Shown here one piece after another: positions 1 through 64,000 of a DNA stretch of 64,000 nt; positions within the stretch are counted from its first letter, which is position 1; every line of letters begins with the position of its first letter. The stretch lies in the sequence record MN022785.1; one strand, written 5' to 3'. The stretch comes from Escherichia phage VEc20. The position numbers and the translations under genes were made by a program. The notes below the pieces were generated by a model. That model worked only from the letters and a program-made list of their open reading frames with translations, was not told the DNA's origin and searched no databases.

Positions 1-994
1 CATTTGCCAACGACTGCTGGGTTTTAATATTATCTCGGTATTCATCAACAAGAACTTTTAAATTATCACGATGTGTTGAAAGCTGTTCAAACGAATGTGT
101 GCATTCAGAAACTTTATCTTTAATTTTAGAAACAACTTTATCACCGGAACTTAATTGTGACAAGCAGGTTGGACATAATCCACCTTCGTGATACATATTA
201 ATGACTTTATTATATGAGTCAATTTTTGATTTAATTAAAACTGCTTCTTGACCGATTTTATTAAATGCATCAGTCGGGTCTTCATCTAAAACAATATTAA
301 CTAATCTTTCATTAGCTTTTTCTATTTCCGATTTTAGCGTTCTAGCTTCTTTTGCCAAATCATCATACATATTTTGCAGACGAGTAAGATTGTCACCCGT
401 TAATTTTTTCTGGCGTTCAACGTTATCATTATATATTTTAATTTGTTGGATAATACTATCTTTTTTAACGTCAAGCACTTGGTTTTGTGAATTTAATTCA
501 CGTATTAGTGCTTTATTAAGCTTATCCATTTCAGCTAATGTTCCTACCTCAAGCAGGTCTTCCACAAGCTTTCTTCGCGCAGGGGTCGACAAACCCATGA
601 AAGGGGTATACCCTGCTGTACCAAGGACAACAATCTGCTTGAAACTGGCATATGACATTCCGATAAGCTGTTCAAATTCTGCTTGGAAATCTTTACTGCT
701 GGCAGATTCATTAAGACGTGTACCGTTAACGGTGATTTCAAAAACGTTCGGTTTTTGTCCTCTTTTGATATAGTACTTTTTCTCATCATATTCCATCCAC
801 AGTTCAACTAAAAGTTCTTTCTTATTTGTGCTGTTTATTAATTGGCCTTTCTTTACATCACGAAATGGCTTGCCAAAAAGCCCAAATGTGATGGCTTCTA
901 ACATAGTAGACTTACCACCGCCATTTCGTCCAGTAATAAGAGTTTTTTGAACCTTATCTAATTGAATGTCAATAGGATTTCCACCTACTGACAT
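1..994 (-). CDS. 46: Recombination nuclease subunit gp46 (SbcC/Rad50-like ATPase), N-terminal part; gene runs off the window start
   Basis: Hand translation of the reverse strand from 994 gives MSVGGNPIDIQLDKVQKTLITGRNGGGKSTM with a P-loop; lies directly downstream of gp47 as in T4. Not in the ORF track because it is truncated by the window edge. Confidence 0.8.
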   Translation of the reverse strand, partial: MSVGGNPIDIQLDKVQKTLITGRNGGGKSTMLEAITFGLFGKPFRDVKKGQLINSTNKKELLVELWMEYDEKKYYIKRGQKPNVFEITVNGTRLNESASSKDFQAEFEQLIGMSYASFKQIVVLGTAGYTPFMGLSTPARRKLVEDLLEVGTLAEMDKLNKALIRELNSQNQVLDVKKDSIIQQIKIYNDNVERQKKLTGDNLTRLQNMYDDLAKEARTLKSEIEKANERLVNIVLDEDPTDAFNKIGQEAVLIKSKIDSYNKVINMYHEGGLCPTCLSQLSSGDKVVSKIKDKVSECTHSFEQLSTHRDNLKVLVDEYRDNIKTQQSLAN

Positions 995-1032
995 TATATT
1001 TTGATACCTAACTCGGTTTAGTTTAAAATTCT

Positions 1033-1248
1033 TCACAAAAGATTCCTTTTAATGTATCTTTTAGACCATTCTATCATATCATCATAATCTAAAAAGTATT
1101 CATCAAATTCAGCCATGCAAACAACGCCTTGTGCTGTTTTTGATGTAATATAAATTATTCCAACATATCTAGAATCTTCTTCGGTATAATCAATGTTTGC
1201 TATGAATTCATCATTAATGTCAAATGTCGAAAACTTCACAGTATGCAT
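1033..1248 (-). CDS. Small hypothetical early protein between genes 47 and 46 (46.1-like)
   Basis: ORF 1033..1296; start placed at internal Met (MHTVKF) to limit overlap with the upstream ORF. Start uncertain. Confidence 0.4.
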   Translation of the reverse strand: MHTVKFSTFDINDEFIANIDYTEEDSRYVGIIYITSKTAQGVVCMAEFDEYFLDYDDMIEWSKRYIKRNLL

Positions 1249-1483
1249 CCTTAATACAAGATACGGCCATATCTCGTAATGACTTAGGTGTGTCATTATC
1301 TAAAATGTTGAAGTTAAAGGACACAGCCCAGTCAGTGCAGACCGTAACCTTTTTAATACAATTATCTTCAACCTCTAGCGGTTCAAACCAATATTCAATA
1401 ATTTCTTTATGCCCAATATCATCTTTTACTTCGCATTCAAAATGCTGACTCATCATAACATTTTTAAATTCATCAAAAGTCAT
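1220..1483 (-). CDS. Small hypothetical early protein (46.2-like)
   Basis: 87-aa ORF; its start overlaps the gp47 stop in ATGA fashion. Confidence 0.5.
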   Translation of the reverse strand: MTFDEFKNVMMSQHFECEVKDDIGHKEIIEYWFEPLEVEDNCIKKVTVCTDWAVSFNFNILDNDTPKSLRDMAVSCIKDAYCEVFDI

Positions 1484-2499
1484 TGTGTTGCCTCTACATA
1501 TAGCTGATTTGCATATTGAATAAGTGCTTCACGGTCAGAATCGGTGATGTCTGGAATTGCATTAATGTATTCTTCCATCAATGTCTGAAGCGATTGAACT
1601 TCAACTTCTTCACTGTCATCTGACTCGACAGAGTTATCAATCTTTGACACAACTCGTAATGAATGCACAACTTTCTCTAGTTCAGATTCGAACTTCGTCA
1701 GATTTTTGTCTACTTCAGTTACTATAACACGTACTGATAGATTTGTAAAATCTTTATAGTCAATTTTTCCTTTAAATGGATAATGAATTCTACGATGCCA
1801 GGTAGTATTATTTGGAATAAATTCCATTCGTTCTGTTTCTGTATCAAACATCCAGAACCCACGAGGGTCATTCTCGTCACCTGCTGTTAGTGTCCATGGT
1901 GTCCCAATATATCTGACGTTAGCAGCCTCAGAAATAGTATGGAAGTGACCAGACCACACTTCTTTATAAGTCTTAAGGAAATCAGGTTCAAGACCATGAG
2001 ATTTCATTCCTTTATAAAAATAAAATCCATTCAGTTCCCAGTGACCAACACAAAAAGAAGCAGATGAAGTTTTGATATGCTCAAGAATTTCACCAGTATT
2101 TTCTTCACACATCCAAGGAATTAAATCAATTAAACATCCGTCAAAATCTACTGTAGTAGGCTTATCATATACTTTAACATTAGGATATTTAGCCAAAAGC
2201 TCAGTAGAGGCATTTGGATGCATTACATTTTTATAGTGGAGATCGTGATTTCCTACAATAGTATGTAATGTGATTCCAGCACCATCAAGCATTTGAACTA
2301 TTTCACGGGCAAACTCCATAGTTTTATGCGTGATTGCTTTTCGCACATCAAAAATATCACCATATTGAATCCATACAGTAATTCCATTTTTCTTAGAATA
2401 TTCTATCGCTTGCTTAATTCCATCAATTTGAATACCGCGAATCCACTCATCATCAGCTTTAACGCCTAAATGCCAATCACCTAAATTTAAAATTTTCAT
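1480..2499 (-). CDS. 47: Recombination nuclease subunit gp47 (SbcD/Mre11-like phosphoesterase)
   Basis: 339 aa, same length as T4 gp47; metallophosphoesterase motifs (GDWHLG, GDIFD, GNHD). Confidence 0.9.
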   Translation of the reverse strand: MKILNLGDWHLGVKADDEWIRGIQIDGIKQAIEYSKKNGITVWIQYGDIFDVRKAITHKTMEFAREIVQMLDGAGITLHTIVGNHDLHYKNVMHPNASTELLAKYPNVKVYDKPTTVDFDGCLIDLIPWMCEENTGEILEHIKTSSASFCVGHWELNGFYFYKGMKSHGLEPDFLKTYKEVWSGHFHTISEAANVRYIGTPWTLTAGDENDPRGFWMFDTETERMEFIPNNTTWHRRIHYPFKGKIDYKDFTNLSVRVIVTEVDKNLTKFESELEKVVHSLRVVSKIDNSVESDDSEEVEVQSLQTLMEEYINAIPDITDSDREALIQYANQLYVEATQ

Positions 2500-2658
2500 A
2501 TATCAAGAACCGTCATTGAAATGCAAAATAAAATTATTGAAATAAACCCATCTGGTGTGCTAAAGAAACCAATCCAGCATGCTCTAGTGAATAGATAAAA
2601 TGCAAGAAAAAGTATCACATATCCAAGAAATATCATTATATCAAACTCCGTATAAAGC

Positions 2659-2678
2659 TAAAGGGCCGAAGCCCTTTA
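2659..2678 (-). terminator. UUCG-tetraloop hairpin at 3' end of a-gt
   Basis: Plus strand aaagggccgaagcccttt; on the minus strand a GC stem with UUCG loop. Confidence 0.5.
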
Positions 2679-3878
2679 TTTTGTAATAATGTCAAACTGT
2701 TCTTTAAAGCAGAAGCTTGAATCTTGATGCTGATACAAAAATTCATATGCTTTTTCTCGCTCACGGTCATAAAGAGCTCGGTCAGATGACAGTTCTTTAA
2801 TACGTTCAAACGTTGATTCCATATCATTTTCATCAAACCAAATGATACCGCTATCATGCGAGGTCAAAGGAGTATTATCAACACGGAATTTTAAATTTTC
2901 GCCAGTAGATTTCCAAAATACCGGAATTGTTCCACATGCACCAAGCTCGAGATGAGTATATTCTAAAGAACGTTGCAGATATTTTTTATCCAACTTACTC
3001 AACTGATAACCAAATCCGGATTTACTCATGCGTTCAAGCATTTCGCTATTTACATAACGGTCAAGAATTTGCGTTGGCAAATTAGGAGCAATTTTAATTT
3101 GGTCTACTTGATGAAGACGATAATACTCGTATGGAATTCCTTTTTCTTTAATAGGAATGAACGCTGGAGAACGTTCCAGACCTTCCATAATAGTACTTAG
3201 TCCTGCAGGTTTAAGATGTTTTTCATGAAAATCAAACATCTGATAAAAACCTTTCCATGTAGTCGTACGACCAATCCAACGGTTGATATTCATGTTAATT
3301 TCAGAAACATCTTTCCAGTAGGTTGACCGAACCTTCGCAATATCCATAGGAGGCTGAAAGTTATATACTGTCGGTGCTTCTTCAATATCATCAAACAGAG
3401 AAACAGTTTCTGGATACCATTCTTTCATCAGAACTTTATTAAAATCACCATTATCAGAATGACTAAAAATAACATCAGCTCGACGAACAGTTTCTTCTAA
3501 TCCCAAATTTCGACGCAAAGAAAGAGAAGAATGGTCATGTTGATAAACTACAACACGAACAGAAGGTTTAATGTTATCAATAATTTTTTTATAGTTATTA
3601 ATAGTGTCTTCTTCAACTGAAGTAGCAGGAACTGAATTGATAATTAGAATATCACAATCATTTACCAGCTTAAGTGTTTTATCGTATTCTTTTGCCAATA
3701 AAACCGGAATTGAAAATGATTTATAATCATGCGCACAGTTACGAGTAAATGATTTATCTTTGGCATAAACCAAAGTTACTTCATGACCATTTTTAATAAA
3801 CCAATCACGTTGCTCAAGTGAGAATTTTGTTACACCACAACCTTCAAGACCTCGAGCCATAAAAATACATACTTTCAT
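2676..3878 (-). CDS. a-gt: DNA alpha-glucosyltransferase
   Basis: 400 aa, matches T4 alpha-gt length and recalled sequence (MKVCIFMARGLEGCGVTKFSLEQRDWFIKNGHEVTLVYAKD...). Confidence 0.9.
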   Translation of the reverse strand: MKVCIFMARGLEGCGVTKFSLEQRDWFIKNGHEVTLVYAKDKSFTRNCAHDYKSFSIPVLLAKEYDKTLKLVNDCDILIINSVPATSVEEDTINNYKKIIDNIKPSVRVVVYQHDHSSLSLRRNLGLEETVRRADVIFSHSDNGDFNKVLMKEWYPETVSLFDDIEEAPTVYNFQPPMDIAKVRSTYWKDVSEINMNINRWIGRTTTWKGFYQMFDFHEKHLKPAGLSTIMEGLERSPAFIPIKEKGIPYEYYRLHQVDQIKIAPNLPTQILDRYVNSEMLERMSKSGFGYQLSKLDKKYLQRSLEYTHLELGACGTIPVFWKSTGENLKFRVDNTPLTSHDSGIIWFDENDMESTFERIKELSSDRALYDREREKAYEFLYQHQDSSFCFKEQFDIITK

Positions 3879-3944
3879 TTAATATCCTCTTTGTTTTGGT
3901 TTATTTTACCAAAAATTTATAAAGCAATATAGGAGCCGAAGCTC

Positions 3945-4136
3945 CTATCCACATAATACGCCATACAGAGGCTCGTTAGAACTTTTAAATTTTATGCGCT
4001 TATATTTTATAGTTCCTTCTGCTTTAGCTTTATCATGAGACTCTTTAAAGCGTCTCATCATTTCCTCTTGAGAGGAACGAATTTTATTATAATCTATTTC
4101 AGAAGTCTGGTGTTCATCTTTCATAACTGCCACCAT
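3945..4136 (-). CDS. Small hypothetical protein
   Basis: 63-aa ORF in the a-gt/55 interval, basic/charged. Confidence 0.45.
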   Translation of the reverse strand: MVAVMKDEHQTSEIDYNKIRSSQEEMMRRFKESHDKAKAEGTIKYKRIKFKSSNEPLYGVLCG

Positions 4137-4327
4137 TTTTTGACTTGATAAGAATCAACCCACACTTTCATATTGGGGTCTGCTCTTACAATAGGAGGAT
4201 TAACTTCTTTAATTGAACTATCATGGTATTCTTTTTCAGAAATTTTCACACAAAGATGACCATTCAAAGATTCAGTAAATCCTGCATTAATTTTAAGACG
4301 CTTGAATTTTACGTGTGTAAGCATCAA
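4121..4327 (-). CDS. Small hypothetical protein
   Basis: 68-aa ORF, tightly packed with neighbours. Confidence 0.45.
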   Translation of the reverse strand: MMLTHVKFKRLKINAGFTESLNGHLCVKISEKEYHDSSIKEVNPPIVRADPNMKVWVDSYQVKKWWQL

Positions 4328-4610
4328 TCATATCCTCAATCTGCGATCTAGTAGTCTTCCAAAGAATACTGATGAGTTCATCGTTATATGGCTGTTTCAG
4401 AATATCCCGACTTTTCTTGATAGCATATTCGTATTGAGCAAAATTATTGTTTTCAGCTGCGATCTGAGCGTGCTTATAAAGACGATTCAGTTCGCGTTTG
4501 TTTTTAGACAATAACTTATTTGCTTTTCTTTCTGCTTCAAGACGGTTCTTTTCTTCAATAGAAGAAATAAGCTTTTCCACTTCATCATTAATTTCGGGTT
4601 TATCAGTCAT
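4293..4610 (-). CDS. Hypothetical protein, charged/coiled-coil-like
   Basis: 105-aa ORF. Confidence 0.5.
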   Translation of the reverse strand: MTDKPEINDEVEKLISSIEEKNRLEAERKANKLLSKNKRELNRLYKHAQIAAENNNFAQYEYAIKKSRDILKQPYNDELISILWKTTRSQIEDMIDAYTRKIQAS

Positions 4611-4611
4611 A

Positions 4612-4830
4612 TTATTTCTCTAATATAAAATAAAAATCATCATCTGTTAAATGATACCTGTAATTTAATTCTACACCATTAGATTTAAAAGCGGTATCAT
4701 ACGGATTTTCTGGATCAATATCAATGTCAAGAGCTAAAACTTCCCTGAGATACATTTTAAGTAAATAGGGAATAGCTTCAACTTCAGGTATTTCTTCCAA
4801 GAATCCGGAGAGGTTAATCGTTAGCCTCAT
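4612..4830 (-). CDS. Small hypothetical protein
   Basis: 72-aa ORF immediately downstream of gene 55. Confidence 0.5.
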
Positions 4831-5371
4831 ATAAAAAATCCAAACTAGGAGAATCGTCTACAACACTTTTCTTTTCAGCCCCCGGTGTTCTATAGGTTGA
4901 TTCTTCGTAATGCGTCATTTTATCGTAGATGTCTTGAATAAAAGTTTCATCTACTAACGCAACCATATCGTCGTCACGACTGTCATAGACATTGTGAACG
5001 AAGTAACTGTATTTCTTTGCAACTTCCTTACGTTCTTTTTTAATACGTTGGACGAATGCATTAAAACAAGCTTGAGTTATATATGCATGCGGGTTTTTAT
5101 ATTTCGTTTCATCAAAATTGTGAAGCCCCTTAATAGAAGCTTCTATACCATCTGCAATCATTTCTTGTTTCCAAGACTGGGTGTATCCTGAAAAGTTGAA
5201 ACGTTTAGATAAGCCTTCTGCAATAAGCATAATGGCTAATCCGATAGTATCATTCTGACGAACTACTTTATTTGGGTCTTTATTATTTGCTAATTCTGTT
5301 TTCCAATCAATAATAGCTTGTAAAAGCTCTTTATTGTTTACGTAATTATATTTAGGCTTAGTTTCTGACAT
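4814..5371 (-). CDS. 55: Late-transcription sigma factor gp55
   Basis: ORF 4814..5377; start set at the second Met so the protein begins [17 protein letters not shown] as recalled for T4 gp55 (185 aa). Confidence 0.9.
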
Positions 5372-5449
5372 TTTCACCTCTTAGCTCAATTCATAGATCT
5401 ATTATATCATAATATTTGAAGATCTATCTTAAAGCATAGAGGATATCAG

Positions 5450-5719
5450 TTATCTAAGTAAACAGTATGCTTGGAACACTTTTTCCATCATCTTTTTAAA
5501 TTCATGAATATCTATGTAATGACTAGTTAAATCAGCATGATATAAAAAGTCTAAAAACTTTTCATGTGTACTAACATATTCACTTTCATTTAATTCAGAA
5601 ACATGGCTTTCCCAATATCCAACACCAGTCTTATTTGGGAAAAATGAAATTTTCATGTATTTGTCAACATAGAAAATGCCATAATTTTCAATAGTAATAG
5701 AAATATTAATAAATTTCAT
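5450..5719 (-). CDS. Hypothetical protein
   Basis: 89-aa ORF. Confidence 0.45.
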   Translation of the reverse strand: MKFINISITIENYGIFYVDKYMKISFFPNKTGVGYWESHVSELNESEYVSTHEKFLDFLYHADLTSHYIDIHEFKKMMEKVFQAYCLLR

Positions 5720-5931
5720 ACATTCATCAACTTAGCCGCTTCAAGAGCTGCATCTAGTGAATCAAATTGATCAACATATTCAATCAATTCGCCGTAATTA
5801 GCATATAGCCACCATTGGCTAAATTCATACTCAAGGATGAATCCGTTTCCTTCAATTTGAGTTAAACCAATGCCATTTGTATTTACTTCATACCCAGCAA
5901 GACGTAAATCGTTAATAAGAGCTTCGTTCAT
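5716..5931 (-). CDS. Hypothetical protein
   Basis: 71-aa ORF, ATGA overlap with the downstream gene. Confidence 0.5.
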   Translation of the reverse strand: MNEALINDLRLAGYEVNTNGIGLTQIEGNGFILEYEFSQWWLYANYGELIEYVDQFDSLDAALEAAKLMNV

Positions 5932-5933
5932 AA

Positions 5934-6260
5934 TTATACCTTAGTAATTTTCAGGTCTGCAAATTTTTTCTTGCGTTGATTTTTCATGCGACGAATAGTT
6001 TTATCGGAAATTTCATGCTTTTGATAAGCTTTAGATTCTACACCAAAAGCTTTAACATCAAATTCTGACAAGATATATTGAACCAACAATTCACGGACAG
6101 TATTGCGTCCAATCTTCTGATCATTCTGTTTCATCGTCTGATGAAGCTCTTTTTCCCATTTATCCAAAATTTGAGGAGTTACAATATCGCCTTTTTCTAG
6201 CAAAGAAACTACTTTATCATATGCGTAAGAATTAATGACGTTTTTAATTTGAATAGTCAT
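5934..6260 (-). CDS. Hypothetical protein
   Basis: 108-aa ORF. Confidence 0.5.
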   Translation of the reverse strand: MTIQIKNVINSYAYDKVVSLLEKGDIVTPQILDKWEKELHQTMKQNDQKIGRNTVRELLVQYILSEFDVKAFGVESKAYQKHEISDKTIRRMKNQRKKKFADLKITKV

Positions 6261-6312
6261 ACATTATCCTCAATTACGTTAAAATTTTATTATCCAAAAA
6301 GGGCCGAAGCCC

Positions 6313-6513
6313 TTAGCTAAACTTTTTGGCACCCTTCCAGCCTTCGTACATCATTGCGACTGACAATGACAAAGCTCCTTCACATGCTGCATACTTATTA
6401 TTCCAGAACCAATTTAGAAAAACTTCATCCTCAATACCATTGTGTTTCATGTTCTGGAAAAATTTGGCGCGTTCTTCAGCAATTCGCTGCGATAATTTAG
6501 ATTCAGGATTCAT
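6313..6513 (-). CDS. Small hypothetical protein
   Basis: 66-aa ORF; UUCG hairpin (6296-6314) just downstream. Confidence 0.45.
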   Translation of the reverse strand: MNPESKLSQRIAEERAKFFQNMKHNGIEDEVFLNWFWNNKYAACEGALSLSVAMMYEGWKGAKKFS

Positions 6514-6645
6514 TTAAATTTCCCAATTACCATTTTCATCAATAAATTTAATCCAGTCATTTACTGACCACTTAGTTGTATCGCCTTTTGGAGTAACATT
6601 TAAAGTATATAACCCCTGCTTAAAAAGCATTCGTTTGATATTCAT
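6514..6645 (-). CDS. Small hypothetical protein
   Basis: ORF 6514..6729; internal Met start (MNIKRML) chosen to avoid overlap with the upstream ORF. Confidence 0.35.
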   Translation of the reverse strand: MNIKRMLFKQGLYTLNVTPKGDTTKWSVNDWIKFIDENGNWEI

Positions 6646-6652
6646 ATTTTCC

Positions 6653-6946
6653 TCAGCTATAACGATAACACTCGTTTGATTTACGTTTAGCAACTCGTTG
6701 AGAAGTATTGTAATCAAAATCATCGTCAATGTAAACTGATTTTTTCAACTTTCTTACTTCACCACGTAATTGGCGATTTAGCTCATCTTTAACTTCTGAA
6801 TCGATGCCTTTCATTCTACGCCATTTATCAGAGCGAAAAATGTTTTCAACCATATCTTTATGACTTACACCATCAGGAGCTTTACGCTTTCCGAAATAGT
6901 CATAATCACGAACTTTCAAGTCTTTACGACGATACGTTTTACCCAT
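6653..6946 (-). CDS. Basic hypothetical protein
   Basis: ORF 6653..6991; internal Met start (MGKTYRRK). Confidence 0.45.
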   Translation of the reverse strand: MGKTYRRKDLKVRDYDYFGKRKAPDGVSHKDMVENIFRSDKWRRMKGIDSEVKDELNRQLRGEVRKLKKSVYIDDDFDYNTSQRVAKRKSNECYRYS

Positions 6947-7146
6947 GGAGTTTAATTTCCTTAGCAACTGAACTAAATACAGCACGATCACAAATCAAGC
7001 GTTTATTCCATTTAAGTAAAGTATAGTGAACCTCAAAATCATCTACTGCTGTAACAATAACGATATGTCCATTAACACGATAATACTGATCTCTTTTAAT
7101 CTCTTTATTAACCATATCAAATCCTCAAAGGTAATTCATGTGTTAA

Positions 7147-7175
7147 TAATACCATAGTTTGAACTCGTTGTAAAC
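7147..7175 (-). promoter_or_regulatory. T4-type early promoter-like element (GTTTACA -35, TATTAT -10 on the minus strand)
   Basis: Reverse complement reads GTTTACA, 17 nt, TATTAT; the tgtaaacaactttgtgaaaaat repeat is shared with other such elements. Confidence 0.5.
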
Positions 7176-7250
7176 AACTTTGTGAAAAATATTTTAGGGA
7201 ATGATAAGAAAGGAACGATAACTTAGAATGGTAATATACAGAATGTGAGA

Positions 7251-7272
7251 AAGAAAGGCCCAGAGGGCCCGT
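7251..7272 (-). terminator. Hairpin terminator-like element downstream of the nrdH-like gene
   Basis: ggcccagagggcc palindrome followed by a T-rich run on the minus strand. Confidence 0.45.
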
Positions 7273-7273
7273 C

Positions 7274-7598
7274 TTAATCTTCTATGATATCTCTATCATA
7301 TCCAAGTGAAATGAGAGTTTCTTTGAAGTGTTTAATGTTCTTTTGTCTAGAATCATTAATAAAAATGACTGGATAACGAATGTTAAGAGATGTGAATCCA
7401 GCGCGTTTAGCAAGAGATACAATCAGCGGACGATCATACTCAATCTTACCATTATTTGTAAGAACTTTATAGAAAGTAAAAGGAGCATTGAGCTCCTTTA
7501 GAAGTTTTGTAACTGATTGACATCCAGGACAACGACCTACTTCATCTGGAATTCCATAGACTTCAATCTTATTCTTTAAGTTCGAGTTTTGTTCCACG
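7274..7598 (-). CDS. nrdH: Glutaredoxin-like protein (NrdH-like), probable GTG start
   Basis: CPGC redox motif in a glutaredoxin-like fold; no ATG before the domain, GTG at 7598 is preceded by AAGGA. Position next to nrdG/nrdD as in T4. Confidence 0.5.
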
Positions 7599-7880
7599 AG
7601 AAATAATTCCTTGGTAAGCCCAATAAGGAGGATTAACAGAATCCTCGCCAGAGTTTTCTTCAGGAAAATAAACCTGGATAACAAATCCAGATGCATCAAA
7701 GGTAAAATAAACCGTAGGCAGTTCACCTAACAATTCGGCACGAGCATTAATTTCTTCGAGATCTCGTTCACGTCCAGCCCAAAAACTAGGATTTAGACTA
7801 CATTCGTAAAAATAATAGTCATTACCGAACATATCAAAACCCTTCCAACTCTCTACCACATACCGCTCAAAACTAATCAT
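7569..7880 (-). CDS. Hypothetical protein
   Basis: 103-aa ORF. Confidence 0.5.
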   Translation of the reverse strand: MISFERYVVESWKGFDMFGNDYYFYECSLNPSFWAGRERDLEEINARAELLGELPTVYFTFDASGFVIQVYFPEENSGEDSVNPPYWAYQGIISRGTKLELKE

Positions 7881-7882
7881 AA

Positions 7883-8098
7883 TTAAGCCTTTTTATCAAG
7901 AACAGAATTCAGCTTGTTAGTAATTTTATCCAGACGCTCATTGAACTCGCTAGAAGATAAACCCTTTTCTGGAGAAATCAAACTAATCACGAAAAATATA
8001 GCAATAAAAGGAATAAGGAAAATAGCTCCAACTGCCATAAACAGAAAGAATGTTACAGTTGTAAGAAAATCAGCTAAACCTTTACGAAATTTATACAT
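7883..8098 (-). CDS. Small membrane protein
   Basis: 71 aa with one strongly hydrophobic segment (FFLFMAVGAIFLIPFIAIFFVISLI). Confidence 0.5.
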   Translation of the reverse strand: MYKFRKGLADFLTTVTFFLFMAVGAIFLIPFIAIFFVISLISPEKGLSSSEFNERLDKITNKLNSVLDKKA

Positions 8099-8213
8099 AT
8101 TTTACCCTTAATTGATTAACCAAGCATTGATAAGCACTAAACTATACTGCGAATAAAATTCTGGACCAAAATGAAAAATCATATCATTTATAGTATCCAT
8201 AATGTAATTCAAT

Positions 8214-8684
8214 TTAATCATGTTTCCACACCCCATCGGTATTTGACCAAAGCCGCTGATTATCTGATCCTCTCCACAGCTTTTTGGTCGGAAGATTTTT
8301 CTCATACTTCCCATCAATAATAACATCAACATATTTAAGCATTTCTAGTTGTTTAATATCTTCAAACTTATATCCTGTCCACAACCAAATGCTTTTATTT
8401 GGATAAAGATTTTTTACTGTTTGAACAATGCAATGAATAACATCTCGATTATCAGGATAGAGAGGGTCTCCTCCAGTTATAGTTAATCCTTCTATATAAT
8501 CATTATTCAAACATTCAATTAATTGTTCTAGTGTTTCACCAGTGAATGGAATACCATTTCTAGCATTCCATGTTGATTTATTATAACACCCTTCGCATTT
8601 ATGCAAACAACCTGTAACGAAAAGAACGACCCTGCAACCAGGGCCATTCACAAAATCGCAAGGATAAAATCTATCATAATTCAT
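8214..8684 (-). CDS. nrdG: Anaerobic ribonucleotide reductase activating protein (radical SAM)
   Basis: 156 aa; CxxxCxxC cluster (CLHKCEGC); ATGA overlap with nrdD. Confidence 0.9.
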   Translation of the reverse strand: MNYDRFYPCDFVNGPGCRVVLFVTGCLHKCEGCYNKSTWNARNGIPFTGETLEQLIECLNNDYIEGLTITGGDPLYPDNRDVIHCIVQTVKNLYPNKSIWLWTGYKFEDIKQLEMLKYVDVIIDGKYEKNLPTKKLWRGSDNQRLWSNTDGVWKHD

Positions 8685-10498
8685 TGATGCTTAACCCTAT
8701 GCATGATTTCTTTATTTTTGCCGAGATTAAATCCGCGTTCGTTCGGATTTCCCAAATAACCACACGTTCTTCTTATTGTATTCATCTTTTTAGGATCAGT
8801 TTCTCCACAAATAGAACAAACAAATCCGTTTTCAGTAGGAGTCATTTCATGGGTACTTCCGCATGTAAAACATTTATCCACTGGCATATTAACACCAAAA
8901 TAATCTAAATGTTGTGCAGCATAATCCCATACGGCCTCAAGACCTTTCAAGTTATTTTTCATATCAGGAAGTTCAACATAAGAAATGTGACCACCTGTCG
9001 CAATGAAATGATATGGCGCTTCACGAGAAATCTTTTCAAACGGAGTAATATTTTCTTCTACTGAGACATGGAAACTGTTAGTGTACCAGCCTTTATCGGT
9101 AACATCTTTTACGCTTCCATATTTTTCTGTATCGAGTTTACAGAAGCGATAACAAAGGTTTTCAGCAGGAGTCGAATATAAACTAAAAGCAAATCCGGTT
9201 CTTTCAGTCCACTGTTTAAGATGAGCATTCATTTTAGTTAAAATTTCTCGTCCAATATCACGACCGACAAGAATATTCAATTCGTGAATACCAATGTATC
9301 CTAAAGACACTGAACTTCTACCGTTTTTAAATAACTCAATTATATCGTCATCAGGTTTAAGACGAACCCCAAATGCACCTTCTTGGTAAAGAATAGGAGC
9401 AACAGTAGCTTTAACTCCTTTTAAGGAACTAATTCTACACATCAAAGCTTCAAAACATAAATCCATTCGTTCATTGAACAATTCAACAAATTTCTGTTCA
9501 TTGAACTGTGTTCCAATATAAGAATCTAACGCGATGCGAGGAAGATTCAGTGTTACAACACCAAGATTATTACGTCCATCAAGAATTTCATTACCAGTCG
9601 AATCTTTCCATACGCCCAAGAAACTACGGCAACCCATTGGAGAAACAGGAATAGATGAGCCGGTGATAGCTTTATTGTTCTTAGCTGAAATAATATCAGG
9701 ATACATCCTTTTGCTTGCACACTCTAAAGCAAGCTGCTTAATATCATAGTTCGGATCGTCTTTATAAAGATTAACGCCTTCTTCAACGAACATAACAAGC
9801 TTAGGGAAAATAGGAGTTATCCCATCACGACCGAGACCTTTAATACGATTTTTCAGAATTGCTTTCTGAATCATTCGTTCAGTCCAGTCAGTTCCCGTAC
9901 CAAATGTAATTGTTACAAAAGGAGTCTGTCCGTTTGAACTAAAGAGAGTATTTACTTCATATTCATAAGCTTGGAATGCATCGTATACATCTTTTTCTGT
10001 TTTAGATTGAGCATAATTCAACGCATCAGCGATTTGCCATTTTTCTGCATCCTCAATATGTTTTGCATAGGTGCGTTTAACATAAGGAGAAAGTACTTTA
10101 TCGACATTAGCAAATGTAGTTCCGCCATATTGGTGAGAAGCAACCTGTGCAGTAATTTGTGCCATAATTGCAGTAGCAACACCGATTGATTTAGGAGTTT
10201 CAATCTGTGCATTACCAAGCTTAAATCCGTTTTCAAGCATTCCTTTTAAATCTACTAAACAACAATTAGTAAATGGAAGAGCAGGGGAATAATCAATATC
10301 ATGGAAATGAATAATTCCGCTTTCATGCGCTTTCATAATAAAAGACGGGACCATATTTTTGGCAATGTGTTTAGACACAATACCAGCCATAAGGTCCCGT
10401 TGAGTTGGAAAAACACGAGAATCTTTATTAGCATTCTCGTTTAAAAGGTCTTTATTAGTTTTATGAATCAATCCTTCAATTTCTTTTTCAATTGTCAT
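8681..10498 (-). CDS. nrdD: Anaerobic ribonucleoside-triphosphate reductase (class III, glycyl radical); uninterrupted
   Basis: 605 aa; C-terminal glycyl-radical motif RRTCGYLG and Cys-rich zinc ribbon; single continuous ORF. Confidence 0.95.
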   Translation of the reverse strand: MTIEKEIEGLIHKTNKDLLNENANKDSRVFPTQRDLMAGIVSKHIAKNMVPSFIMKAHESGIIHFHDIDYSPALPFTNCCLVDLKGMLENGFKLGNAQIETPKSIGVATAIMAQITAQVASHQYGGTTFANVDKVLSPYVKRTYAKHIEDAEKWQIADALNYAQSKTEKDVYDAFQAYEYEVNTLFSSNGQTPFVTITFGTGTDWTERMIQKAILKNRIKGLGRDGITPIFPKLVMFVEEGVNLYKDDPNYDIKQLALECASKRMYPDIISAKNNKAITGSSIPVSPMGCRSFLGVWKDSTGNEILDGRNNLGVVTLNLPRIALDSYIGTQFNEQKFVELFNERMDLCFEALMCRISSLKGVKATVAPILYQEGAFGVRLKPDDDIIELFKNGRSSVSLGYIGIHELNILVGRDIGREILTKMNAHLKQWTERTGFAFSLYSTPAENLCYRFCKLDTEKYGSVKDVTDKGWYTNSFHVSVEENITPFEKISREAPYHFIATGGHISYVELPDMKNNLKGLEAVWDYAAQHLDYFGVNMPVDKCFTCGSTHEMTPTENGFVCSICGETDPKKMNTIRRTCGYLGNPNERGFNLGKNKEIMHRVKHQ

Positions 10499-10968
10499 TT
10501 TAAACTCTTTCTAAGCTGCTTCTTAAATGAAGCTATTAACTGTGTTTTGGTGTCAGATTCATTATATTCAAATCCTCTTTGAAGCATCTCGGCCATCATT
10601 TCCTCTTTTCCTAAACGAGAAAATTCCTTTGATTTATCTCCAACAAAGTTAGGGTGAATATTATTTTGGGTGTAATCGGATTTTAAATAAGTAAGTAAAT
10701 TTTCTAACCATTCAAGATAATCAACACCTTGTCCCTTTAAGCCAGAACGATTAAATTTGTGCTTCATTTGACCTTCTGCAGCATTGCAGAGATTACAAAG
10801 CAATCCACGTACCTTTCCTGCTTTTGGTCCATTTAATTCATGGTCATGGTCGAGGTGATTAGCTTGAACATCAGGATTTAGTTCTCGTTGGCAAATTAAG
10901 CATTTACCGTTTTGTGCATTATAAAATTTTTGTTTTTCTTCTTTGTATAATTTGCCAGTCAATAACAT
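10495..10968 (-). CDS. 49: Endonuclease VII (Holliday junction resolvase)
   Basis: 157 aa, same as T4 endo VII; zinc-binding Cys cluster (CLICQRE...CNLCN). Confidence 0.9.
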   Translation of the reverse strand: MLLTGKLYKEEKQKFYNAQNGKCLICQRELNPDVQANHLDHDHELNGPKAGKVRGLLCNLCNAAEGQMKHKFNRSGLKGQGVDYLEWLENLLTYLKSDYTQNNIHPNFVGDKSKEFSRLGKEEMMAEMLQRGFEYNESDTKTQLIASFKKQLRKSLK

Positions 10969-11000
10969 AATAAAACCCTTACCTTAAATAGATAAGGGTA

Positions 11001-11056
11001 TTTATTATTTTTAAGTATTGTAAAACATTCGATGCAATCGTTTATACTGTCGAATC
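11001..11056. repeat. Direct repeat copy 1 (about 50 bp), partner at 11219-11285
   Basis: ttttaagtattgtaaaacattcgatgcaatcgtttatactgtcgaatc versus ttcaagtattgtaaaacatttgatgcaatcgcttatattgccgaatc. Confidence 0.8.
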
Positions 11057-11187
11057 ATCTTTTTAGTAGGACGAGAATAGGTTCCTACGCAAGTGGTCAT
11101 ATGAGGGTCCGTAGAATGTCCTTTAATAAAAAGTTTCCAAACCTTACCGCCATTTAACTTTTCAGTATAAACCAATTCGGTTTTCAT
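11011..11187 (-). CDS. Small ORF (58 aa) sharing its C-terminal tail with the neighbouring 167-aa protein
   Basis: Hand-translated; ends IRQYKRLHRMFYNT, compare QKIRQYKRLHQMFYNT at the end of 11224..11727. Below the ORF-track size cutoff. Confidence 0.35.
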   Translation of the reverse strand: MKTELVYTEKLNGGKVWKLFIKGHSTDPHMTTCVGTYSRPTKKMIRQYKRLHRMFYNT

Positions 11188-11218
11188 TAAAATGTCCTGT
11201 CAGAAAAAGAATTTTGAG

Positions 11219-11285
11219 TTTTTTCAAGTATTGTAAAACATTTGATGCAATCGCTTATATTGCCGAATCTTTTGGTCAGAAAAAG
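11219..11285. repeat. Direct repeat copy 2
   Basis: See copy 1 at 11001-11056. Confidence 0.8.
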
Positions 11286-11727
11286 AAATTTGAGTTTCAA
11301 GCCATTCAATGTACTCTGCGGCAGCTTGCATCAGGTTACCTTCATAGCCATCGTTATTTTCTTGTGCAGCTAATTTAGCTAATGCGTATGAAATACGTTC
11401 ACCTTGAAAATCGGCTTTAGGCTTCTGAACAACTTGATTAGTTCTCTCTACAACTTCCTCGATTTCACCATTTTCAACGGATTCAGTATTCCACAAACAC
11501 CAATACGTAATTGGCTTATCATAGATGTTAATAATCTTTCCGTCGGAAAGTTCAATTTCAACAATTCCAGTGTCAGGCTCTATATCATCTTCACATTCTT
11601 TTGCAAGTTCACGAACTTTAAAGACAGTACCTGCACTAAGTTCCGGCCAGTAATTACATAGCCCTGTATCAATACGATTAATTCTAAACCACTTATCTAC
11701 TGTAATCATGTCCCATCTCCATATCAA
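11224..11727 (-). CDS. Hypothetical early protein (position of T4 pin/49.x genes)
   Basis: 167-aa ORF; true start may be the internal Met at 11709. Confidence 0.55.
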   Translation of the reverse strand: MIWRWDMITVDKWFRINRIDTGLCNYWPELSAGTVFKVRELAKECEDDIEPDTGIVEIELSDGKIINIYDKPITYWCLWNTESVENGEIEEVVERTNQVVQKPKADFQGERISYALAKLAAQENNDGYEGNLMQAAAEYIEWLETQISFSDQKIRQYKRLHQMFYNT

Positions 11728-11831
11728 TTAAGTCATTTATCGTTGGTTCATTATATACTGTTTCTTCATCAGTGTAAACCGGTTCTTCCGGCTCTGGCTC
11801 TACAGTTTCCCATCTAGCCGCCCACCAAGGT

Positions 11832-12002
11832 TTAACCCCGAAGCTTATTAAGTTCTTCATAATCAATCCAGGATTCTAATCCTGATGGCAAATCAGATTC
11901 AATTTCCCAAAGAAGTTCTTCAATTTTATGAAGACGATCTAGTTCTTCGGCTGGAATAGTAACCATTGACGGAGTTCTTGATACATTAATATCGTAAATC
12001 AT
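11832..12002 (-). CDS. Small acidic hypothetical protein
   Basis: Hand-translated 56-aa ORF (MIYDINVSRTPSMVTIPAEELDRLHKIEELLWEIE...); ATGA-type overlap with the upstream gene. Confidence 0.35.
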   Translation of the reverse strand: MIYDINVSRTPSMVTIPAEELDRLHKIEELLWEIESDLPSGLESWIDYEELNKLRG

Positions 12003-12004
12003 AT

Positions 12005-12220
12005 TTACCCCAATTTAACCATACAATCGCCGTATTTCCACTTAGAAATAGACTTTTCACCGTTAGAATAATAAACTTCGAGTTTAGCACGATTATTTTT
12101 AATTTGAATAACCTTGGCTGTCATCAAAGTTCCATACCCATAATAAACTGCAACTTCATCACCTACATATACCGCGCTTCCGCGGTAATCATGAATATAG
12201 TCAGTTCCTTCGAGCATCAT
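12005..12220 (-). CDS. Hypothetical protein
   Basis: 71-aa ORF. Confidence 0.5.
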   Translation of the reverse strand: MMLEGTDYIHDYRGSAVYVGDEVAVYYGYGTLMTAKVIQIKNNRAKLEVYYSNGEKSISKWKYGDCMVKLG

Positions 12221-12480
12221 TTAAAGTATTCCCGCAATTGATCAAATCCACCAATATGACTTCCATCAGGAGCAAATACCTGAGGCATTGTCAAGCCTAT
12301 TTGAGTATCACGACCTAGTTTAGTCAGAAGCTCAGCGATTTTCTCATCATCAAAAACACCTTTTTCCGGCATAATATTGATAAATTCAAACGGCTGTTTC
12401 TTCACAGTCAAAAGACGTTTTGCATTATCACAATACACACATTTATGGATGTTGCTATCATAACCATATACTTTAAACAT
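12217..12480 (-). CDS. nrdC: Thioredoxin/glutaredoxin NrdC
   Basis: 87 aa, CVYC active site, matches T4 thioredoxin length. Confidence 0.9.
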   Translation of the reverse strand: MFKVYGYDSNIHKCVYCDNAKRLLTVKKQPFEFINIMPEKGVFDDEKIAELLTKLGRDTQIGLTMPQVFAPDGSHIGGFDQLREYFK

Positions 12481-12481
12481 A

Positions 12482-12724
12482 TTATTCCTTAATTCCTAGT
12501 ACTTGTTTAAAAGTCTCGTCGTAATCAAGACTTTGGCCCGTTTGTTCTTTATGTTTGTATATAATATCACTTACTTCTGATAGCATATTTTTATATGAAC
12601 GAGTTAAAGCAGATTTAAGCACGCTGTATCTATCAGGAAATTTACCGTGTTCATTATAATAAGCTATTGCTAATTCACGGACTGCCTTTTCAGCAGCCTC
12701 CATATATTCTTTACGCTTGGTCAT
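12482..12724 (-). CDS. Hypothetical protein
   Basis: 80-aa ORF. Confidence 0.5.
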
Positions 12725-12726
12725 TT

Positions 12727-13116
12727 TTAATCCAAAATATTATTAGGCATTGGTTGAACACTCACAAGTTCTTTAAAGAACTCAGTAGAGTCAGGCAATT
12801 TAACCATTTCCGGAGCATGCTTACTGAATTTATGTTTACATTGACGGCATTTATATTCAAGCTCTGGTTTACGCCAGTTAATCAACTGAACTTGTTCAGT
12901 ACCGCATTCAGGGCAATTAGGAACGTTTTTAGAAGCTCTTTCACGTCGTTCAACCATAGCCATAATAGCATCCCATGCTGGAGGTTTAAAATCTAAATCG
13001 TCGCAGCCGTGAATCTTTCCACGCATTTCCATATCATCTTCCTCACCAGCCATAATAATTTTAATTAGACTAGAATTACTTGAAGCTGCAATGTCTTCTA
13101 ATAAACGCTTTTTCAT
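12727..13116 (-). CDS. Hypothetical protein with zinc-ribbon-like Cys pairs
   Basis: 129 aa; CPECG...CRQC. Confidence 0.55.
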
Positions 13117-14042
13117 TTCAATACCTCAATAGCATTACGTAAACCATTTGCTTTTGCATTAAGAGCTTTTAACAATTTGGTGTGTTCTGCAATTTGGGCT
13201 TCAACTTCAATCAAACGGGCATTGAGATATTCACGTTCTTCACTCAGATTATCAACCTTTTCTACTTTAGGCTCTTTTACAACTGTCTTATATGTATTAG
13301 GGTTCTTCAGTTTAATTAGAATGCGTGAACTGTATAACATTGAACCATTATCTTCGGTTTCGTCATACATTTCCACTACGTCCATAATTTTTAACATCAT
13401 GCGGAGTTTATAAGACAACGAACGAATAGTTTTGTTGTGCTTATTAATTTCTTTAGCTGTCATGGTGCCAAGATTACGTGAGTAATAATAAGGAACCTGG
13501 ATATTAATTAATACTGATGAACCACCTGGCTTGTGTGTTACTTCATCAGCAATAACCCAATCCTTAACATGAACTGTATTTGTACGGTCATCGCCCGCGG
13601 TAAATAGTTTACGAGCATGCTTAAAAAGCATATTCACTTGGTCATTGAATTGACAAGCGAATTTATCAGCAAATTTAGTTTCGGGAATGGTAGATAACCA
13701 ATCAGCCAAATGGGTCTTTTTAACATCGTTAACAATAGTAAATTCAACCAAATCGGTTATAGATGTCGCAGTTTTAATGAATCTCGGCTTCATAAAGTTT
13801 TTAATGTTATCGCGAGCTACAGTAGAAGATAACATACGAGAACGTTTAAACCATTCAAGTAAATTGCCTAACGAATGAGAATAAGCGTTCTGAGTATCTT
13901 TACAGATATGATTTTCCTGGCCAACATACTGAAGGAAATCACGAAGAATATTATTGATTACTGCTCTGTGTCCTATCTGATAATCACGATGTTTAGTAAT
14001 AAGACTGTCAAAATAATCAATATAATGTTTACGAGTTTTCAT
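13113..14042 (-). CDS. Hypothetical protein, member of a four-gene tandem group with coiled-coil C-termini
   Basis: 309 aa; C-terminal heptad-like region ([42 protein letters not shown]). Confidence 0.6.
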   Translation of the reverse strand: MKTRKHYIDYFDSLITKHRDYQIGHRAVINNILRDFLQYVGQENHICKDTQNAYSHSLGNLLEWFKRSRMLSSTVARDNIKNFMKPRFIKTATSITDLVEFTIVNDVKKTHLADWLSTIPETKFADKFACQFNDQVNMLFKHARKLFTAGDDRTNTVHVKDWVIADEVTHKPGGSSVLINIQVPYYYSRNLGTMTAKEINKHNKTIRSLSYKLRMMLKIMDVVEMYDETEDNGSMLYSSRILIKLKNPNTYKTVVKEPKVEKVDNLSEEREYLNARLIEVEAQIAEHTKLLKALNAKANGLRNAIEVLK

Positions 14043-14096
14043 GTTCTTCTCACTTGGTTAATGGTTTATACTCCGAGCCATCCTTGGCTTTAAATT

Positions 14097-15098
14097 TTAC
14101 TTAATTAACTGTAAAGCTTGTTCAAGACGATCCAGGCGATTAACAGATTCTTCCCAAATCCTTTTAGCCTGCTCATATTCTTTCTGTGCTTTATTAGAAA
14201 TTTCTAGAACTTCTTTATAAGCTTTTTCTAATGCAATAACTTCTGGACGAATTTCTACCGGTTCAGGTGAATCATCAAGATTATCCATTAGTTCCTCAAG
14301 GGTAGTTTCTTCTTTAGGAGTATTCACAATTTCATCACATTTTTGTTGGTAAATTTCTTTATCAGTCGGTGAGTACGCACACTTTACTTCACGAAGACTA
14401 ACTACAATTTTATATCCTTCCCAACCGCATATATTCTTAAAAGGATAAGTATGAATATTTTCTACCGTTTCCATACAAAGTAATGCAGTCTCTAACTGAC
14501 GAGTTGTATCACTAGCAATTGAGAAAAATTTATTAATGTTCTTTTGATTAGCTTCTGGTGTAAAAAATTCATAATTCACAAAAATAGCTGCTTTATTTTT
14601 ATCAAGTTCATATTCTTTTATGATAATCATATCAGAAGCCAAAGGATGAATTTGACGATAATCGCCATAACATAATTTAGAAGCTGATTTTAGAATTTGC
14701 TTCTTGAAAAGTCTAAAATTACTAATCCAACGACGAGTAAAAATATTCTCAGGGTCTTCTTTATTATTAAGATGATAAGAATTAACATCACCGAACCAAC
14801 TGTATCCTACTACATCTTTGGTTCGTTTAATTTCTTTCCCAAAATTACTAAGAATATCTTGATTAACTAAATATGAAAGAAGACGAGACCCTTTAAAGGT
14901 TTCCTTAATATCATCTTTATCTACACGACTAGAAATTTTATGAACTTCATGAATAAATTTGCTGGAAGAAACAATACTTGCATCAGTATTGTTGAGCCAC
15001 TGATTGATAATAGAAAGAACACTATTCTGACTAGACATAGGTTTAACTTTATCATCAATAACGCTATTGAATGATTTGATATATTCGTTACGAGTCAT
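14097..15098 (-). CDS. Hypothetical protein, tandem group member with coiled-coil C-terminus
   Basis: ORF 14097..15149; start set at MTRNEY (GAGGAG 7 nt upstream; early-promoter-like TTTACT..TATAAT further upstream). Confidence 0.6.
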   Translation of the reverse strand: MTRNEYIKSFNSVIDDKVKPMSSQNSVLSIINQWLNNTDASIVSSSKFIHEVHKISSRVDKDDIKETFKGSRLLSYLVNQDILSNFGKEIKRTKDVVGYSWFGDVNSYHLNNKEDPENIFTRRWISNFRLFKKQILKSASKLCYGDYRQIHPLASDMIIIKEYELDKNKAAIFVNYEFFTPEANQKNINKFFSIASDTTRQLETALLCMETVENIHTYPFKNICGWEGYKIVVSLREVKCAYSPTDKEIYQQKCDEIVNTPKEETTLEELMDNLDDSPEPVEIRPEVIALEKAYKEVLEISNKAQKEYEQAKRIWEESVNRLDRLEQALQLIK

Positions 15099-15120
15099 AT
15101 TAATCTCCTCAGTAGAAAGT

Positions 15121-15152
15121 AAGAACATTATACCACATCCTTGTGGCAAAGT
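15121..15152 (-). promoter_or_regulatory. Early promoter-like element
   Basis: Minus strand reads TTTACT, 17 nt, TATAAT ahead of the 15098 start. Confidence 0.45.
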
Positions 15153-15155
15153 AAA

Positions 15156-16175
15156 CTAGTTCAGTGCATTTAGTGCATTGTTCAATTTAGAACGTTGCTT
15201 CGTGAGATTTTTGACTTTTTCTTGAGCTTTTTCTAGCATCTTTTCAGCTTCTAGCACTTCATTAGTTGCTTTAACGAGTTCATCATCTACTGCCTTGATA
15301 GACTTCTCAATCGCATCCGCGTGCCATTTTTCAACAGGTTTAAGACTCGGATTTTCAATAGGAAGAAAATTCACTTTATTGAATTTCCATGCATCTTTAT
15401 TACCTGAGCTATACATCCAAAATTTAGGATCGTTTGATGAGCAATTAGATAAATTTAAGTTATCTTGCACTTCCTGCTTTTTCTCTTGCGGGACTTCATC
15501 CTTTCTCAAAAAATCGTATTTAAATGAAACGATCATATCAAGTTCATACGTTGTTGTATGTTCCCAATTTCGCTCAAAATGAGGTAAAATCTTAGACTGA
15601 ACAGCGGCAACAACATCCATATACTTAAATGCTTCTGTCAACTGTGATTTAAGGCATTCACAAATTGAAAGAGAATTTTTTGTATTAGGTTTAAAGCTAA
15701 TTCGTGCAGTTCTATTATTTTCTTTTAATGGTCTTACTTCCATCTGAAGAGTATAACCATCAAATTTCAGGTTCTTTAAGTTAATGTCAGAACCTTTTAA
15801 TCGACTAGCCGTCGACAAAATTTGCTTTAATTGTTTACGGAATAGAGCAATAAATCTCCATTCAAGACGGTAATGATTTGGATTAAAAAATCCTGTTGAT
15901 AAATCAACCTTACTCTGACCAACGCCTTGAACAAATAGAGGATTTTTATAATCAATAGTTTTACAGAAATCGGTGAGCTGTTCGCGAGCAGTCATTTGCG
16001 TAATATATCCAGCTTTATCAAAATGTCGCAGCCATTCACTGCTATTCATATACTTAAAGTGAATGGAACTATTAACTCTATCAGGGTCTAAATTATTTTG
16101 GCACAAAAATGTCATAACATCACGAGTATAACTGGCATTACGAACCATATCTTCAATTTGAGAACGAGTTTTCAT
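15156..16175 (-). CDS. Hypothetical protein, tandem group member with coiled-coil C-terminus
   Basis: 339 aa; shares an N-terminal MKTR start and an internal F..F.KQ.L.S.AS.L motif with 14097..15098. Confidence 0.6.
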   Translation of the reverse strand: MKTRSQIEDMVRNASYTRDVMTFLCQNNLDPDRVNSSIHFKYMNSSEWLRHFDKAGYITQMTAREQLTDFCKTIDYKNPLFVQGVGQSKVDLSTGFFNPNHYRLEWRFIALFRKQLKQILSTASRLKGSDINLKNLKFDGYTLQMEVRPLKENNRTARISFKPNTKNSLSICECLKSQLTEAFKYMDVVAAVQSKILPHFERNWEHTTTYELDMIVSFKYDFLRKDEVPQEKKQEVQDNLNLSNCSSNDPKFWMYSSGNKDAWKFNKVNFLPIENPSLKPVEKWHADAIEKSIKAVDDELVKATNEVLEAEKMLEKAQEKVKNLTKQRSKLNNALNALN

Positions 16176-16183
16176 GGTGTTCC

Positions 16184-17089
16184 TTAAGATTTAAGTAAAT
16201 CAACAATTTTAATTAACTTTTCACGCTCAGATTTAGCTTTACTACTCAATCCAGATAGTCTGAAAATTTCATCATCATATTGTTGAATAGAAATATTCAG
16301 CTCTTCAATCTGTTTATTAAAATAATCAATTTGTTCAGAATGTTTTTCGTTACTACGAACTGGTACAGGTTTTGTAGGCAATTTAGTTGAACTGGATTCA
16401 TCCGGGCGATAAATTAAAATACAATTTGAACCAATCGGGCATTTAGCACCAGACACATATTCTAGTGTTCCAGCTTCTTTTAAAACTTCAAAAGCTAAAC
16501 GGAGATGATGACCCATATTGACATAATCTGTAGAGTGAGCTCTGATATAATAATCATCTCCACGAGTACTAAATTTAAAGCATTTAAGGTCTTCTGTATT
16601 ATTAGTTTTAAAAATCATTTGTTTATCTAGACCTTTAGCTAATCGAGCACCTAATGCTAATAATCGTCGTTGATTTTCCCATAAATCCGCAATCATTTGA
16701 TCGAATGACAATTTCGGCATTAGTCGACCATAAAGGTCATATCCTTTATTATAATTGCGAAGAATTTCACTCGCGTTAATACGAGACAACGCTCCAATTT
16801 TATTAAGGGCTTTCATGATGCGATTAGATAAACTCATTCCAGACCCGTTTGTTCGCTGTAAATGTTTTTCTAATCCAAATCCAATATCAACTTTAAATTT
16901 ATCTAAAATTTTGGCATGAACATCTCTGTCAATAACATTCAAATCCAAAGTTGGGTTAAATCTATGAAAAAATTTATCTGGCTCTCCACGACGAAGTACA
17001 GTCCATTCATTCATCATTTTTTTATTAACTAAAGATTTAATTACTGCATTGACATTATTAATTACTACTGACATATTTTCCTCACTCAA
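16184..17089 (-). CDS. Hypothetical protein, tandem group member with coiled-coil C-terminus
   Basis: 301 aa; C-terminal EQIDYFNKQIEELNISIQQYDDEIFRL... Confidence 0.6.
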   Translation of the reverse strand: MSEENMSVVINNVNAVIKSLVNKKMMNEWTVLRRGEPDKFFHRFNPTLDLNVIDRDVHAKILDKFKVDIGFGLEKHLQRTNGSGMSLSNRIMKALNKIGALSRINASEILRNYNKGYDLYGRLMPKLSFDQMIADLWENQRRLLALGARLAKGLDKQMIFKTNNTEDLKCFKFSTRGDDYYIRAHSTDYVNMGHHLRLAFEVLKEAGTLEYVSGAKCPIGSNCILIYRPDESSSTKLPTKPVPVRSNEKHSEQIDYFNKQIEELNISIQQYDDEIFRLSGLSSKAKSEREKLIKIVDLLKS

Positions 17090-17490
17090 TTTTCAATTTT
17101 ACTAAATACGCAGAATATAATGGAAAAGACTATATAAGCACCACACACAGATTGAACTAATACCATTCCAAAGAACCAAACAATATTATCAAACCATGTC
17201 TGTTTTACGTCGAAAGGACGTAAACTTACAGTAATATTATCACCTTTTTCTATTGAAGAATACATCTCCGGTGAAATATATTCGCTAAATCTATAACCGT
17301 CTTTGAGTTCATATACAGCAATAAACGATAAACTAGACCCCTTTCCTTGAGTTCCTGTAAGGGTATTAACTACAGTAACATCATAATCTTTATAATGCAT
17401 ATAATCATTAATAGCATAATAACCATATGCAACTACTACACATAAACAGCATATCAATAAATTCAATCTTTTAATTATCAACTGTTTCAT
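17086..17490 (-). CDS. Membrane protein (N- and C-terminal hydrophobic segments)
   Basis: 134 aa; ATGA overlap with the downstream gene. Confidence 0.55.
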   Translation of the reverse strand: MKQLIIKRLNLLICCLCVVVAYGYYAINDYMHYKDYDVTVVNTLTGTQGKGSSLSFIAVYELKDGYRFSEYISPEMYSSIEKGDNITVSLRPFDVKQTWFDNIVWFFGMVLVQSVCGAYIVFSIIFCVFSKIEN

Positions 17491-17545
17491 AATAATCTCA
17501 ATTAAAAGGGCTTAGAACCATTATACCATCCTTGGTATAAAGCGG

Positions 17546-18073
17546 TTATGCGAGTACCGTCTTTAACCGTTCTTCAAACTTCCGAAGAGTATTCTGGCGT
17601 TCAGCTCTTTGCTTTTTGTAAGTTTCAATACGCTCTGAAATGAGAGTGTATCGTTCATTTACTGATTCTTTCATAAAATCAGGAATTTCACGAGAAGCTT
17701 TAATCTCATCAAATTTATCAATAACAGCTTGCTCTTCAGCAATTAAGTTATCATACATCAAAATATCTTTCTTGATGAACTCAATATCTTCTTGAGTTAC
17801 ACGAGATAACTTAGATGCTTTATCCTTTTTGTAATGTTCATTAGTATCACGAGACCAGTGTAATGTACGATTTTTATTCGTATTCTTGTAAATTTCTACA
17901 ATACCAATCTCATCGATAATAACGATCCAATTCCAACGGGATTTGTAAATTTGTCCTCCATCAACCGTGATTTCACCTCCGATTGAGATGTCATTAAAGA
18001 ACTTGCTTTGCGCTTCAGATTTAAATTTACCATCGTTGTAATTTACCAGGTTGAAAATATCTTTAGCGTTCAT
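17546..18073 (-). CDS. Hypothetical protein, charged C-terminal helix
   Basis: ORF 17546..18133; start moved to MNAKDIF because an early-promoter-like element (18101-18131) sits inside the longer ORF. Confidence 0.5.
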   Translation of the reverse strand: MNAKDIFNLVNYNDGKFKSEAQSKFFNDISIGGEITVDGGQIYKSRWNWIVIIDEIGIVEIYKNTNKNRTLHWSRDTNEHYKKDKASKLSRVTQEDIEFIKKDILMYDNLIAEEQAVIDKFDEIKASREIPDFMKESVNERYTLISERIETYKKQRAERQNTLRKFEERLKTVLA

Positions 18074-18100
18074 TTTGTGTTCCTCCGTAGTTGATAGTTG

Positions 18101-18131
18101 TATAGTACCACAGAGGAACAGTCTTGTAAAC
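18101..18131 (-). promoter_or_regulatory. PeSL-type early promoter-like element
   Basis: Minus strand GTTTACA, 17 nt, TACTATA; conserved gatagttgtatagtacca block. Confidence 0.5.
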
Positions 18132-18133
18132 AA

Positions 18134-18448
18134 CTAAAAGAAACTTCTTTCACAATTTTTTCCACTAAACCATGCGCTAACCGCTTTCTTAGTCTCAGGA
18201 GCAGTGTTATCCATAAACCATTCAAAGGCAGCCTTTTTATGATTCTGGAGGGCTTCTCGGGCTTTAATCTGCTCACGGTCTATTAACACTAACATATGAG
18301 CCTTTCTTGTCACCAGGGGCTTCTTATGATTTTTTGAATACTCCCAATCATTTGTCCATCGCATCGTTGTTGCGAATTGAAGTACAGCTTCTTTAATCTT
18401 AGTTTCGTAAATTTCACGAGCCTTTGAGTATAACATCATTACCTCCAT
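18134..18448 (-). CDS. Hypothetical protein
   Basis: 104-aa ORF. Confidence 0.5.
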   Translation of the reverse strand: MEVMMLYSKAREIYETKIKEAVLQFATTMRWTNDWEYSKNHKKPLVTRKAHMLVLIDREQIKAREALQNHKKAAFEWFMDNTAPETKKAVSAWFSGKNCERSFF

Positions 18449-18538
18449 TTACCAGTTTAATTCTAGTCATCTTTTTAATGGCAGTCCATATAATCTATTT
18501 CTGAACTGCCTTTTTGTCTTAGAAGTCCTCTTATGAAT

Positions 18539-19507
18539 TTATTTCAGAAGAGTAACCTCAGCGATTTCTTCCCAACCGTTTTTGTCGGTCATAATAAAGT
18601 CAGCAAGATAAAGAGCAGTACGCAGTGAAACATTACGTAAACGGTTAACATTGACTTTCATCCATGATAATGCTTTATAAGTTTCTTCATCAGAAAGACC
18701 GCGCTTTTGCATCATGTCGGTTGAAAGAATAACATCTTCAACCCTGACCATAATTTCTTCATTAGTGTGAACACCCAAATCTAAATAAACTGAGCGGGAC
18801 ACTAATGCTTGTAAATGTGGAGCAAGTTTAGTACCACGGTCTAATTCGCGGTCAATGTCAACGTTTGTGATAAAAACAATCGTTCCTTTAAATTCAAACT
18901 CACGCTCAATGCCTTTTTCTTCTAAGTAAGAAGATGCGGTGCTCCAGCAGACTTTGCGGGTCTCTCCGGTGTCCAGAGCAGCTTTCAGAAGATTAAGAAT
19001 GTCCATATCAGAGAAAACATCCACATCATCAATCAAAAGGACAGAATTCTCTTCACGATTATTCCAAAGCTGTTCATAAAGACCGATACCGGAGATTTTA
19101 CCGTTAATGCTTTTATATTCAATGTATCCATTATCATTTGCTTTATTCAAAGCTTTATCTAAAGAATACGTTTTACCAATACCCGCCGCACCAGAGATAA
19201 TTAATGAACGAATGTTTCCGTTAATAATACCATTCGTCATCATTCCCATAACATTAAATCTTTTATTAATGCGGGTTTTCATATCTTCATATGATTCTTT
19301 AACTTCTTCAACTTTTACACCATCATATGAAATGTCTGATTTGTAAACCCAAACACCGCGACGCTTACCGTCAATTTCAACAAAAACTTTACCATCTCCT
19401 TGTGCATCCACCGGAGCATTATCTGGGAACCATTCACCTAAGAGCTCAAAAGTTCCAGAGATTTCTTTACCAAAGTAGATACCCTTATTGATAGTTACAG
19501 TTTTCAT
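18539..19507 (-). CDS. P-loop NTPase (AAA-like) of unknown function
   Basis: Walker A GAAGIGKT and Walker B LLIDDVD; start set at MKTVT with GGAG 8 nt upstream. Confidence 0.65.
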   Translation of the reverse strand: MKTVTINKGIYFGKEISGTFELLGEWFPDNAPVDAQGDGKVFVEIDGKRRGVWVYKSDISYDGVKVEEVKESYEDMKTRINKRFNVMGMMTNGIINGNIRSLIISGAAGIGKTYSLDKALNKANDNGYIEYKSINGKISGIGLYEQLWNNREENSVLLIDDVDVFSDMDILNLLKAALDTGETRKVCWSTASSYLEEKGIEREFEFKGTIVFITNVDIDRELDRGTKLAPHLQALVSRSVYLDLGVHTNEEIMVRVEDVILSTDMMQKRGLSDEETYKALSWMKVNVNRLRNVSLRTALYLADFIMTDKNGWEEIAEVTLLK

Positions 19508-19542
19508 TTTATTCTCCAATTTTACATTTGTTTTGATAGGGT

Positions 19543-19573
19543 AATAGTATCACACTACTACCCTGCTGTAAAC
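19543..19573 (-). promoter_or_regulatory. PeSL-type early promoter-like element
   Basis: GTTTACA, 17 nt, TACTAT on the minus strand with an inverted repeat around the -10. Confidence 0.5.
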
Positions 19574-19576
19574 AAT

Positions 19577-19840
19577 TTATTTTAATGTTTGCCAAATTTT
19601 TACTGCTTCGCGACGAGATACTTCTACAGCTCCAAGTTCTACAGCTTTTTGGCGTCGCCGAGCGTGTAAGTCATAATGTTTAATGCGTTTATCTTGAAAC
19701 CAAGAACGTTTCATTCCTATTGCTTCTGCCATTTCGTGAAGCTCTTCAATATCTCCATCAGTGAACATATGACAATTTTTAGTTGGATGACCGCGAAGTT
19801 TCCATCCATGATTCATTAAAACATCTACGTAAACTGTCAT
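19577..19840 (-). CDS. Hypothetical protein
   Basis: 87-aa ORF (MTVYVDVLMNHGWKLRGH...CHMF...HYDL). Confidence 0.5.
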   Translation of the reverse strand: MTVYVDVLMNHGWKLRGHPTKNCHMFTDGDIEELHEMAEAIGMKRSWFQDKRIKHYDLHARRRQKAVELGAVEVSRREAVKIWQTLK

Positions 19841-19988
19841 TGATTCTTCTCCAAATAAGTTTCGATAATTTTCTGGGCGAGATAAACCGCGTTATCTTCA
19901 GTTGCGTCTTCTAAGAAACTTTCAAAACACTCTGAAATTTCTTCTGTATCAATCAACTTTTTTACTTCAATTGGTGTAATTTTCATTT
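19839..19988 (-). CDS. Small acidic hypothetical protein
   Basis: Hand-translated 49-aa ORF with ATGA overlap to the downstream gene; below ORF-track cutoff. Confidence 0.3.
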
Positions 19989-20021
19989 TGTTTTCCGTTT
20001 AAGTGTTTGTTTTGATAGTTG

Positions 20022-20052
20022 TATAGTACCATAAAGCTTTATGCTTGTAAAC
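20022..20052 (-). promoter_or_regulatory. PeSL-type early promoter-like element
   Basis: GTTTACA, 17 nt, TACTATA; preceded on the minus strand by the hairpin at 20081-20104 and an A/T-rich block. Confidence 0.5.
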
Positions 20053-20080
20053 AACTTTGTGAAAAATTTTTGAAATAAAA

Positions 20081-20104
20081 AAGGGGACCTCTAGGGCCCC
20101 TTTT
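20081..20104 (-). terminator. GC hairpin (stem-loop part of a PeSL-like element)
   Basis: ggggacctctagggcccc followed by a T-run on the minus strand. Confidence 0.45.
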
Positions 20105-20110
20105 ATGCTT

Positions 20111-20611
20111 TTATTCCATTTCTATTATATGCATGCTCTTTTTGCTATCAAAATATATGTTTTTAACTGTTAACTCCGAATTAATTGGCAATAAAAACTC
20201 TCTTTCATAATCCACCATAGAAAGATTATCATAAAGCTTATTAAGCTTATCATCATCAATCTGGCCAGATTCTTCAATTGCGATTAAATTTTCTAAAATT
20301 TCAATCATAGCAGTTGAATAGTCAAAAACGTTTGCATTTTTTAACACTATTAAAACATTAGTCATATAGCGTTCTGCCGCAAATGTTTCAGCTATATGAG
20401 ATTCACTACTAAAGGAAGTTATTCTTTTAAATTTGATTCTCCTATTAACTTCAAACTTATAAGATAGTACTTCCTCTATTGTAAGTCCTCTAAAAAGCAC
20501 GTCTTTAATCTCAAGTTTGTCTTTAATGTAATCATTAACACGCTTATGATTAAAATCATTAATTTTGTTGCCAAGGCATTTCATTAAAATATGCATTGTG
20601 TTTCTCTTCAA
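20111..20611 (-). CDS. Hypothetical protein, cassette flanked by near-identical promoter/stem-loop repeats
   Basis: 166-aa ORF. Confidence 0.55.
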   Translation of the reverse strand: MKRNTMHILMKCLGNKINDFNHKRVNDYIKDKLEIKDVLFRGLTIEEVLSYKFEVNRRIKFKRITSFSSESHIAETFAAERYMTNVLIVLKNANVFDYSTAMIEILENLIAIEESGQIDDDKLNKLYDNLSMVDYEREFLLPINSELTVKNIYFDSKKSMHIIEME

Positions 20612-20643
20612 TTTTTAAAGAACAATTAATTAACTACAAATAT

Positions 20644-20673
20644 ATTATAATATGCTTTATGATAGAAGTAAAC
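20644..20673 (-). promoter_or_regulatory. Early promoter-like element with canonical -10
   Basis: Minus strand TTTACT, 17 nt, TATAAT. Confidence 0.55.
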
Positions 20674-20703
20674 CACTTTGTGAAAAATTTTTGAAATAAA
20701 AAA

Positions 20704-20721
20704 GGGAGCCCGAAGGCTCCC
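20704..20721 (-). terminator. UUCG-tetraloop hairpin
   Basis: gggagcccgaaggctccc. Confidence 0.5.
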
Positions 20722-20723
20722 TA

Positions 20724-21737
20724 TCATTTATAATAACTTCGGTGGTTTTCAAGATAGACCTTCTCAAGGAAGTCATCCCAGAAACCCATGTCCACTTTTT
20801 GCTGCATACCGTTCTTAGAAGCTTCAGTAGATGCTGCTTCTACTTGATCGACCACATCTTCCAAAAACTCTTGAACGGTTTTAAATGGATGTTTACCCAA
20901 CTTCACGTCGAGAATAAATGGAGCGTCTTGAAGTGGATAAATCAAGTCGCCAGTTTTGTAAATTTCCAATAGTTGGAGTCCACCACGGCAAGCATGACTC
21001 AAAGCTTTCCAGTTAATACCTTCATTGGCTTCGGCCTTACGAGCACGTTCACCATATTCAGCATCTAATTTGTTCAGTGACTGCTTAAGCTCAATAAGAG
21101 AAAGAGTTGTCTGATATTTACGACCCAACACAGTGTAGAACGTTTGTGGACCTGTTTTCTCATGATTATGGAACACCCATTCACAGAATTCATTTTCTGG
21201 AAGACGATGCTTAATATCTTCAACTTTAGTGCGGCGCTGCTTAATAGAACCATCTTCTTGGTAATCAACCCATTGCTCGGGGATTTGATTAACTACTTTC
21301 AATACATCACGTAATGCAGCCAAACGAGAACCCTTAACGCCGTATTTAGAAGCTTGCTTACGGACATATCCTAAATATGATTTCATGTTAGTCGTATAAA
21401 AACGAGAACGATTGTCTTGAATAAACTTCCATACATCAGGCAAATCTGATTTAACCACTAGCTCAGGTGGAGTGTGAAGCATATCCAACGCTACAGTTTC
21501 ACCATCTGCTGCTAATTTAAAGAAATATTTAAGACTGTATAGTTCATGGTCAATATCATCTTTAGTGTTTTTAGATGATGTGTTGTTAGTGTTTTTACTC
21601 ATATGCTCTTTGACATTTCCGATAAGAATATCGCGAGCAGGAGGAACAAAGATTTCTTTAAAATCGACATCAGATTCTGGTGTAGAAGTTCCATAAAGAT
21701 GACTACCAAAATAACTTTTCATTACTGTTTTCATCAT
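20724..21737 (-). CDS. Nucleotidyltransferase-like protein (Pol-beta superfamily motif)
   Basis: 337 aa; N-terminal GSHLYGTSTPESDVDF (Gly-Ser followed by a DxD pair) and a downstream acidic residue (ALDMLH). Confidence 0.6.
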   Translation of the reverse strand: MMKTVMKSYFGSHLYGTSTPESDVDFKEIFVPPARDILIGNVKEHMSKNTNNTSSKNTKDDIDHELYSLKYFFKLAADGETVALDMLHTPPELVVKSDLPDVWKFIQDNRSRFYTTNMKSYLGYVRKQASKYGVKGSRLAALRDVLKVVNQIPEQWVDYQEDGSIKQRRTKVEDIKHRLPENEFCEWVFHNHEKTGPQTFYTVLGRKYQTTLSLIELKQSLNKLDAEYGERARKAEANEGINWKALSHACRGGLQLLEIYKTGDLIYPLQDAPFILDVKLGKHPFKTVQEFLEDVVDQVEAASTEASKNGMQQKVDMGFWDDFLEKVYLENHRSYYK

Positions 21738-22195
21738 TCAGCCTTATATTCAATAACAGGACACACTTTAGCTTTACGAGCTTTTAAAAATTCAACGATA
21801 ATCGATTTCTTGGGTTGAATAGGAGGTAAACCTTTATTTTTCCTATCAATGTTTTCTACGTGTAAAGCATAATCCTTTTTCCATTTATAATCTTTATATT
21901 TTTCACGCAAATGTACAGGAATAACAAATGAACCAATAATAAGTAAAACAAGCAAAATGGCAAGTATAAATGCTGATGGAAGCAAAGTCCATAAACTACC
22001 GAAAATAAGCCATCGTTGTAAGCTTTCTGCACAAATAATTGTTAGCCCTACGAGTATAGCACACCCAAAAATAGAAACGAAAAATGTAGGGATAACAATA
22101 GACCAAAAATATGCGCATAGTGTCTTAGGTCGTTGCCATTCATCGTTAAACAATTTGAATAATTTATAGTGCCAAGAGTTTTCATTAATAATCAT
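21734..22195 (-). CDS. Membrane protein (2-3 predicted TM helices), ATGA-coupled to the nucleotidyltransferase-like gene
   Basis: 153 aa with long hydrophobic stretches. Confidence 0.55.
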   Translation of the reverse strand: MIINENSWHYKLFKLFNDEWQRPKTLCAYFWSIVIPTFFVSIFGCAILVGLTIICAESLQRWLIFGSLWTLLPSAFILAILLVLLIIGSFVIPVHLREKYKDYKWKKDYALHVENIDRKNKGLPPIQPKKSIIVEFLKARKAKVCPVIEYKAE

Positions 22196-22197
22196 AA

Positions 22198-22719
22198 CTA
22201 TCCTTTCATTGAAGGCGTAACAGTTGTTAAATACTTAATCATAGCTTCAGCTTCTGATTTTGATAGTGAAATTTCTCCATTGTTTTGACGAATAGAAATA
22301 AAATCCGGATGACGGTCACCACCAGCTTTTAAAACACACATATAAGTATCAGTTTCATCTTCAATATTTGAAATGATTGAAGCAGTTCCACATGAATGCG
22401 GTTTTTGATAAATCAATACAGCTTTTCTTCCGCCATTTGACTGTTCATAAACTTTTAATACATCAAACAAATCACTTCTTTTATCAATAGCTAAAATGTT
22501 ATTTTCATCTTCAATGTTAAATCCTTCGGATACTTCATAAAGTGTCACCCATAAATCGCCAATATCAATAACAGCGTTCACTTTTCCATGACTTTCAAGA
22601 GCATGACAAATTTTCTTGATTTCGTCATAACTCATTTTAATAATATCATCTCCTTGAATAAGAAAGATGTCATTTTTAAATTCAACACGAATTAAACCAC
22701 TTCCACTTGAAATAAACAT
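22198..22719 (-). CDS. Hypothetical protein, paralog of 22726..23283
   Basis: 173 aa; C-terminal tail SKSEAEAMIKYLTTVTPSM resembles TKDEAIALKTYLDSVIPTM in the neighbour. Confidence 0.55.
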   Translation of the reverse strand: MFISSGSGLIRVEFKNDIFLIQGDDIIKMSYDEIKKICHALESHGKVNAVIDIGDLWVTLYEVSEGFNIEDENNILAIDKRSDLFDVLKVYEQSNGGRKAVLIYQKPHSCGTASIISNIEDETDTYMCVLKAGGDRHPDFISIRQNNGEISLSKSEAEAMIKYLTTVTPSMKG

Positions 22720-22725
22720 ATTTCC

Positions 22726-23283
22726 TCACTTTGAAATCATAGTTGGAATGACAGAATCAAGATAAGTCTTTAGTGCAATAGCTTCGTCTTTGGTAAATGT
22801 GACAATATGTGATCGAAAATCGTCGATTTGGCGAATAGTTAAGACATCTCCCTCTTCATAACATTTTGATACATTTAAAAGAGTTTCATCATTCTGATTG
22901 CAAGAGTTAGTAATAATAGCATTGCAATTTTTGAGCCATTTTAAACTATGTTTTCTTTCATTAGAATAATAAAAATATTTAATCTTAGCTATAAAACTAT
23001 CCCAATGGATAACTGATAAACACATTGACTCACTTTTAATATTAAATCCTGGGCATGAAGAATAAAAATGAATTTTGTGCTCATCATTGATACTTACTAT
23101 TTTATCAGTATAAGGATATTCAATTTGGGTTAAATGAATGATTTCACTAGGCGTAAAATATAGCATATCGTCTTCTTGCGTCAAACGATACATGTTATTT
23201 ACTTTTTCTATAGCCAATTCACCAAAAAGCGGACTAACTTCTAATACTAATCGTTTCATATTGATTCTCTTCGACTCACTCAC
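22726..23283 (-). CDS. Hypothetical protein, paralog of 22198..22719
   Basis: 185-aa ORF. Confidence 0.55.
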   Translation of the reverse strand: MSESKRINMKRLVLEVSPLFGELAIEKVNNMYRLTQEDDMLYFTPSEIIHLTQIEYPYTDKIVSINDEHKIHFYSSCPGFNIKSESMCLSVIHWDSFIAKIKYFYYSNERKHSLKWLKNCNAIITNSCNQNDETLLNVSKCYEEGDVLTIRQIDDFRSHIVTFTKDEAIALKTYLDSVIPTMISK

Positions 23284-23418
23284 AATTACATACTCCTTTG
23301 AATAATATCAATAATGTTGTTCACCAGATTATAAGTAAACATTGGGTAATTATATTGAATCATTACATACACAACAAACAAAACTTTCATTCTCTTCTCC
23401 TTGACAGTTGACAAGATT

Positions 23419-23448
23419 ACTATACCATAACCTTGCCAACTTGTAAAC
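23419..23448 (-). promoter_or_regulatory. Early promoter-like element
   Basis: Minus strand TTTACA, 17 nt, TATAGT. Confidence 0.45.
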
Positions 23449-23450
23449 CG

Positions 23451-23624
23451 TTAAATGTTGTTTTCAATAAAATTCTGAAGCTTTGTGTGAGCATCAACCA
23501 TGATTTTCATTTCTTCTTTGGCGAAAGCTGTACCTCTTTCCCGAGAAGAACACTCATAGTCAGAAACTGCATTAGCATATTCTTCAATTAGTTTCATTAA
23601 AAACATCTGCTTTTCAGTTTTCAT
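23451..23624 (-). CDS. Small ORF beginning MKTEKQ
   Basis: Hand-translated 57 aa (MKTEKQMFLMKLIEEYANAV...); shares its N-terminus with 23811..24014. Confidence 0.3.
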   Translation of the reverse strand: MKTEKQMFLMKLIEEYANAVSDYECSSRERGTAFAKEEMKIMVDAHTKLQNFIENNI

Positions 23625-23808
23625 TGTTCCACCTAATCATTTCAAGATATTGAACTAACTTAGCTTTAGATTTATCCAAATCCTTTTTAGCTGCTTCTAT
23701 ACCATCGTATGAATATCCTTCACAATGCTCAACTGCTAATTGATATGAATCTATTTCAATATCACGTGCTAATTTAATGATTTTTTCAAACTGTTCGCGT
23801 GTTAGCAT
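23614..23808 (-). CDS. Small hypothetical protein
   Basis: 64-aa ORF. Confidence 0.45.
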   Translation of the reverse strand: MLTREQFEKIIKLARDIEIDSYQLAVEHCEGYSYDGIEAAKKDLDKSKAKLVQYLEMIRWNNEN

Positions 23809-23810
23809 AC

Positions 23811-24014
23811 TTACACTCTCGTATTATGATCGATAATTTCATCAAGAAACATATCTAACGCTTCTATAGCATTATCCACTTTAGTTTCAAAGTCTTTAAT
23901 GCCTTTATTCGAAATACCCGATGAATACCAAGCAAAGTCAATCAGCTCTTCATCTGCTTTGCGAATTGAAGCCACTAATTCCTTAATTTTATCCGCTTGC
24001 TTTTCAGTTTTCAT
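23811..24014 (-). CDS. Small hypothetical protein beginning MKTEKQ
   Basis: ORF 23811..24050 with start set at the internal Met. Confidence 0.45.
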   Translation of the reverse strand: MKTEKQADKIKELVASIRKADEELIDFAWYSSGISNKGIKDFETKVDNAIEALDMFLDEIIDHNTRV

Positions 24015-24202
24015 TATTCCACCACATATGAAAGAGAGAATATTGCACACGCCATGTGAGTTGCAACTTCATCACACATATTATAACGTTTCTTGAGAAG
24101 TTCTACAAGTTCTTCACTAGTAACTTCATCCATGTCGACGAAAAAATCACCATTAATGATGACGTAGATATTTCCTTCTTGATTAAGTGCTTCAATTTTC
24201 AT
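24014..24202 (-). CDS. Small hypothetical protein
   Basis: ORF 24014..24247; start moved to MKIEALNQ because a promoter-like element lies at 24230-24260. Confidence 0.4.
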
Positions 24203-24229
24203 GATGTTCTCCTCTTTATCCGATGGTTG

Positions 24230-24260
24230 TATAGTACCACAGCTCAAACGGAAAGTAAAC
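24230..24260 (-). promoter_or_regulatory. PeSL-type early promoter-like element
   Basis: GTTTAC, spacer, TACTATA; UUCG hairpin (24276-24293) just upstream on the minus strand. Confidence 0.45.
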
Positions 24261-24297
24261 CGGTAAAATGAAAAAAGTCTCCCGAAGGAGACTAATG

Positions 24298-24684
24298 TTA
24301 TTCGAGGGAAAGAAGATACTTACTCTGGTAAAACATTCCAGTAATATCATCTATCGTGCTTTGGATGGCTGGAGGCATTTCTTTATAAATGCTGTTAGAT
24401 TGGTCTAGTATACGATCAATCATTTTAATTGTGTCGGTAGGAAGTTTACTGGCATCTGGAATTGAAGGTGTGTATTTTCTACCAGAATACCCCAAATATT
24501 GCTCACCAAATTTATCAATCAAATCTGGCAACTCGGAGAAAATAAAATCGTATGCTTTGTGTCTAGCATAACTTTTAGTTTCAAAATGTGCAGAATGAAA
24601 ATAAGCTTGTGCAGCCATTAATAAACCTAAGTATTCATCTGCCTTTGAAGGTTTTCCACTTTGTGAAAAGTCGCTGAATTTCAT
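24298..24684 (-). CDS. Hypothetical protein (rI.-1 position)
   Basis: 128 aa; ATGA overlap with rI. Confidence 0.55.
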
Positions 24685-24974
24685 TCAGTCTCCAATTTAA
24701 TGTTCATAATTCTAGCGTATGATTGTGCCATCTCCGCGCCTCGTTCTATACATTCAAAATCAGAAGAGCACGGGTCATTTTTATAGGTCGTTCTCATAAA
24801 ACTATAGAATTGTTCAGACGATTCTACGCTTTTATTTTCAAAAAGTGTATAAACGTGCCTAATACCAGATTCCATAAATTTATCAAAATGAGGATCGACA
24901 TTCGCTTCAATCGGTGGAGATAAAGCAAACGCTAATCCTAGCATGGCAAATAGTGCCGTTGCTTTTAAGGCCAT
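24681..24974 (-). CDS. rI: Lysis-inhibition regulator RI (membrane-anchored, periplasmic)
   Basis: 97 aa; N-terminal signal-anchor MALKATALFAMLGLAFALSP, matches recalled T4 RI. Confidence 0.85.
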   Translation of the reverse strand: MALKATALFAMLGLAFALSPPIEANVDPHFDKFMESGIRHVYTLFENKSVESSEQFYSFMRTTYKNDPCSSDFECIERGAEMAQSYARIMNIKLETE

Positions 24975-24986
24975 AAAGGCCTCCTA

Positions 24987-25199
24987 TCATTTTTGTCCTG
25001 TATTTACTTTATGCCGATGCACGGCCTTAACTTTATCAAGGTATTTTTCAAAATTTCGCAATCTAGTATAGTCTGCCGGAGATTGGTTGAGTGATACTTC
25101 TCGACGCAAAGCTGAAATGATATTTCCAACTTCCCTACGAATTTCATCTAATTGAAGCACAGTAAGATTGCGAAGTTGCTTTTCAGTTAATTGTAGCAT
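24987..25199 (-). CDS. Small hypothetical protein (rI.1 position)
   Basis: 70-aa ORF. Confidence 0.5.
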
Positions 25200-25241
25200 A
25201 TATACCCCTTTAGTTAGATAAACCTATTTATAACTTTTGCA

Positions 25242-25823
25242 CTAACCGAGCTTTTTAGTTAATTCATTCCAATGTTTTCTACACAAAGAAACATAAATTT
25301 CATCACCAATACAGATTTGATTACCTTCTTTAACGGGTGTTCCATCTTCCATTAATCGAGCTGTCATAATAGCTTTTTTACCACAATGACAAACTGCCTT
25401 TAGTTCAATAAGTTTATCTGCAATCGCTAAAAGTTCTTTAGAACCTTCAAACAATTTTCCAGCGAAATCAGTCCTTAATCCATAAGCCATAACAGGAACA
25501 TTATATGTATCAACAATTCGACTTAATTGATGCACTTGTTCAGTTTTTAAAAACTGGGCTTCATCTACAAATACGCAATGAATATCTTTTTGTGCTTCAG
25601 CCCATTTATAGAACTCGAAAATATCCATATCATCTGTAATAATATTCGCTTCCTGTTTAATTCCAATGCGAGAAACAACTTCACAGACAGAATCGCGAGT
25701 ATCAATAGCGGGTTTAAGAACTAATACACTCATTCCACGTTCTTTATAATTATGTGCGGCAGTCAAAAGAGAAGCAGATTTTCCAGCATTCATTGCTGCA
25801 TAAGTAAAAATTAAACTCGCCAT
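25242..25823 (-). CDS. tk: Thymidine kinase
   Basis: 193 aa; P-loop AAMNAGKS and zinc-binding Cys pairs, matches T4 Tk length. Confidence 0.9.
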   Translation of the reverse strand: MASLIFTYAAMNAGKSASLLTAAHNYKERGMSVLVLKPAIDTRDSVCEVVSRIGIKQEANIITDDMDIFEFYKWAEAQKDIHCVFVDEAQFLKTEQVHQLSRIVDTYNVPVMAYGLRTDFAGKLFEGSKELLAIADKLIELKAVCHCGKKAIMTARLMEDGTPVKEGNQICIGDEIYVSLCRKHWNELTKKLG

Positions 25824-25832
25824 ATCACCTTC

Positions 25833-26018
25833 TTAAAGCGTATTCACATAAGCTATTAATTCATTTTCTTTCTTATCAAACCGATCAGCAAATTCTTCCT
25901 GCTGTTCGGGAGATAACGGGCCGTATTCATCATAAAAGGTGTTTGCTTCTGTATGCTCATCTAGAAGTTCATGGATAAGCTCAAATAATTTATCTTTTTG
26001 TTCTTTACTCAGACTCAT
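25833..26018 (-). CDS. Small acidic hypothetical protein
   Basis: 61-aa ORF. Confidence 0.45.
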   Translation of the reverse strand: MSLSKEQKDKLFELIHELLDEHTEANTFYDEYGPLSPEQQEEFADRFDKKENELIAYVNTL

Positions 26019-26184
26019 ATATTAATTTCCAAAAGTTTTAAAATAATTCGCTTTTGCTTAAATATTTCCACAGTTAAATGATCAGTATCTTTTTGACCGA
26101 TTCCAATGACAAAACCTTTATTAACAGCGAGTTCAATTAAATTATCAAGCTCACGTAACACTTCGTATTGTAACTCAAAACTAT

Positions 26185-26397
26185 TCATTTTGGTTTACCT
26201 TCTTTAACGAAATCTGGATAAAGATAAAATCCCGAATAAAATCCTTCACCTTTATGATTGATGCATCCTTTATTAGAACAATAGCACCAATAATCGAAAT
26301 CACAAACCATTTCATCGTTGCATAAAGCAAAAACAACCGGCCATTTACACTTTTCGCAGTGGGCATTTTTAAGAATACTAGTTTGGCTCATAACCAT
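26185..26397 (-). CDS. Small Cys-rich hypothetical protein
   Basis: 70 aa with multiple CxxC pairs. Confidence 0.5.
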   Translation of the reverse strand: MVMSQTSILKNAHCEKCKWPVVFALCNDEMVCDFDYWCYCSNKGCINHKGEGFYSGFYLYPDFVKEGKPK

Positions 26398-26615
26398 GTC
26401 ACCTTCAAGCAGTATTCTTCTACATGCTGTTTACGACCTTTCTTATCAATAAAGGTATATTCAACGAATGTTCCAATGTAGTCTTTATCTACATCATGCG
26501 GACTATTAATTGGACATTTAGTACGGCAAATGCGTTCCCATTGACGAATAATTACTGCCTTATTCTTTGGGTCATATGGATGTGGATAATGTATATTCAT
26601 AATAACGGTTCCCAA
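26388..26615 (-). CDS. Small hypothetical protein
   Basis: 75-aa ORF. Confidence 0.45.
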   Translation of the reverse strand: MGTVIMNIHYPHPYDPKNKAVIIRQWERICRTKCPINSPHDVDKDYIGTFVEYTFIDKKGRKQHVEEYCLKVTWL

Positions 26616-27064
26616 TCAACAATCACAATTTCTAATTTAGAGGAATATGTATCTAAAATCCCCTCAATAATATCCCAGTTCCCTTTACCTATGCCTGCAC
26701 CAATCCTAGGCATATAGATTGTAGGTTTAATCAGTTTATTTTCACCAAACTCATTTAATTCTAACATACAATTCATTAAAGCGGAATACTCAAAATTTGG
26801 CCCTGGTTGAAATTGAGTATAAAGATTAAAGCAGTAAGCTTTATGAGTCCTAAAGTATTTTTCATAAACTGAGTAAGAACCAAGTTTAGTTACATCACCC
26901 CATTCAGTCTGTAATTTATCAGCTTCCAAAATTTTAGGGAAAGCTTTGGTTAATTGACCCGCTACGCCTGAACCCATAGTATGAAAACAATTACATCCAT
27001 GCGCAATATTTTTACCTTCAGCGAAAAGGGCGACAATATCGCCCTTGATATATTTTACAATCAT
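26597..27064 (-). CDS. Macro-domain-like protein (putative ADP-ribose binding/hydrolase)
   Basis: 155 aa; N-terminal GDIVA...NIAHGCNCFHTMGSGVAGQ resembles the macro-domain Gly-rich ADP-ribose pocket. Confidence 0.55.
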   Translation of the reverse strand: MIVKYIKGDIVALFAEGKNIAHGCNCFHTMGSGVAGQLTKAFPKILEADKLQTEWGDVTKLGSYSVYEKYFRTHKAYCFNLYTQFQPGPNFEYSALMNCMLELNEFGENKLIKPTIYMPRIGAGIGKGNWDIIEGILDTYSSKLEIVIVDWEPLL

Positions 27065-27408
27065 CTAGTACTCAATCCTCGATTATAAGAATCTACCAAA
27101 CGGTCAACCATTGAATGACAAGCGGCTTTATCTTTCTCCTCCGCAACTGAACATTCTAAGGTATTCCACTTTTTAGCATATCGTTTTAATAATGTATCGT
27201 TTTTGTATCTGCTTGATTTATCTCTTTCTCCGTCTTTATATGCATATATTAATTTCTGTGCAAATTCAGCTTGGCATGCTTTATTTTTCCCACAATAATC
27301 TGCCGCAGTGCGGTTTACATATTCTCTAATTTCAGTATATGATGTATCTGCTGACGCAGAAGCAGAAAATGAAATTAATCCTATACATAAAACCAAAATT
27401 TTAGTCAT
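27061..27408 (-). CDS. Secreted small protein (at the position of T4 vs)
   Basis: 115 aa; clear N-terminal signal peptide (MTKILVLCIGLISFSASASA). Confidence 0.55.
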   Translation of the reverse strand: MTKILVLCIGLISFSASASADTSYTEIREYVNRTAADYCGKNKACQAEFAQKLIYAYKDGERDKSSRYKNDTLLKRYAKKWNTLECSVAEEKDKAACHSMVDRLVDSYNRGLSTR

Positions 27409-27946
27409 TTACTATTTCCAAAAGTTTATTATTTTTAAGGTAATTAGCCTTTTCTAGGACTTCAGAAGCATATTTAGAACCTGCTTTAACATTCCATCCC
27501 GAATTATAAGAGGATATTGCTTTTCTTATATCGCCCTTATGTATATTTAACCAATAAGAAAGTTCAATGTACGCCCAGGAAGCTGAATTGGATCGTTTAT
27601 TCAACATTCTTTTTATTTCAGCATCGGTCATATTATAACCAAGTTCCTTAACTCTTGCTCGCATAGTAGGCAAATAATTTTGGAACATTCCATAAGCGTG
27701 ATGCTTTGGTTTAGGTTTTAAATTAACTCCGCCAGAGCTTTCTTGCCATAAAATAGCAGCCATTATATGACCTAATCCGCTCTTGTGGATATTTTTGTGT
27801 GTTTTATATTTTCCATCCTTAGAAAATTGTTCCCCGAATTGATACGCGTAACGCATGTTATCGAGTTGGACATTACTGAAAGTATGCTCGGAGCTATGTG
27901 CCATCATTGAAATGGCCAATAGACCAGCGAGTAGTGCTTTTCTCAT
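27401..27946 (-). CDS. Secreted lysozyme/transglycosylase-like protein (at the position of T4 vs.1)
   Basis: 181 aa; signal peptide; WQES..G motif reminiscent of lytic transglycosylases. Confidence 0.55.
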   Translation of the reverse strand: MRKALLAGLLAISMMAHSSEHTFSNVQLDNMRYAYQFGEQFSKDGKYKTHKNIHKSGLGHIMAAILWQESSGGVNLKPKPKHHAYGMFQNYLPTMRARVKELGYNMTDAEIKRMLNKRSNSASWAYIELSYWLNIHKGDIRKAISSYNSGWNVKAGSKYASEVLEKANYLKNNKLLEIVND

Positions 27947-27953
27947 GCTTACC

Positions 27954-28415
27954 TCATTGAGTTTTAATTACTGCTTTAGAAGCCTTTCCTGGTAAACGAC
28001 GACTATTGATAATTGCCATCCTGCACTGAAGTGACGGGTCTTTGAACTTCGCATTAGGTTTACAAACTGTAAATCCAAGCCAAAGATTTCCATCTGTGAT
28101 TTCTAAACGTCCAGGACGATATTCAACCCCATCAATAAAATCCTCGTCAATATCAGGACGCGGAGGCATACTCAGGAATTCATTAACTTCTAAAACATGG
28201 TCTTTTATTTTATGGAATAATTCAAAAACGTATGTCTCATCAATCTCCCGTTGAATTGCGCGATCAAGAAGATGTTGAGAATATTTTAGATGAAACGATG
28301 AGACTCCTGCTGCTTTTGATGCCTCACGAATCTCATTGTTAATTTGACGAAACTCCGACTCAAAGTGACGACGAAGCTTATTTCGACGGATAAAAACTTC
28401 TGTATTGATAGTCAT
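27954..28415 (-). CDS. regB: Endoribonuclease RegB
   Basis: 153 aa as in T4 RegB; early-promoter-like element immediately upstream. Confidence 0.75.
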   Translation of the reverse strand: MTINTEVFIRRNKLRRHFESEFRQINNEIREASKAAGVSSFHLKYSQHLLDRAIQREIDETYVFELFHKIKDHVLEVNEFLSMPPRPDIDEDFIDGVEYRPGRLEITDGNLWLGFTVCKPNAKFKDPSLQCRMAIINSRRLPGKASKAVIKTQ

Positions 28416-28432
28416 GTTATTCTCCTCTTAAC

Positions 28433-28463
28433 TGATAGAAAAATTATACCACAGTCAAGAGGA
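28433..28463 (-). promoter_or_regulatory. Early promoter-like element upstream of regB
   Basis: Minus strand GTTTAC, 17 nt, TATAAT. Confidence 0.5.
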
Positions 28464-28474
28464 AAAGTAAACAG

Positions 28475-28795
28475 TTATTCTTTAAATCTAATCAATTTAT
28501 TCATAGACTTTGAAACTTCTGCACGAACCTCATGTAGATTTTTGAGCTGTTCAAGACGCTGCGTATAGTAAGCAATTTCATCTTCTTCGAGACAGTCCTG
28601 TGAATCTTCTTTAAGATACCGTGCATAGTCCTGGAAAGCGTTACGGACTACTTCCTGGAAGTCATCAAGACTTTGAATTTTCTTAGGAGCAGCAGACACA
28701 CGACGAGGGGCAGTATAATACTCATAACCAAACCCTGCGCTTAATTGAGCCATTAGTATTTTTCCTCTGGTTGGAACACAGCACGACAAGCCCAC
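28475..28795 (-). CDS. Hypothetical protein
   Basis: 106-aa ORF. Confidence 0.5.
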
Positions 28796-29055
28796 ATACT
28801 GGCTTCTTTGAGTTTCGTTTTAGCAATAGCTAACTGATCGAGGCTTTCAGCATAATTCTTCGCGAGTTCAAAGTCTTCGCAATCGTCCCACGCTTCCCAG
28901 AATTCATCATATAAAGCATCAAAGATAAGTCCTAAACGAACTTCAGCGTCTTTAATAGCATTTACTTTACCGATTTTTTCGTCGGTATGTGGTTTATAAC
29001 CCTTAATATCTTCAATCATATTTGACTTCCTCACCAGTGCATAAATCGTATTCAA
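28753..29055 (-). CDS. Hypothetical helical protein (vs.x region)
   Basis: 100-aa ORF; 5' end overlaps the upstream ORF, start uncertain. Confidence 0.45.
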
Positions 29056-29233
29056 CTAAACGAATAGGTTCATGAATGCCATATCCCTGAACAGAAATTT
29101 CTGTCGTAGGATAAATTCCATCAATATCACCCATATTCCAGGCTTCATTAAATTGCTGTTCGCCTGAATTACTAAACCACTCGGCGAAAGCATTTAGCAC
29201 ATCTTCAGAACCTTCAATAATTATCTTTGCCAT
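29012..29233 (-). CDS. Small hypothetical protein
   Basis: 73-aa ORF. Confidence 0.45.
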   Translation of the reverse strand: MAKIIIEGSEDVLNAFAEWFSNSGEQQFNEAWNMGDIDGIYPTTEISVQGYGIHEPIRLVEYDLCTGEEVKYD

Positions 29234-29595
29234 TACAAACTCTCGGTAAAGGTACGAGCGATAACGTCGCGCTGCTGTTCCGGAGTCAGAGAGTTAAAGC
29301 GAACTGCATAACCGGATACACGGATGGTCAGCTGCGGATATTTTTCCGGATGCTTAACTGCATCTTCCAGAGTTTCACGACGCAGAACGTTAACGTTCAG
29401 GTGTTGACCACCTTCAATTTTAACTGTAGGCTGTGGCTCAATTTCAATTTCACGGGCATGCAAACCATAGAAAATTTCTGGGTCTACAAAAGAGTCCTCT
29501 TTAAAGGTTTTAGAAACGATAATTCGTGCTTGAATACCATCTTCAAAATAAATAGTGCCTTTGTGTGTGCCTTCAAGAATTTGATATGCTTTCAT
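29233..29595 (-). CDS. grcA: Autonomous glycyl radical cofactor (GrcA/YfiD-like)
   Basis: 120 aa; C-terminal ~60 aa including the RVSGYAVRF glycyl-radical motif match recalled E. coli GrcA; this part uses GC-rich host-like codons. Confidence 0.85.
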
Positions 29596-29602
29596 ATAAA
29601 CC

Positions 29603-29932
29603 TCAATTAGAAAATAAATTTATCCAAGATTGTTCTTTAATTAAAAACGGCTCAGAATCATATGCCATTAAACTTTGCGTAATTAATCCTTTAAAAGGTC
29701 CATCAATAAATTCCATGGTAAAATACGGAATTTTATTCATTAATCTTGCATTAGGAGCAGTGCACAAAACTCTGCATCCTTTGAATACGCCTTTTTGTAA
29801 TTTGTATTGCTTGGGATAAAATTCGCTCAAAATGTTATTTTTTGCCAAAATTTCAAAATGATTCACCAATTTATTTTTAATAGTTTTTGGTGAAAAATAA
29901 AGATATTCGAAAAGCTGAGTGTCTGTCATCAT
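29603..29932 (-). CDS. Hypothetical protein
   Basis: ORF 29603..29983; start likely the internal MMTDTQ. Confidence 0.45.
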
Positions 29933-30468
29933 TGCATTCCGATTACGAAAAACTGTGGACGAGTAATACCACCAATGCAACATTTAATATTACAGCAGCA
30001 GTGTACAGTGTCAATATGGACACTATAAATCTTATCCATATCAGGAGATTTGACAGGCTCATCAATTATATACAAAATTCGCGAAAGCGATAAACCTCTG
30101 AACTTGCTTCCTTTATTACCAATAAAACTGCGCACAGAATCAGTAAATAAACGAAAACGTATATCATCATTAGAATAACGCGAAAATTCCTTTTTAATAT
30201 TATCTGCGGAAATTTTAGCGTAAGCTGAAGTATTAGAAAGAACAATAACTGTTCCACCGTCATACAACCAATTAGCGGCAAAATTAGTTACTGCAGTTGA
30301 TTTACCAGATTGACGCCCACCATCTAGTCGAAGTGTACAATACTGTTTAAGTAAGTCTTCAAATGGCGGGATATATTCGTTTTTACAAATTTCTTCTACT
30401 CTAGCATCAGAATGGTGTGTAAAAGCATTCATCAGGGATAGATAAGGACCAGTTAAAAATGTTCTCAT
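29929..30468 (-). CDS. Small P-loop protein
   Basis: ORF 29929..30516; Walker A GGRQSGKST and Walker B-like ILYIIDEP; start may be the internal MRTFLTG. Confidence 0.5.
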   Translation of the reverse strand: MRTFLTGPYLSLMNAFTHHSDARVEEICKNEYIPPFEDLLKQYCTLRLDGGRQSGKSTAVTNFAANWLYDGGTVIVLSNTSAYAKISADNIKKEFSRYSNDDIRFRLFTDSVRSFIGNKGSKFRGLSLSRILYIIDEPVKSPDMDKIYSVHIDTVHCCCNIKCCIGGITRPQFFVIGMQ

Positions 30469-30613
30469 TTTGTTCTCTCTAGGTTTGGGCCATTCCATGG
30501 CGCATGAATTGTCCATTTCTGTATTTACCCATTACCGCACTTGGGCTCGACCTTATTACAGGTTGGCGGGAATCCCTCACAGAATCATGAGGTCCAGGTT
30601 ATTCCCATGTTAT

Positions 30614-31030
30614 TTAAATGTAAATATTTTTGCCGTAATACTTATACCAGTGTGGCTTCATTAAAATTTTTTCATCGAGTCGTTGTTGACTCAACTTAAT
30701 AGCTGATTTGCATGGATTATAATCATTTTTCCATTCTACTGGAATATCGCTGATGTCAGGAACTTCAGTATCTTTTATACTGAACCCGCGTTTTAAGCAT
30801 TCCGTTATAATGTCCGATTGACGCTTTCGCAAAAATTCTAACTTATCGTAAAAGAAAGTAACATGACCAGAACCTAAAATAAATTTAGAAGATATTTTAA
30901 AATCTTTAACGCGCTTACCGTTTGCCACATGCTTACGAACTATACCAAAAACACGCGGCAATTCACGGTATTCTGCGATTAAATGTTGATCAGCAAGTTC
31001 AGATACTAAAGTCAAATTAATACGAGTCAT
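30614..31030 (-). CDS. denV: Endonuclease V (pyrimidine-dimer DNA glycosylase)
   Basis: 138 aa; [17 protein letters not shown]... close to recalled T4 endo V. Confidence 0.9.
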
Positions 31031-31046
31031 TTTATCCCTCCAAGTA

Positions 31047-31085
31047 ACTGTGAATATACTATCACAATTCTAGGAGAAAGTAAAC
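31047..31085 (-). promoter_or_regulatory. Early promoter-like element upstream of denV
   Basis: Minus strand GTTTAC, spacer, TAGTAT. Confidence 0.45.
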
Positions 31086-31089
31086 AACT

Positions 31090-31620
<531 letters not shown>

Positions 31621-32061
31621 TTAAAAGAGGCTGTTCATTATTCGGTAAAGTGAAGGACCCATCACATATTGCCACTGAGTACGAGGAATAAGAGCAAAAG
31701 CATCCATCTCTGGAATCATAACGCCATCTTTATTTTCAAAATAAGACTCGCAATGGCAATTTCTAAACATCTTATGCTCTACTGGAATCGTATAATAAAA
31801 TAACTGTAAGTCTTTATTACTAGAATATTTAAATACACCTAGGTCTTCTAGAAGGTCTGGATTATAATTGCTAAAACCGGTCTCTTCTAAGCATTCTCTT
31901 TTTGCAGCTTCCAGTGCATTCAAATCAGAACTTTCTACACGTCCCTTTGGAATATCCCAGCGATGTGCCATCATTCCAGGCTTACGAGAACCAGTAACCC
32001 GACCCATAAATAAATCTTTATCTTCTGTCATGAAGATAATACCAGCTGATAATGTTTTCAT
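31621..32061 (-). CDS. Nudix hydrolase (e.1-like)
   Basis: Nudix box G.VESSDLNALEAAKRECLEETG; start set at MKTLS (ATGA overlap with upstream gene). Confidence 0.8.
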   Translation of the reverse strand: MKTLSAGIIFMTEDKDLFMGRVTGSRKPGMMAHRWDIPKGRVESSDLNALEAAKRECLEETGFSNYNPDLLEDLGVFKYSSNKDLQLFYYTIPVEHKMFRNCHCESYFENKDGVMIPEMDAFALIPRTQWQYVMGPSLYRIMNSLF

Positions 32062-32546
32062 TTTAATTTCCTGCATTCAGTGATAAAGTTATTTAAATTT
32101 TGAGCATATTTCTTTTCATCAAAAATCTTTTGTTGTCTGCGTAAACGCCATGGCATTTCAATGAACATACGCCATATTCCTGATAATACTGCTGCTGTAA
32201 AAATATTAACAAGTATAGTTAAAAGAACCCAATCTCCTATTCTGTCCATTGGATTTTTTATAAAAAAGTAAAATACGAACGATGATATAGGAAGACTAAT
32301 GATATACCACAGAAGAACCTTCTTATCTGTGAACCAATCAGCATTCGTTAACTTAGCGCGACCGTTTTGAATACATACGAACTTATCATCTGTTACAGTA
32401 AATGGCTTAGCTGCTTGATATCCCATTCTAAACTCCCTAATCAACAAATTTTTCATATCTTCGGAACAACCATTCCAGTCAACTCTATCAACTGAAATGC
32501 CATCATCCCCATCATCTAAATCATACCAGCGAGTTTTTAAAATCAT
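32058..32546 (-). CDS. Membrane protein
   Basis: 162 aa with hydrophobic helices. Confidence 0.55.
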   Translation of the reverse strand: MILKTRWYDLDDGDDGISVDRVDWNGCSEDMKNLLIREFRMGYQAAKPFTVTDDKFVCIQNGRAKLTNADWFTDKKVLLWYIISLPISSFVFYFFIKNPMDRIGDWVLLTILVNIFTAAVLSGIWRMFIEMPWRLRRQQKIFDEKKYAQNLNNFITECRKLK

Positions 32547-32905
32547 TTAATTTTCCTACAATCACTCACAAACTCTTTCATTGACTCATTTTCAATATAA
32601 GACATGTAGCTATTATATTCTTTTAATTGTATTTTGTAATCTTTTTTTCTTTGCCAATTTATTTTAAAATTATCATAATGAAAATATAAAATGATACCAA
32701 AGAATGAAAACAATGAAATAATTTTAGTATAACAAAGCTCACTCCAAACTTCTGTTATATTTACTGTGCCGTCGATGTTTAAAATAAGACAGTCAATTAA
32801 CAATCCAAAAAGACTACCCGCAAGAGCTGCAGCCAACGCTACAGCAAAAATTAAAAATGACTCAGGAAGCGAATATTTGACTTTATTTAGTTTTGGCTTT
32901 TGCAT
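32543..32905 (-). CDS. Membrane protein
   Basis: 120 aa with two hydrophobic segments. Confidence 0.55.
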   Translation of the reverse strand: MQKPKLNKVKYSLPESFLIFAVALAAALAGSLFGLLIDCLILNIDGTVNITEVWSELCYTKIISLFSFFGIILYFHYDNFKINWQRKKDYKIQLKEYNSYMSYIENESMKEFVSDCRKIK

Positions 32906-33300
32906 CGTGATTCCTTAACAAATTTCATAATTTCATCAAATTCATACATATCTAGCTTAAGCTGGTGTTCCTTTTTAATCTTTTTACACTGAGCTTTCCA
33001 ATCACGTACACGTTTACGATAATGTCTTCCTTGATACCAGTATCCTACCCAATTTACGGGTACTAATAAAAGTGGAACTATTAATGGAAGAATTAGCATT
33101 AACACAAGTATTTCGCCAGAATCAATATCAGTCATAACATCTAAAACACCTCCAATAATCAATAGAATTACAAATGATATGAGTATAACAGGACCTATTA
33201 ACACATCAGTAGAAATTATCTGACGCTTTGGTTCATACTTCACAGGTTTACTTGGAAGGTATAGTGATGGTTTTGACATATTCTCTACATTCCTTAACAA
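32887..33300 (-). CDS. Membrane protein
   Basis: 137 aa with hydrophobic segments. Confidence 0.55.
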   Translation of the reverse strand: MLRNVENMSKPSLYLPSKPVKYEPKRQIISTDVLIGPVILISFVILLIIGGVLDVMTDIDSGEILVLMLILPLIVPLLLVPVNWVGYWYQGRHYRKRVRDWKAQCKKIKKEHQLKLDMYEFDEIMKFVKESRCKSQN

Positions 33301-33856
33301 ATTTTTCTAGTAATAAATCACTTTCAAAATTGGGATTTTCTACAAATTTATCAAAAAGATCATCAACAATAGTTAAGATATTCTTTTTACTAAGAATACG
33401 TTTATTTTCATGCTTCGTTTCAGAATCAACTATAAGAGTAAAGAAATATTTCTTGCCCTGAAATTTTACAGTAGTATCAATATAAAATAAATTTGACTTT
33501 TGTAAATTACGTTTAAACCATGCGTCACTTAAACTATAAACACCGAGATAATCAAAATCGTCGTTTAAATAACAAACCGTCCATTCAGGAGAAATGAAAT
33601 CAGTAAATTCAACATCAAAATCACACGTCAATGAATGAATTGATTCAATACTGTTAATGAGTATTCCAGGACGTATTAAAGACTTTTTACCTCTAGAAAA
33701 TCTTCCGGAAAGGCTTTCATCAGTTTCATATGAAGACCCCCAATAGTAATTACGTCCTTCTGCCATGCGTTTAAGAGCATTTAGTAATTGGTCTGGAACA
33801 TCAACCTGTCTTTGGAACTCTTCAAACATTGAATTGAAATCACTTTGCATTTTCAT
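33248..33856 (-). CDS. Hypothetical protein
   Basis: 202-aa ORF; UUCG hairpin (33875-33894) upstream on the minus strand. Confidence 0.55.
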   Translation of the reverse strand: MKMQSDFNSMFEEFQRQVDVPDQLLNALKRMAEGRNYYWGSSYETDESLSGRFSRGKKSLIRPGILINSIESIHSLTCDFDVEFTDFISPEWTVCYLNDDFDYLGVYSLSDAWFKRNLQKSNLFYIDTTVKFQGKKYFFTLIVDSETKHENKRILSKKNILTIVDDLFDKFVENPNFESDLLLEKFVKECREYVKTITIPSK

Positions 33857-33897
33857 TCCTATTTACTCCAAGTATAAGGGGCCGAAGCCCCTTATCA

Positions 33898-34491
33898 TTA
33901 TTTCAGAGAATTAATGTATTCCTGAACATCGGCAGAGGTAGTTTCAACCCCAGAAATATTACCGTTAAAGGTTTCAACTCGAGCAAGGGTATCTTCAATA
34001 TCAACCTTAGTCAGTGCTGCAATTTCAACTACATCATCAGCAGTACTAATTCCAAGGGCATTTGCTGCACGAGTTTCACGGATATATTCCAATTTAACCG
34101 CAAGTTCTTGACGAGCATCATCTAACTCAACTACTTTCTTGGCGATTTCAATTCGCATTTCAGCATAACCGTCAGCCTTAGTAGTCAACTGCTCAGCTGT
34201 TCGACGATATAGTAAACCGAGTTTAGCATGCATTGTTACATCTTGGCCTTCGGAAAGAAGTTTACGAATTTCACGCTCTTTTGATTCGGCCTGTCGATTC
34301 TTTTCGATAACAAGTTCACGAATACGTTTTTCTTCGTTAATAGATTTAACAGAAGCAGTTTTTAGATCTTTAATTTTATCAAGTAGTTTTGCTGCTGCAG
34401 CAGTATACTGTTCTTCGACAGATAGATTTTTAGCCATAGCAGAACCAAGTTTAGTGCGAATAAACTCAACAATTTTCTTCAGTGTGTTCAT
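33898..34491 (-). CDS. Coiled-coil protein resembling the PspA/IM30 family
   Basis: 197 aa, predominantly charged helical heptads (LLSEGQD...LYRRTAEQL...[14 protein letters not shown]); similarity judged by eye. Confidence 0.5.
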
Positions 34492-34593
34492 AGTATTTCC
34501 TTAGGTTAATTGAGATTTAAAATCCGTAGGAGTTATAATACTCTATCGTCAAATTATAGGCTCATAATATCTCAATCATGAGCCTGCGTAAAC

Positions 34594-34857
34594 TTATTTC
34601 ATATTATTGAAATATTCTTCTGCGATTTCGTCGTTATCATGGTAAACTTTAGAAGACAGTTTAACATAACCTTCTGCTGTGAACATATTAATCACAACTT
34701 TTACAGTATACCACTGACCGTCTTCATTACCCATTACTGCGTAAGTTTCAAACATCGGATGATCAGGACCGATAACTTTAATATCATTCACTGTACGACC
34801 GAAATCTTCTGAAACGCATTTCATAAAGAAGTTGAACAGTTCGCCGTAATTATCCAT
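34594..34857 (-). CDS. Hypothetical protein
   Basis: ORF 34594..34911; start moved to MDNYGEL because a promoter-like element lies at 34901-34931. Confidence 0.5.
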   Translation of the reverse strand: MDNYGELFNFFMKCVSEDFGRTVNDIKVIGPDHPMFETYAVMGNEDGQWYTVKVVINMFTAEGYVKLSSKVYHDNDEIAEEYFNNMK

Positions 34858-34900
34858 TTCATTCTCCAAGTTGTTTTTCTGTATCAGTAGTTGATAGTTG

Positions 34901-34931
34901 TATAGTACCATGGAAGAACAGGGATGTAAAC
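34901..34931 (-). promoter_or_regulatory. PeSL-type early promoter-like element
   Basis: GTTTACA, 17 nt, TACTATA. Confidence 0.5.
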
Positions 34932-35062
34932 AGTTTTGTGAAAAAATTTTTAAAAAGTTTTAGGGAATTCTAGGGTCAGGAGGGACAATTAAAAGGTAGG
35001 ATAATATATTATAAAGGGTATAAACTAAATGATGCCTAGAGAGACAAGGAAAGGCCTAGATA

Positions 35063-35097
35063 CCAAAAAGCCCCAACCTTTTGGTCGGGGCTAAGAA
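35063..35097 (-). terminator. Rho-independent terminator (copy 1 of a repeated hairpin)
   Basis: Minus strand agccccgaccaaaaggttggggct followed by TTTTT; near-identical to the hairpin at 35596-35632. Confidence 0.7.
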
Positions 35098-35099
35098 TG

Positions 35100-35561
35100 T
35101 TATTTGATTTGTTTAGCAGACCAAATGCGGTCTTTGATGATTTTTTGGAGGTCTTCAACATACTCTAGGTCATGAGCATGTGGATTATCTTTGAAACTAT
35201 GAGCTCGCGCAAGTTTCTGGCCTTCGGTCTTAATTATCAAAAGTTCTTTAAGAATTGCTTCATACCTAGAGATAATTCCTTTAGCAATATTTTTTTCTTG
35301 TGCTGCTTTAGGGTCAGCCTTAGGAGCAGGTTTACCAGAAGGTTTTTCGAAAGCCGCGCCAGTAGCAACCAGGCTTTTCCAGGCGGTGGTAACATAGTTA
35401 CCCACAAAGCCTTCAGCTCTCATATCGTCGTAGAACTTGTACCGAGATTCGTCAGAAGCATCTTTATAAGAATATTTACCAGCTTTAATAGCAGCAGTTG
35501 CTACAGCGCGAACATCTGAAGCGGATGCTTCGGTCATTAAAAATTGAGCATAAGTTTTCAT
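35100..35561 (-). CDS. Internal-protein-like protein with capsid-targeting-sequence-like N-terminus
   Basis: 153 aa beginning MKTYAQF, compare the T4 IPIII capsid-targeting sequence MKTYQEFIAE; Lys/Ala-rich; flanked by the two repeated terminators. Confidence 0.6.
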   Translation of the reverse strand: MKTYAQFLMTEASASDVRAVATAAIKAGKYSYKDASDESRYKFYDDMRAEGFVGNYVTTAWKSLVATGAAFEKPSGKPAPKADPKAAQEKNIAKGIISRYEAILKELLIIKTEGQKLARAHSFKDNPHAHDLEYVEDLQKIIKDRIWSAKQIK

Positions 35562-35595
35562 TGTTATTTCCTGTGTTAATTAACTCATCTATTTA

Positions 35596-35632
35596 TACTA
35601 AAAAGCCCCAACCTTTCGATCGGGGCTAAGCC
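35596..35632 (-). terminator. Rho-independent terminator (copy 2)
   Basis: Minus strand agccccgatcgaaaggttggggct followed by TTTTT. Confidence 0.7.
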
Positions 35633-35639
35633 TTGCGGC

Positions 35640-35935
35640 AACCTTGTCGGGGTTCCACCTGCTAAGGCAAGTGTTTGTACGAAACGCCGGGATTCGAACC
35701 CGGTTATTAAGTAGTTGACGCTACTCAATATTTTTAAAAGGCCATATCTCGACCATATCCGAACGTTCCGTCAAAAACGCTACTCGGCTTACGGCAAAGA
35801 TATTTCCTCGAATCGATAATTCGGTGCGCCGTTTCTGCTGTGATAGTAAAGAGCCAGAACACAGTAAAACTGTGGGAGGAAACTATACTCCAGGGAACAT
35901 CAGTCCGACGACTTACCGGTAGCGACCCGGTTTCT
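35640..35935 (-). ncRNA. Putative stable structured RNA(s) with a tRNA-like T-arm (possible counterpart of T4 RNA species 1/2)
   Basis: No ORF; canonical T-arm CCGGG-TTCGAAT-CCCGG at 35687-35703 with a possible 7-bp acceptor pairing (35680-35686 with 35764-35770); followed by a terminator. Confidence 0.4.
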
Positions 35936-36285
35936 TAATATTCTTTTAAAGAATCAATATATTCACGGCGTTTACGCCACAAATCAATTGCTTCATACGC
36001 GGATTCAGCATTTCGAATTAGCCGGCATTTATGTAAAGACTTATGATTTTGATATTGTGTAGATAACGGAATTGTATCTAAAAGGTCTTTACGATCAAAA
36101 TATTCGTAACCATCTAAACCAAATGAACGATTTTTGAGAAATTGCCAATGACCATATTCGTTTTCGACATAAACATAATCTGCATGCTGATAAAGCAAAT
36201 TAATTACACGTTCAGAAATAACAGTATCATTATGATTAAAATAGAATGTTAAATCATGAACTACTAAATAAACATTACCTTTCAT
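35935..36285 (-). CDS. Hypothetical protein between tRNA-Arg and the structured-RNA region
   Basis: 116-aa ORF. Confidence 0.5.
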   Translation of the reverse strand: MKGNVYLVVHDLTFYFNHNDTVISERVINLLYQHADYVYVENEYGHWQFLKNRSFGLDGYEYFDRKDLLDTIPLSTQYQNHKSLHKCRLIRNAESAYEAIDLWRKRREYIDSLKEY

Positions 36286-36303
36286 ATTTTCCTCACTTAT
36301 AAT

Positions 36304-36379
36304 TGGTCGAGGCAGTAGGGATCGAACCTACGACCTAGGACTTAGAAGGTCCTTGCTCTTCCTTCTGAGCTATGCCCCG
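36304..36379 (-). tRNA. tRNA-Arg (anticodon UCU), CCA encoded
   Basis: Hand-folded cloverleaf: 7-bp acceptor with one G-U, T-arm GTAGG/CCTAC, anticodon loop CUUCUAA. Confidence 0.8.
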
Positions 36380-36383
36380 TAAT

Positions 36384-36459
36384 TGGGGTGACCGATGGGA
36401 GTCGAACCCATGACTACGAGAATCACAATCTCGAGTTCTACCAACTGAACTACGGCCAC
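36384..36459 (-). tRNA. tRNA-His (anticodon GUG), discriminator C, CCA encoded
   Basis: Hand-folded: T-arm ATGGG/CCCAT, anticodon stem CGAGA/TCTCG, loop UUGUGAU; G-1 not encoded. Confidence 0.65.
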
Positions 36460-36573
36460 ATTAATACCTACTCCAACAATCAAGATGTCTTCACACGAAA
36501 TTAAGAGAAGAGTGATCAGTTCAACCCCTATAATCGCGTCAAGTAGATATTAATGTGACAGTTGTCACAAATT

Positions 36574-36649
36574 TGGCGGACGTGATAGGATTCGAACCTA
36601 TAACCAATCGCTTAACAGGCGATCGCTCTGCCATTGAGCTACACATCCA
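36574..36649 (-). tRNA. tRNA-Asn (anticodon GUU)
   Basis: Hand-folded: T-arm ATAGG/CCTAT, anticodon stem ATCGC/GCGAT, loop CUGUUAA. Confidence 0.7.
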
Positions 36650-36652
36650 AAT

Positions 36653-36739
36653 TGGTGGGGAGTGGTGGAGTCGAACCACCCGAGTCGCAATGACAATGAA
36701 TTTACAGTCCACACCGCTACATCTACGGGATAACTCCCC
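36653..36739 (-). tRNA. Type II (long variable arm) tRNA, probably tRNA-Tyr (GUA)
   Basis: Perfect 7-bp acceptor, T-arm GGTGG/CCACC, 87 nt; anticodon loop CUGUAAA; D-arm and anticodon stem irregular. Confidence 0.55.
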
Positions 36740-36748
36740 AAATTAATT

Positions 36749-36823
36749 TGGTGGCCCTGGGTGGAATTGAACCACCATCTGGCGATTATGAGTCGCTTGC
36801 TTGAACCTTCCAGCTACAGGGCC
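36749..36823 (-). tRNA. tRNA with CAU anticodon (Met, or Ile if lysidine-modified as in T4)
   Basis: Perfect acceptor stem, T-loop TTCAATT, anticodon loop CUCAUAA. Confidence 0.75.
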
Positions 36824-36824
36824 T

Positions 36825-36900
36825 TGGTGCTGATTGACGGAATCGAACCGCCGACCTTCTCATTACAAGTGAGTTGCTCTACCTACTGAGCTAAATCAGC
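36825..36900 (-). tRNA. tRNA-Thr (anticodon UGU)
   Basis: Perfect acceptor, anticodon loop CUUGUAA. Confidence 0.8.
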
Positions 36901-36905
36901 AAAAC

Positions 36906-36995
36906 TGGCGGAGGCGATAGGATTTGAACCTATGAGTCGCCGGAGCGACTGCCGGTTTTCAAGACCGGTGCATTAAACCACTCTGCCACGCCTCC
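36906..36995 (-). tRNA. tRNA-Ser (anticodon UGA), type II
   Basis: 90 nt, variable-arm hairpin, anticodon loop CUUGAAA. Confidence 0.8.
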
Positions 36996-36997
36996 AG

Positions 36998-37071
36998 TCT
37001 CCGTGGCAGGATTTGAACCTACGACATTCTGCTCCCAAAGCAGACGCTCTACCAAACTGAGCTACACGGAG
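36998..37071 (-). tRNA. tRNA-Pro (anticodon UGG), CCA not encoded
   Basis: Anticodon loop UUUGGGA; 3' end 2 nt from the tRNA-Ser 5' end (Pro-Ser dimeric precursor as in T4). Confidence 0.8.
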
Positions 37072-37081
37072 TAAATTAAAT

Positions 37082-37155
<74 letters not shown>

Positions 37156-37160
37156 AAATT

Positions 37161-37247
37161 TGGTGCGAGAAGTGGGACTCGAACCCACAAGGAAATCATT
37201 CCGCAGCATTTTAAGTGCTGTGCCTTTACCAATTTGACCATTCTCGC
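37161..37247 (-). tRNA. tRNA-Leu (anticodon UAA), type II
   Basis: 87 nt, perfect acceptor, anticodon stem CAGCA/TGCTG, loop CUUAAAA. Confidence 0.8.
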
Positions 37248-37248
37248 G

Positions 37249-37321
37249 CTGGGAATAAAGGACTCGAACCTTTGCATCTAGCAGTCAAAGTGCTATGCCT
37301 TACCAACTTGGCTAATTCCCA
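37249..37321 (-). tRNA. tRNA-Gln (anticodon UUG), CCA not encoded
   Basis: Anticodon loop CUUUGAC; 3' end abuts the tRNA-Leu 5' end (Gln-Leu dimeric precursor as in T4). Confidence 0.8.
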
Positions 37322-37418
37322 ATTATTAACAAAGGCTCTCTAACAAGAACCCTTGATGATAGAGGGTATTAATCAGTGCGGTATGAGTTAATAATAACAA
37401 ATAATTCTTAAAGCATAT

Positions 37419-37706
37419 TTACCATTTATGATAATACGTATTTACGATACATTCAAGACCCAAAGGATTCTTGAAAATATTATATTCAAGAGGACCTTTT
37501 TCCGTTTCAATAAAGAAATCAAAGTTAACTGTGTTAAATTTACGGTCTTCCTTCACTAATTTAACTTGAGAAGATGAACGGTCAATGTAAACCTTTTCAA
37601 CTTCAAAACAGGTTAAAATGCCATAATCATCAATCAAGGCTTTAGCTGCTTCTTGATCATATTTATATCCATTTTCAATGGATGATACTTTAGCATAAAG
37701 AATCAT
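37419..37706 (-). CDS. Hypothetical protein
   Basis: 95-aa ORF. Confidence 0.5.
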   Translation of the reverse strand: MILYAKVSSIENGYKYDQEAAKALIDDYGILTCFEVEKVYIDRSSSQVKLVKEDRKFNTVNFDFFIETEKGPLEYNIFKNPLGLECIVNTYYHKW

Positions 37707-37708
37707 TA

Positions 37709-38107
37709 TCAGCCTTCATCAACAATAGTATGAGTATTGGCATTTACGATTTGCCACCAGTCAAAGCGATTAGAACCCATCGGTTTGTTTTCATTTTCTT
37801 TGATAATGTCACGGAGTTCATCTTCAGAGAATGCTTTAGCGATTAAATCGGTATACCCACCACGTGGATAATAATTATCACCTGCAAACAAAAGGAAATT
37901 TACCTTCCCGGAAGGAACATATGCTTCCTTAGGATACTTGTTTCCTGCGTGGTCAACCACTTCAATATAACGGTAAGGAATATCGGTTCTTTCAACCCAT
38001 TGCCATGCCGCCGCAGGGGAATCGAAAGCATCTACACCTAAACGATTATCTTCATCTTTAGACGGATTATTTTCGTAATCCGCATATACATAATATTCAA
38101 CGTTCAT
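37709..38107 (-). CDS. Hypothetical protein
   Basis: 132-aa ORF; ATGA overlap with the downstream gene. Confidence 0.5.
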   Translation of the reverse strand: MNVEYYVYADYENNPSKDEDNRLGVDAFDSPAAAWQWVERTDIPYRYIEVVDHAGNKYPKEAYVPSGKVNFLLFAGDNYYPRGGYTDLIAKAFSEDELRDIIKENENKPMGSNRFDWWQIVNANTHTIVDEG

Positions 38108-38292
38108 TATTCACCTTTAGAAATTTTATCCATAACGATAGCAATTAAACCAATTAAAAATGCTACTACAAGTGAAAAAACATTTTCTGCCGTAGTCAAT
38201 AATCCGCATATAAATCCAACAAACATTGAAAAACTGAAAGCGGAAGCAGAAATTGCAATAGCAACATTTCGAATTAATTCACAACGTTTCAT
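38107..38292 (-). CDS. Small membrane protein
   Basis: ORF 38107..38433; start moved to MKRCELIRN because of the promoter-like element at 38320-38350; hydrophobic helices. Confidence 0.45.
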   Translation of the reverse strand: MKRCELIRNVAIAISASAFSFSMFVGFICGLLTTAENVFSLVVAFLIGLIAIVMDKISKGE

Positions 38293-38319
38293 TTTATTCT
38301 CCTCAGTAGTTGATAGGGT

Positions 38320-38350
38320 AATAGTATCACTACCCCATCTAAAAGTAAAC
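38320..38350 (-). promoter_or_regulatory. PeSL-type early promoter-like element
   Basis: GTTTAC, spacer, TACTAT with a flanking inverted repeat. Confidence 0.5.
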
Positions 38351-38584
38351 TTATTTTTTACGAAAAATTGATTTATTTTCTGCTGCCCATTTTTCAATAA
38401 CTGCAGCAGGACCAGTAACAACAATTTTATCACCGTAATCTTCTGCGGCGAGTTGACCGAAATTATCTAATGCATCACGAAGAACTCCATGAGGCATTTC
38501 ACCCATTTTATCTTTCTTGCCGGTGTAAATAAACTCAACTTTTACATCAGAAGATTCAGCGATAAACTCTTTGAAAGTTTTCAT
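38351..38584 (-). CDS. Internal-protein-like small protein with capsid-targeting sequence
   Basis: ORF 38351..38596; starts MKTFKEFIAE at the internal Met, matching the T4 IP capsid-targeting sequence pattern. Confidence 0.6.
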   Translation of the reverse strand: MKTFKEFIAESSDVKVEFIYTGKKDKMGEMPHGVLRDALDNFGQLAAEDYGDKIVVTGPAAVIEKWAAENKSIFRKK

Positions 38585-38620
38585 TTTAGTTTCCATTCGA
38601 TTGTTTTGTTTTGATAGGGT

Positions 38621-38651
38621 AATAGTATCACAACTAAAACCCTATGTAAAC
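38621..38651 (-). promoter_or_regulatory. PeSL-type early promoter-like element (repeat shared with 38952-38982)
   Basis: Shares the atgtaaacaactttgtgaaattattttaaatc block with the next element. Confidence 0.5.
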
Positions 38652-38663
38652 AACTTTGTGAAA

Positions 38664-38921
38664 TTATTTTAAATCTTCTAATCGTTTCTTCATCTTAGAA
38701 CCATTTTTAGCAATTTCTCCTGCATCGGAGCATAATGCTAAAAGTGCTTTAACTTTCGTTTGGTCTCCTTTAAAAGATGAAGGATCTACTGCAGCAGCAA
38801 GTTCTTTAATACGAGAGAAAAGACGCTCAGCTTCAGCTAAAGCCATTCCAAGCTTTACTTCCATACCGTGGGAAGATTCAGTGATAGTAGTTTTTGCAGC
38901 AAACTCTTTGAAAGTTTTCAT
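38664..38921 (-). CDS. Internal protein I-like protein with capsid-targeting sequence
   Basis: 85 aa beginning MKTFKEFAAK; lies at the T4 ipI position between the tRNAs and 57B. Confidence 0.6.
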   Translation of the reverse strand: MKTFKEFAAKTTITESSHGMEVKLGMALAEAERLFSRIKELAAAVDPSSFKGDQTKVKALLALCSDAGEIAKNGSKMKKRLEDLK

Positions 38922-38951
38922 TTTTATTTTCCTAATTAATTTTGATGAGGT

Positions 38952-38982
38952 AATAGTATCACTACCTCATCAGTATGTAAAC
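38952..38982 (-). promoter_or_regulatory. PeSL-type early promoter-like element
   Basis: GTTTACA, 17 nt, TACTAT; inverted repeat tgatgaggta/tacctcatca around the -10. Confidence 0.5.
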
Positions 38983-38994
38983 AACTTTGTGAAA

Positions 38995-39679
<685 letters not shown>

Positions 39680-39680
<1 letters not shown>

Positions 39681-40405
39681 TATAGTACCTTTAGTGTATT
39701 TTTAATTTTAGAAAAAAGTTCTTCAAGAGAACCATCGTTTGTAATTACTAAATCGCCATCACGAATTGGCAATCCAGCTTCTGTAATATGTGTATCATTG
39801 GATTTTTGACCAGGACGAACTACATGAATTACTGTAGCACCCATCGCCCTAGCCGCATCCATTTCATGATCTTGACGGGTATCAGGAACGATATAATAAT
39901 CATAACCTGAGTTAAATTTATCAAGATAATCTAAAGCAAATAATTTTACCCAGTACATGCGGTCGAAGTTATTAACAATCAAATCCGTACCTAGGGCTTG
40001 CATCAGACGACGGACTGACCATTGATCTTCAATATTATTTATAACGTCAATAATCTTGTTAAATGCTACGGAATTAACTGATTCTTGTCCTTCGTCATCA
40101 AAAACAAACACACCTTTAATTGGGCTTTTACCATTAAGATAGCAAAATGCTTGTTCCATAATCGTGATTACTTCTAATTTAGTCAGATTTAAATTAGTCT
40201 CACGATCATAGTCAATTCCTTCAAACTCTTTACGAGTTAAGCAAGGATAATCGGTGTTTGCTGCAAATACTCCCCATGCATAAGCCAATGCATCCTTAAT
40301 AGGACCAGCAAGTTGGTATTTAACTGCAGAATAATTGCTCATGATAAAATCAGCAGTAGTATCTTTTCCACTACGCTTTACACCGCTTAAAAAGATTAGT
40401 TTCAT
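39680..40405 (-). CDS. 1: Deoxynucleoside monophosphate kinase
   Basis: ORF 39680..40444; start set so the protein begins MKLIFLSGVKRSGKD (241 aa) as recalled for T4 gp1. Confidence 0.9.
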
Positions 40406-40454
40406 GTGTTTCTCCTCAAATTTAATTAAGATTATAACACACAAAACTGAAGCA

Positions 40455-40985
40455 TTAAACTTCCGCTATAATTTTTCCATCTTTTTCTACTTGAAAATAC
40501 GTATAAGGAATCGTTGCTGTACATACTAAAGCCGGGTCTGAATCTTCTGTGTAGCTAAATTCTACTTCAGATAGGTCAGAAACCCAAGGCTTATAAAAAT
40601 TTATTGACATCACGATTTCAGTTTTGCTATTATCTAAAATGTAAAGCGTAATGTATTCAGGACCTGTTTTTTGGGCAGTATTTTCACCTGTAAGATAGTT
40701 GCTAGTTCCTAGCATCCATTCATACATTCCTATCCATGACTTAAGTTCTTCATCAACTATAAATCTCACGATGAGTGGATCGTACTCAAATGTAGCACCT
40801 GGACGTTGTGCTCGGCCCAGTCCAAACGGCCCAGTCACGGTATCGGTAACAGGTATCCTAATTCCAGGAATAGGAACTGACTGAGCATTTAAAGTAAAAG
40901 CAGATGTAGTATTACTATGTGGTATTGATACTACAAAGTTAGTTGTATTTGCTTGGTTAAAAATTTGTTGCAGTGCTTGCGACAT
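40455..40985 (-). CDS. 3: Tail tube terminator / sheath stabiliser gp3
   Basis: ORF 40455..41066; internal start giving 176 aa (MSQALQQIFNQ...) to match T4 gp3 size. Confidence 0.8.
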   Translation of the reverse strand: MSQALQQIFNQANTTNFVVSIPHSNTTSAFTLNAQSVPIPGIRIPVTDTVTGPFGLGRAQRPGATFEYDPLIVRFIVDEELKSWIGMYEWMLGTSNYLTGENTAQKTGPEYITLYILDNSKTEIVMSINFYKPWVSDLSEVEFSYTEDSDPALVCTATIPYTYFQVEKDGKIIAEV

Positions 40986-41091
40986 ATATTCCTCATAATG
41001 CTTTATAACTGTTGGTGGTATAATGGGTCTAAGTCCCTTCCATTCAATTCCATTTAGAACAAACAACAGAAAAGAATGGAAGATAATAGAA

Positions 41092-41916
41092 TTAGATATT
41101 TGACCAGACTTTGTTTGCAGAGAAACGTTTTCCTTTTGAAACGAACTGCTGAAGTGGCATTAACACAACGTTCGCCCAGTCTTTCGGGGCGATTTCAACA
41201 AGGCTACCCATAATATTACCAGGTATATATGCCTTAATCATTTGGTCTGCACCCCTAAATCCTTTCACTTGACTCCAATCAATTTTTAATTTCGTTTTAT
41301 TAGTAATAGTAGGTGTATTTGCATATTGCTTTAAAAGCTCTTCTAGAAACTGTTGACGAGCTTTAGGTGGAATATAGTGCAAGTTTAATCCATACATTAA
41401 ATTATGCTTACCTAAACCAAGGTAAATTATCAAAGGAAATTTATCCCAGTAAGGAAGAGTTTCCTTGTGTTTAGCATCATAAGCAAAAGCATATATTCGT
41501 CCCGGCTGCGGGCGAACAACTTTATGTCCTTTTACTTGCTTAATAGTTTCAGCAAACCATTTTCTGGTTTTATTATTAATTGCTGCGCCTTCATTACGAA
41601 TTTTATCACGCAATGTTTGTCTGAATGAATTTATCATAAGCAGTTGTCTTTCTTGCTTATTGAGTTTATTCATTGGTTTTGATTCAAGCTTTTGAATCTT
41701 TTCAGCCGTTTTAATTCCTGAAGCATATTTTGACATTGCTGAAGTAAACGTAGAGTATTTGATTCCTCTTTCTTCAGCAAATTGCTTTCCTGTCATTCCT
41801 TTTGCTTTGGCCTTTTTATATTCAAGACCTATCTGAATCCATTTCTTTTCGTTTAATGATTGCTTAACCTTTGGAATTTGGGGAGTGCTTTCATTAATTA
41901 TTTGAAAAATAGCCAT
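41092..41916 (-). CDS. 2: DNA end-protector protein gp2
   Basis: 274 aa, position between genes 3 and 4. Confidence 0.85.
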
Positions 41917-42368
41917 TATGCCCCCTTAAAGCCAAGAGCTCGTAATCCATCTTCTGTTAAAATTCTAAATTTTATTCCACGCTTTTCAGCTAAAGATTGT
42001 GCTGCTTTCCATTTGTCGGTATTAACAGAATATGTATAAATTTCATTCATAAATCTTTTCTTCGCTGCTGTTGTTAGATGTGCTGGTTTAACTGGTGGTT
42101 GTGTTTCTTTTTTAGGTTTTATTTCAATAAAAAATTCTTGTCCAGAAGAATCTTTCATCCAAATATCCATGAAGTATCTACGTTTTTTCCCTTCTGCATT
42201 ACAAAAATAAGGAATTACTGCTGTTTCACTACCCCATGCAATAATTTCTGGATTTTTATCTAACCATTCAAAAAAGAATTTTTCCCAATTTGATCTATAC
42301 GTAATTTTTTTAGGGTCACCTCTATACTTTGATATATTTTTAGGAACCCATTTTCCAGAATATGCCAT
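41916..42368 (-). CDS. 4: Head completion protein gp4
   Basis: 150 aa, ATGA overlap with gene 2. Confidence 0.85.
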
Positions 42369-42379
42369 TGGATTCTCCT

Positions 42380-42387
42380 TATAAATA
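42380..42387 (+). promoter_or_regulatory. Late promoter TATAAATA for gene 53
   Basis: Exact TATAAATA 36 nt upstream of the gene 53 ATG. Confidence 0.6.
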
Positions 42388-42395
42388 GATAATAT

Positions 42396-42403
42396 ATTTA
42401 TAA
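42396..42403 (-). promoter_or_regulatory. Late promoter TATAAATA (minus strand) for genes 4-2-3
   Basis: Reverse complement of TATTTATA, about 28 nt upstream of the gene 4 start. Confidence 0.55.
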
Positions 42404-42415
42404 ACAGGAGGGCCC

Positions 42416-43006
42416 ATGCTCTTTACATTTTTTGATCCGATTGAATATGCGGCCAAAACGGTGAATAAAAACGCGCCGACTATTCCTATGACAGATATTT
42501 TTAGAAACTATAAAGACTATTTTAAACGCGCTCTTGCGGGATACCGCTTACGTACTTATTATATCAAAGGTTCACCCCGCCCGGAAGAATTAGCAAATAC
42601 TATATATGGAAATCCACAATTGTATTGGGTTTTATTGATGTGTAATGATAATTATGACCCGTATTATGGATGGATTACTTCACAAGAAGCAGCTTATCAA
42701 GCATCTATACAAAAATACAAAAATGTAGGTGGAGACCAAATAGTATATCATGTGAATGAGAACGGCGAAAAATTTTATAATTTAATATCATACGATGATA
42801 ATCCATATGTTTGGTATGACAAAGGCGATAAAGCTAGAAAATATCCTCAATATGAAGGAGCACTTGCTGCTGTTAATACGTATGAAGATGCTGTTCTTGA
42901 AAATGAAAAACTTCGTCAAATAAAAATAATAGCAAAATCAGACATCAATTCATTTATGAACGACCTTATACGTATAATGGAGAAATCTTATGGAAATGAT
43001 AAGTAA
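42416..43006 (+). CDS. 53: Baseplate wedge protein gp53
   Basis: 196 aa as in T4. Confidence 0.9.
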   Translation: MLFTFFDPIEYAAKTVNKNAPTIPMTDIFRNYKDYFKRALAGYRLRTYYIKGSPRPEELANTIYGNPQLYWVLLMCNDNYDPYYGWITSQEAAYQASIQKYKNVGGDQIVYHVNENGEKFYNLISYDDNPYVWYDKGDKARKYPQYEGALAAVNTYEDAVLENEKLRQIKIIAKSDINSFMNDLIRIMEKSYGNDK

Positions 43007-44717
43007 TAACCTTAATTGGTTTGTTGGTGTTGTTGAAGATAGAATGGACCCATTAAAATTAGGTCGTGTTCGTGTTCGTGTGGTTGGTCTGCATCCACCT
43101 CAAAGAGCACAAGGCGATGTAATGGGTATTCCAACTGAAAAATTACCATGGATGTCAGTTATTCAACCTATAACTTCTGCAGCAATGTCTGGAATTGGAG
43201 GTTCTGTTACTGGACCGGTAGAAGGAACTAGAGTTTATGGTCATTTTTTAGACAAATGGAAAACTAACGGAATTGTCCTTGGCACGTATGGTGGAATAGT
43301 TCGCGAAAAACCGAATAGACTTGAAGGATTTTCTGACCCAACTGGGCAATATCCTAGACGTTTAGGAAATGATACTAATGTATTAAACCAAGGCGGAGAA
43401 GTAGGATATGATTCGTCTTCTAATATTATCCAAGATAGCAATCTAGACACTGCGATAAATCCTGATGATAGACCGCTATCAGAGATTCCAACTGATGATA
43501 ATCCAAATATGTCAATGGCTGAAATGCTTCGCCGTGATGAAGGATTAAGACTAAAAGTCTATTGGGATACAGAAGGATATCCGACAATTGGTATTGGTCA
43601 TCTTATCATGAAGCAGCCAGTTCGTGATATGGCTCAAATTAATAAAGTTTTATCGAAACAAGTTGGTCGTGAAATTACTGGAAACCCAGGTTCTATTACA
43701 ATGGAAGAAGCGACGACTTTATTTGAACGTGATTTGGCTGATATGCAAAGGGATATTAAATCACATTCTAAAGTAGGACCAGTCTGGCAAGCTGTCAACC
43801 GTTCTCGTCAAATGGCATTAGAAAATATGGCGTTTCAGATGGGTGTTGGCGGTGTAGCTAAATTTAACACAATGTTAACTGCTATGTTAGCAGGAGATTG
43901 GGAAAAAGCATATAAAGCCGGTCGTGATTCATTGTGGTATCAACAAACAAAAGGCCGTGCATCCCGTGTTACCATGATTATTCTTACAGGTAATTTGGAA
44001 TCATATGGTGTTGAAGTGAAAACCCCAGCTAGGTCTCTATCAGCAATGGCTGCTACTGTAGCTAAATCTTCTGACCCTGCTGACCCTCCTATTCCAAATG
44101 ACTCGAGAATTTTATTCAAAGAGCCAGTTTCTTCATATAAAGGCGAATATCCTTATGTGCATACAATGGAAACTGAAAGCGGACATATCCAAGAATTTGA
44201 TGATACCCCTGGGCAAGAACGATATAGATTAGTTCATCCAACTGGAACTTATGAAGAAGTATCACCGTCAGGAAGAAGAACAAGAAAAACTGTTGATAAT
44301 TTGTATGATATAACCAACGCTGATGGTAATTTTTTGGTAGCCGGTGATAAAAAGACTAACGTCGGTGGATCAGAAATTTATTACAACATGGATAATCGTC
44401 TTCACCAAATAGATGGAAGCAATACAATATTTGTACGTGGCGATGAAACTAAGACGGTTGAAGGTAATGGAACTATCCTAGTTAAAGGTAATGTTACTAT
44501 TGTAGTTGAAGGTAATGCTGACATCACAGTTAAAGGAGATGCTACCACTTTAGTTGAAGGTAATCAAACTAATACAGTAAATGGAAATCTTTCTTGGAAA
44601 GTTGCTGGGACAGTTGATTGGGACGTTGGTGGTGATTGGACAGAAAAAATGGCATCTATGAGTTCTATTTCATCCGGTCAATACACAATTGATGGATCGA
44701 GGATTGACATTGGCTAA
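42990..44717 (+). CDS. 5: Baseplate hub/tail lysozyme gp5 (cell-puncturing device)
   Basis: 575 aa; central lysozyme domain (MAEMLRRDEGLRLKVYWDTEGYPTIGIGHL) and C-terminal VEGN beta-helix repeats. Confidence 0.95.
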   Translation: MEMISNNLNWFVGVVEDRMDPLKLGRVRVRVVGLHPPQRAQGDVMGIPTEKLPWMSVIQPITSAAMSGIGGSVTGPVEGTRVYGHFLDKWKTNGIVLGTYGGIVREKPNRLEGFSDPTGQYPRRLGNDTNVLNQGGEVGYDSSSNIIQDSNLDTAINPDDRPLSEIPTDDNPNMSMAEMLRRDEGLRLKVYWDTEGYPTIGIGHLIMKQPVRDMAQINKVLSKQVGREITGNPGSITMEEATTLFERDLADMQRDIKSHSKVGPVWQAVNRSRQMALENMAFQMGVGGVAKFNTMLTAMLAGDWEKAYKAGRDSLWYQQTKGRASRVTMIILTGNLESYGVEVKTPARSLSAMAATVAKSSDPADPPIPNDSRILFKEPVSSYKGEYPYVHTMETESGHIQEFDDTPGQERYRLVHPTGTYEEVSPSGRRTRKTVDNLYDITNADGNFLVAGDKKTNVGGSEIYYNMDNRLHQIDGSNTIFVRGDETKTVEGNGTILVKGNVTIVVEGNADITVKGDATTLVEGNQTNTVNGNLSWKVAGTVDWDVGGDWTEKMASMSSISSGQYTIDGSRIDIG

Positions 44718-44727
44718 TATACTTCCA

Positions 44728-45246
44728 ATGAGCGCTGATTTAGGAGAATCCATGGAAGGTTCTTCTATCGACGTCACCTTTACCGCTCAATTAGAAACAG
44801 GTGAAACGTTAGTATCTATAAATATAACTAGTTACGAAGAAACTCCTGGGGTTTTAGTAGAAGAAAATCGCTTATATGGAACATATGAATCTGTGTTTGG
44901 ATTTGGAAATGACGCGTTGAAATATCGTTTAGGCGATGAATTTAAAACTGCTGCTTCATGGGAAGAACTTCCTACTGATTCTGATACTCAGCTGTATTTG
45001 TGGAAAGCTCCTCAAAATCTCCAGAAGACATTCACTTACGAAGTAACATTAATATATGACTACCAAGAACAAAGTGAATCTGGAGGTTCTGGTAGTAATT
45101 CTAGGTCATCTTCTGATACTACTGAACCGACGGATCCTCCTGCTCCAGTAAGAAAAACACTTGTTAAAAATTATACTAAAACTATAGTTGGAAATTGGAG
45201 TCGTTGGGCTAATAAACTGAGAAGCTATGTATATGAGAGGCCATAA
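44728..45246 (+). CDS. gp5.1-like hypothetical protein
   Basis: ORF 44689..45246; start placed after the gp5 stop; an alternative ATG at 44752 has a better AGGAG. Confidence 0.5.
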
Positions 45247-45540
45247 ATGTCAGGATTAAGTTATGATAAGTGTGTTACTGCTGGCCATGAAGCGTGGCCT
45301 CCAACAGTTGTGAATGCTACGCAAAGTAAAGTATTCACTGGAGGAATTGCTGTTCTAGTAGCAGGCGATCCAATTACAGAACATACAGAAATTAAAAAGC
45401 CATATGAAACACATGGCGGAGTGACACAACCTAGAACTTCTAAGGTATATGTCACTGGAAAGAAAGCTGTTCAAATGGCTGATCCAATATCATGCGGTGA
45501 TACTGTGGCTCAGGCATCATCTAAAGTATTCATTAAATAG
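45247..45540 (+). CDS. 5.4: PAAR-repeat spike-tip protein gp5.4
   Basis: 97 aa, PAAR-like. Confidence 0.8.
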
Positions 45541-45548
45541 GATTTAAA

Positions 45549-47531
45549 ATGGCAAATACCCCTGTAAATTATCAATTAACAAGAACAGCAAATGCTATTC
45601 CCGAGATATTCGTCGGGGGTACGTTTGCTGAAATAAAACAAAACCTCATTGAATGGCTTAATGGCCAAAATGAATTTTTGGATTATGATTTTGAAGGCTC
45701 AAGATTAAACGTTCTGTGTGACCTTTTGGCTTATAATACGCTGTACATTCAGCAGTTTGGTAATGCTGCTGTATATGAAAGCTTTATGCGTACTGCTAAC
45801 TTACGAAGCTCAGTTGTTCAAGCTGCACAAGATAACGGATATTTACCTACTTCAAAATCCGCTGCGCAAACCGAAATTATGTTAACATGCACCGACGCAT
45901 TGAATAGGAATTACATTACAATTCCTCGCGGAACTCGCTTTTTAGCATATGCAAAAGATACTTCTGTTAATCCATATAACTTCGTTTCTACCGAAGACGT
46001 TATTGCTATTCGTGATAAAAATAACCAATATTTTCCACGTTTAAAATTGGCCCAGGGACGTATAGTAAGAACTGAAATCATTTATGATAAATTAACACCT
46101 ATTATCATTTATGACAAAAATATAGATAGAAACCAAGTTAAGCTGTATGTTGATGGAGCAGAATGGATTAACTGGACAAGAAAGTCAATGGTTCATGCTG
46201 GTTCTACATCAACAATTTACTACATGCGTGAAACTATTGATGGAAATACTGAATTTTATTTTGGTGAAGGTGAGATTTCCGTTAATGCGGCAGAAGGAGC
46301 ATTGACTGCTAATTATATTGGAGGTCTTAAACCTACTCAGAACTCTACGATTGTTATTGAGTACATCAGTACTAACGGTGCAGATGCGAATGGCGCAGTC
46401 GGATTTTCATATGCAGATACATTGACAAATATAACTGTCATCAACATTAATGAAAACCCAAATGATGACCCAGATTTTGTTGGAGCAGACGGCGGCGGTG
46501 ACCCAGAAGATATTGAGCGTATTCGCGAATTGGGTACTATTAAACGCGAAACCCAGCAACGCTGCGTAACTGCGACTGACTATGATACATTCGTTTCAGA
46601 GAGATTTGGTTCTATTATTCAGGCAGTTCAGACTTTCACTGATTCTACTAAACCTGGGTATGCATTTATTGCTGCTAAACCTAAATCAGGTCTGTATTTA
46701 ACTACCGTACAGCGTGAAGATATTAAAAATTATCTCAAAGACTATAATTTAGCTCCTATTACACCATCAATTATTTCTCCTAATTACCTTTTTATTAAGA
46801 CTAATTTAAAAGTCACATATGCTTTAAATAAGCTGCAAGAATCCGAACAGTGGCTCGAAGGTCAAATAATTGATAAAATTGATCGTTATTATACCGAAGA
46901 TGTAGAAATTTTTAACTCATCTTTCGCTAAATCTAAGATGTTGACTTACGTAGATGATGCAGATCATTCTATCATTGGCTCATCAGCGACAATTCAAATT
47001 GTTCGTGAAGTACAAAACTTCTATAAAACACCTGAAGCAGGTATTAAATACAATAATCAAATAAAAGACCGTTCTATGGAATCTAATACGTTTTCATTTA
47101 ATTCTGGACGAAAGGTTGTAAATCCTGATACTGGTTTAGAAGAAGATGTATTATATGACGTTCGTATAGTATCAACAGACCGAGATTCTAAAGGAATTGG
47201 TAAAGTTATTATTGGTCCATTTGCTTCTGGCGATGTTACAGAAAATGAAAACATTCAGCCGTATACGGGCAACGATTTTAACAAATTAGCAAATTCTGAT
47301 GGACGCGACAAATACTATGTTATCGGTGAAATAAATTATCCAGCTGACATGATTTATTGGAATATCGCTAAAATTAATTTAACATCTGAAAAATTTGAAG
47401 TTCAGACTATTGAATTATATTCTGACCCAACCGATGATGTTATCTTTACTCGCGATGGTTCACTGATTGTATTTGAAAATGACTTACGTCCACAATACTT
47501 AACTATCGATTTGGAGCCTATATCACAATGA
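45549..47531 (+). CDS. 6: Baseplate wedge protein gp6
   Basis: 660 aa. Confidence 0.9.
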   Translation: MANTPVNYQLTRTANAIPEIFVGGTFAEIKQNLIEWLNGQNEFLDYDFEGSRLNVLCDLLAYNTLYIQQFGNAAVYESFMRTANLRSSVVQAAQDNGYLPTSKSAAQTEIMLTCTDALNRNYITIPRGTRFLAYAKDTSVNPYNFVSTEDVIAIRDKNNQYFPRLKLAQGRIVRTEIIYDKLTPIIIYDKNIDRNQVKLYVDGAEWINWTRKSMVHAGSTSTIYYMRETIDGNTEFYFGEGEISVNAAEGALTANYIGGLKPTQNSTIVIEYISTNGADANGAVGFSYADTLTNITVININENPNDDPDFVGADGGGDPEDIERIRELGTIKRETQQRCVTATDYDTFVSERFGSIIQAVQTFTDSTKPGYAFIAAKPKSGLYLTTVQREDIKNYLKDYNLAPITPSIISPNYLFIKTNLKVTYALNKLQESEQWLEGQIIDKIDRYYTEDVEIFNSSFAKSKMLTYVDDADHSIIGSSATIQIVREVQNFYKTPEAGIKYNNQIKDRSMESNTFSFNSGRKVVNPDTGLEEDVLYDVRIVSTDRDSKGIGKVIIGPFASGDVTENENIQPYTGNDFNKLANSDGRDKYYVIGEINYPADMIYWNIAKINLTSEKFEVQTIELYSDPTDDVIFTRDGSLIVFENDLRPQYLTIDLEPISQ

Positions 47532-50500
47532 CAGTAAAAGCACCTTCAGTCACTAGTCTCAGAATTTCCAAGTTATCCGCAAATCAGGTGCAAGTACGCT
47601 GGGATGACGTTGGTGCTAATTTCTACTATTTTGTAGAAATCGCTGAGACAAAAACAAACTCGGGGGAAAATCTCCCGAGTAATCAATACAGATGGATTAA
47701 CTTAGGATATACTGCAAATAACAGCTTCTTTTTTGATGATGCTAATCCATTGACATCATACATTATCAGAGTAGCTACAGCTGCGCAAGATTTTGAGCAG
47801 TCTGATTGGATTTATACCGAAGAGTTTGAAACTTTTGCTACAAATGCTTATACATTTCAAAACATGATTGAAATGCAATTAGCCAATAAATTCATTCAGG
47901 AAAAATTTACTCTTAATAATTCTGATTATGTTAATTTTAATAATGACACTATAATGGCTGCATTGATGAATGAATCATTTCAATTCAGCCCATCGTATGT
48001 TGATGTTTCATCAATAAGTAATTTTATTATTGGTGAAAACGAGTATCATGAAATACAAGGTTCTATTCAGCAAGTATGTAAGGATATTAACCGAGTTTAT
48101 TTGATGGAATCAGAAGGGATTCTATATCTTTTTGAGCGTTATCAACCCGTAGTTAAAGTATCAAATGATAAAGGACAAACTTGGAAAGCTGTAAAGCTCT
48201 TCAATGACCGTGTAGGATATCCTTTATCTAAGACTGTATATTACCAATCTGCAAACACAACATACGTTCTAGGATACGATAAGATTTTCTATGGCCGTAA
48301 ATCGACTGACGTTAGATGGTCAGCAGATGATGTCAGATTCAGTTCGCAGGATATAACATTTGCTAAATTAGGAGACCAACTTCATTTAGGATTTGATGTT
48401 GAAATCTTTGGTACTTATGCTACATTACCTGCAAATGTGTATCGTATAGCTGAAGCTATTACTTGCACCGATGATTACATTTACGTTGTCGCCAGAGACA
48501 AAGTTAGATACATAAAAACGAGTAATGCACCTATAGATTCTGATCCATTATCTCCAACATATTCGGAAAGACTTTTTGAACCTGATACAATGACTATAAC
48601 CGGAAATCCTAAAGCAGTATGCTATAAAATGGATTCTATCGGTGATAAAGTTTTTGCTCTTATTATTGGTGAAGTTGAAACATTAAATGCTAATCCTAGA
48701 ACATCAAAAATAATTGATTCTGCTGATAAAGGAATATATGTTTTGAATCAAGACACGAAAACATGGAAAAGAGTTTTCGGTAATACCGAAGAAGAAAGAA
48801 GACGTATTCAACCTGGATACGCAAACATGTCAACTGACGGTAAATTAGTTTCTCTGTCTTCGAGTAATTTTAAATTTTTAAGTGATAATGTTGTTAATGA
48901 CCCTGAAACTGCGGTGAAATATCAGTTAATCGGTGCTGTTAAATATGAATTTCCTCGTGAATGGCTAGCCGATAAGCATTATCATATGATGGCATTTATA
49001 GCGGATGAAAAATCTGATTGGGAAACTTTTACGCCTCAACCGATGAAATATTATGCAGAACCATTCTTTAACTGGTCTAAAAAATCTAACACACGTTGTT
49101 GGATAAACAACTCTGACATAGCTGTAGTAGTTTATGCTGATTTAAAATACACTAAAGTTATAGAAAATATTCCGGAAACATCGCCAGATAGATTAGTTCA
49201 TGAATACTGGGATGATGGTGATTGTACGATAGTAATGCCAAATGTTAAATTCACAGGATTTAAAAAATATGCGTCTGGGATGCTTTTTTATAAATCTTCT
49301 GGTGAAATAATTTCTTACTATGATTTTAACTATCGAGTGAGAGACACAGTTGAAATAATTTGGAAGCCAACTGGAATATTTTTAAAAGCATTTTTACAAA
49401 ACCAAGAGCGTGAAACTCCTTGGTCACCGGAAGAAGAGCATGGATTAGCTGATCCTGATTTAAGACCATTAATTGGCACAATGATGCCTGATTCTTATTT
49501 ACTACAAGATTCGAATTTTGAGGCATTTTGCGAAGCATATATTCAATATCTTTCTGATGGATATGGAACTCAGTATAACAATTTACGAAATTTAATTCGT
49601 AACAAATATCCACGAGAAGAGCATGCATGGGAATATTTGTGGTCAGAGATATATAAAAGAAACATTTATTTAAATGCTGACAAACGTGATGCTGTTGCAA
49701 GATTTTTTGAATCACGTAGTTATGATTTTTATTCTACTAAAGGAATTGAAGCATCATACAAGTTTCTTTTTAAAGTTCTTTATAATGAAGAAGTTGAAAT
49801 TGAAATTGAATCTGGGGCTGGTACTGAATATGACATAATCGTTCAATCTGATTCTTTGACTGAAGATTTAGTAGGACAAACGATTTATACAGCCACAGGA
49901 AGATGTAATGTTACTTATATAGAAAGAAGTTATTCTAACGGTAAATTGCAATGGACCGTAACTATTCATAATCTTTTGGGAAGATTAATTGCTGGTCAAG
50001 AAGTTAAAGCAGAAAGACTCCCTAGTTTTGAAGGCGAAATTATTCGTGGAGTTAAAGGAAAGGATTTGCTTCAAAACAATATAGACTATATTAATAGAAG
50101 TAGATCATACTATGTAATGAAAATTAAATCCAATTTACCTTCTTCCCGCTGGAAATCTGACGTTATTCGTTTTGTTCATCCAGTAGGATTTGGATTTATA
50201 GCAATTACCCTTTTAACGATGTTTATTAATGTTGGTTTAACTCTTAAACATACAGAGACTATAATTAATAAATACAAAAACTATAAATGGGATTCTGGAT
50301 TGCCTACTGAATATGCTGATAGAGTAGCTAAATTAACTCCAACCGGTGAAATTGAGTATGATTCAGTAACAGGCGAAGCAATTTATGAACCTGGCCCAAT
50401 GGCTGGTGTAAAATATCCTCTTCCTGATGACTATAATGCTGAAAATAATAATTCAATATTTCAAGGTCAATTGCCATCTGAACGACGTAAATTAATGAGT

Positions 50501-50626
50501 CCTCTATTTGATGCATCTGGAACAACATTTGCACAATTTAGGGATTTAGTTAATAAACGTCTAAAAGATAATATAGGAAATCCAAGAGACCCTGAAAATC
50601 CAACACAGGTTAAAATAGATGAATGA
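47528..50626 (+). CDS. 7: Baseplate wedge protein gp7
   Basis: 1032 aa. Confidence 0.9.
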   Translation: MTVKAPSVTSLRISKLSANQVQVRWDDVGANFYYFVEIAETKTNSGENLPSNQYRWINLGYTANNSFFFDDANPLTSYIIRVATAAQDFEQSDWIYTEEFETFATNAYTFQNMIEMQLANKFIQEKFTLNNSDYVNFNNDTIMAALMNESFQFSPSYVDVSSISNFIIGENEYHEIQGSIQQVCKDINRVYLMESEGILYLFERYQPVVKVSNDKGQTWKAVKLFNDRVGYPLSKTVYYQSANTTYVLGYDKIFYGRKSTDVRWSADDVRFSSQDITFAKLGDQLHLGFDVEIFGTYATLPANVYRIAEAITCTDDYIYVVARDKVRYIKTSNAPIDSDPLSPTYSERLFEPDTMTITGNPKAVCYKMDSIGDKVFALIIGEVETLNANPRTSKIIDSADKGIYVLNQDTKTWKRVFGNTEEERRRIQPGYANMSTDGKLVSLSSSNFKFLSDNVVNDPETAVKYQLIGAVKYEFPREWLADKHYHMMAFIADEKSDWETFTPQPMKYYAEPFFNWSKKSNTRCWINNSDIAVVVYADLKYTKVIENIPETSPDRLVHEYWDDGDCTIVMPNVKFTGFKKYASGMLFYKSSGEIISYYDFNYRVRDTVEIIWKPTGIFLKAFLQNQERETPWSPEEEHGLADPDLRPLIGTMMPDSYLLQDSNFEAFCEAYIQYLSDGYGTQYNNLRNLIRNKYPREEHAWEYLWSEIYKRNIYLNADKRDAVARFFESRSYDFYSTKGIEASYKFLFKVLYNEEVEIEIESGAGTEYDIIVQSDSLTEDLVGQTIYTATGRCNVTYIERSYSNGKLQWTVTIHNLLGRLIAGQEVKAERLPSFEGEIIRGVKGKDLLQNNIDYINRSRSYYVMKIKSNLPSSRWKSDVIRFVHPVGFGFIAITLLTMFINVGLTLKHTETIINKYKNYKWDSGLPTEYADRVAKLTPTGEIEYDSVTGEAIYEPGPMAGVKYPLPDDYNAENNNSIFQGQLPSERRKLMSPLFDASGTTFAQFRDLVNKRLKDNIGNPRDPENPTQVKIDE

Positions 50627-51623
50627 TTCAAGTGTTATCTATCGTGCGATAGTTACTTCAAAATTTAGAACAGAAAAAATGTTGAATTTTTATAATTCAA
50701 TTGGAAGTGGTCCGGATAAAAACACTATCTTTATTACATTTGGAAGATCAGAACCATGGTCATCAAACGAAAATGAGGTGGGATTTGCCCCACCTTATCC
50801 CACCGATTCTGTGTTAGGTGTAACTGACATGTGGACGCATATGATGGGAACAGTAAAGGTTCTTCCATCAATGCTTGATGCAGTTATTCCTCGTCGAGAT
50901 TGGGGAGATACTAGATATCCGGATCCGTATACATTTAGAATTAACGATATTGTAGTGTGTAACTCAGCTCCTTACAACGCTACTGAATCAGGCGCAGGCT
51001 GGTTAGTATATCGTTGTTTAGATGTTCCTGATACCGGAATGTGTTCAATCGCATCTTTAACTGATAAGGATGAATGCCTTAAATTAGGCGGAAAATGGAC
51101 ACCTTCTGTTAGGTCAATGACTCCTCCTGAAGGTCGAGGAGATGCTGAAGGAACAATTGAACCTGGGGACGGGTATGTATGGGAATATCTTTTTGAGATT
51201 CCACCCGATGTATCTATAAATAGATGCACGAATGAATATATCGTGGTTCCTTGGCCTGAGGAATTAAAAGAAGACCCGACTAGATGGGGATATGAAGATA
51301 ATCTCACTTGGCAGCAAGATGATTTTGGATTAATTTACCGGGTTAAGGCAAATACTATCCGTTTTAAAGCATATTTAGATTCAGTTTACTTTCCTGATGC
51401 TGCATTGCCAGGAAATAAAGGATTTAGACAAATATCAATAATTACGAATCCTCTTGAAGCTAAAGCTCATCCAAATGACCCAAACGTTAAAGCTGAAAAG
51501 GATTATTATGATCCAGAAGATTTAATGAGGCATTCGGGCGAAATGATTTATATGGAAAATAGGCCACCTATTATCATGGCAATGGATCAAACAGAAGAAA
51601 TCAATATTCTGTTTACATTTTAA
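50619..51623 (+). CDS. 8: Baseplate wedge protein gp8
   Basis: 334 aa. Confidence 0.9.
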   Translation: MNDSSVIYRAIVTSKFRTEKMLNFYNSIGSGPDKNTIFITFGRSEPWSSNENEVGFAPPYPTDSVLGVTDMWTHMMGTVKVLPSMLDAVIPRRDWGDTRYPDPYTFRINDIVVCNSAPYNATESGAGWLVYRCLDVPDTGMCSIASLTDKDECLKLGGKWTPSVRSMTPPEGRGDAEGTIEPGDGYVWEYLFEIPPDVSINRCTNEYIVVPWPEELKEDPTRWGYEDNLTWQQDDFGLIYRVKANTIRFKAYLDSVYFPDAALPGNKGFRQISIITNPLEAKAHPNDPNVKAEKDYYDPEDLMRHSGEMIYMENRPPIIMAMDQTEEINILFTF

Positions 51624-51628
51624 ATTAA

Positions 51629-51655
51629 GGGAGCCCATGGGCTCCCTTTTTCTTT
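51629..51655 (+). terminator. Hairpin terminator after gene 8
   Basis: gggagcccatgggctccc followed by TTTTTCTTT. Confidence 0.6.
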
Positions 51656-51662
51656 ATAAATA
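51655..51662 (+). promoter_or_regulatory. Late promoter TATAAATA for gene 9
   Basis: Exact TATAAATA 25 nt upstream of the gene 9 ATG. Confidence 0.6.
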
Positions 51663-51686
51663 CTATAAACTCATAAGGAAACCGCT

Positions 51687-52553
51687 ATGTTCATTCAAGA
51701 ACCAAAGAAATTGATTGATACCGGCGAAATTGGTAACGCTTCTACTGGTGATATCTTATTCGACGGTGGTAATAAAATTAATAGTGATTTTAACGCAATT
51801 TATAATGCGTTTGGCGATCAGCGTAAAATGGCAGTAGCAAATGGCACTGGAGCAGATGGTCAAATTATCCATGCTACTGGGTATTATCAAAAACACTCTA
51901 TTGCAGAGTATGCAACTCCAGTAAAAGTTGGCACTAGACATGATATTGATACCTCTACTGTAGGTGTTAAAGTTATCATTGAAAGAGGCGAACTCGGCGA
52001 TTGTGTTGAATTCATTAACTCTAATGGATCAATATCAGTTACTAATCCTTTAACAATTCAAGCTATTGATTCAATTAAAGGTGTTTCAGGTAATTTAGTA
52101 GTAACTAGCCCATATAGTAAAGTAACTTTACGCTGTATTTCATCTGATAATTCTACATCGGTTTGGAATTATTCTATTGAAAGTATGTTTGGACAAAAGG
52201 AATCACCAGCTGAAGGTACATGGAATATTTCTACATCCGGATCAGTTGATATTCCACTATTTCATCGCACTGAATACAATATGGCTAAATTGTTAGTTAC
52301 GTGCCAATCGGTAGATGGAAGAAAAATTAAAACGGCAGAAATAAATATTCTTGTAGATACTGTTAATTCAGAGGTTATTTCTTCTGAATATGCTGTCATG
52401 CGGGTTGGGAATGAAACCGAAGAAGACGAAATCGCTAATATTGCATTCAGTATTAAAGAAAATTATGTAACGGCGACTATAAGTTCTTCAACTGTCGGTA
52501 TGAGAGCAGCAGTTAAAGTTATCGCTACGCAGAAAATCGGGGTGGCTCAATAA
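51687..52553 (+). CDS. 9: Baseplate protein gp9 (long tail fibre socket)
   Basis: 288 aa. Confidence 0.9.
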   Translation: MFIQEPKKLIDTGEIGNASTGDILFDGGNKINSDFNAIYNAFGDQRKMAVANGTGADGQIIHATGYYQKHSIAEYATPVKVGTRHDIDTSTVGVKVIIERGELGDCVEFINSNGSISVTNPLTIQAIDSIKGVSGNLVVTSPYSKVTLRCISSDNSTSVWNYSIESMFGQKESPAEGTWNISTSGSVDIPLFHRTEYNMAKLLVTCQSVDGRKIKTAEINILVDTVNSEVISSEYAVMRVGNETEEDEIANIAFSIKENYVTATISSSTVGMRAAVKVIATQKIGVAQ

Positions 52554-54358
52554 TGAAACAAAATATTAATATCGGTAATGTTGTAGATGATGGTACCGGT
52601 GACTACCTGCGTAAAGGTGGTATAAAAATAAATGAAAACTTTGATGAGCTTTATTACGAGCTTGGTGACGGTGATGTTCCATATTCAGCTGGTGCCTGGA
52701 AAACTTATAATGCTTCATCAGGACAAACACTAACAGCAGAATGGGGAAAATCATATGCCATTAACACTTCATCTGGAAGAGTAACTCTACAACTTCCTAA
52801 AGGAACCGTTAATGATTATAATAAAGTAATTAAAGCTAGGGATGTATTTGCAACATGGAATGTTAATCCAGTTACTTTAGTAGCCGCTTCTGGTGATACT
52901 ATCAAAGGATCATCGTCATCGGTTGAAATTAACGTTCAATTTAGTGATTTAGAGCTAGTTTATTGCGCTCCGGGCCGTTGGGAATATGTCAAAAATAAAC
53001 AAATTGACAAAATTATTAGTTCAGACATTAGCAATGTAGCTCGTAAAGAATTTTTAGTCGAAGTTCAAGGACAAACAGACTTTTTAGATATTTTCCGTGG
53101 AACTAGTTATAATGTTAATAACATCCGAGTAAAACACCGCGGTAATGAATTGTATTACGGCGATGTTTTTAGCGAAAACAGTGACTTTGGCTCTCCAGGG
53201 GAAAATGAAGGAGAATTGGTTCCTCTTGATGGATTTAATATTAGATTAAGACAGCCTTGTAATGTCGGTGACACTGTTCAAATTGAAACATTTATGGATG
53301 GTGTATCACAATGGAGAAGTTCATATACAAGACGCCAAATAAAAGTATTAGATTCAAAATTAACGTCAAAAACTTCTTTAGAAGGAAGTATTTACGTTAC
53401 TGATTTATCAACAATGAAATCAATTCCATTCTCTGCATTTGGATTAATTCCTGGAGAACCTATTAATCCTAATTCTCTTGAAGTTCGTTTTAATGGAATT
53501 TTACAACAACAAGCTGGAACAGCAGGATATCCTCTGTTTTTGTGTGAAGGAGCTAGTTCAGATACACAAGAAGGTTGTATATCTCTTGGTGGTGAATGGA
53601 AAGAATCAAACACAGATTATTCTATAGAATATGAAGATGGAAAACCTACCAGTCTTTTATTTGATAGAAAATTTGAATCAGGCGATATAATCGTTATAAC
53701 GTGGTTCAATAATGATTTAGGAACTCTTTTAGAAAAAGATGACATTATTGAATTAACGGATGACCGTTATGTTAGCAAAGGATCATCTACCGAAGTTACT
53801 GGTGATGTAGCCTTAACGGATTTTGATAAAATCGGTTGGCCAAATGTTGAAAAAGTTGATTCTTATACTAGAACGTATAATTCAATATCATCTATTTTCG
53901 ATAGCATTTATCCTGTAGGTTCAATTTATGAAAATGCTATAAATCCAAATAATCCGGCGACTTATATGGGATTTGGTTCATGGAAATTATTTGGTAAAGG
54001 ACAGGTTTTAGTAGGATGGAATGATGATGTTACGGATCCAAACTTTGCTTTAAACAATAATGATTTAGATTCTAGCGGAAATCCTTCACATACTGCCGGT
54101 GGAACAGTTGGAACAACAACAGTGACACTTGAGAATGCAAATCTTCCTGCAACTAAAACCGACGAAAGAGTTTTAATTGAAGACGAAAACGGATCAGTTA
54201 TTATTGGAGGTTGCCAATATGACCCAGATGAAACTGGTCCTATATATACAAAATATCGTGAAGACTACGCAACAACAAACTCTTCACATACTCCTCCTGC
54301 TAATATTAGTAATATTCAACCGTCTATTACTGTATACCGTTGGATAAGGATTGCATAA
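52553..54358 (+). CDS. 10: Baseplate wedge/pin protein gp10
   Basis: 601 aa. Confidence 0.9.
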
Positions 54359-55017
54359 TGAGTTTACTTAATAATAAAGCGGGAGTTATTTCCCGCTTAG
54401 CAGATTTTCTTGGTTTTAGAACTAAGAAAAATGATATTTCGGTTATGAATAATCAGCCAGTAGGCGCTGTAACAATTTCACAAATAGCAAAAGGTTTTTA
54501 TGACCCAAATGTAGAATCTGCTATCAATGATGTTAGAAATATGGCAGAGCAACAGGTTGGAGCTGTATTAGTTAATATAAGCGGCGTATCTCCTACTGGC
54601 GTGCAACAAACAGACTATTGGTCATTTGAAGGAACCGTTACTGATACTTCAGCCAAACCAGGTGATCCAGTTATTGTTAACATGTTTGGTATTCCAGTTA
54701 AAGCTACTAATGGAATGACTTCAATTGAATTTACTAGTGCTGTTAGAACAGCTCTACAGGAAATGGTTGTAAAATTTATTGCAATTGATTCATTTGAAGA
54801 CCATCCTACTATAGGGAATAAAATACAAGTTAAGTATTTAGATAACCAAGAACATATCTTAGAGCAATACTCTGATAAAGGAATTACTTTCAAACAAGAA
54901 ATAATTTCTCCTTCTAAACCCGGGTATGGAACTTGGCAATTATTAGGTGCGCAAACTGTTACGCTAGATAGTCACACACAACCTACAGTATTTTATTATT
55001 TTGAGAGAATAGCATGA
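54358..55017 (+). CDS. 11: Baseplate pin protein gp11
   Basis: ORF 54340..55017; start set at MSLLNNK (219 aa, overlapping the gp10 stop). Confidence 0.85.
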
Positions 55018-56564
55018 GTAACAATACATATCAGCACGTATCAAATGAATCAAAATATGTTAAATTCGATCCCACTGGATCGAATTTTCCTGGCACTGTT
55101 ACGACAGTACAGTCTGCATTATCAAAAATAAGTAATATCGGCGTAAATGGTATTCCTGATGCAACTATGGAAGTTAAAGGAATAGCAATGATTGCATCAG
55201 AGCAAGAGGTTTTAGATGGAACAAATAATTCTAAAATCGTTACACCAGCTACATTAGCAACAAGATTATTGTATCCAAATGCTACTGAAACTAAATATGG
55301 TTTAACGCGCTATTCAACAAATGAAGAAACATTAGAAGGCTTAGATAATAATTCATCAATAACGCCGCAAAAACTGAAATACCATACTGATGATGTGTTC
55401 CAAAATAGATATTCGTCTGAGTCATCAAACGGGGTTATTAAAATATCATCTACGCCTGCAGCTTTGGCTGGTGTCGATGATACTACGGCGATGACTCCGT
55501 TGAAAACCCAAAAACTTGCAATAAAATTAATTTCACAAATAGCTCCTTCCGAAGATACTGCATCAGAATCTGTGAGAGGTGTGGTTCAATTATCAACTGT
55601 TGCGCAAACTCGTCAAGGAACTCTCCGCGAAGGATATGCAATTTCTCCGTATACCTTTATGAATTCTGTTGCAACACAAGAATATAAGGGTGTTATACGT
55701 TTAGGAACACAATCGGAAATTAACAGTAATTTAGGAGATGTTGCAGTAACAGGTGAAACACTAAATGGTCGAGGAGCTACTGGTTCTATGCGTGGAGTAG
55801 TTAAATTAACGACGCAAGCCGGTATTGCCCCTGAAGGTGATAGTTCTGGAGCATTAGCGTGGAACGCAGATGTAATTAATACGCGTGGTGGACAAACTAT
55901 TAATGGTTCTTTAAATTTAGACCATCTTACAGCAAACGGAATTTGGTCGCGCGGCGGAATGTGGAAAAATGGCGATCAACCTGTTGCCACTGAAAGATAT
56001 GCGTCCGAACGAGTTCCGGTTGGAACTATTATGATGTTTGCGGGTGATTCAGCACCTCCAGGTTGGATTATGTGTCATGGTGGAACCGTGTCAGGTGACC
56101 AATTTCCTGATTATAGAAACGTAGTTGGAACAAGATTTGGTGGTGATTGGAATAATCCTGGTATTCCTGATATGCGAGGTCTTTTCGTCAGAGGAGCCGG
56201 CACAGGCGGTCATATTTTAAATCAACGGGGACAAGATGGTTATGGGAAGGATAGACTTGGCGTAGGATGTGACGGAATGCATGTTGGTGGTGTTCAAGCA
56301 CAACAAATGTCATACCATAAACACGCCGGTGGTTGGGGGGAATATAACAGAAGTGAAGGCCCATTTGGCGCGTCTGTTTATCAAGGATATCTTGGAACTA
56401 GAAAATATTCCGACTGGGATAACGCTTCATACTTCACCAATGATGGATTTGAATTAGGTGGACCAAGAGATGCTCATGGTACACTTAATCGTGAAGGATT
56501 AATTGGTTATGAAACTAGACCATGGAATATATCATTAAACTATATTATTAAAGTTCATTACTAA
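55014..56564 (+). CDS. 12: Short tail fibre gp12
   Basis: 516 aa; repetitive fibre sequence. Confidence 0.9.
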
Positions 56565-58031
<1,467 letters not shown>

Positions 58032-58034
58032 CAT

Positions 58035-58060
58035 GGGGCCGCAAGGCCCCAAAGGATTTT
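58035..58060 (+). terminator. Hairpin terminator-like element after wac
   Basis: ggggccgcaaggcccc followed by an A/T-rich run. Confidence 0.45.
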
Positions 58061-58062
58061 AA

Positions 58063-59764
<1,702 letters not shown>

Positions 59765-59805
59765 TAAATATTATAAACTAATTAAAGCCCAGATTAGGAG
59801 AAATC

Positions 59806-62943
<3,138 letters not shown>

Positions 62944-62973
62944 ATATATTAAAGCATATTAAAGAGGATTAAA

Positions 62974-64000
62974 AATGACTTTATTATCTCCGGGCATTGA
63001 GCTCAAAGAAACTACGGTTCAAAGCACCGTGGTTAATAACTCTACTGGTACAGCAGCTTTGGCCGGTAAATTCCAGTGGGGTCCTGCTTTTCAGATTAAA
63101 CAGGTTACAAACGAAGTAGATTTAGTTAATACTTTTGGTCAACCTACAGCTGAAACTGCTGACTATTTTATGTCTGCAATGAATTTCTTACAATATGGAA
63201 ATGATTTGCGAGTTGTGCGCGCTGTCGATAGAGATACCGCTAAAAACTCATCTCCGATTGCTGGTAATATTGAATACACAATTTCTACCCCAGGTAGTAA
63301 CTACGCGGTTGGAGATAAAATCACGGTCAAATATGTTTCAGAAGATGTTGAAACAGAAGGTAAAATTACCGAAGTAGATGCTGATGGAAAAATTAAGAAA
63401 ATTAATATTCCTACTGCAAAAATTATTGCTAAAGCTAAAGAAGTTGGCGAATACCCAACATTAGGTTCTAACTGGACTGCAGAAATTTCTTCATCTTCTT
63501 CCGGTTTAGCTGCAGTAATAACTCTTGGAAAAATTATTACTGATTCTGGTATTTTATTAGCTGAAATTGAAAATGCTGAAGCTGCTATGACAGCGGTTGA
63601 CTTTCAAGCAAATCTTGAAAAATATGGAATTCCAGGAGTAGTAGCTCTCTATCCAGGCGAATTAGGCGATAAAATTGAAATTGAAATCGTATCTAAAGCT
63701 GACTATGCGAAAGGAGCTTCTGCATTACTCCCAATTTATCCAGGTGGTGGTACTCGTGCATCTACTGCTAAAGCGGTGTTTGGATATGGACCACAAACTG
63801 ATTCACAGTACGCTATTATAGTTCGTCGAAATGATGCTATTGTTCAAAGCGTTGTTCTTTCAACTAAGCGTGGTGAAAAAGATATTTACGATAGTAACAT
63901 CTATATCGATGACTTTTTCGCAAAAGGTGGTTCAGAATATATTTTTGCAACTGCACAAAACTGGCCAGAAGGCTTCTCTGGAATTTTAACTCTGTCTGGT
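62974..64000 (+). CDS. 18: Tail sheath protein gp18, N-terminal part; gene runs off the window end
   Basis: Open frame from ATG at 62974 to the window end (MTLLSPGIELKETTVQSTVVNNSTGT...); follows gene 17 as in T4. Confidence 0.85.

Follow-up and report, generated by a model that had tools for sequence, protein, structure and literature searches.

An internal patch matching host grcA in vs.6, the phage glycyl radical cofactor gene of Escherichia phage VEc20

The closest described relatives of the gene considered here are a bacterial protein and its T4 counterpart. In E. coli GrcA (YfiD, P68066, PDB 6OWR), a small stand-alone protein, residues 61–127 form a structured PFL-like domain and residues 1–60 are disordered; this N-terminal region is required if the protein is to bind cleaved PFL and be activated efficiently (PMC8683613). 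The T4 protein Y06I, as summarised in PMC8683613, receives a glycyl radical from PFL-AE like YfiD and restores activity to O2-cleaved PFL (Wagner et al., 2001), assays made with a protein that has His75 where the VEc20 allele has Arg75. The C-terminal domain of PflB (PDB 1H16) contains the same loop and the fold element that such a spare part replaces. To our knowledge, the T4 vs.6 protein is one of only two validated spare parts for glycyl radical enzymes.

A second line of comparison is offered by cyanophage psbA and psbD, phage-borne host metabolic genes with mosaic patches swapped with host alleles. Zeidner et al. 2005 and Sullivan et al. 2006 are said to have described such intragenic host-phage recombination. 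In contrast to psbA and psbD, vs.6 has a single short, domain-sized tract (~170 nt) whose ends are fixed and limited by homology; its carrier is a T-even phage of enterobacteria with DNA that otherwise bears very little resemblance to the host's, and the match of the tract is species-specific (E. coli versus K. pneumoniae). It is highly likely that vs.6 serves as a PFL spare part and is an old phage grcA in which one segment was overwritten by host grcA at least twice.

The vs.6 locus and its protein

The window, i.e., the whole 64,000-nt stretch of Escherichia phage VEc20 that was analysed (MN022785.1), contains the gene in the following setting:

29233..29595, minus strand: vs.6 CDS, phage autonomous glycyl radical cofactor (ORF list, profile matches, T4 orthology)
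29012..29233, minus strand: vs.5 (73 aa), downstream of vs.6 (ORF list, RB32 annotation)
29603..29983, minus strand: vs.7, upstream neighbour (ORF list, RB32 and T4 annotation)
29601..29604, minus strand: Shine-Dalgarno-like GAGG, 6 nt 5' of the vs.6 ATG (read from the sequence)
29302..29322, minus strand: glycyl radical loop RVSGYAV, residues 92–98 (translation, motif position, GrcA/PflB alignment)

The ORF, bounded exactly as in the original prediction, runs from ATG to TAA and encodes 120 aa plus the stop. A gap of 7 nt separates it from vs.7, whose TGA stop is overlapped by the Shine-Dalgarno-like GAGG of vs.6, and because the vs.5 ATG in turn overlaps the vs.6 stop (TAATG), vs.5 and vs.6 form one transcription and translation unit. 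Promoter and terminator scans of 27.9–31.7 kb returned sites no commoner than in shuffled sequence. The order e-denV-vs.8-vs.7-vs.6-vs.5-vs.4-vs.3 is the same in the window, RB32 and T4; with vs.7 on one side and vs.5/vs.4 on the other, within the regB-denV early region, the gene sits where the T4-type vs.6 group (Straboviridae) has it. The gene bears the name vs.6 in the RB32 and T4 annotations, its DNA is 98–100% identical to Tequatrovirus records, and its protein falls in the same 90% cluster as UniProt P13316 (GRCA_BPT4, formerly Y06I). Copies of the gene occur in more than 750 phage records. T4 vs.6 itself (P13316, NP_049730.1) has the same length, the same neighbours on either side and the same TAATG overlap, at 99% protein and 98.1% DNA identity. 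By alignment and gene order, the window gene is thus assigned as the T4 vs.6 orthologue, with a gene and function that are already known; the gene itself is nothing new, its T4 product being a Swiss-Prot-reviewed and biochemically characterised protein.

Family membership follows from several profile and sequence matches. Pfam Gly_radical (PF01228) covers residues 61–101 (E = 2.8e-18), and the protein has the small stand-alone format of about 14 kDa, consisting essentially of the C-terminal glycyl radical domain. NCBIfam TIGR04365 (GrcA) aligns residues 20–120 with profile positions 25–126 at 153.3 bits (E = 3.7e-45), which stays under the equivalog cut-off of 170 bits because the N-terminal half has diverged; RefSeq and UniProt nevertheless call the T4 orthologue GrcA. 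With phmmer, residues 22–120 align with residues 28–127 of E. coli GrcA (PDB 6OWR; E = 8.6e-42). The original prediction, that the C-terminal half equals GrcA residue for residue, was borne out: residues 61–120, RVSGYAVRF included, are identical at 60/60 positions to GrcA 68–127, i.e., to most of the structured domain. The PFL-type loop is the same in vs.6, GrcA and PflB, and Gly95 (codon GGT at 29311–29313) is the counterpart of GrcA Gly102 and PflB Gly734. Residues 58–120 can also be aligned with PflB 697–759 (E = 5e-26); unlike PflB, however, vs.6 encodes a stand-alone 14-kDa protein whose C-terminal sequence is GrcA-type and not PflB-type (…TKEQQQDVITRTFTQSM).

The differences from E. coli GrcA concern length, setting and the N-terminal half. 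The phage protein is seven residues shorter, and its gene belongs to an AT-rich phage operon, whereas E. coli grcA lies between ung and eamB/srmB. Its N-terminal part (~58 residues; about 55 aa in the original prediction) had been described as different, and pairwise alignment indeed finds no DNA similarity between the 5' part of vs.6 and E. coli grcA. At the protein level, however, 14 of 38 alignable residues (37%) are identical to GrcA 28–65, a weak but significant match (E = 2e-5), and the phmmer alignment extends N-terminally to residue 22. On this alignment, the N-terminal half is best read as a diverged, distantly homologous GrcA N-terminus rather than as unrelated sequence. The conserved and diverged halves of vs.6 agree with the structured and disordered parts of YfiD.

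The grcA-like patch and its ends

At the nucleotide level the gene divides into three parts:

29418..29595, minus strand: 5' phage-lineage part, gene nt 1–178, residues 1 to ~59 (composition, alignments)
29246..29417, minus strand: host-derived patch, gene nt 179–350, 172/172 identical to E. coli grcA nt 200–371
29233..29245, minus strand: phage-type 3' tail, ACC GAG AGT TTG TAA (host ACT GAA AGC CTG TAA)

The patch encodes the structured glycyl-radical domain; nowhere else in the window does similarity to E. coli chromosomes reach the megablast level. All complete E. coli genomes (5,426/5,426) match this stretch of vs.6 at 97–98% over 185 nt, while the closest grcA from outside Escherichia reaches only 158/172. 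The patch has the E. coli state at 20 of the 21 sites that separate E. coli from K. pneumoniae grcA. Since the DNA of E. coli pflB is only ~80–83% identical to the patch, grcA and not pflB is the donor. A GC-rich 3' half using cgt, ctg and ccg codons had also been predicted, with a grcA alignment and a GC/codon profile across the gene proposed as checks. Both were carried out, and the composition is as described: from the 5' to the 3' part, GC rises from 0.35 to 0.49 and GC3 from 0.24 to 0.44, and GC peaks at 0.48–0.51 over 29240–29400 against 0.28–0.35 nearby. Codon usage is accordingly not uniform, with CGT (four), CGC (two), CTG (five) and CCG (three) in the 3' half and CGA, CTT, TTG, CCA and CCT in the 5' half.

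An abrupt change of composition combined with perfect host identity could also be produced by host reads chimerised into a phage contig. Such an assembly or contamination artefact is next to impossible, given that the same in-frame junctions recur across over 740 independent phage records, the T4, RB32 and RB14 references included, that the exact window protein is found on at least 187 contigs, and that PMC8683613 cites assays of the expressed T4 protein.

Phage-type sequence borders the patch on both sides. Within the part shared with grcA, the only differences outside the patch are synonymous, four in number and confined to the final four sense codons; the tail that contains them is common to phage genera (GAGAGTCTATAA, GAGAGTTTGTAA, GAGGCACTATAA) and unlike that of all host grcA genes (GAAAGCCTGTAA). 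The 5' part behaves as ordinary phage DNA, with 155–159/180 identities to Mosigvirus and 131–136/180 to Jiaodavirus. Along the gene, identity between the window and Mosigvirus is 0.65–0.87 in the flanks and the 5' part, rises to 0.97–1.00 over nt 171–350 and then falls to 0.77; third-position differences number 14–16/60 upstream and 2/57 in the core (Fisher p = 0.0006–0.002). The host DNA in vs.6 is therefore to be seen, on these comparisons, as an internal patch with phage-lineage sequence on both sides, and because the last ~13 nt are still phage-type, it is a replacement within an older phage grcA homologue. This modifies the proposal of a recent capture of host DNA, which holds for the 3' half of the gene but not in the sense of a fresh fusion.

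The T4 reference differs slightly at the 3' end, where its E. coli-like tract extends ~8 nt further (ACT GAA AG...) than that of the window, and the copies examined show no non-synonymous change in the patch other than its His75. The suggestion that the four synonymous changes of the tail create a Shine-Dalgarno sequence for vs.5 (GAGAG) is weakened by T4, which retains the host-like GAA there.

Host alleles among phage genera

The cores of Tequatrovirus and Mosigvirus copies carry the E. coli grcA allele (168–171/171, with T4 vs.6 at 170/171), whereas those of the Klebsiella phages of the genus Jiaodavirus match K. pneumoniae grcA at 162–166/171 and E. coli grcA at 145–150/171. The 5' breakpoint of the Jiaodavirus patch is the same as in the E. 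coli-type patch. Compared with more than 100 Klebsiella phages, nt 202–369 of K. pneumoniae grcA, in a reference from a chromosome that PLSDB lists among its plasmids, are 97–98.2% identical. At the 21 host-distinguishing sites, E. coli phages have the E. coli state at 19–21 and Jiaodavirus the Klebsiella state at 17–19. K. pneumoniae GrcA did not stand out in a homologous-protein search with the Jiaodavirus protein.

Phage and host copies differ at 0–9 positions and the two hosts at 21, and since the former distances are far under the latter, the transfers postdate the split between E. coli and Klebsiella. The occurrence of the E. coli allele in Tequatrovirus and Mosigvirus and of the K. pneumoniae allele in Jiaodavirus therefore implies at least two independent host-to-phage replacements, a species-specific pattern that is well supported by the nucleotide comparisons. 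Related phages on another host species have that species' allele at the same site, and the host-identical stretch corresponds to the domain that has to dock into a host enzyme and be recognised by a host activase. The proposed origin is accordingly a diverged copy of full-length grcA, long resident in the phages, in which the host species' chromosomal grcA would have replaced gene nt 179–350, by homologous recombination or gene conversion, while the 5' half and the final ~13 nt kept their phage-type sequence; this would have happened at least twice, once for each of the two alleles.

Near-identity to grcA might instead go back to a single ancient capture and be maintained by purifying selection acting on codons or mRNA as well as on the protein, with no repeated exchange. 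The encoded domain is extremely conserved as a protein across all phages and hosts, as this explanation expects. In other genera (RB43, Matisse, PG7, JSE and T5-like phages), however, the grcA copies are old ones that encode nearly the same domain at 72–85% nucleotide identity; their freely diverged codons mean that constraint at the codon level is absent. Moreover, at species-specific synonymous sites the phage cores agree with either E. coli or K. pneumoniae, and phage-host distances lie much below the host-host distance. A single ancient capture is therefore extremely unlikely.

Less easily set aside is the explanation that each host species donated its allele only once and that the allele then spread by phage-phage recombination, with no repeated conversion from the host. 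T-even phages recombine freely with each other, Tequatrovirus and Mosigvirus have an identical 5' breakpoint and similar tails, and the patch follows the phage genus rather than the isolation host, as seen in Nispero (K. aerogenes), PSE-D1 (Salmonella) and Tequatroviruses that infect Yersinia. Against it, the E. coli-like tract does not have the same 3' end in all isolates (T4 ACT GAA AGT, window ACC GAG AGT, L099 GAG AGC, L098 AGT CTG), and two polymorphisms segregating in E. coli are present in phage copies, although neither point is decisive against phage-phage spread. This explanation is on the doubtful side but has to be taken seriously, and the spread of one allele among phages could account for the core shared by Tequatrovirus and Mosigvirus. 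The polymorphisms in question are common in E. coli grcA (core nt 12 A>G and nt 39 T>C) and recur in phage copies L096 and ATK47; as transitions at third positions, both could have arisen more than once by chance, and the two are never combined in a single E. coli genome. Together with the variable tract ends, this weak evidence hints that exchange is ongoing.

Host-to-phage conversion of the segment may thus be recurrent. Whether the structured-domain segment is kept matched to the current host grcA by recurrent homology-limited gene conversion, i.e., by a concerted evolution of phage and host, is a question on which the evidence is evenly balanced. If exchange is recurrent, vs.6 would be a clean and experimentally tractable case of a virulent-phage gene re-templated on its host, and the patch a natural marker of the recent host history of T-even phages. 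The literature searched contained no description of the host-derived patch or of host tracking, and the pattern is possibly an unreported, modest addition to what is known of the gene.

Three further candidates were considered and rejected. Salmonella grcA has no near-identical phage counterpart, the best phage copy reaching ≤83.8% identity, and was dismissed as a donor; host tracking thus does not hold for every host. An apparent third, Yersinia-type patch (L124, 156/171 to Yersinia grcA) is chromosomal Yersinia grcA on an IMG/VR contig, as its ORF has a full host-type N-terminus, and the high-GC3 viral contigs L164–L174 are pflB 3' ends (…TFTQSM), not phage grcA.

Partner enzymes in the infected cell

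Both host PFL and the phage's own NrdD had been named as possible targets of the spare part. The phage does encode NrdD and NrdG, as predicted:

8214..10498, minus strand: nrdG (8214–8684) and nrdD (8681–10498), class III ribonucleotide reductase and activase (Pfam: NRDD 6.4e-171, Gly_radical 1.2e-25, Fer4_12 2.3e-48)

Host PFL is the target with published support, since the repair steps have been described for the 99%-identical T4 protein (PMC8683613). In a microaerobic host, O2 would cut PflB at the Gly734 radical; the phage protein would bind the cleaved enzyme and provide a substitute glycyl-radical domain, and the host activase PflA (PFL-AE) would place the radical on phage Gly95, so that PFL activity returns. 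The presumed benefit is that production of acetyl-CoA/ATP and formate would continue in the infected cell. The literature searched yielded no in vivo phage phenotype of vs.6.

A direct role as a spare part for phage NrdD, activated by NrdG, is very unlikely. It is true that nrdD and nrdG lie in the same genome, ~19 kb from vs.6, that NrdD is another glycyl radical enzyme cut by O2, and that spare parts for further glycyl radical enzymes have been the subject of speculation (PMC8683613). Yet the C-terminal domain of vs.6 is 100% identical to that of GrcA and ~80% to that of PflB, whereas similarity to the window NrdD is undetectable (BLASTP E = 2.7) and a glycyl domain matching NrdD (loop RxCGYLG) is absent from vs.6; the NrdD loop reads RRTCGYLG, at Gly580, against RVSGYAV. 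PFL-AE is reported to accept a peptide with RVSGYAV, but not one with RVCGYLG (PMC13450708), which points to loop-specific activases and argues against rescue of NrdD. Following the host grcA allele, moreover, would be sensible only with a host protein as partner. Of the two targets originally proposed, host PFL thus stands, and direct rescue of NrdD appears unlikely from the sequences compared.

NrdD and NrdG could nevertheless benefit indirectly, as class III ribonucleotide reductases, phage NrdD among them, use formate as their reductant, and PFL would supply it. The presence of both PFL repair and NrdD/NrdG speaks for an investment by T-even phages in gut metabolism under anaerobic or microaerobic conditions. 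Across phage records, NrdD (2,913) and a grcA-like gene (about 1,515) co-occur only loosely, and the link between the two is weak because many NrdD phages have no grcA; T5-like phages with a grcA-like gene also have nrdD.

A host-identical patch in vs.6

The gene under study is T4 vs.6, whose neighbours (upstream, T4 lysozyme e, denV, vs.8 and vs.7; downstream, vs.5, vs.4, vs.3 and regB) assign the window to a Tequatrovirus (T4-like) genome. Its stop codon shares bases with the start codon of vs.5, immediately downstream (TAATG).

29233–29595, minus strand: vs.6, 120 aa, ATG start, TAA stop (ORF list)
6 nt 5' of the vs.6 ATG, minus strand: Shine-Dalgarno-like GAGG (read from the sequence)
8214–8684: nrdG
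8681–10498: nrdD

Residues 61–120 of the vs.6 protein are identical to residues 68–127 of E. coli GrcA at 60 of 60 positions, and gene nt 179–350 (window 29246–29417) match E. coli grcA at 172 of 172. This bears out the original prediction, in which the C-terminal half, including the glycyl-radical motif, was GrcA residue for residue and the 3' half was host-derived DNA. The first 178 nt show no DNA similarity to E. coli grcA, while the final 13 nt carry four synonymous differences from it, with homology ending at the stop codon. The predicted shift in composition is likewise seen, with GC rising from 0.35 in the 5' part to 0.49 in the 3' part (local profile at most 0.48–0.51, over the patch) and GC3 from 0.24 to 0.44, as against 0.42 in both halves of E. 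coli grcA; CGT/CGC/CTG/CCG codons are restricted to the 3' half. Nowhere else in the 64-kb window does megablast find similarity to E. coli chromosomes. The earlier observation is thus confirmed in every respect, and its interpretation was essentially right.

The N-terminal 55 or so residues, described as different, are so at the DNA level but are not unrelated to GrcA: phmmer aligns vs.6 residues 22–120 with GrcA 28–127, and a BLASTP comparison of the first 58 aa with GrcA 1–65 finds 14/38 identities (E = 2e-5). In GrcA, residues 1–60 are disordered in solution, yet help bind cleaved PFL and support efficient activation, and residues 61–127 form a structured domain copying PflB 693–759 (PMC8683613). 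Taken together, these matches and the domain layout indicate that the phage gene is a full-length grcA homologue, of which the disordered half has drifted and the structured half is host-identical. The host DNA is an internal patch with phage-lineage sequence on either side, the expected product of homologous recombination or gene conversion into a pre-existing homologue, and the tract stops where homology stops. Intragenic recombination between host and phage has a precedent in cyanophage psbA.

Copies across phages and hosts

A core of 57 codons (EGGQH…RTFT) was compared between 92 phage or viral copies and 83 host grcA genes. The copies sort into three tiers by identity over these 171 nt.

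Core identity of phage copies to host grcA
Tier A: Tequatrovirus, Mosigvirus and close relatives; 168–171/171 to E. coli grcA
Tier B: Klebsiella Jiaodavirus; 162–166/171 to K. pneumoniae grcA, 145–150/171 to E. coli
Tier C: RB43 and leE (Pseudotevenvirus), Matisse (Slopekvirus), PG7 and CC31-like (Karamvirus), JSE (Krischvirus), T5-like and jumbo phages; 72–85% to any host

For tier A, the next-best genus after Escherichia reaches 158/172 over the 172-nt patch; tier C copies have phage-like GC3. In the reciprocal search, K. pneumoniae grcA nt 202–369 matched more than 100 Klebsiella phages at 97–98.2%, with the same 5' breakpoint as in the E. coli phages. The decisive test is site by site: of the 21 core positions that distinguish E. 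coli from K. pneumoniae grcA, 19–21 show the E. coli state in E. coli phages and 17–19 the Klebsiella state in Jiaodavirus copies, whose exceptions are grouped at the core 3' end. Phage–host differences in the core (0–9) are far below the host–host value of 21; both patch types, that of E. coli and that of Klebsiella, therefore arose after the two hosts had separated and are independent host-specific replacements. The transfer ran from host to phage, because the two hosts' grcA genes diverge alike in their 5' parts (169/201) and cores (150/171) and both have host composition.

Outside the patch, the gene follows the phage lineage. The 5' parts look like ordinary diverged phage orthologues (window against Mosigvirus, 155–159/180; against Jiaodavirus, 131–136/180), and the last four codons are phage-type in all genera (GAGAGTTTGTAA, GAGAGTCTATAA or GAGGCACTATAA; hosts, GAAAGCCTGTAA). 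Third-position differences between the window and Mosigvirus fall from 14–16/60 upstream to 2/57 in the core (p = 0.0006–0.002).

Identity between the window and Mosigvirus
Flanking genes and 5' part: 0.65–0.87
Gene nt 171–350: 0.97–1.00
Past nt 350: 0.77

Replacement is occasional and not obligatory, since patch type follows phage genus over isolation host, as in Nispero (K. aerogenes), PSE-D1 (Salmonella) and Yersinia-infecting Tequatroviruses, and Salmonella grcA has no near-identical counterpart among the phage copies. Isolates differ in how far the E. coli-like tract extends at its 3' end, and two segregating E. coli core polymorphisms, A>G at nt 12 (an O157 strain) and T>C at nt 39 (an O25:H16 strain), recur in phages, both in copy L096 and 39C in ATK47; 12G and 39C occur together in no E. 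coli genome. Chance recurrence of third-position transitions could also yield these shared variants, as could phage–phage recombination spreading one captured allele. The case for ongoing exchange is suggestive, not conclusive. The literature searched, short of the 2001 publication and the T4 genome review, gave no description of a species-specific host patch; the DNA identity may well have been mentioned before. The finding as first stated is of low interest, and the two independent host-specific patches and the testable idea of recurrent host-templated conversion add a moderate bonus.

Codon 75 is CAT (His75) in the T4 reference (L003 6558–6920) and CGT/CGC/CGG (Arg) in the window copy, E. 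coli grcA and all 14 other copies with a host-identical core. No other non-synonymous change occurs in the E. coli-type cores compared, and His75 may thus have arisen by mutation in the laboratory strain, whose protein is the one studied biochemically.

Several database records were set aside or appear mislabelled. Among IMG/VR contigs, L124 holds a full Yersinia-type grcA, an ordinary bacterial gene, and L164–L174 hold pflB 3' ends (…TFTQSM; GC3 0.5–0.6); all probably represent host sequence flanking prophages, or contigs that were misclassified. The PLSDB ‘plasmid’ CP125156.1 (L094; noted together with L095, LR134122.1) is a K. pneumoniae chromosome, given its 5.37 Mb and chromosomal grcA, and the hit list includes several E. 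coli ‘plasmids’ of multi-Mb size that look similarly chromosome-like. Two phage records, PP355766.1 and PV654520.1, are also of note. Klebsiella phage vB_Kpn_AM_K4 (288,685 bp) has two NrdD places along with a grcA of Jiaodavirus type, suggesting that its assembly is concatenated or duplicated. The host label of ‘Pseudomonas phage vB_PSGBLB0006’ is doubtful because its vs.6 is 100% identical to the E. coli-type window copy.

Family, function and target enzyme

The vs.6 DNA is 100% identical to that of Shigella phage SfPhi01 and 98.1% to T4; megablast detects vs.6 in 756 phage records, blastn in about 1,515, and the exact protein is recorded on at least 187 contigs. The protein matches Pfam Gly_radical (2.8e-18) and, as closest solved structure, E. 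coli GrcA (6OWR, 8.6e-42). It is of GrcA type in size, domain and loop, agrees with T4 vs.6 in synteny, and scores 153 bits against NCBIfam GrcA (TIGR04365), below the equivalog cut-off of 170. The T4 protein NP_049730.1 is UniProt P13316 (GRCA_BPT4, “Autonomous glycyl radical cofactor”) and shares a 90% cluster with the window protein.

According to PMC8683613, validated spare-part proteins number just two, YfiD of E. coli and Y06I of T4. PFL is restored in two steps, in which PFL-AE installs a glycyl radical on YfiD/Y06I and the activated protein complexes with oxygen-cleaved PFL (PMC8683613, citing Wagner et al. 2001, BBRC 285:456). We infer that Y06I is vs.6, since vs.6 is the GrcA-annotated gene in the T4 region examined and carries the Swiss-Prot entry GRCA_BPT4. 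The published function belongs to this T4 orthologue, 99% identical to the window protein. Gene, family and biochemical function (T4 vs.6/Y06I/GRCA_BPT4, GrcA/YfiD) were thus already known and the finding is a rediscovery, the function originally proposed for testing having been known since the T4 protein work of 2001.

Either phage NrdD or host PFL had been proposed as the enzyme rescued. The nrdD and nrdG genes are indeed present, but the glycyl loops differ (RVSGYAV, Gly95, in vs.6; RRTCGYLG, Gly580, in phage NrdD), BLASTP of vs.6 against the window NrdD found nothing (E = 2.7), and PFL-AE is reported to form the radical on an RVSGYAV peptide and to leave RVCGYLG unmodified (recent review, PMC13450708). 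These three results favour host PflB and PflA over phage NrdD and NrdG. PFL produces formate, and the E. coli class III reductase reportedly takes formate as hydrogen donor (Mulliez et al. 1995, in the reference list of PMC13450708). T5-like phages, unrelated to T-evens, also have both a grcA-like gene and nrdD. NrdD may yet benefit, though only indirectly, via PFL-made formate.

Surroundings of vs.6

The longest ORFs of vs.8 (29929–30516) and vs.7 (29603–29983), both on the minus strand, overlap by 55 nt; vs.7 probably begins at an ATG inside this ORF, since T4 vs.7 has 110 aa against 126 in the window. The second gene 3' of vs.6, in the T4 vs.4 position (28753–29055, minus; 100 aa), matches Pfam PF24729 (2e-20), the Acb2/Tad1 hairpin domain of an anti-CBASS/anti-Thoeris sponge family. 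In the window, denV (30614–31030, minus) directly adjoins lysozyme e (31090–31584, minus) and internal-protein genes are absent from this spot, whereas ipII and ipIII separate the two in T4, and in RB32, which has no denV, Ip4 separates vs.8 from e. Eleven tRNA genes (Arg, His, Asn, Tyr, Met, Thr, Ser, Pro, Gly, Leu, Gln) cluster at 36304–37321 (minus). The grcA patch aside, window 17000–41999 matched only 219 plasmid records in the E. coli collection, all at 80–90% identity, and the one listed among them is an annotated tRNA-Tyr (87%).

What the first reader, a model, noticed from the sequence alone, without database searches (positions are those of the whole stretch)
35063..35632. Near-identical terminator hairpins flanking one internal-protein-like gene
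Two 35-bp terminators (agcccc...ggggct stem plus T-run on the minus strand) sit immediately downstream and upstream of the 153-aa MKTYAQF gene. Direct repeats on both sides of a single gene form a substrate for cassette excision or exchange by homologous recombination, and also insulate its transcription.
Basis: seen in the sequence. Interest (0 to 1): 0.45.

Follow-up and report, generated by a model that had tools for sequence, protein, structure and literature searches.

The report
Duplicated terminator flanking a phage gene cassette
In this T4-like phage, a small late gene for a probable injected "internal protein" sits between two copies of the terminator that ends the tRNA operon; related phages have this gene, two genes or none at exactly this point, a pattern already described for this phage group.

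Summary
Two 36-nt direct repeats (35060-35095 and 35595-35630, 33/36 identical) each hold a 10-bp GC-rich hairpin plus a T-run on the minus strand. They bracket a 153-aa ORF (35100-35561) with a leader like the T4 capsid-targeting sequence. They resemble each other (30/33) far more than any of 19 other terminator-like hairpins in the window (≤21/33).

The window is a Tequatrovirus. The upstream copy is the terminator after the rnaD/rnaC RNAs of the tRNA operon. The T4 late-promoter box TATAAATA overlaps its 3' end.

T4, T2, RB9 and about 88 of 675 phage records have one hairpin and no gene here. Most others carry this gene family, and many carry a second, unrelated leader-bearing gene with a third terminator. 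Breakpoints fall exactly at the repeat. Three haplotypes of the adjacent flank each occur with and without the cassette. A two-base stem variant occurs in either copy or both. This supports recurrent recombination at the hairpins.

The idea matches the published PeSL model for T4-like phages, and RB32's GenBank entry already notes the repeat. What may be new is modest: a terminator/late-promoter version of PeSL, and a third internal-protein locus that is empty in T4. No excision, termination or packaging was tested.

The parts
35823..35935 (-). rnaD-like stable RNA (species 2 RNA), part of the tRNA transcription unit upstream of the cassette
   Evidence: Local alignment to T4 rnaD gives 97/121 identical; alignment A3. 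No Rfam family matched.
35678..35816 (-). rnaC (species 1 RNA), the last gene of the tRNA/stable-RNA unit; the upstream hairpin lies 50 nt past its 3' end
   Evidence: 138/139 identical to the annotated T4 rnaC.
35595..35630 (-). Upstream repeat copy (U). Stem-loop 35604-35627 (AGCCCCGATC-GAAA-GGTTGGGGCT) followed by TTTT. This is the resident terminator after rnaC, and it is the only copy present in T4 and T2.
   Evidence: Its left flank ccgcaagg is the same as at the single hairpin of T4/T2.
35590..35597 (-). T4-type late promoter box TATAAATA. Its first three bases (TAT) are the last three bases of the upstream repeat.
   Evidence: One of only 13 TATAAATA in 128 kb counting both strands. 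Present, exact or with one mismatch, after the U hairpin in every filled locus, and replaced by GTATCTAGG in empty sites. Annotated as a late promoter in SA20RB.
35567..35572 (-). Shine-Dalgarno-like AGGAAA, 5 nt before the ATG
   Evidence: Read directly from the sequence.
35100..35561 (-). 153-aa ORF, a candidate internal (injected) protein. Codons 1-11 (35529-35561) encode MKTYAQFLMTE, a leader like the capsid-targeting sequence.
   Evidence: It matches phrog_2280 (unknown function, E = 5e-52) and no Pfam family. Homologues occur only in T-even-type phages and all are unnamed. The AF2 model is all-helical, pLDDT 73, with no structural analogue.
35060..35095 (-). Downstream repeat copy (D). 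Stem-loop 35069-35092 (AGCCCCGACC-AAAA-GGTTGGGGCT) followed by TTTT. It is the terminator of the cassette, and its right flank ctaggcc is the flank that follows the single hairpin in T4 and T2.
35043..35048 (-). Six-base hypervariable patch (CTTGTC here) 12 nt beyond the D repeat. Used as a flank marker to show that cassette presence or absence is unlinked to the flank.
   Evidence: Five haplotypes were seen. CTTGTC, CGGGCC and TGGACC each occur in both empty and filled genomes.
34902..34930 (-). Early promoter of e.8 (GTTTACA-N17-TACTAT, with TG). This is the next transcription unit downstream.
   Evidence: Promoter scan. The homologous site is annotated as a T4 early promoter in SA20RB. Sequence.
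34594..34857 (-). e.8 homologue (87 aa), the conserved left neighbour of the site
   Evidence: 86/87 aa identical to T4 e.8; matches phrog_2678.

Best explanation
The window comes from a T4-like phage (Tequatrovirus). The site is the intergenic gap between the tRNA/rnaD/rnaC transcription unit and the early gene e.8. In T4 and T2 this gap holds a single intrinsic terminator.

Here the gap carries a 535-bp self-contained late-gene cassette. The cassette consists of the remainder of a TATAAATA late promoter, a ribosome-binding site, a 153-aa ORF with a capsid-targeting-type leader, and its own copy of the same terminator. The result is that the terminator is present as a 36-nt direct repeat on both sides of the gene.

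Inferred function of the two copies. The upstream copy stops tRNA-operon transcription, and the late promoter that overlaps its tail then starts the gene. The downstream copy stops the late transcript before the e.8 early promoter.

Inferred mechanism of gain and loss. T4-type phages recombine very actively, so the two copies, and the single copy in empty-site phages, act as short homologies. Crossing-over between the flanking copies deletes the gene and leaves one chimeric hairpin. The reverse event, a circular or co-infecting cassette recombining with a resident hairpin, inserts it. Gene conversion keeps the two copies alike.

Shown here: the anatomy, the exact breakpoints, the population polymorphism and the concerted evolution of the copies.

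Inferred only: termination, late expression, packaging of the protein, and the actual recombination intermediates.
For: - Identity of the locus. rnaC is 138/139 and e.8 is 86/87 identical to T4, and 770 phage records match, nearly all T-even-type.
- Repeat and hairpins.
- Exact empty site. T4, T2, G2133, RB9, JE01 and SHFML-11 have the rnaC flank, one hairpin and the e.8 flank.
- Frequency. 88 of 675 records cover at least 80% of a 103-nt empty-junction query. The place counts (1129 places in 675 records) imply about 454 records that match in two separate places, as expected for filled sites. 469 of 668 records hold the gene with both hairpins.
- Arrays. D5505 and ZN18 carry a second cassette with an unrelated 187-aa protein that shares only the 12-13 aa leader.
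- Late promoter. It is conserved at the U junction in all filled loci across Tequatrovirus, Mosigvirus, Dhakavirus and Jiaodavirus, and absent from empty sites.
- Recurrence. Three flank haplotypes each occur with and without the cassette.
- Exchange between copies. The stem variant AGCC is in the D copy only in RB32 (about 22 exact records), in the U copy in about 34 records (U only in L031), and in both in NR1. In Mosigvirus and Dhakavirus both copies share lineage-specific stems.
- Selection on structure. GACC and AGCC both pair with the unchanged 3' arm, and the window's private C-to-T change gives a G-U pair.
- Literature. PeSL elements flank variable ORFs, and excised mini-circles were detected by inverse PCR (PMC2839356; PMC4122927). 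T4 deletes and amplifies segments through short homologies (PMC9391042). RB32ORF133c is annotated 'flanked by 34 bp imperfect direct repeat'.
Against: - No experiment here shows termination, late transcription, excision or packaging.
- 36 nt is short for efficient T4 homologous recombination (own knowledge, Singer et al. 1982), so such events may be rare.
- Presence/absence could spread mainly by ordinary allelic recombination in the long flanks during co-infection.
- ST0, Klebsiella AM_K5 and the second D5505 cassette have a different downstream terminator. A perfect repeat is therefore not needed for occupancy.
- The protease site in this allele is L-M-T-E, not the canonical L/I-X-E.
- The sample of individually inspected genomes is small, about 25.
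Confidence: 0.7

Rival explanations
1. The two hairpins are alike only because both must be good terminators, or because they share a single old duplication. They play no special role in recombination. The with/without-gene polymorphism arose once and has been passed around by ordinary homologous recombination in the long conserved flanks (rnaC side and e.8 side) during mixed infections.
For: The flanks are highly conserved, with 0-8 differences in 194 nt on the rnaC side, which gives ample homology for allelic exchange. Distant relatives keep the same terminator / late promoter / gene / terminator layout with non-identical terminators. T-even phages recombine freely (PMC9391042).
Against: The identity extends beyond what the structure needs: the 5' CTTA, the loop and the 3' GTAT. 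The two-base AGCC variant appears at either copy or both, and both copies share genus-specific stems, which requires transfer between copies or repeated re-creation at the hairpin. Three haplotypes of a patch only 12 nt from the repeat each occur with and without the cassette, so crossovers must fall within or right beside the hairpin repeatedly.
Confidence: 0.2
2. The repeat is a target-site duplication or homing scar made by a mobile element, such as a transposon or a homing-endonuclease-driven insertion, rather than a product of homologous recombination.
For: The neighbouring tRNA region of many relatives carries the SegB-type homing endonuclease gene. SegB is reported to drive preferential inheritance of the tRNA region (PMC2330249, listed).
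Against: The cassette encodes no nuclease, transposase or integrase, only one 153-aa helical protein with no family match. A 36-nt duplication is far longer than typical target-site duplications. This window has no segB, since tRNA-His, Asn and Tyr occupy that position. The duplicated sequence is a complete functional-looking terminator.
Confidence: 0.05
3. The similarity of the two hairpins is a coincidence among many GC-rich phage terminators.
For: T4-type terminators often have GGGGC stems and GNRA or UUCG loops. A related hairpin occurs at another locus in other T4-like contigs.
Against: 0 of 100 shuffles give even one match at 3 mismatches or fewer. The two share 30/33 positions against at most 21/33 for the other 19 hairpins in the window. 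The same pair is conserved in hundreds of genomes.
Confidence: 0.01

Closest known systems
PeSL / PmSL elements (promoter-early or promoter-middle stem-loops) of T4-like phages; Arbiol et al. 2010 (PMC2839356), Comeau et al. 2014 (PMC4122927)
   Same: A short composite regulatory motif holding a terminator stem-loop next to a promoter, repeated on both sides of a non-essential variable ORF in a hyperplastic region. Indels between close relatives have their ends in the motif. The proposed mechanism is excision and integration by recombination between the copies. Those authors themselves link the idea to the internal-protein locus polymorphism.
   Different: Here the promoter is a late TATAAATA box, not a sigma-70-type early promoter or a Mot-box middle promoter. 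Only 3 nt of the promoter lie inside the repeat, and the downstream copy has no promoter at all. The repeated unit is essentially a classical intrinsic terminator (the tRNA-operon terminator) and occurs only twice in 64 kb, not as a dispersed family. Mini-circles were not tested.
T4 internal proteins IpI, IpII, IpIII and the polymorphic ip loci of T-even phages (Repoila et al. 1994, as cited in PMC4122927 and PMC12373910; CTS work reviewed in PMC9026906)
   Same: A small non-essential protein with the N-terminal MKTY..F..E leader, a late promoter, and a body unrelated to other proteins carrying the same leader. The locus content varies between close relatives. Ip1-3 are injected inhibitors of GmrSD type IV restriction enzymes (PMC12373910).
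   Different: It lies at a different locus (between rnaC and e.8) from the two Ip loci named in the literature, and that locus is empty in T4. It has no sequence or structural similarity to IpI-III beyond the leader. The Glu of the cleavage site is one residue out of register in this allele. Packaging and function are untested.
Morons of lambdoid phages (ORF with its own promoter and terminator inserted between two genes that are adjacent in relatives), as described in PMC1524935
   Same: A self-contained promoter-ORF-terminator unit, present or absent between the same two neighbours in related genomes.
   Different: Its GC content (39%) is only slightly above the phage average (35%), so there is no sign of recent host origin. 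It is expressed from a phage late promoter rather than in a lysogen. Its terminator is a copy of the resident one, which is not part of the moron definition.

Membership tests
Intrinsic (rho-independent) terminator | GC-rich stem-loop that is markedly stable | tested here: met
   10-bp stems with 7 and 6 G-C pairs and 4-nt loops. Fold energies are -19.5 and -17.7 kcal/mol, z = -3.8 and -3.5.
Intrinsic (rho-independent) terminator | U-rich tract immediately 3' of the stem | tested here: met
   The stem ends in CU and is followed by UUUU, then GGUAU or AGUAU. This gives 5 consecutive U, which is rather short.
Intrinsic (rho-independent) terminator | RNA 3' ends formed at the site in vivo or in vitro | not testable with these tools
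   No transcript data are available. The position after rnaC in T4 fits the end of the tRNA operon (own knowledge of Broida and Abelson 1985).
PeSL (promoter-early stem-loop) elements | Stem-loop acting as terminator or attenuator within the repeated motif | tested here: met
   Definition taken from PMC2839356.
PeSL (promoter-early stem-loop) elements | Sigma-70-like early promoter (-35/-10, AT-rich upstream region) as part of the repeated motif | tested here: not met
   The repeat carries no -35/-10 pair. The upstream copy abuts a late TATAAATA box and the downstream copy abuts CTAGG. The nearest early promoter (34902-34930) is 130 nt outside the repeat.
PeSL (promoter-early stem-loop) elements | Flanks variable non-essential ORFs, with indel ends between close relatives falling in the motif | tested here: met
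   Alignment A1, empty sites, flank haplotypes.
PeSL (promoter-early stem-loop) elements | Many dispersed copies per genome, concentrated in hyperplastic regions | tested here: not met
   Only two copies in this 64-kb window at 3 mismatches or fewer. A related hairpin occurs at a tk-region locus in other phages.
PeSL (promoter-early stem-loop) elements | Formation of excised mini-circles by recombination between copies | not testable with these tools
   This needs inverse PCR on infected cells, as in PMC2839356.
T4-type internal proteins (CTS-bearing, injected) | N-terminal capsid-targeting sequence of about 10 aa, with targeting determinants at residues 4 and 7 | tested here: met
   MKTYAQFLMTE against T4 MKTYQEFIAE. 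M1, K2, Y4 and F7 are invariant in the family. The determinants are as given in PMC9026906. Unrelated proteins at the same site share only this leader.
T4-type internal proteins (CTS-bearing, injected) | gp21 cleavage motif L/I-X-E followed by a small residue at the end of the leader | tested here: inconclusive
   This allele has F-L-M-T-E|A, so Glu is at position 11 and the spacing is L-x-x-E. Long-leader alleles (RB32, D5505) have canonical FLNE|A and VLNE|A.
T4-type internal proteins (CTS-bearing, injected) | Late (gp55-dependent) expression | tested here: met
   Tested at sequence level only. An exact TATAAATA lies 28 nt before the ATG and is conserved across genera. No expression data.
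T4-type internal proteins (CTS-bearing, injected) | Presence in the mature head and injection with the DNA; anti-restriction activity | not testable with these tools
   No proteomic or functional data were found.
Moron | Promoter + ORF + terminator inserted between genes that are adjacent in relatives | tested here: met
Moron | Base composition distinct from the surrounding genome | tested here: inconclusive
   The cassette is 39.3% GC against 35.1% for the window and 35.9-38.3% for the flanks.

The most novel reading that the evidence does not exclude
The rnaC terminator with its overlapping late-promoter junction may be a dedicated landing pad, a third internal-protein locus that T4 itself leaves empty. 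Cassettes made of late promoter, leader-tagged ORF and terminator would be captured, stacked in tandem and lost by recombination at the hairpin, somewhat like an integron but driven by the phage's general recombination system. The 153-aa family and the unrelated 187-aa and 208-aa neighbours would be new injected anti-defence proteins, for example inhibitors of further GmrSD-type restriction variants.
Probability: 0.25. Interest if true: 0.55.

Novelty: new member of a known kind. Interest (0 to 1): 0.3.

Why it matters
If the reading is right, the site is a natural, repeatedly used insertion point for leader-tagged, probably injected proteins in T-even phages. Recent work speaks of only two Ip loci and shows that Ip1-3 each disable a different GmrSD restriction enzyme (PMC12373910). 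A third locus with at least three unrelated leader-bearing families (153/157 aa, 187 aa, 208 aa) would give new candidates for anti-defence proteins. It would also offer a ready-made neutral site, empty in T4, for inserting cargo to be packaged into heads. For genome evolution it extends the PeSL idea from early and middle promoter motifs to a plain terminator/late-promoter junction. It supplies population-level evidence from hundreds of genomes for recurrent gain and loss and for gene conversion at a 36-nt repeat. It is not a new principle.

Tried and rejected
- Rfam, E-value mode over 34900-37400, found only the tRNAs and chance hits, with no family for rnaC/rnaD or the hairpins. rnaC/rnaD were identified by alignment to T4 instead.
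- Pfam gave nothing for the 153-aa protein, and PHROGs gave only an unknown-function family.
- The large protein search returned 10 unnamed phage homologues.
- An AF2 model (pLDDT 73, pTM 0.46) searched with Foldseek against PDB and BFVD found no analogue outside its own family. The protein's function stays unknown.
- An IMG/VR scan for the empty-site junction found 0 contigs, and a looser hairpin pattern found only 17 loci. IMG/VR was too sparse for population counts, so the GenBank phage collection was used.
- T4 ipII/ipIII were checked for the same hairpin. They lack it and have PeSL-like promoter/stem-loops instead, so the cassette terminator was not obviously copied from that locus.
- Literature searches for this locus, for RB32ORF133c, and for a late-promoter/terminator repeat found nothing. 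Repoila et al. 1994 is not held.
- Chance similarity and a transposon-type target duplication were both considered and rejected (see rival explanations).

Full report
**1. What is in the sequence**

The region 35060-35630 holds two copies of a 36-nt sequence in direct orientation, 35060-35095 and 35595-35630, with 33/36 identical bases.
- On the minus strand each copy reads CTTAGCCCCGAyCrAAAGGTTGGGGCTTTTTrGTAT.
- Each has a 10-bp stem (AGCCCCGAyC / GGTTGGGGCT), a 4-nt loop, and a run of T.
- The terminator scan lists them as the two strongest terminator-like sites between 30 and 42 kb.
- As RNA they fold at -19.5 and -17.7 kcal/mol, and none of 200 shuffles does as well.
- Only these two copies exist in the 64-kb window at up to three mismatches, with none expected by chance.
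Of 21 terminator-like hairpins in the whole window, these two share 30 of 33 positions, and the next best shares 21.
- The three differences are structure-neutral: C-G to U-G in the stem, AAAA to GAAA in the loop, and one base after the T-run.

Between the copies lies a 153-aa ORF on the minus strand, 35100-35561.

**2. Where we are**

The window is a T4-like phage of the genus Tequatrovirus. 770 phage records match the surroundings, the best overall being G8 (95.9%). ZCEC15 matches the cassette itself at 99.8%.

On the minus strand the order is:
- a cluster of 11 tRNA genes, 37321 to 36304;
- a 116-aa ORF;
- rnaD, 35935-35823, about 80% identical to T4;
- rnaC, 35816-35678, 138/139 identical to T4;
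- a 50-nt spacer;
- the upstream hairpin (U), then the 153-aa gene, then the downstream hairpin (D);
- about 130 nt of spacer;
- an early promoter, GTTTACA-N17-TACTAT, at 34930-34902;
- e.8, 34857-34594, 86/87 aa identical to T4.

The U hairpin is therefore the terminator at the end of the tRNA/stable-RNA unit.

**3. Anatomy of the cassette**

Directly after the U hairpin the minus strand reads GGGGCTTTTTAG-TATAAATA-G.
- TATAAATA is the T4 late-promoter consensus. It occurs only 13 times in both strands of the window.
- Its first three bases are the last three of the repeat.
- 28 nt further on is the ATG, preceded by AGGAAA.
- The gene's stop codon is 7 nt before the D stem.
- The D copy is followed by CTAGG, not by a promoter.

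The unit that distinguishes this genome from an empty one is 535 bp. It consists of the rest of the late promoter, the ribosome-binding site, the ORF and one terminator copy.

**4. The protein**

It starts MKTYAQFLMTE|ASAS. T4 IpII and IpIII start MKTYQEFIAE|A.
- In an alignment of the family, M1, K2, Y4, F7 and the Glu are invariant.
- According to the review of Black's work, targeting depends mainly on residues 4 and 7, processing depends on residues 8 and 10, and the protease gp21 cuts after L/I-X-E (PMC9026906).
- This allele has L-M-T-E, one residue out of register. Relatives with a 4-aa longer leader have the canonical FLNE|A and VLNE|A.
- At the same site other phages carry unrelated proteins that share only this leader: a 187-aa protein in D5505 (MKTYAEFLTEA) and a 208-aa protein in ST0 (MYTFNEFLAETE).

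A leader conserved on unrelated bodies is what a packaging signal should look like.

Function is unknown. The protein has no Pfam family, it falls in a PHROG of unknown function, its homologues are unnamed, and its all-helical model has no structural analogue.

**5. Related genomes**

- **Empty sites.** In T4, T2, G2133, RB9, JE01 and SHFML-11 the rnaC-side flank (..ccgcaagg) is joined to one hairpin, and this is joined to the e.8-side flank (ctaggcc..). There is no gene.
- **One cassette.** RB32, SA20RB, G8 and ZCEC15 have one cassette.
- **Two cassettes.** D5505, ZN18 and many others have two cassettes and three terminators. The third terminator has a different stem but the same tail, GGGCTTTTTGGTAT.
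- **Breakpoints.** Alignment A1 shows the indel ends coincide with the repeat.
- **Frequencies.** In the GenBank phage collection, a 103-nt empty-junction query is covered at least 80% in 88 of 675 matching records. The place counts (1129 places in 675 records) imply that roughly 454 records match in two separate places, as expected for filled sites. 469 of 668 records hold the gene with both hairpins.
- **Other genera.** The architecture also occurs in Mosigvirus and Dhakavirus. In ST0 and a Klebsiella Jiaodavirus, the U hairpin, the TATAAATA box and a leader-bearing gene are present, but the downstream terminator is different.

**6. Evidence that the hairpins actually recombine**

(a) Flank haplotypes. 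A 6-nt hypervariable patch 12 nt beyond the D repeat has five haplotypes, and three of them occur in both empty and filled genomes:

| Patch haplotype | Filled genomes | Empty genome |
|---|---|---|
| CTTGTC | window, ZCEC15, RB32 | RB9 |
| CGGGCC | SA20RB, NR1, L031 | SHFML-11 |
| TGGACC | D5505, ZN18 (two cassettes) | JE01 |

Either gain or loss happened several times, or crossovers repeatedly fell within about 12 nt of the hairpin.

(b) A shared two-base variant. The stem change GACC to AGCC is in the D copy only in RB32-type genomes (about 22 exact records). It is in the U copy in about 34 records (U only in L031), and in both copies in NR1. Mixed forms could arise by allelic crossover inside the gene. 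But having both the "AGCC in both copies" and the "GACC in both copies" states needs either transfer between copies or independent formation of the duplication on different resident hairpins.

(c) Genus-specific stems. In Mosigvirus both copies carry TTCC stems. In one Dhakavirus both carry GGCCC..GGGCC.

(d) Conserved pairing. GACC and AGCC both pair with the unchanged 3' arm, so the hairpin is under selection.

**7. Mechanism**

Shown here: the anatomy, the exact breakpoints, the polymorphism, and the concerted evolution of the copies.

Inferred:
- The U copy ends tRNA-operon transcripts.
- The late promoter drives a monocistronic message.
- The D copy ends that message before the early e.8 unit.
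- The protein is packaged through its leader and injected.
- The two copies, and the single copy in empty-site phages, serve as short homologies for the phage recombination system.
- Recombination between them produces deletion (one chimeric hairpin left), insertion (a Campbell-type event between a circular or co-infecting cassette and the resident hairpin), tandem stacking, and conversion.

T4 is known to delete and amplify segments through short homologies (PMC9391042). Excised mini-circles have been shown for PeSL-flanked ORFs in RB49 and phi1 (PMC2839356).

**8. Comparison with what is known**

The idea is essentially the PeSL model (PMC2839356; PMC4122927). Those authors trace it back to the internal-protein locus polymorphism of Repoila et al. 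1994.

It is not a PeSL in the strict sense:
- The repeat has no early promoter.
- Only 3 nt of a late promoter lie within it.
- It is not a dispersed family in this window.

The gene fits the internal-protein class by leader and promoter, but packaging is untested and the cleavage spacing is off by one in this allele. The unit also fits the structural definition of a moron.

The repeat itself is already recorded. RB32ORF133c is annotated "flanked by 34 bp imperfect direct repeat".

I could not find the following in the literature: recognition of this rnaC/e.8 site as a locus for leader-bearing proteins (a 2025 paper speaks of two Ip loci), or the population evidence in section 6.

**9. Verdict**

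- The finding is a new member of a known kind and is partly already annotated.
- Interest is modest (0.3). It could be useful for those hunting injected anti-defence proteins or a neutral insertion site in T4, but it is not surprising to a T4 specialist.

Noticed in passing
window 38351-38584 (-): A second ORF (77 aa) has a capsid-targeting-like start, MKTFKEFIAESSDV. It is preceded by an early-type promoter (GTTTACA..TACTAT) rather than a late one. It is the only other ORF in the window that matches the leader pattern.
   Followed up: no
window 35043-35048 (minus-strand CTTGTC), 12 nt beyond the downstream repeat: A six-base patch has five very different haplotypes across close relatives (CTTGTC, CAGACC, CGGGCC, CGAGCC, TGGACC). 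It sits between perfectly conserved CTAGGCCTTTC and TCTCTAGGC. The cause is unknown: possibly a weak hairpin (AGGCC..GGCCT in one haplotype) or a recombination scar.
   Followed up: partly
window 35100-35561 (-), compared with L005 (SA20RB) and P0001: The gene is a mosaic. The 3' half is nearly identical to SA20RB while the 5' half is about 70% identical. The leader has a 12-nt indel (FLMTE against FLNEAVLNE), and this indel occurs in either combination with the body type. P0001 has the long leader with the window-type body.
   Followed up: partly
window 35935-36285 (-): A 116-aa ORF (phrog_3355, unknown function) lies between tRNA-Arg and rnaD. It is present in T2, D5505, Shf125875 and ECO78 (annotated 'endonuclease' there) but absent from T4, G8, RB32 and ZCEC15, where tRNA-Arg abuts rnaD. 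This is a second presence/absence site 300 nt from the first.
   Followed up: no
window 36304-37321 (-), compared with L001, L003, L004, L006: The tRNA cluster has 11 genes, including His, Asn and Tyr, and no segB. T4, G8, RB32, ZCEC15 and SA20RB carry a SegB-type homing endonuclease gene in that position and fewer tRNAs. The cassette site lies within about 0.8 kb of this homing-endonuclease polymorphism, so it could be co-converted with it.
   Followed up: no
window 35678-35935 (-): rnaC and rnaD (T4 species 1 and 2 RNAs) have no Rfam family and were not detected even in E-value mode. rnaC is almost invariant (138/139 against T4), while rnaD is only about 80% identical, with a divergent central segment.
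   Followed up: partly
L018 3503-3531, L023 5103-5131, L027 202-230 (IMG/VR contigs): The same hairpin family (GCCCCTTCC-loop-GGTTGGGGCTTTTTT) occurs at an unrelated locus, downstream of a small ORF after thymidine kinase, in other T4-like contigs. In L027/L029 (phiE142) it occurs both there and at the rnaC site. In some genomes the terminator is therefore a dispersed module.
   Followed up: partly
window 33874-33895: A palindromic GC-rich hairpin (ATAAGGGGCCGAAGCCCCTTAT) lies between the e.6 and e.5 homologues. The + strand passed the terminator scan; the minus-strand reading was not listed. It is annotated as a terminator in G8, D5505 and SA20RB.
   Followed up: no
L010 (PSD2002, Dhakavirus) 1355-1496: Here the gene is followed first by a different small terminator (GCCCCAGATGGGGC). 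The second copy of the repeat hairpin comes only about 100 nt later, so the direct repeat encloses the gene plus an extra terminator.
   Followed up: no

Follow-up and report, generated by a model that had tools for sequence, protein, structure and literature searches.

Predicted capsid-targeting leaders on three genes of a Tequatrovirus: Ip5, Ip6 and, at a third locus, a probable new family of internal proteins

We found, in one region of a Tequatrovirus genome, three genes whose products are probably packaged into the phage head and delivered to the host with the DNA. Two of these products are the known internal proteins Ip5 and Ip6, for which the value of the analysis lies only in correct naming and in a link to recent functional data. 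The third is a protein of 153 amino acids that belongs to PHROG 2280, and overall the outcome is mostly a rediscovery, to which PHROG 2280 is added as a probable new family of internal proteins at a third locus. The window, that is, the whole 64,000-nucleotide stretch of DNA analysed here, shares about 96% identity with DalCa and with the BASEL phages Bas35-37. Internal proteins are the first phage molecules that meet host immunity. The four Ips with known targets (T4 Ip1-3 and Bas37 Ip6) all inhibit type IV restriction enzymes, each with a narrow specificity (PMC12373910; bioRxiv 10.1101/2025.11.20.689424). If PHROG 2280 is indeed a leader-bearing family, it would provide a third hotspot and several body types of candidate injected inhibitors, and it would yield a simple annotation rule, namely a capsid-targeting sequence (CTS) motif found with a late- or early-promoter cassette. 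Its members are present in roughly 500 sequenced genomes of Tequatrovirus and Jiaodavirus phages, including many therapy candidates.

Leader motif of the three open reading frames

The earlier note on this DNA had pointed to three open reading frames with the N-termini MKTYAQF, MKTFKEFIAE and MKTFKEFAAK, and all three are present on the minus strand (Table 1). For the 77-aa gene, a further in-frame ATG lies at 38596 without a Shine-Dalgarno sequence, and the homologues start at 38584. All three proteins carry an aromatic fourth residue and a Phe as the seventh (M-K-T-[Y/F]-x-[E/Q]-F), and the same two residues were identified as the targeting determinants of IPIII by amber-suppression genetics (summarised in PMC9026906). 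When the window was scanned with the degenerate DNA pattern ATGAARWCNTWYNNNSARTTY, which represents M-K-[S/T]-[Y/F]-x-[E/Q]-F, three matches were obtained in the 64 kb, located exactly at the three ORF starts, and no match arose in any of 100 dinucleotide-preserving shuffles (mean and maximum 0). A looser regular expression was applied to the 613 open frames that start with Met and span 40 aa or more, and it added one weak partial match at 1220-1483. Across 20 related loci, ATGAARWCNTWYNNNSARTTY matched at the starts of annotated Ip genes or of genes at the rnaC-e.8 site, with an additional match at T4 gene 61.1; in the IMG/VR loci, unannotated starts were also matched at the presumed position of the ipI or e-denV locus. 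The proposal that these N-termini are capsid-targeting sequences is supported for all three genes, two of which (Ip5 and Ip6) had been catalogued previously.

Table 1. Positions of the three genes and of neighbouring elements in the window
Feature	Position	Strand	Details
36-nt direct repeat, copy downstream of the ORF, forming the terminator hairpin that ends the 153-aa cassette	35060..35095	-	stem 35069-35092
153-aa gene, candidate internal protein; ORF MKTYAQFLMTEASAS	35100..35561	-	PHROG 2280 'unknown function', E 5e-52
T4-type late promoter box TATAAATA	35590..35597	-	ends 28 nt before the 153-aa ATG
Upstream copy of the 36-nt direct repeat, rnaC intrinsic-terminator hairpin	35595..35630	-	stem 35604-35627
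rnaC (species 1 RNA), its terminator being the cassette insertion point	35678..35816	-	blastn 99% to T4 rnaC
Third, more diverged promoter/stem-loop, Ip6 to tRNA.4	38311..38350	-	gtTTACTTttagatggggtagtgaTACTATtaccctatca by direct reading
Ip6 gene, 77 aa; ORF MKTFKEFIAESSDV	38351..38584	-	PHROG 8111 'internal virion protein', E 3e-51
Second early promoter/stem-loop copy, between Ip5 and Ip6	38610..38663	-	promoter scan match 38650-38622
Ip5 gene, 85 aa; ORF MKTFKEFAAKTTITESSHG	38664..38921	-	PHROG 3499 'internal head protein', E 4e-49
Early promoter with embedded stem-loop (PeSL-type border) before Ip5	38940..38995	-	TTTACA-17-TACTAT
Gene 57B = Acb1 (anti-CBASS nuclease), left flank of the Ip locus	38995..39453	-	Pfam PF23474 Acb1, E 3e-60

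Ip5 and Ip6 at the ipI locus

Judged by their sequences, the genes of 85 and 77 aa are the already known Ip5 and Ip6, respectively. They occupy the canonical ipI locus in the order 57B-Ip5-Ip6-tRNA.4, as in T6 and PST; the synteny of the 57B flank is common to T4, T6 and PST, gene order and named orthologues also match RB51 and Bas35-37, and the Ip names are carried by the records of T6, RB51, PST and VR7. The window Ip5 shares 95-99% identity with the genes that bear this name in RB51, T6, T2 and fHoEco02 and 99% with bas37_0261, and its first 7 codons and the 90 nt upstream match T4 ipI. For Ip6, the identity is 93.5% to the gene with an Ip6 note in T6 and 95% to bas37_0260. The Ip5/Ip6 genes of the T-evens (T6/T2/PST type), which are credited to Repoila et al. 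1994 (EMBO J 13:4181) in PMC12373910 and PMC4122927, share 93-99% identity, locus, order and flanking promoter/stem-loops with the window genes and differ from them by few substitutions, mostly in the leader.

The leaders of Ip5 and Ip6 match those of T4 IPI, IPII and IPIII. With the cleavage point given as a slash, the Ip5 leader is MKTFKEFAAKTTITE/SSHG, with a predicted gp21 site at ITE-15 in the canonical context I-T-E15/S (compare ITE-6 and LTE-619 in Alt). The Ip6 leader, MKTFKEFIAE/SSDV, has the length and the I-A-E site of T4 IPII and IPIII, and its gp21 context I-A-E10/S is likewise canonical; the mature part of Ip6 is not basic (pI 6.5). Deletion of bas37_0260 made Bas37 sensitive to McrBC (2025 preprint, bioRxiv 10.1101/2025.11.20.689424). 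This McrBC inhibitor of Bas37 (KarlGJung) is the orthologue of the window Ip6 at the same position; the preprint does not call it Ip6, and its assay concerns the Bas37 allele, whereas the window Ip6 is known from sequence and carries leader substitutions (MKTF-K-EF, against MKTY-Q-EF in Bas37). In the HIDEN-SEQ tables for Bas37, Ip5 mutants were depleted on CFT073 (log2FC -2.09, adjusted p 0), and this fitness defect suggests that Ip5 blocks restriction after injection.

Each of the two genes in the hypervariable ipI locus is bracketed by an early-promoter/stem-loop element that probably acts as a recombination border. The arrangement TTTACA-17-TACTAT with embedded inverted repeats precedes both Ip5 and Ip6, as expected of borders of the PeSL motif class (PMC2839356; PMC4122927). 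The element upstream of Ip5 contains a promoter scan match with a TG extension (38981-38953), and the copy in the Ip5-Ip6 gap contains the repeated string AATTTCACAAAGTTGTTTACATA; the third element (gtTTACTTttagatggggtagtgaTACTATtaccctatca) is weaker and falls under the promoter-scan threshold. In the PeSL cassettes of T4-type phages, regulatory hairpins flank small accessory ORFs and give homology for swapping (PMC2839356; PMC4122927), a description that applies directly to the window Ip5 and Ip6.

The 153-aa gene and its cassette at the rnaC terminator

The 153-aa gene is located between rnaC and e.8, and the earlier note was right to place it off the canonical T4 ip positions. The literature recognises two Ip loci, 57B-tRNA.4 and denV/vs.8-e (PMC12373910), and the gene is in neither. 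The absence of an ipII/ipIII-type gene between denV (30614-31030) and e (31090-31584) was also borne out, as the two genes adjoin. The rnaC-e.8 site is probably a third locus for leader-bearing genes, and the gene found there is lacking in T4, T6 and PST; position at an Ip locus is a habit rather than a mechanistic requirement.

The cassette, about 500 bp in length, is inserted at the terminator of rnaC, which is annotated at the same position in RB27. A repeat search (family D1) and a terminator scan revealed two copies of a 36-nt repeat that are 92% identical and 535 nt apart. The T4 e.8-rnaC spacer aligns on either side of the insertion with a 35-nt hairpin segment used twice, and the RB51 record describes the orthologue as 'flanked by 34 bp imperfect direct repeat'. 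The late promoter box TATAAATA stands directly after the hairpin in DalCa gp134, RB51ORF140 and Klebsiella phage Mineola gp134 with differing surroundings, and is thus kept in three divergent contexts, one of them a Klebsiella Jiaodavirus; it is not present in the uninterrupted T4 intergenic region. Considering that T4 ipI-III are preceded by early-type promoters and not by TATAAATA, a late promoter is not a common trait of Ip genes. The cassette would be self-contained, with a terminator hairpin, the TATAAATA late promoter, an RBS, the ORF and a closing terminator hairpin, and it differs from PeSL cassettes in having duplicated intrinsic-terminator hairpins and a late promoter in place of an early promoter with a stem-loop.

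The 153-aa protein, identical in sequence (100%) to RB27_136, covers positions 1-172 of the 178 in the PHROG 2280 profile, a full-length match. The profile is likewise matched over its whole length by types B and C and by the Mineola protein (E 1e-53 to 1e-60). Orthologues were identified in 511 phage records, and all 40 rows sampled call them 'hypothetical'; the curated annotations (RB27, RB51, RefSeq DalCa, BASEL) give the gene no name, and no Ip designation for it was found among the phage records examined. PHROG 2280 is a diverged family restricted to T4-like phages. The protein consists of the leader MKTYAQFLMTE/ASASD, a helical N-domain (14-67), a P/K/A-rich linker (72-83) and a helical hairpin (84-150), and in the AF2 model (mean pLDDT 73) the leader is disordered ahead of a folded body. 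The mature part, with a pI of 9.4 and 13% Lys, is within the range of known Ips, and past the leader no similarity to IPI-III, Ip4, Ip5 or Ip6 was found.

The leaders are near-identical among PHROG 2280 members with different bodies, and a set of 18 leaders shows no variation at Tyr4 and Phe7. Distant homologues with changed residues 2-3 retain [Y/F]4, F7 and [L/V]8, with E10 in most of them and, in the distant homologue P0018, ITE at 13-15 instead of E10. A double-site leader, ...E(S/A)VLNE, is common to the family and to genes at the expected ipI locus in two IMG/VR loci. L-x-E10 is the usual form among the orthologues, many of which also contain a second L-[N/T]-E, and the cleavage context of the window allele, L8-M9-T10-E11/A, has Met at P3 and is shifted by one residue relative to L/I-x-E10. 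Processing of this allele may be poor because Met at P3 and Glu at 11 are non-canonical; an E10D mutant of IPIII was still packaged (PMC9026906).

Proposed packaging and possible role of the 153-aa protein

The assignment of the 153-aa gene to the internal proteins is supported by leader conservation, the late promoter, the cassette and the basic, Lys-rich mature part. By a mechanism that is established for T4 IPIII and that we infer for the window proteins, a leader of about 10-15 residues would bind the scaffolding core during prohead assembly, with aromatic 4 and Phe 7 as the key residues, and the prohead protease gp21 would cleave after Glu in an L/I-x-E context. The basic mature protein would then remain with the packaged DNA and enter the host at injection, and the injected proteins may block first-line, modification-dependent (type IV) restriction.

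T4 IPI-III (Ip1-3) carry a CTS, are processed by gp21 and, once injected, inhibit distinct type IV restriction enzymes of the GmrSD kind (PMC12373910; PMC3012670). They share with the window proteins the leader type with targeting residues 4 and 7, small and mostly basic mature parts, apparently non-essential accessory genes and hypervariable cassette-like settings, whereas the mature parts have no sequence or fold similarity. The 153-aa gene further differs from them in its site (rnaC-e.8 rather than 57B-tRNA.4 or denV-e), in its TATAAATA late promoter and terminator-hairpin borders as opposed to early promoter/stem-loops (PeSLs), and in Glu at 11 instead of 10. The anti-restriction function expected in the earlier note holds for T4 Ip1-3 (PMC12373910) and, through McrBC, for Ip6 (bioRxiv 10.1101/2025.11.20.689424); for the 153-aa protein we purely infer it, and this protein may equally well act in a structural or DNA-associated capacity.

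In Bas37, the orthologue bas37_0244 (type A) was non-essential in HIDEN-SEQ, with 29 of 34 TA sites hit; it is dispensable there as the T4 Ips are in T4, and its mutants had no phenotype on the three strains CFT073, CFE299 and CFE303. The paralogue bas37_0243 (type B, same PHROG) had insertions at 1 of 48 TA sites and was classed as 'Essential' in Bas37. We lean slightly towards a reading in which genes in late-promoter, terminator-hairpin cassettes encode proteins composed of a leader, a helical N-domain, a P/K-rich linker and a helical hairpin, and at least one paralogue, bas37_0243, is indispensable, as the first internal protein that is essential or that counters a K-12 defence; the 153-aa gene would be the sole copy in its phage. 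If PHROG 2280 is recognised as a leader-bearing family, the reported essentiality of bas37_0243 in Bas37 would become directly testable.

It seems rather unlikely, although it is the strongest competitor, that the leader brings the 153-aa protein into the head for a structural task, such as DNA charge neutralisation, the prohead core or ejection, in replacement of the absent IPII/IPIII. A basic, Lys-rich protein with a P/K/A-rich linker, a late promoter as for structural genes, and a phage without ipII/ipIII between denV and e would all suit such a task, as would an 'Essential' paralogue, unlike an accessory anti-defence gene, and an orthologue without a host-specific phenotype in three clinical strains. 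However, the direct orthologue bas37_0244 is non-essential, T4, T6 and PST are without the gene entirely, the hypervariable and cassette-borne PHROG 2280 follows the pattern of an arms-race gene, and all three T4 Ips are type IV restriction inhibitors (PMC12373910).

Improbable to a greater degree is a late cytoplasmic, non-virion protein whose CTS-like N-terminus is a relic of recombination with Ip cassettes. For the three proteins, neither virion proteomics nor N-terminal processing data were found in the literature, and this lack of proteomic support for packaging would agree with a relic, as would the non-canonical cleavage motif of the allele, the location outside the recognised Ip loci, and the database chimeras P0009, P0010, P0015 and P0016, which show ready recombination or mis-assembly. 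Among the supplement entries listed for the virion proteome of the Jiaodavirus ValerieMcCarty03/04, no peptides of Mineola-type homologues appear, and that paper gives low counts for all hypothetical proteins (PMC13119998). A relic would be expected to decay, yet positions 4, 7, 8 and mostly 10 are kept PHROG-wide, even in genera with changed residues 2-3, while downstream residues vary with indels. The codons of the 153-aa leader also differ from those of the T4 ip genes, so the conservation of the leader is at the protein level. A merely coincidental likeness of the three N-termini, in favour of which stands the shortness of the motif and nothing else, has a negligible chance and is effectively refuted by the three matches against 0 in the 100 shuffles and by the 20 related loci, where matches are confined, T4 gene 61.1 aside, to ORF starts at or beside Ip or rnaC-e.8 sites.

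Identity and surroundings of Ip5 and Ip6

According to the earlier note, three ORFs of the window begin with N-termini resembling the capsid-targeting sequence (CTS, or leader) of T4 internal proteins (Ips), and each was found where it had been placed, with exactly the N-terminus claimed. A DNA pattern for M-K-[S/T]-[Y/F]-x-[E/Q]-F matched three times in the 64-kb window, at precisely these three start codons, and in none of 100 dinucleotide-preserving shuffles of it. A looser expression, applied to the 613 Met-initiated open frames of >=40 aa, added one weak partial match only. An 87-aa ORF near the start of the window is partially leader-like (aromatic, x, E, F), and no L/I-x-E site lies near its N-terminus; the likeness is probably due to chance.

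When window 34500-39500 was used for a nucleotide search, 1185 phage records matched, and the best matches were Tequatrovirus genomes at ~96% identity, namely Ptacy1496, Paracelsus (Bas36), DalCa, HP3 and WilhelmHis (Bas35). The minus strand carries every gene of this region, in the transcription order gene 1, 57A, 57B, 85-aa ORF, 77-aa ORF, tRNA.4, tRNA.3, tRNA.2, then eleven tRNA genes (compared with 8 in T4), the 116-aa ORF, rnaD, rnaC and the 153-aa ORF, and lastly e.8, e.6, e.5 and onwards to nudE, e and denV. The positions of rnaD and rnaC were taken from blastn against T4, as Rfam has no family for either. In T4 and T6, segB lies inside the tRNA cluster immediately upstream of tRNA-Arg; no segB-like ORF was found within the tRNA cluster of the window.

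The 85-aa protein matched PHROG 3499 ('internal head protein') and the 77-aa protein PHROG 8111 ('internal virion protein'), both at E about 1e-50, and Pfam gave no match for these two or for the 153-aa protein. The former is 95-99% identical to the named Ip5 of RB51, T6, fHoEco02 and JK08 and to the T2 'internal head protein', and for the latter the identity is 93.5% with the gene that the T6 record notes as Ip6 and 73% with VR7 'ip6'. The order 57B-Ip5-Ip6-tRNA.4 is common to the window, T6, PST (as 'IpV' and 'IpVI') and the BASEL phages Bas35-37. We conclude that the 85-aa gene is Ip5 and the 77-aa gene is Ip6. The Ip6 leader of the window is MKTFKEFIAE followed by S, compared with MKTYQEFIAE followed by A in T4 IPII/IPIII, and the Ip5 leader is MKTFKEFAAKTTITE followed by S, compared with MKTFKEFTSTTTPVSTITE followed by A in T4 IPI. 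Of the three candidate internal proteins the CTS reading stands, but two had already been catalogued by PHROG, named orthologues and gene order; two thirds of the finding is rediscovery, and one of these proteins, Ip6, now has a published target.

Ahead of both Ip5 and Ip6 lies TTTACA-17-TACTAT with an embedded inverted repeat, a third, weaker copy of which precedes tRNA.4, and over 90 nt the sequence upstream of Ip5 is the same as that upstream of T4 ipI. Early promoters with an embedded stem-loop (PeSL) have been described as borders that mediate the shuffling of cassettes and that came to notice first at the IP locus (PMC2839356, PMC4122927), and the elements at Ip5 and Ip6 are such borders. 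Four codons ahead of the Ip6 start there is an in-frame ATG (METKMKTF...) that lacks a Shine-Dalgarno sequence, and mechanical ORF callers give an 81-aa product in which the leader would be buried.

The gene immediately upstream of Ip5, 57B, is mislabelled 'RNA ligase' or 'portal protein' in several GenBank records. Because this Acb1 gene adjoins Ip5, we regard Acb1, Ip5 and Ip6 as a contiguous counter-defence block. In many Tequatroviruses, a paralogue of Ip5 with 48% identity and the leader MKTYSEFLSESILNE lies beside the lysozyme gene e, so one Ip5 body type occurs at both classical Ip loci. The window has, as had been noted, no ipII/ipIII-like gene between denV and e; the two genes adjoin, and the ipII/ipIII site is therefore empty.

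Features of the window and of compared loci
Feature	Location	Strand	Remarks
87-aa ORF	1220-1483	-	starts MTFDEFKNVMM
e.6 orthologue	33898-34491	-	PHROG 1203
Hairpin copy, downstream	35060-35095		35-36 nt
Insertion relative to T4	35095-35594		~500 bp
153-aa gene	35100-35561	-	PHROG 2280
Hairpin copy, upstream	35595-35630		35-36 nt
116-aa ORF	35935-36285	-	between rnaD and tRNA-Arg; PHROG 3355, unknown function
Ip6 (77 aa)	38351-38584	-	PHROG 8111
In-frame ATG ahead of Ip6	38585-38596	-	
Ip5 (85 aa)	38664-38921	-	PHROG 3499
57B (Acb1)	38995-39453	-	anti-CBASS nuclease; Pfam PF23474, E 3e-60
Body type A			rnaC-e.8 site; 153/157 aa
Body type B			187 aa; e.g. DalCa gp133, MKTYAEFLTE followed by AAK
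Body type C			205 aa; MKTYNEFLNESVLNE followed by AG
Ip5 paralogue beside e	L013:6780-6929		
DalCa gp133	L001:3087-3650		same gene as bas37_0243
bas37_0243	L025:2029-2592		type B paralogue, 187 aa, leader MKTYAEFLTE
T4 gene 61.1 (NC_000866)	L010:18966-19130		54 aa, hypothetical, PHROG 1823

The cassette between rnaC and e.8

The 153-aa gene is placed between rnaC and e.8, off the canonical ip positions as had been claimed; the Ip2/Ip3 paper speaks of 'the two Ip loci' (PMC12373910). It is absent from T4, T6 and PST. Its product is 100% identical to RB27_136, but RB27 has a T4-type ipI and Ip4, and the window was on this ground judged not to be RB27. Orthologues with 60-100% identity occur in 511 phage records and were annotated 'hypothetical protein' in 40/40 sampled rows. 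The curated RB51 record lists RB32ORF132c as 'flanked by 34 bp imperfect direct repeat' without an Ip name, the orthologues in RefSeq DalCa and Bas35-37 are likewise unnamed, and PHROG 2280 is described as 'unknown function'. Nothing relevant was returned by a literature search under the locus and ORF names of the gene, and Ips are not discussed in Petrov 2010.

Compared with T4, the gene lies in an insertion located exactly at the rnaC terminator and bordered by hairpin copies. The T4-type late promoter box TATAAATA directly follows the upstream hairpin and ends 28 nt ahead of the ATG, and a GGA Shine-Dalgarno sequence comes after it. This hairpin-TATAAATA junction also stands ahead of the orthologues in DalCa and RB51 and ahead of gp134, the homologue in Klebsiella phage Mineola (Jiaodavirus), with the rest of the spacer different in each of these phages; in T4, whose spacer is uninterrupted, the corresponding sequence is GGTATCTA. 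Across the window as a whole, the TATAAATA count shows no enrichment (13 observed vs 10 expected). The late-promoter argument is based on the position and cross-genus conservation of the box.

In several chimeric predicted proteins in the databases (P0009, P0010, P0015, P0016), parts of the 153-aa family are fused to sequence that is tRNA.3-like, NudE-like or unrelated; these proteins may be either real recombinants around the cassette or metagenome mis-assemblies.

Leader and body of the 153-aa family

In amber-suppression genetics of IPIII, targeting depended mainly on residues 4 and 7 and processing on residues 8 and 10, and Asp at position 10 blocked processing but not packaging (PMC9026906). 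The invariant columns of our 18-leader alignment were M1, K2, Y4 and F7. In the IMG/VR loci, recovered via the neighbouring e.8, one or two leader-bearing ORFs lay between rnaC and e.8 in 10/10 cases. Their bodies differ in length, and the Mineola protein has an N-domain like type A (57% identity over 84 residues) with a different C-terminal half. Types A, B and C and the Mineola protein all match PHROG 2280 over the full length at E 1e-52 to 1e-60; on these profile matches, the bodies are not unrelated cassettes but belong to a single family that diverges fast and keeps a common plan. The leader is near-constant while the bodies diverge, and hardly any difference separates the type C leader from the leader of one type A allele. 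An extended '...E-S-[V/I]-L-N-E' leader is also carried by ORFs of two IMG/VR loci (L017, L019); these ORFs lie ~3.3 kb upstream of e.8, the expected place of the ipI locus.

When 1.8 billion representatives were searched exhaustively with a profile, only 11 relatives were found. The most distant ones start MLKFNEFLAE, MLEYSEFLKE and MISFNEFVDGNLITE. In all three, residues 2-3 have changed, position 4 is still aromatic, position 7 is still Phe and position 8 is still hydrophobic. Glu10 is retained in the first two, and the MISFNEFVDGNLITE protein has ITE at 13-15 instead. Considering that positions 4, 7 and 8 are kept in distant relatives, the leader of the family shows the pattern to be expected from a selected signal and not from a recombination scar. 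Most orthologues have L8-x-E10, often with a second L-[N/T]-E after it, while the window allele reads F7-L8-M9-T10-E11, with Glu one residue later and Met at P3. As judged from the alignment, it looks like a deletion that fused two cleavage sites. ITE and LTE are among the known gp21 sites; the MTE of the window allele is a predicted site only.

The predicted mature product has 142 aa, a pI of 9.4 and 13% Lys, and this pI falls among those of IPI-III and Ip4-5 (pI 9.0-9.65). In the proposed alignment with IPI-III, the leader proved alike but the body did not, and the body has no homology to IPI-III, Ip4, Ip5 or Ip6. In the AlphaFold (AF2) model (mean pLDDT 73), residues 14-67 form a three-helix domain and residues 84-150 a long helical hairpin, with a P/K/A-rich linker between the two; the leader is disordered. 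A PDB sequence profile search gave nothing below E 0.6, Foldseek of the model against the PDB gave a best E of 0.97, and the Foldseek matches in BFVD at E <=0.001 were two family members only (72-85% identical). As such, the structure search on this predicted model yields no fold-based functional lead. In the examined portion of the supplement to a Jiaodavirus virion proteome, the sole T4-like proteome located, there were no peptides of the homologue of the 153-aa protein.

The CTS interpretation is essentially right, as two of the genes are Ip5 and Ip6 and the leader of the third is conserved family-wide. The 153-aa gene is a well-supported but unproven candidate Ip; as such it would represent a leader-bearing, late-transcribed family that has gone unannotated and that occupies a third cassette site.

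Mutant phenotypes in Bas37 and a leader outside the Ip loci

Each of the T4 proteins Ip1, Ip2 and Ip3 is an inhibitor of one type IV restriction enzyme of the GmrSD type (PMC12373910). Bas37 is phage KarlGJung (MZ501089), in which bas37_0260, the 77-aa gene adjoining tRNA.4, is Ip6 (95% identity to the protein of the window), bas37_0261 is Ip5 (99%) and bas37_0244 is the orthologue of the 153-aa gene (78%). Bair, Rifat and Black reportedly described in 2007 a GmrSD homologue in UPEC CFT073 that is insensitive to IPI*. In the HIDEN-SEQ preprint on Bas37 insertion mutants (bioRxiv 10.1101/2025.11.20.689424), bas37_0260 is placed at the ipI locus with an Ip leader, and its deletion renders the phage specifically McrBC-sensitive. 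Extended Data Table 7 of the preprint gives Ip5 mutants as depleted on CFT073 (log2FC -2.09, adjusted p 0), with no depletion on CFE299 or CFE303. A pairing of Ip5 with the GmrSD homologue of CFT073 is therefore a lead, not a result.

In the same preprint, bas37_0244 is non-essential (29/34 TA sites disrupted) and does not change significantly on CFT073, CFE299 or CFE303 (log2FC -0.11, -0.30 and -0.14, respectively); within these data, no defence target is indicated on the three strains. Its type B paralogue bas37_0243, a type absent from the window, has insertions at 1/48 TA sites and is classed there as 'Essential', with both neighbour genes freely disrupted. This call was unexpected for a cassette gene absent from many relatives. 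It is possibly an artefact, since hoc and other non-essential late genes likewise have almost no insertions in that library; the result may keep a structural or K-12-specific role for the PHROG 2280 family in play. The most depleted gene of the region on CFT073 in the HIDEN-SEQ table is bas37_0240, the e.6 orthologue (log2FC -6.49, adjusted p 0), which shows a downward trend on CFE303 (log2FC -1.37).

When 20 loci from relatives were scanned, the leader pattern fell at annotated Ip gene starts or at genes of the rnaC-e.8 site and, in the IMG/VR loci among them, also at unannotated starts in the expected position of the ipI or e-denV locus. The sole exception was T4 gene 61.1. Its product starts with MKTFKEFIKE followed by DMVAG, a near-perfect capsid-targeting form distant from both known Ip loci, and the body is a Gly/Ser-rich stretch with KKKKEESKEKEE at the end.

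Follow-up and report, generated by a model that had tools for sequence, protein, structure and literature searches.

What is encoded by the roughly 300 nucleotides downstream of the tRNA array of Escherichia phage VEc20, a T4-like phage (Tequatrovirus), if they do not encode a protein? An earlier note, made from the letters of the window alone (the window being the whole 64,000-nt stretch of sequence record MN022785.1 that was analysed), described this interval, positions 35935-35640, as free of ORFs, as containing a canonical T-arm and as ending at a strong terminator. We find that the observation is real. Only ORFs of 32-47 aa occur in 35600-35935, most of them with GTG or TTG starts; the T-arm CCGGG-TTCGAAT-CCCGG is present on the minus strand at 35703-35687; and at 35627-35599, slightly beyond the coordinates that the note had given, there is a terminator with a 10-bp stem and a T run. 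Folding of the reverse strand, which had been proposed as a check, gives z = -4.15 for the whole interval, a value that beats 100 of 100 shuffles.

The end of the tRNA operon

When the flagged interval was used in a megablast search, 759 phage records were matched, nearly all of them Tequatrovirus phages of Escherichia, Shigella and Yersinia, and 68 of the 759 show at least 99% identity to it. Two annotated features of phage T4 account for what lies there. In the T4 record NC_000866 the tRNA cluster is followed directly by two misc_RNA features, of which one is rnaD (T4s002; "small, stable RNA; species 2 RNA", 71053-71171) and the other rnaC (T4s001; "species 1 RNA", 70908-71046). The minus strand of the window aligns end to end with both of these, as well as with the trailer and the terminator that follow them, and the order of the two RNAs, their strand, their site after the tRNA cluster and the terminator are the same as in T4. 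The interval therefore encodes rnaD (species 2) and rnaC (species 1) of the T4 family, and the suggestion of the earlier note that it might be the counterpart of T4's two stable RNAs was correct.

The element as a whole extends over 35938-35599, compared to the 35935-35640 first marked. The rnaD homolog is 116 nt long (35938-35823, minus strand) and is supported by the T4 alignment, by blastn and by a consensus fold of 14 variants. It is followed by a 6-nt spacer, GAAUUA (35822-35817, minus strand; AAAUUA in T4), and by the rnaC homolog (35816-35676, minus strand), for which the evidence is the T4 alignment, a covariance model and a cloverleaf as the minimum free energy (MFE) fold. The equivalent of rnaC as annotated in T4 is 35816-35678 (139 nt), and nucleotides 35677-35676 finish an N-C-A tail. 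Over these 139 nt the window differs from T4 at a single position (138/139 identical, 99.3%), and rnaC has the expected location in the operon, being on the tRNA strand, after the cluster and before the terminator. In rnaD the 5' ~50 nt and the 3' ~25 nt are near-identical to T4, whereas the ~45-nt apical middle is unrelated and T2-like, the T4 apex being of another sequence type. A second difference from T4, in which rnaD begins 2 nt after tRNA-Arg, is that a 116-aa ORF (35935-36285, phrog_3355) here separates the two, its stop codon abutting the 5' end of rnaD.

These RNAs are an already known element. The species 1 and species 2 RNAs are textbook T4 molecules, sequenced since the 1970s, and Paddock and Abelson are said to have sequenced species 1 RNA in that decade. 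Species 1 RNA contains a GTPsiC-type sequence, its long hairpin is cut by RNase III in vitro, and it arises together with species 2 RNA from one dimeric precursor. What is added here is a covariation-supported model of rnaC, including a loop-loop contact of 6 bp for which compensatory variants arose twice independently, and the different phylogenetic distributions of rnaC and rnaD. Neither the compensated kissing loop of rnaC nor the modular distribution of the two RNAs was found in Rfam or in the papers searched.

The anatomy of the transcription unit can be followed from the tRNA array to the terminator. The array consists of 11 genes (36304-37321, minus strand; ARAGORN and Rfam), on the same strand and in the same transcription unit as rnaD and rnaC. 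Between rnaC and the terminator is a 7-bp trailer hairpin, CACUUGC-CUUA-GCAGGUG (35673-35656, minus strand), which is near-invariant across 10 trailer variants (two single-base changes, one of which breaks a pair) and which is present in phage JS10 despite the absence of rnaC there. The intrinsic terminator of the operon (35627-35599, minus strand), identified in a scan, has a GC-rich stem of 10 pairs, 6 of them G-C (35627-35604), a GAAA loop and, on the transcribed strand, a U run that corresponds to a T run ending at 35600. This terminator is annotated as such in phage D5505, and 3' of it in the window a 153-aa ORF with its own terminator copy has been inserted relative to T4. The T4 late-promoter motif TATAAATA occurs upstream of the tRNA array (37667-37660) and again directly 3' of the terminator (35597-35590). 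No such motif was found between tRNA-Arg and rnaD, which fits rnaD and rnaC as the tail of the operon transcript. In T4, transcription traverses the tRNA cluster and ends after the species I gene (PMC2330249).

The fold of rnaC

Homologs were gathered from GenBank phages, IMG/VR and metagenomes. For rnaC this yielded 26 distinct sequences from 11 named genera, pattern scans of the metagenomes and IMG/VR adding only a few new variants, and the structure was counted as six helices with 54 pairs on an alignment, A3, that holds 24 distinct sequences. In this alignment 90.6% of the cells are in standard pairs, a share that drops to 37-46% once the 3' partners have been shifted by 1-3 columns, and double-sided changes are seen in 28 of the 54 pairs. 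On four of five measures none of 500 shuffles reached the observed value; the fifth, a count of further pair types, was reached by 21 shuffles. The rnaC of the window, folded alone, takes up the same cloverleaf as its MFE structure (z = -4.05). The structure is thus conserved across relatives, and the covariation shows rnaC to be a cloverleaf-like tRNA mimic of ~140 nt, in which an acceptor stem stacked on a T arm is combined with two hairpins, H1 and H2.

The acceptor stem joins the two ends of the RNA, its 5' strand CGAUUCG (35815-35809, minus strand) pairing with CGUUUCG (35686-35680, minus strand). Its third pair is A-U in 9 sequences of A3 and G-C in 15, and the two central U.U mismatches found in 22 of the 24 are replaced by U-A and C-G in two Tegunavirus sequences. 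At the D-arm position is H1, an irregular hairpin of ~26 bp supported by covariation (35808-35739, minus strand; double changes in 10 of 20 pairs), whose sequence has been replaced in some genera with the lengths of its arms kept (33-34 and 30-33 nt). A single-stranded, A-rich linker of 8-10 nt, UUUAAAAA in the window (35738-35731, minus strand), with an AAAAU core conserved in A3, leads to H2 at the anticodon-arm position. This hairpin of 10 bp has a 6-nt loop (35730-35705, minus strand) and likewise covaries, with double changes in 8 of its 10 pairs and 95.4% of cells paired. The T arm, CCGGG / UUCGAAU / CCCGG (35703-35687, minus strand), has 100% of cells paired and two covarying pairs (G-C/U-A and C-G/U-A), and the T-loop nucleotides U55, C56, G57 and A58 and the closing pair G53-C61 are invariant in A3. 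The RNA ends in a U-ACA tail (35679-35676, minus strand) in the place of the N73-CCA of a tRNA. Most genera have UACA here, Tegunavirus has UUCA and Marfavirus UCCA, so that the layout of the tail is N73-N74-C75-A76 exactly where a tRNA has NCCA. In the top half of rnaC a 7-bp acceptor stem runs without a break into a T stem of 5 bp, which carries a 7-nt U-U-C-R-A-N-N loop and the closing pair G53-C61, and the 3' end is N-N-C-A; compensatory changes occur in both its acceptor stem and its T stem.

Sites matching the T-loop core GGTTCGAATCC with at most one mismatch number 10 in the window, compared to 0.71 expected. Eight of them are in tRNA genes and one is the T arm of rnaC; the last (62029-62039) is antisense within a 610-aa ORF and was set aside as a chance match.

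The loops of the two hairpins are complementary to each other. The apical loop of H1, UUGACG (35774-35769, minus strand), and the loop of H2, CGUCAA (35720-35715, minus strand), can form six Watson-Crick pairs in all 26 distinct homologs, and the complementarity ends exactly at the loop boundaries. Besides UUGACG/CGUCAA, the matched variants are UUGAUG/CAUCAA in Tegunavirus and UUGGCG/CGCCAA in Marfavirus, so that the loop-loop helix stays 100% paired through a C-G to U-A change in the former and an A-U to G-C change in the latter. If the change in the H2 loop of each lineage did not depend on that in the H1 loop, it would fall twice on the pairing position (1/6) with the complementary base (1/3) with a probability of roughly (1/18)^2, or ~0.003. 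Both loops are kept even where the H1 stem sequence differs wholly, as it does in Gelderlandvirus, Kanagawavirus, Marfavirus and one Moonvirus. The loop-loop contact of rnaC is thus conserved and is part of its fold. The lengths of the segments around it are also tightly kept: the linker plus the H2 5' strand measures 17-20 nt, the H2 3' strand plus spacer is always 11 nt, and the total length is 140-144 nt across the homologs, which points to a defined three-dimensional architecture. Since the H1 and H2 loops pair together, rnaC has no free anticodon. The contact may be formed within one rnaC molecule or between two, the covariation fitting either arrangement; within one molecule H1 would have to bend back, since with ~26 bp it far exceeds the 10 bp of H2.

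The earlier note had also proposed a 7-bp acceptor pairing between segments about 90 nt apart. Such a pairing, of ACGGAACG (35771-35764) with CGUUUCGU (35686-35679), does exist in the window, and it underlies both a tRNA-Sec match to Rfam and the tRNA-Met, tRNA-Phe or tRNA-Lys labels that rnaC homologs carry in some GenBank records. As an acceptor stem it was rejected, since Tegunavirus and Marfavirus do not keep its pairs, while the stem between the 5' and 3' ends of the RNA is compensated; the 3' strand had been given the wrong partner. The other suggestion in that note was a degenerate or insert-containing tRNA; such a gene might be a pseudo-tRNA without a function of its own. The T arm is indeed canonical, an acceptor stem is present, GenBank labels of the kind just described exist, and tRNA-Sec, the only member of the tRNA clan to match there, is the best Rfam match on rnaC; this match, over 35679-35771, reaches 17 bits and is well under the gathering score of 47. 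Neither ARAGORN nor the Rfam tRNA models call a tRNA: RF00005 has no match on 35600-35940 even at E <= 10 (gathering score 29 bits), and in a scan of 35500-36600 with Rfam only the tRNAs reached a gathering score. Furthermore, rnaC has no D arm and carries a 6-nt loop at the anticodon position, and decay would not keep 28 compensated pairs, a tertiary contact and segment lengths over 11 genera. We regard a pseudo-tRNA as very improbable.

Many GenBank records instead label the homologs "hypothetical protein", which would imply that small proteins are encoded here. ORFs of 32-47 aa are present on both strands, and several records have annotated CDSs, some with predicted ribosome-binding sites. 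These ORFs are short, with non-ATG starts in most, the substitutions among homologs keep the RNA pairing and not the reading frames, and the curated T4 record has misc_RNA features at this place, so that a coding function is hardly credible. Rather, the labels are evidence that annotation pipelines routinely mislabel rnaC and rnaD, taking them for hypothetical proteins or odd tRNAs. With a curated RNA family for the two, hundreds of phage annotations would be put right.

Rfam 15 has no family for rnaC or rnaD, either at gathering scores or at E <= 10. The rnaC covariance model (R1) has one match in the window, at 158 bits, and it finds no second rnaC-like copy there. Applied to ~100 unrelated viral contigs obtained with loose patterns, the rnaC model found ordinary tRNAs only, at 28 bits or less; the loose pattern scan for rnaC-like RNAs gave chance matches only, among the matches listed. 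When 185,579 species genomes of bacteria and archaea were scanned with a pattern, two sites matched, and the rnaC model had no match at either.

rnaD and the distribution of the two RNAs

The fold of rnaD was predicted with RNAalifold from 14 variants and has four elements. In the consensus 97.7% of cells are paired, versus 31-54% when the strands are slid. Hairpin P1 (ACCGG / GUCGCUA loop / CCGGU, 35931-35915, minus strand) has a covarying closing pair, which is A-U in 8 sequences and G-C in 5, and a further covarying stem lies below a hypervariable apical domain, for which there are at least four unrelated types (those of T4, of T2 and the window, of L052-type phages and of JS10). A long-range stem is predicted between GUCGUCG near the 5' end and the 3'-terminal CGGCGCAC; this stem is invariant, so that covariation gives no support either way. 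The rnaD of the window folds no more stably than its shuffles (z = -0.19), and no tRNA-like feature was found in it. A possible intermolecular pairing of rnaD with rnaC, GAAACG with CGUUUC, was dropped because it comprises 6 bp only and because the two RNAs occur independently.

This independence is apparent from their distributions. A blastn search with rnaC returned 747 phage records, and rnaC is present in Tequatrovirus, Mosigvirus, Karamvirus, Moonvirus, Gelderlandvirus, Kagamiyamavirus, Tegunavirus, Kanagawavirus and Marfavirus. Four of these genera, Karamvirus, Moonvirus, Gelderlandvirus and Kagamiyamavirus, have it inside the tRNA array with tRNA-like spacing, as in the order tRNA-Trp, 5-6 nt, rnaC, ~3 nt, tRNA-Gly, and so does Erwinia phage COW86c. 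The spacer that precedes rnaC in VEc20 has its like in other genera, where a spacer of the AAUUA or AAUCAA type separates rnaC from the CCA of a preceding tRNA. The corresponding search with rnaD returned 745 records, 340 of which cover less than 80% of the query, the partial matches listed being all restricted to the 5' ~48-53 nt. In the genera examined outside Tequatrovirus and Mosigvirus, no rnaD was found adjoining rnaC. The reverse holds in Dhakavirus JS10, where rnaD is present together with the trailer and the terminator, and rnaC is cleanly absent. As rnaC occurs without an adjoining rnaD in many genera and rnaD without rnaC in JS10, the two are separable, independent modules; the same absences imply that neither is universally required.

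It could be argued from such a distribution that both RNAs are inert by-products, that is, structured operon spacers that accumulate through nuclease resistance alone. The lack of rnaC in JS10 and of rnaD in many genera agrees with this, as do the hypervariable middle of rnaD and a stability no greater than that of its shuffles, and deletions of the T4 tRNA region are viable in laboratory hosts. Spacers of this kind would not, however, be expected to show the purifying and compensatory evolution of rnaC, its loop-loop contact or its invariant T-loop and junction nucleotides, nor a near-invariance of the 5' and 3' parts of rnaD across Tequatrovirus, Mosigvirus and Dhakavirus. In addition, a 2025 study in which three lines of BW-1, a T4-like phage, were evolved on E. 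coli ECOR34 found a single convergent SNP, which was located in the rnaD region and was present in every line; virulence was changed, the virulence measure RBG (relative bacterial growth) going up from 0.17 to 0.98 (PMC12685909). For rnaC, the compensated tertiary contact and the conservation of length make the strongest case against both the by-product and the pseudo-tRNA explanations. The by-product view is harder to exclude for rnaD; for the pair of RNAs we consider it improbable.

Biogenesis, function and relation to known RNAs

The best explanation of the locus as a whole, to which we would give a probability of about 0.8, is that the two RNAs are rnaD and rnaC, that they are produced at the tail of the operon, and that rnaC is a cloverleaf-like mimic of tRNA. 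Under this explanation rnaD and rnaC would form the 3' end of a polycistronic tRNA-operon transcript that stops at 35627-35599. By analogy with tRNAs, RNase P may cut before the acceptor stem of rnaC, removing the GAAUUA spacer as a leader, and the enzymes that process tRNA 3' ends may trim rnaC to its U-ACA tail; rnaD would then be the structured remainder, bounded on one side by the ORF or tRNA that precedes it and on the other by the 5' cut of rnaC. We infer this tRNA-like excision of rnaC from its tRNA-like spacing inside tRNA arrays and from its N-N-C-A tail, which is UCCA in Marfavirus. The stability of rnaC and its T/Psi modification could likewise be owed to the tRNA-like top half. For VEc20, the processing sites and the stability of the RNAs are carried over from T4.

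In T4, RNAC has been validated by Northern blot as a discrete, stable RNA of ~140 nt, and a dual-omics study of 2022 placed it in the late class together with RNAD, both being "of yet unknown functions" (PMC9697503). A 2010 review of T4 RNA had stated that "their biological roles are unknown" (PMC3014915), and no functional study of species 1 RNA or of tRNA-like Tequatrovirus RNAs was found in the literature searched. The question of their function is about 50 years old, and the structural model given here suggests mutational tests.

One possibility is that both are trans-acting sRNAs whose conserved single-stranded segments base-pair with host or phage mRNAs and so regulate them. Both RNAs are abundant and late, and each has conserved unpaired segments, rnaC in its A-rich linker and rnaD in CAGCAGAAAC and in the loop GUCGCUA. 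Those loops of rnaC that are best conserved, however, pair and covary with each other, and a blastn comparison with 5,426 E. coli genomes, a search insensitive to short seeds, revealed no similarity or complementarity. T4, moreover, has no functionally characterised trans-acting sRNA (PMC3014915). Regulation of this type appears quite improbable to us.

The lab dispensability of the region, the patchy spread of both RNAs, the hypervariable apex of rnaD and the SNP selected on ECOR34 together suggest a host-specific accessory role, for example an interplay with defence systems, and not a core function. A possible role for rnaC, which we put forward tentatively and with more doubt than confidence, could be that of a stable, non-decoding mimic of the tRNA top half that titrates a host or phage factor recognising the acceptor, T arm or elbow of tRNAs. 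Alternatively, and within the same tentative proposal, the tRNA module could be a natural "tRNA scaffold", providing processing and stability, that presents H1-H2. In either case both RNAs would be modulators of infection in certain hosts and would not be essential. A bolder and less likely extension is that the H1-H2 lock forms a surface or a dimer that engages host defences directed at tRNA or sensing RNA, and that the apex of rnaD is a host-range determinant under diversifying selection, in which case both would act as counter-defence or evasion RNAs.

Among known RNA classes, several share parts of this design. By the features that define a tRNA, rnaC is set apart in having neither a D arm nor a 7-nt anticodon loop. 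The tRNA-like domain of tmRNA (RF00023) resembles rnaC in consisting of an acceptor stem and a T arm with no normal D arm or anticodon; in both the 5' end is at a would-be RNase P cut, and the rest of the molecule is closed by tertiary pairing. Unlike tmRNA, rnaC has no tag ORF and no G3.U70, and CCA is missing in most genera. ARAGORN reported no tmRNA, and the only match to RF00023 in the stretch scanned was a truncated one of 9 bits on a tRNA. The bacterial Y RNA-like YrlA (RF02553), like rnaC, is non-coding and has a tRNA-mimicking module with a T-loop. This module was reportedly described by Chen et al. in 2014, and some phages are said to have YrlA too. YrlA, however, uses its 5' and 3' ends for the Ro-binding stem and carries its tRNA-like part internally, whereas the ends of rnaC form the acceptor stem. 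The YrlA model does not match rnaC even at E <= 10, its only match being on tRNA-Arg/His at 17.7 bits (gathering score 69).

The class II tRNAs (Ser, Leu, Tyr and Sec) share with rnaC an extra hairpin directly 5' of the T arm. They are the best non-self matches of the rnaC model, which scores ~90-nt class II tRNAs at 20-28 bits and places H2 on their variable arm; rnaC differs from them in the absence of a D arm and of a 7-nt anticodon loop. The pairing between H1 and H2, finally, can be compared to the L2-L3 contact of the purine riboswitch and to that of ColE1 RNA I and RNA II, which are also Watson-Crick loop-loop pairings confined to the loops. The contact of rnaC differs from these in joining two hairpins that are of very unequal length and are borne by a tRNA-like scaffold; it may be intramolecular or intermolecular.

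Annotation of rnaC and rnaD and the absence of rnaC in JS10

The homologs of T4 rnaD (35823-35938, minus strand) and rnaC (35676-35816, minus strand) occupy a region that is labelled differently among deposited genomes. In the GenBank records of hits H1-H30, H152, H184, H220 and H239-H242, many genomes have "hypothetical protein" coding sequences laid over rnaC/rnaD, some with ribosome-binding sites, and other labels there are "tRNA-Met", "tRNA-Phe" and "tRNA-Lys". Only a few records, those of T4, RB3, RB10, RB68 and ATK47, carry rnaC or rnaD labels. In Escherichia phage JS10 (our L262, NC_012741, a Dhakavirus), rnaC is cleanly missing: at 700-890 of L262 rnaD runs straight into the conserved trailer and terminator, and the junction reads GGCGCACAGA-ACACUUGCC.

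Trailer and twin terminators

The trailer segment AACCCCGACAAGGUUG (35628-35655, minus strand) is similar to the terminator downstream, AGCCCCGAUCGAAAGGUUGGGG, over that terminator's 5' arm and loop and into the beginning of its 3' arm. The segment looks like a copy of part of the adjacent terminator, made by duplication, and an alternative pairing involving it is conceivable. The operon terminator (35604-35627, minus strand) is itself near-identical to a second terminator at 35069-35092 on the same strand. Between the two lies a 153-aa ORF (phrog_2280, 35100-35561), and the T4 late-promoter motif TATAAATA is found at 35590-35597, directly past the first terminator. Compared with T4, the segment resembles an inserted late-gene cassette, with the operon terminator apparently duplicated along with the insertion.

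A structured spacer and other features of the window

Within the tRNA array, tRNA-Asn and tRNA-His are separated by a 114-nt spacer (36460-36573, minus strand) that is predicted to fold into a hairpin and a long stem (z = -4.36), a stability matched by none of 200 shuffles. An Rfam search of the spacer returned no match. It may be a further stable structured RNA, or an insertion remnant. When the window was scanned with the T-loop core pattern, allowing at most one mismatch, GGTTCAAATCC was matched at 62029-62039 (minus strand), antisense within a 610-aa ORF (61111-62943, plus strand); this is consistent with chance, as 0.71 matches are expected.

Between tRNA-Arg and rnaD is a 116-aa ORF (35935-36285, minus strand) of the phrog_3355 family, which ends in a TAA stop codon immediately next to the 5' end of rnaD. 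T4 has no such ORF at the corresponding place. In one Karamvirus, too, a member of this family adjoins tRNA genes.
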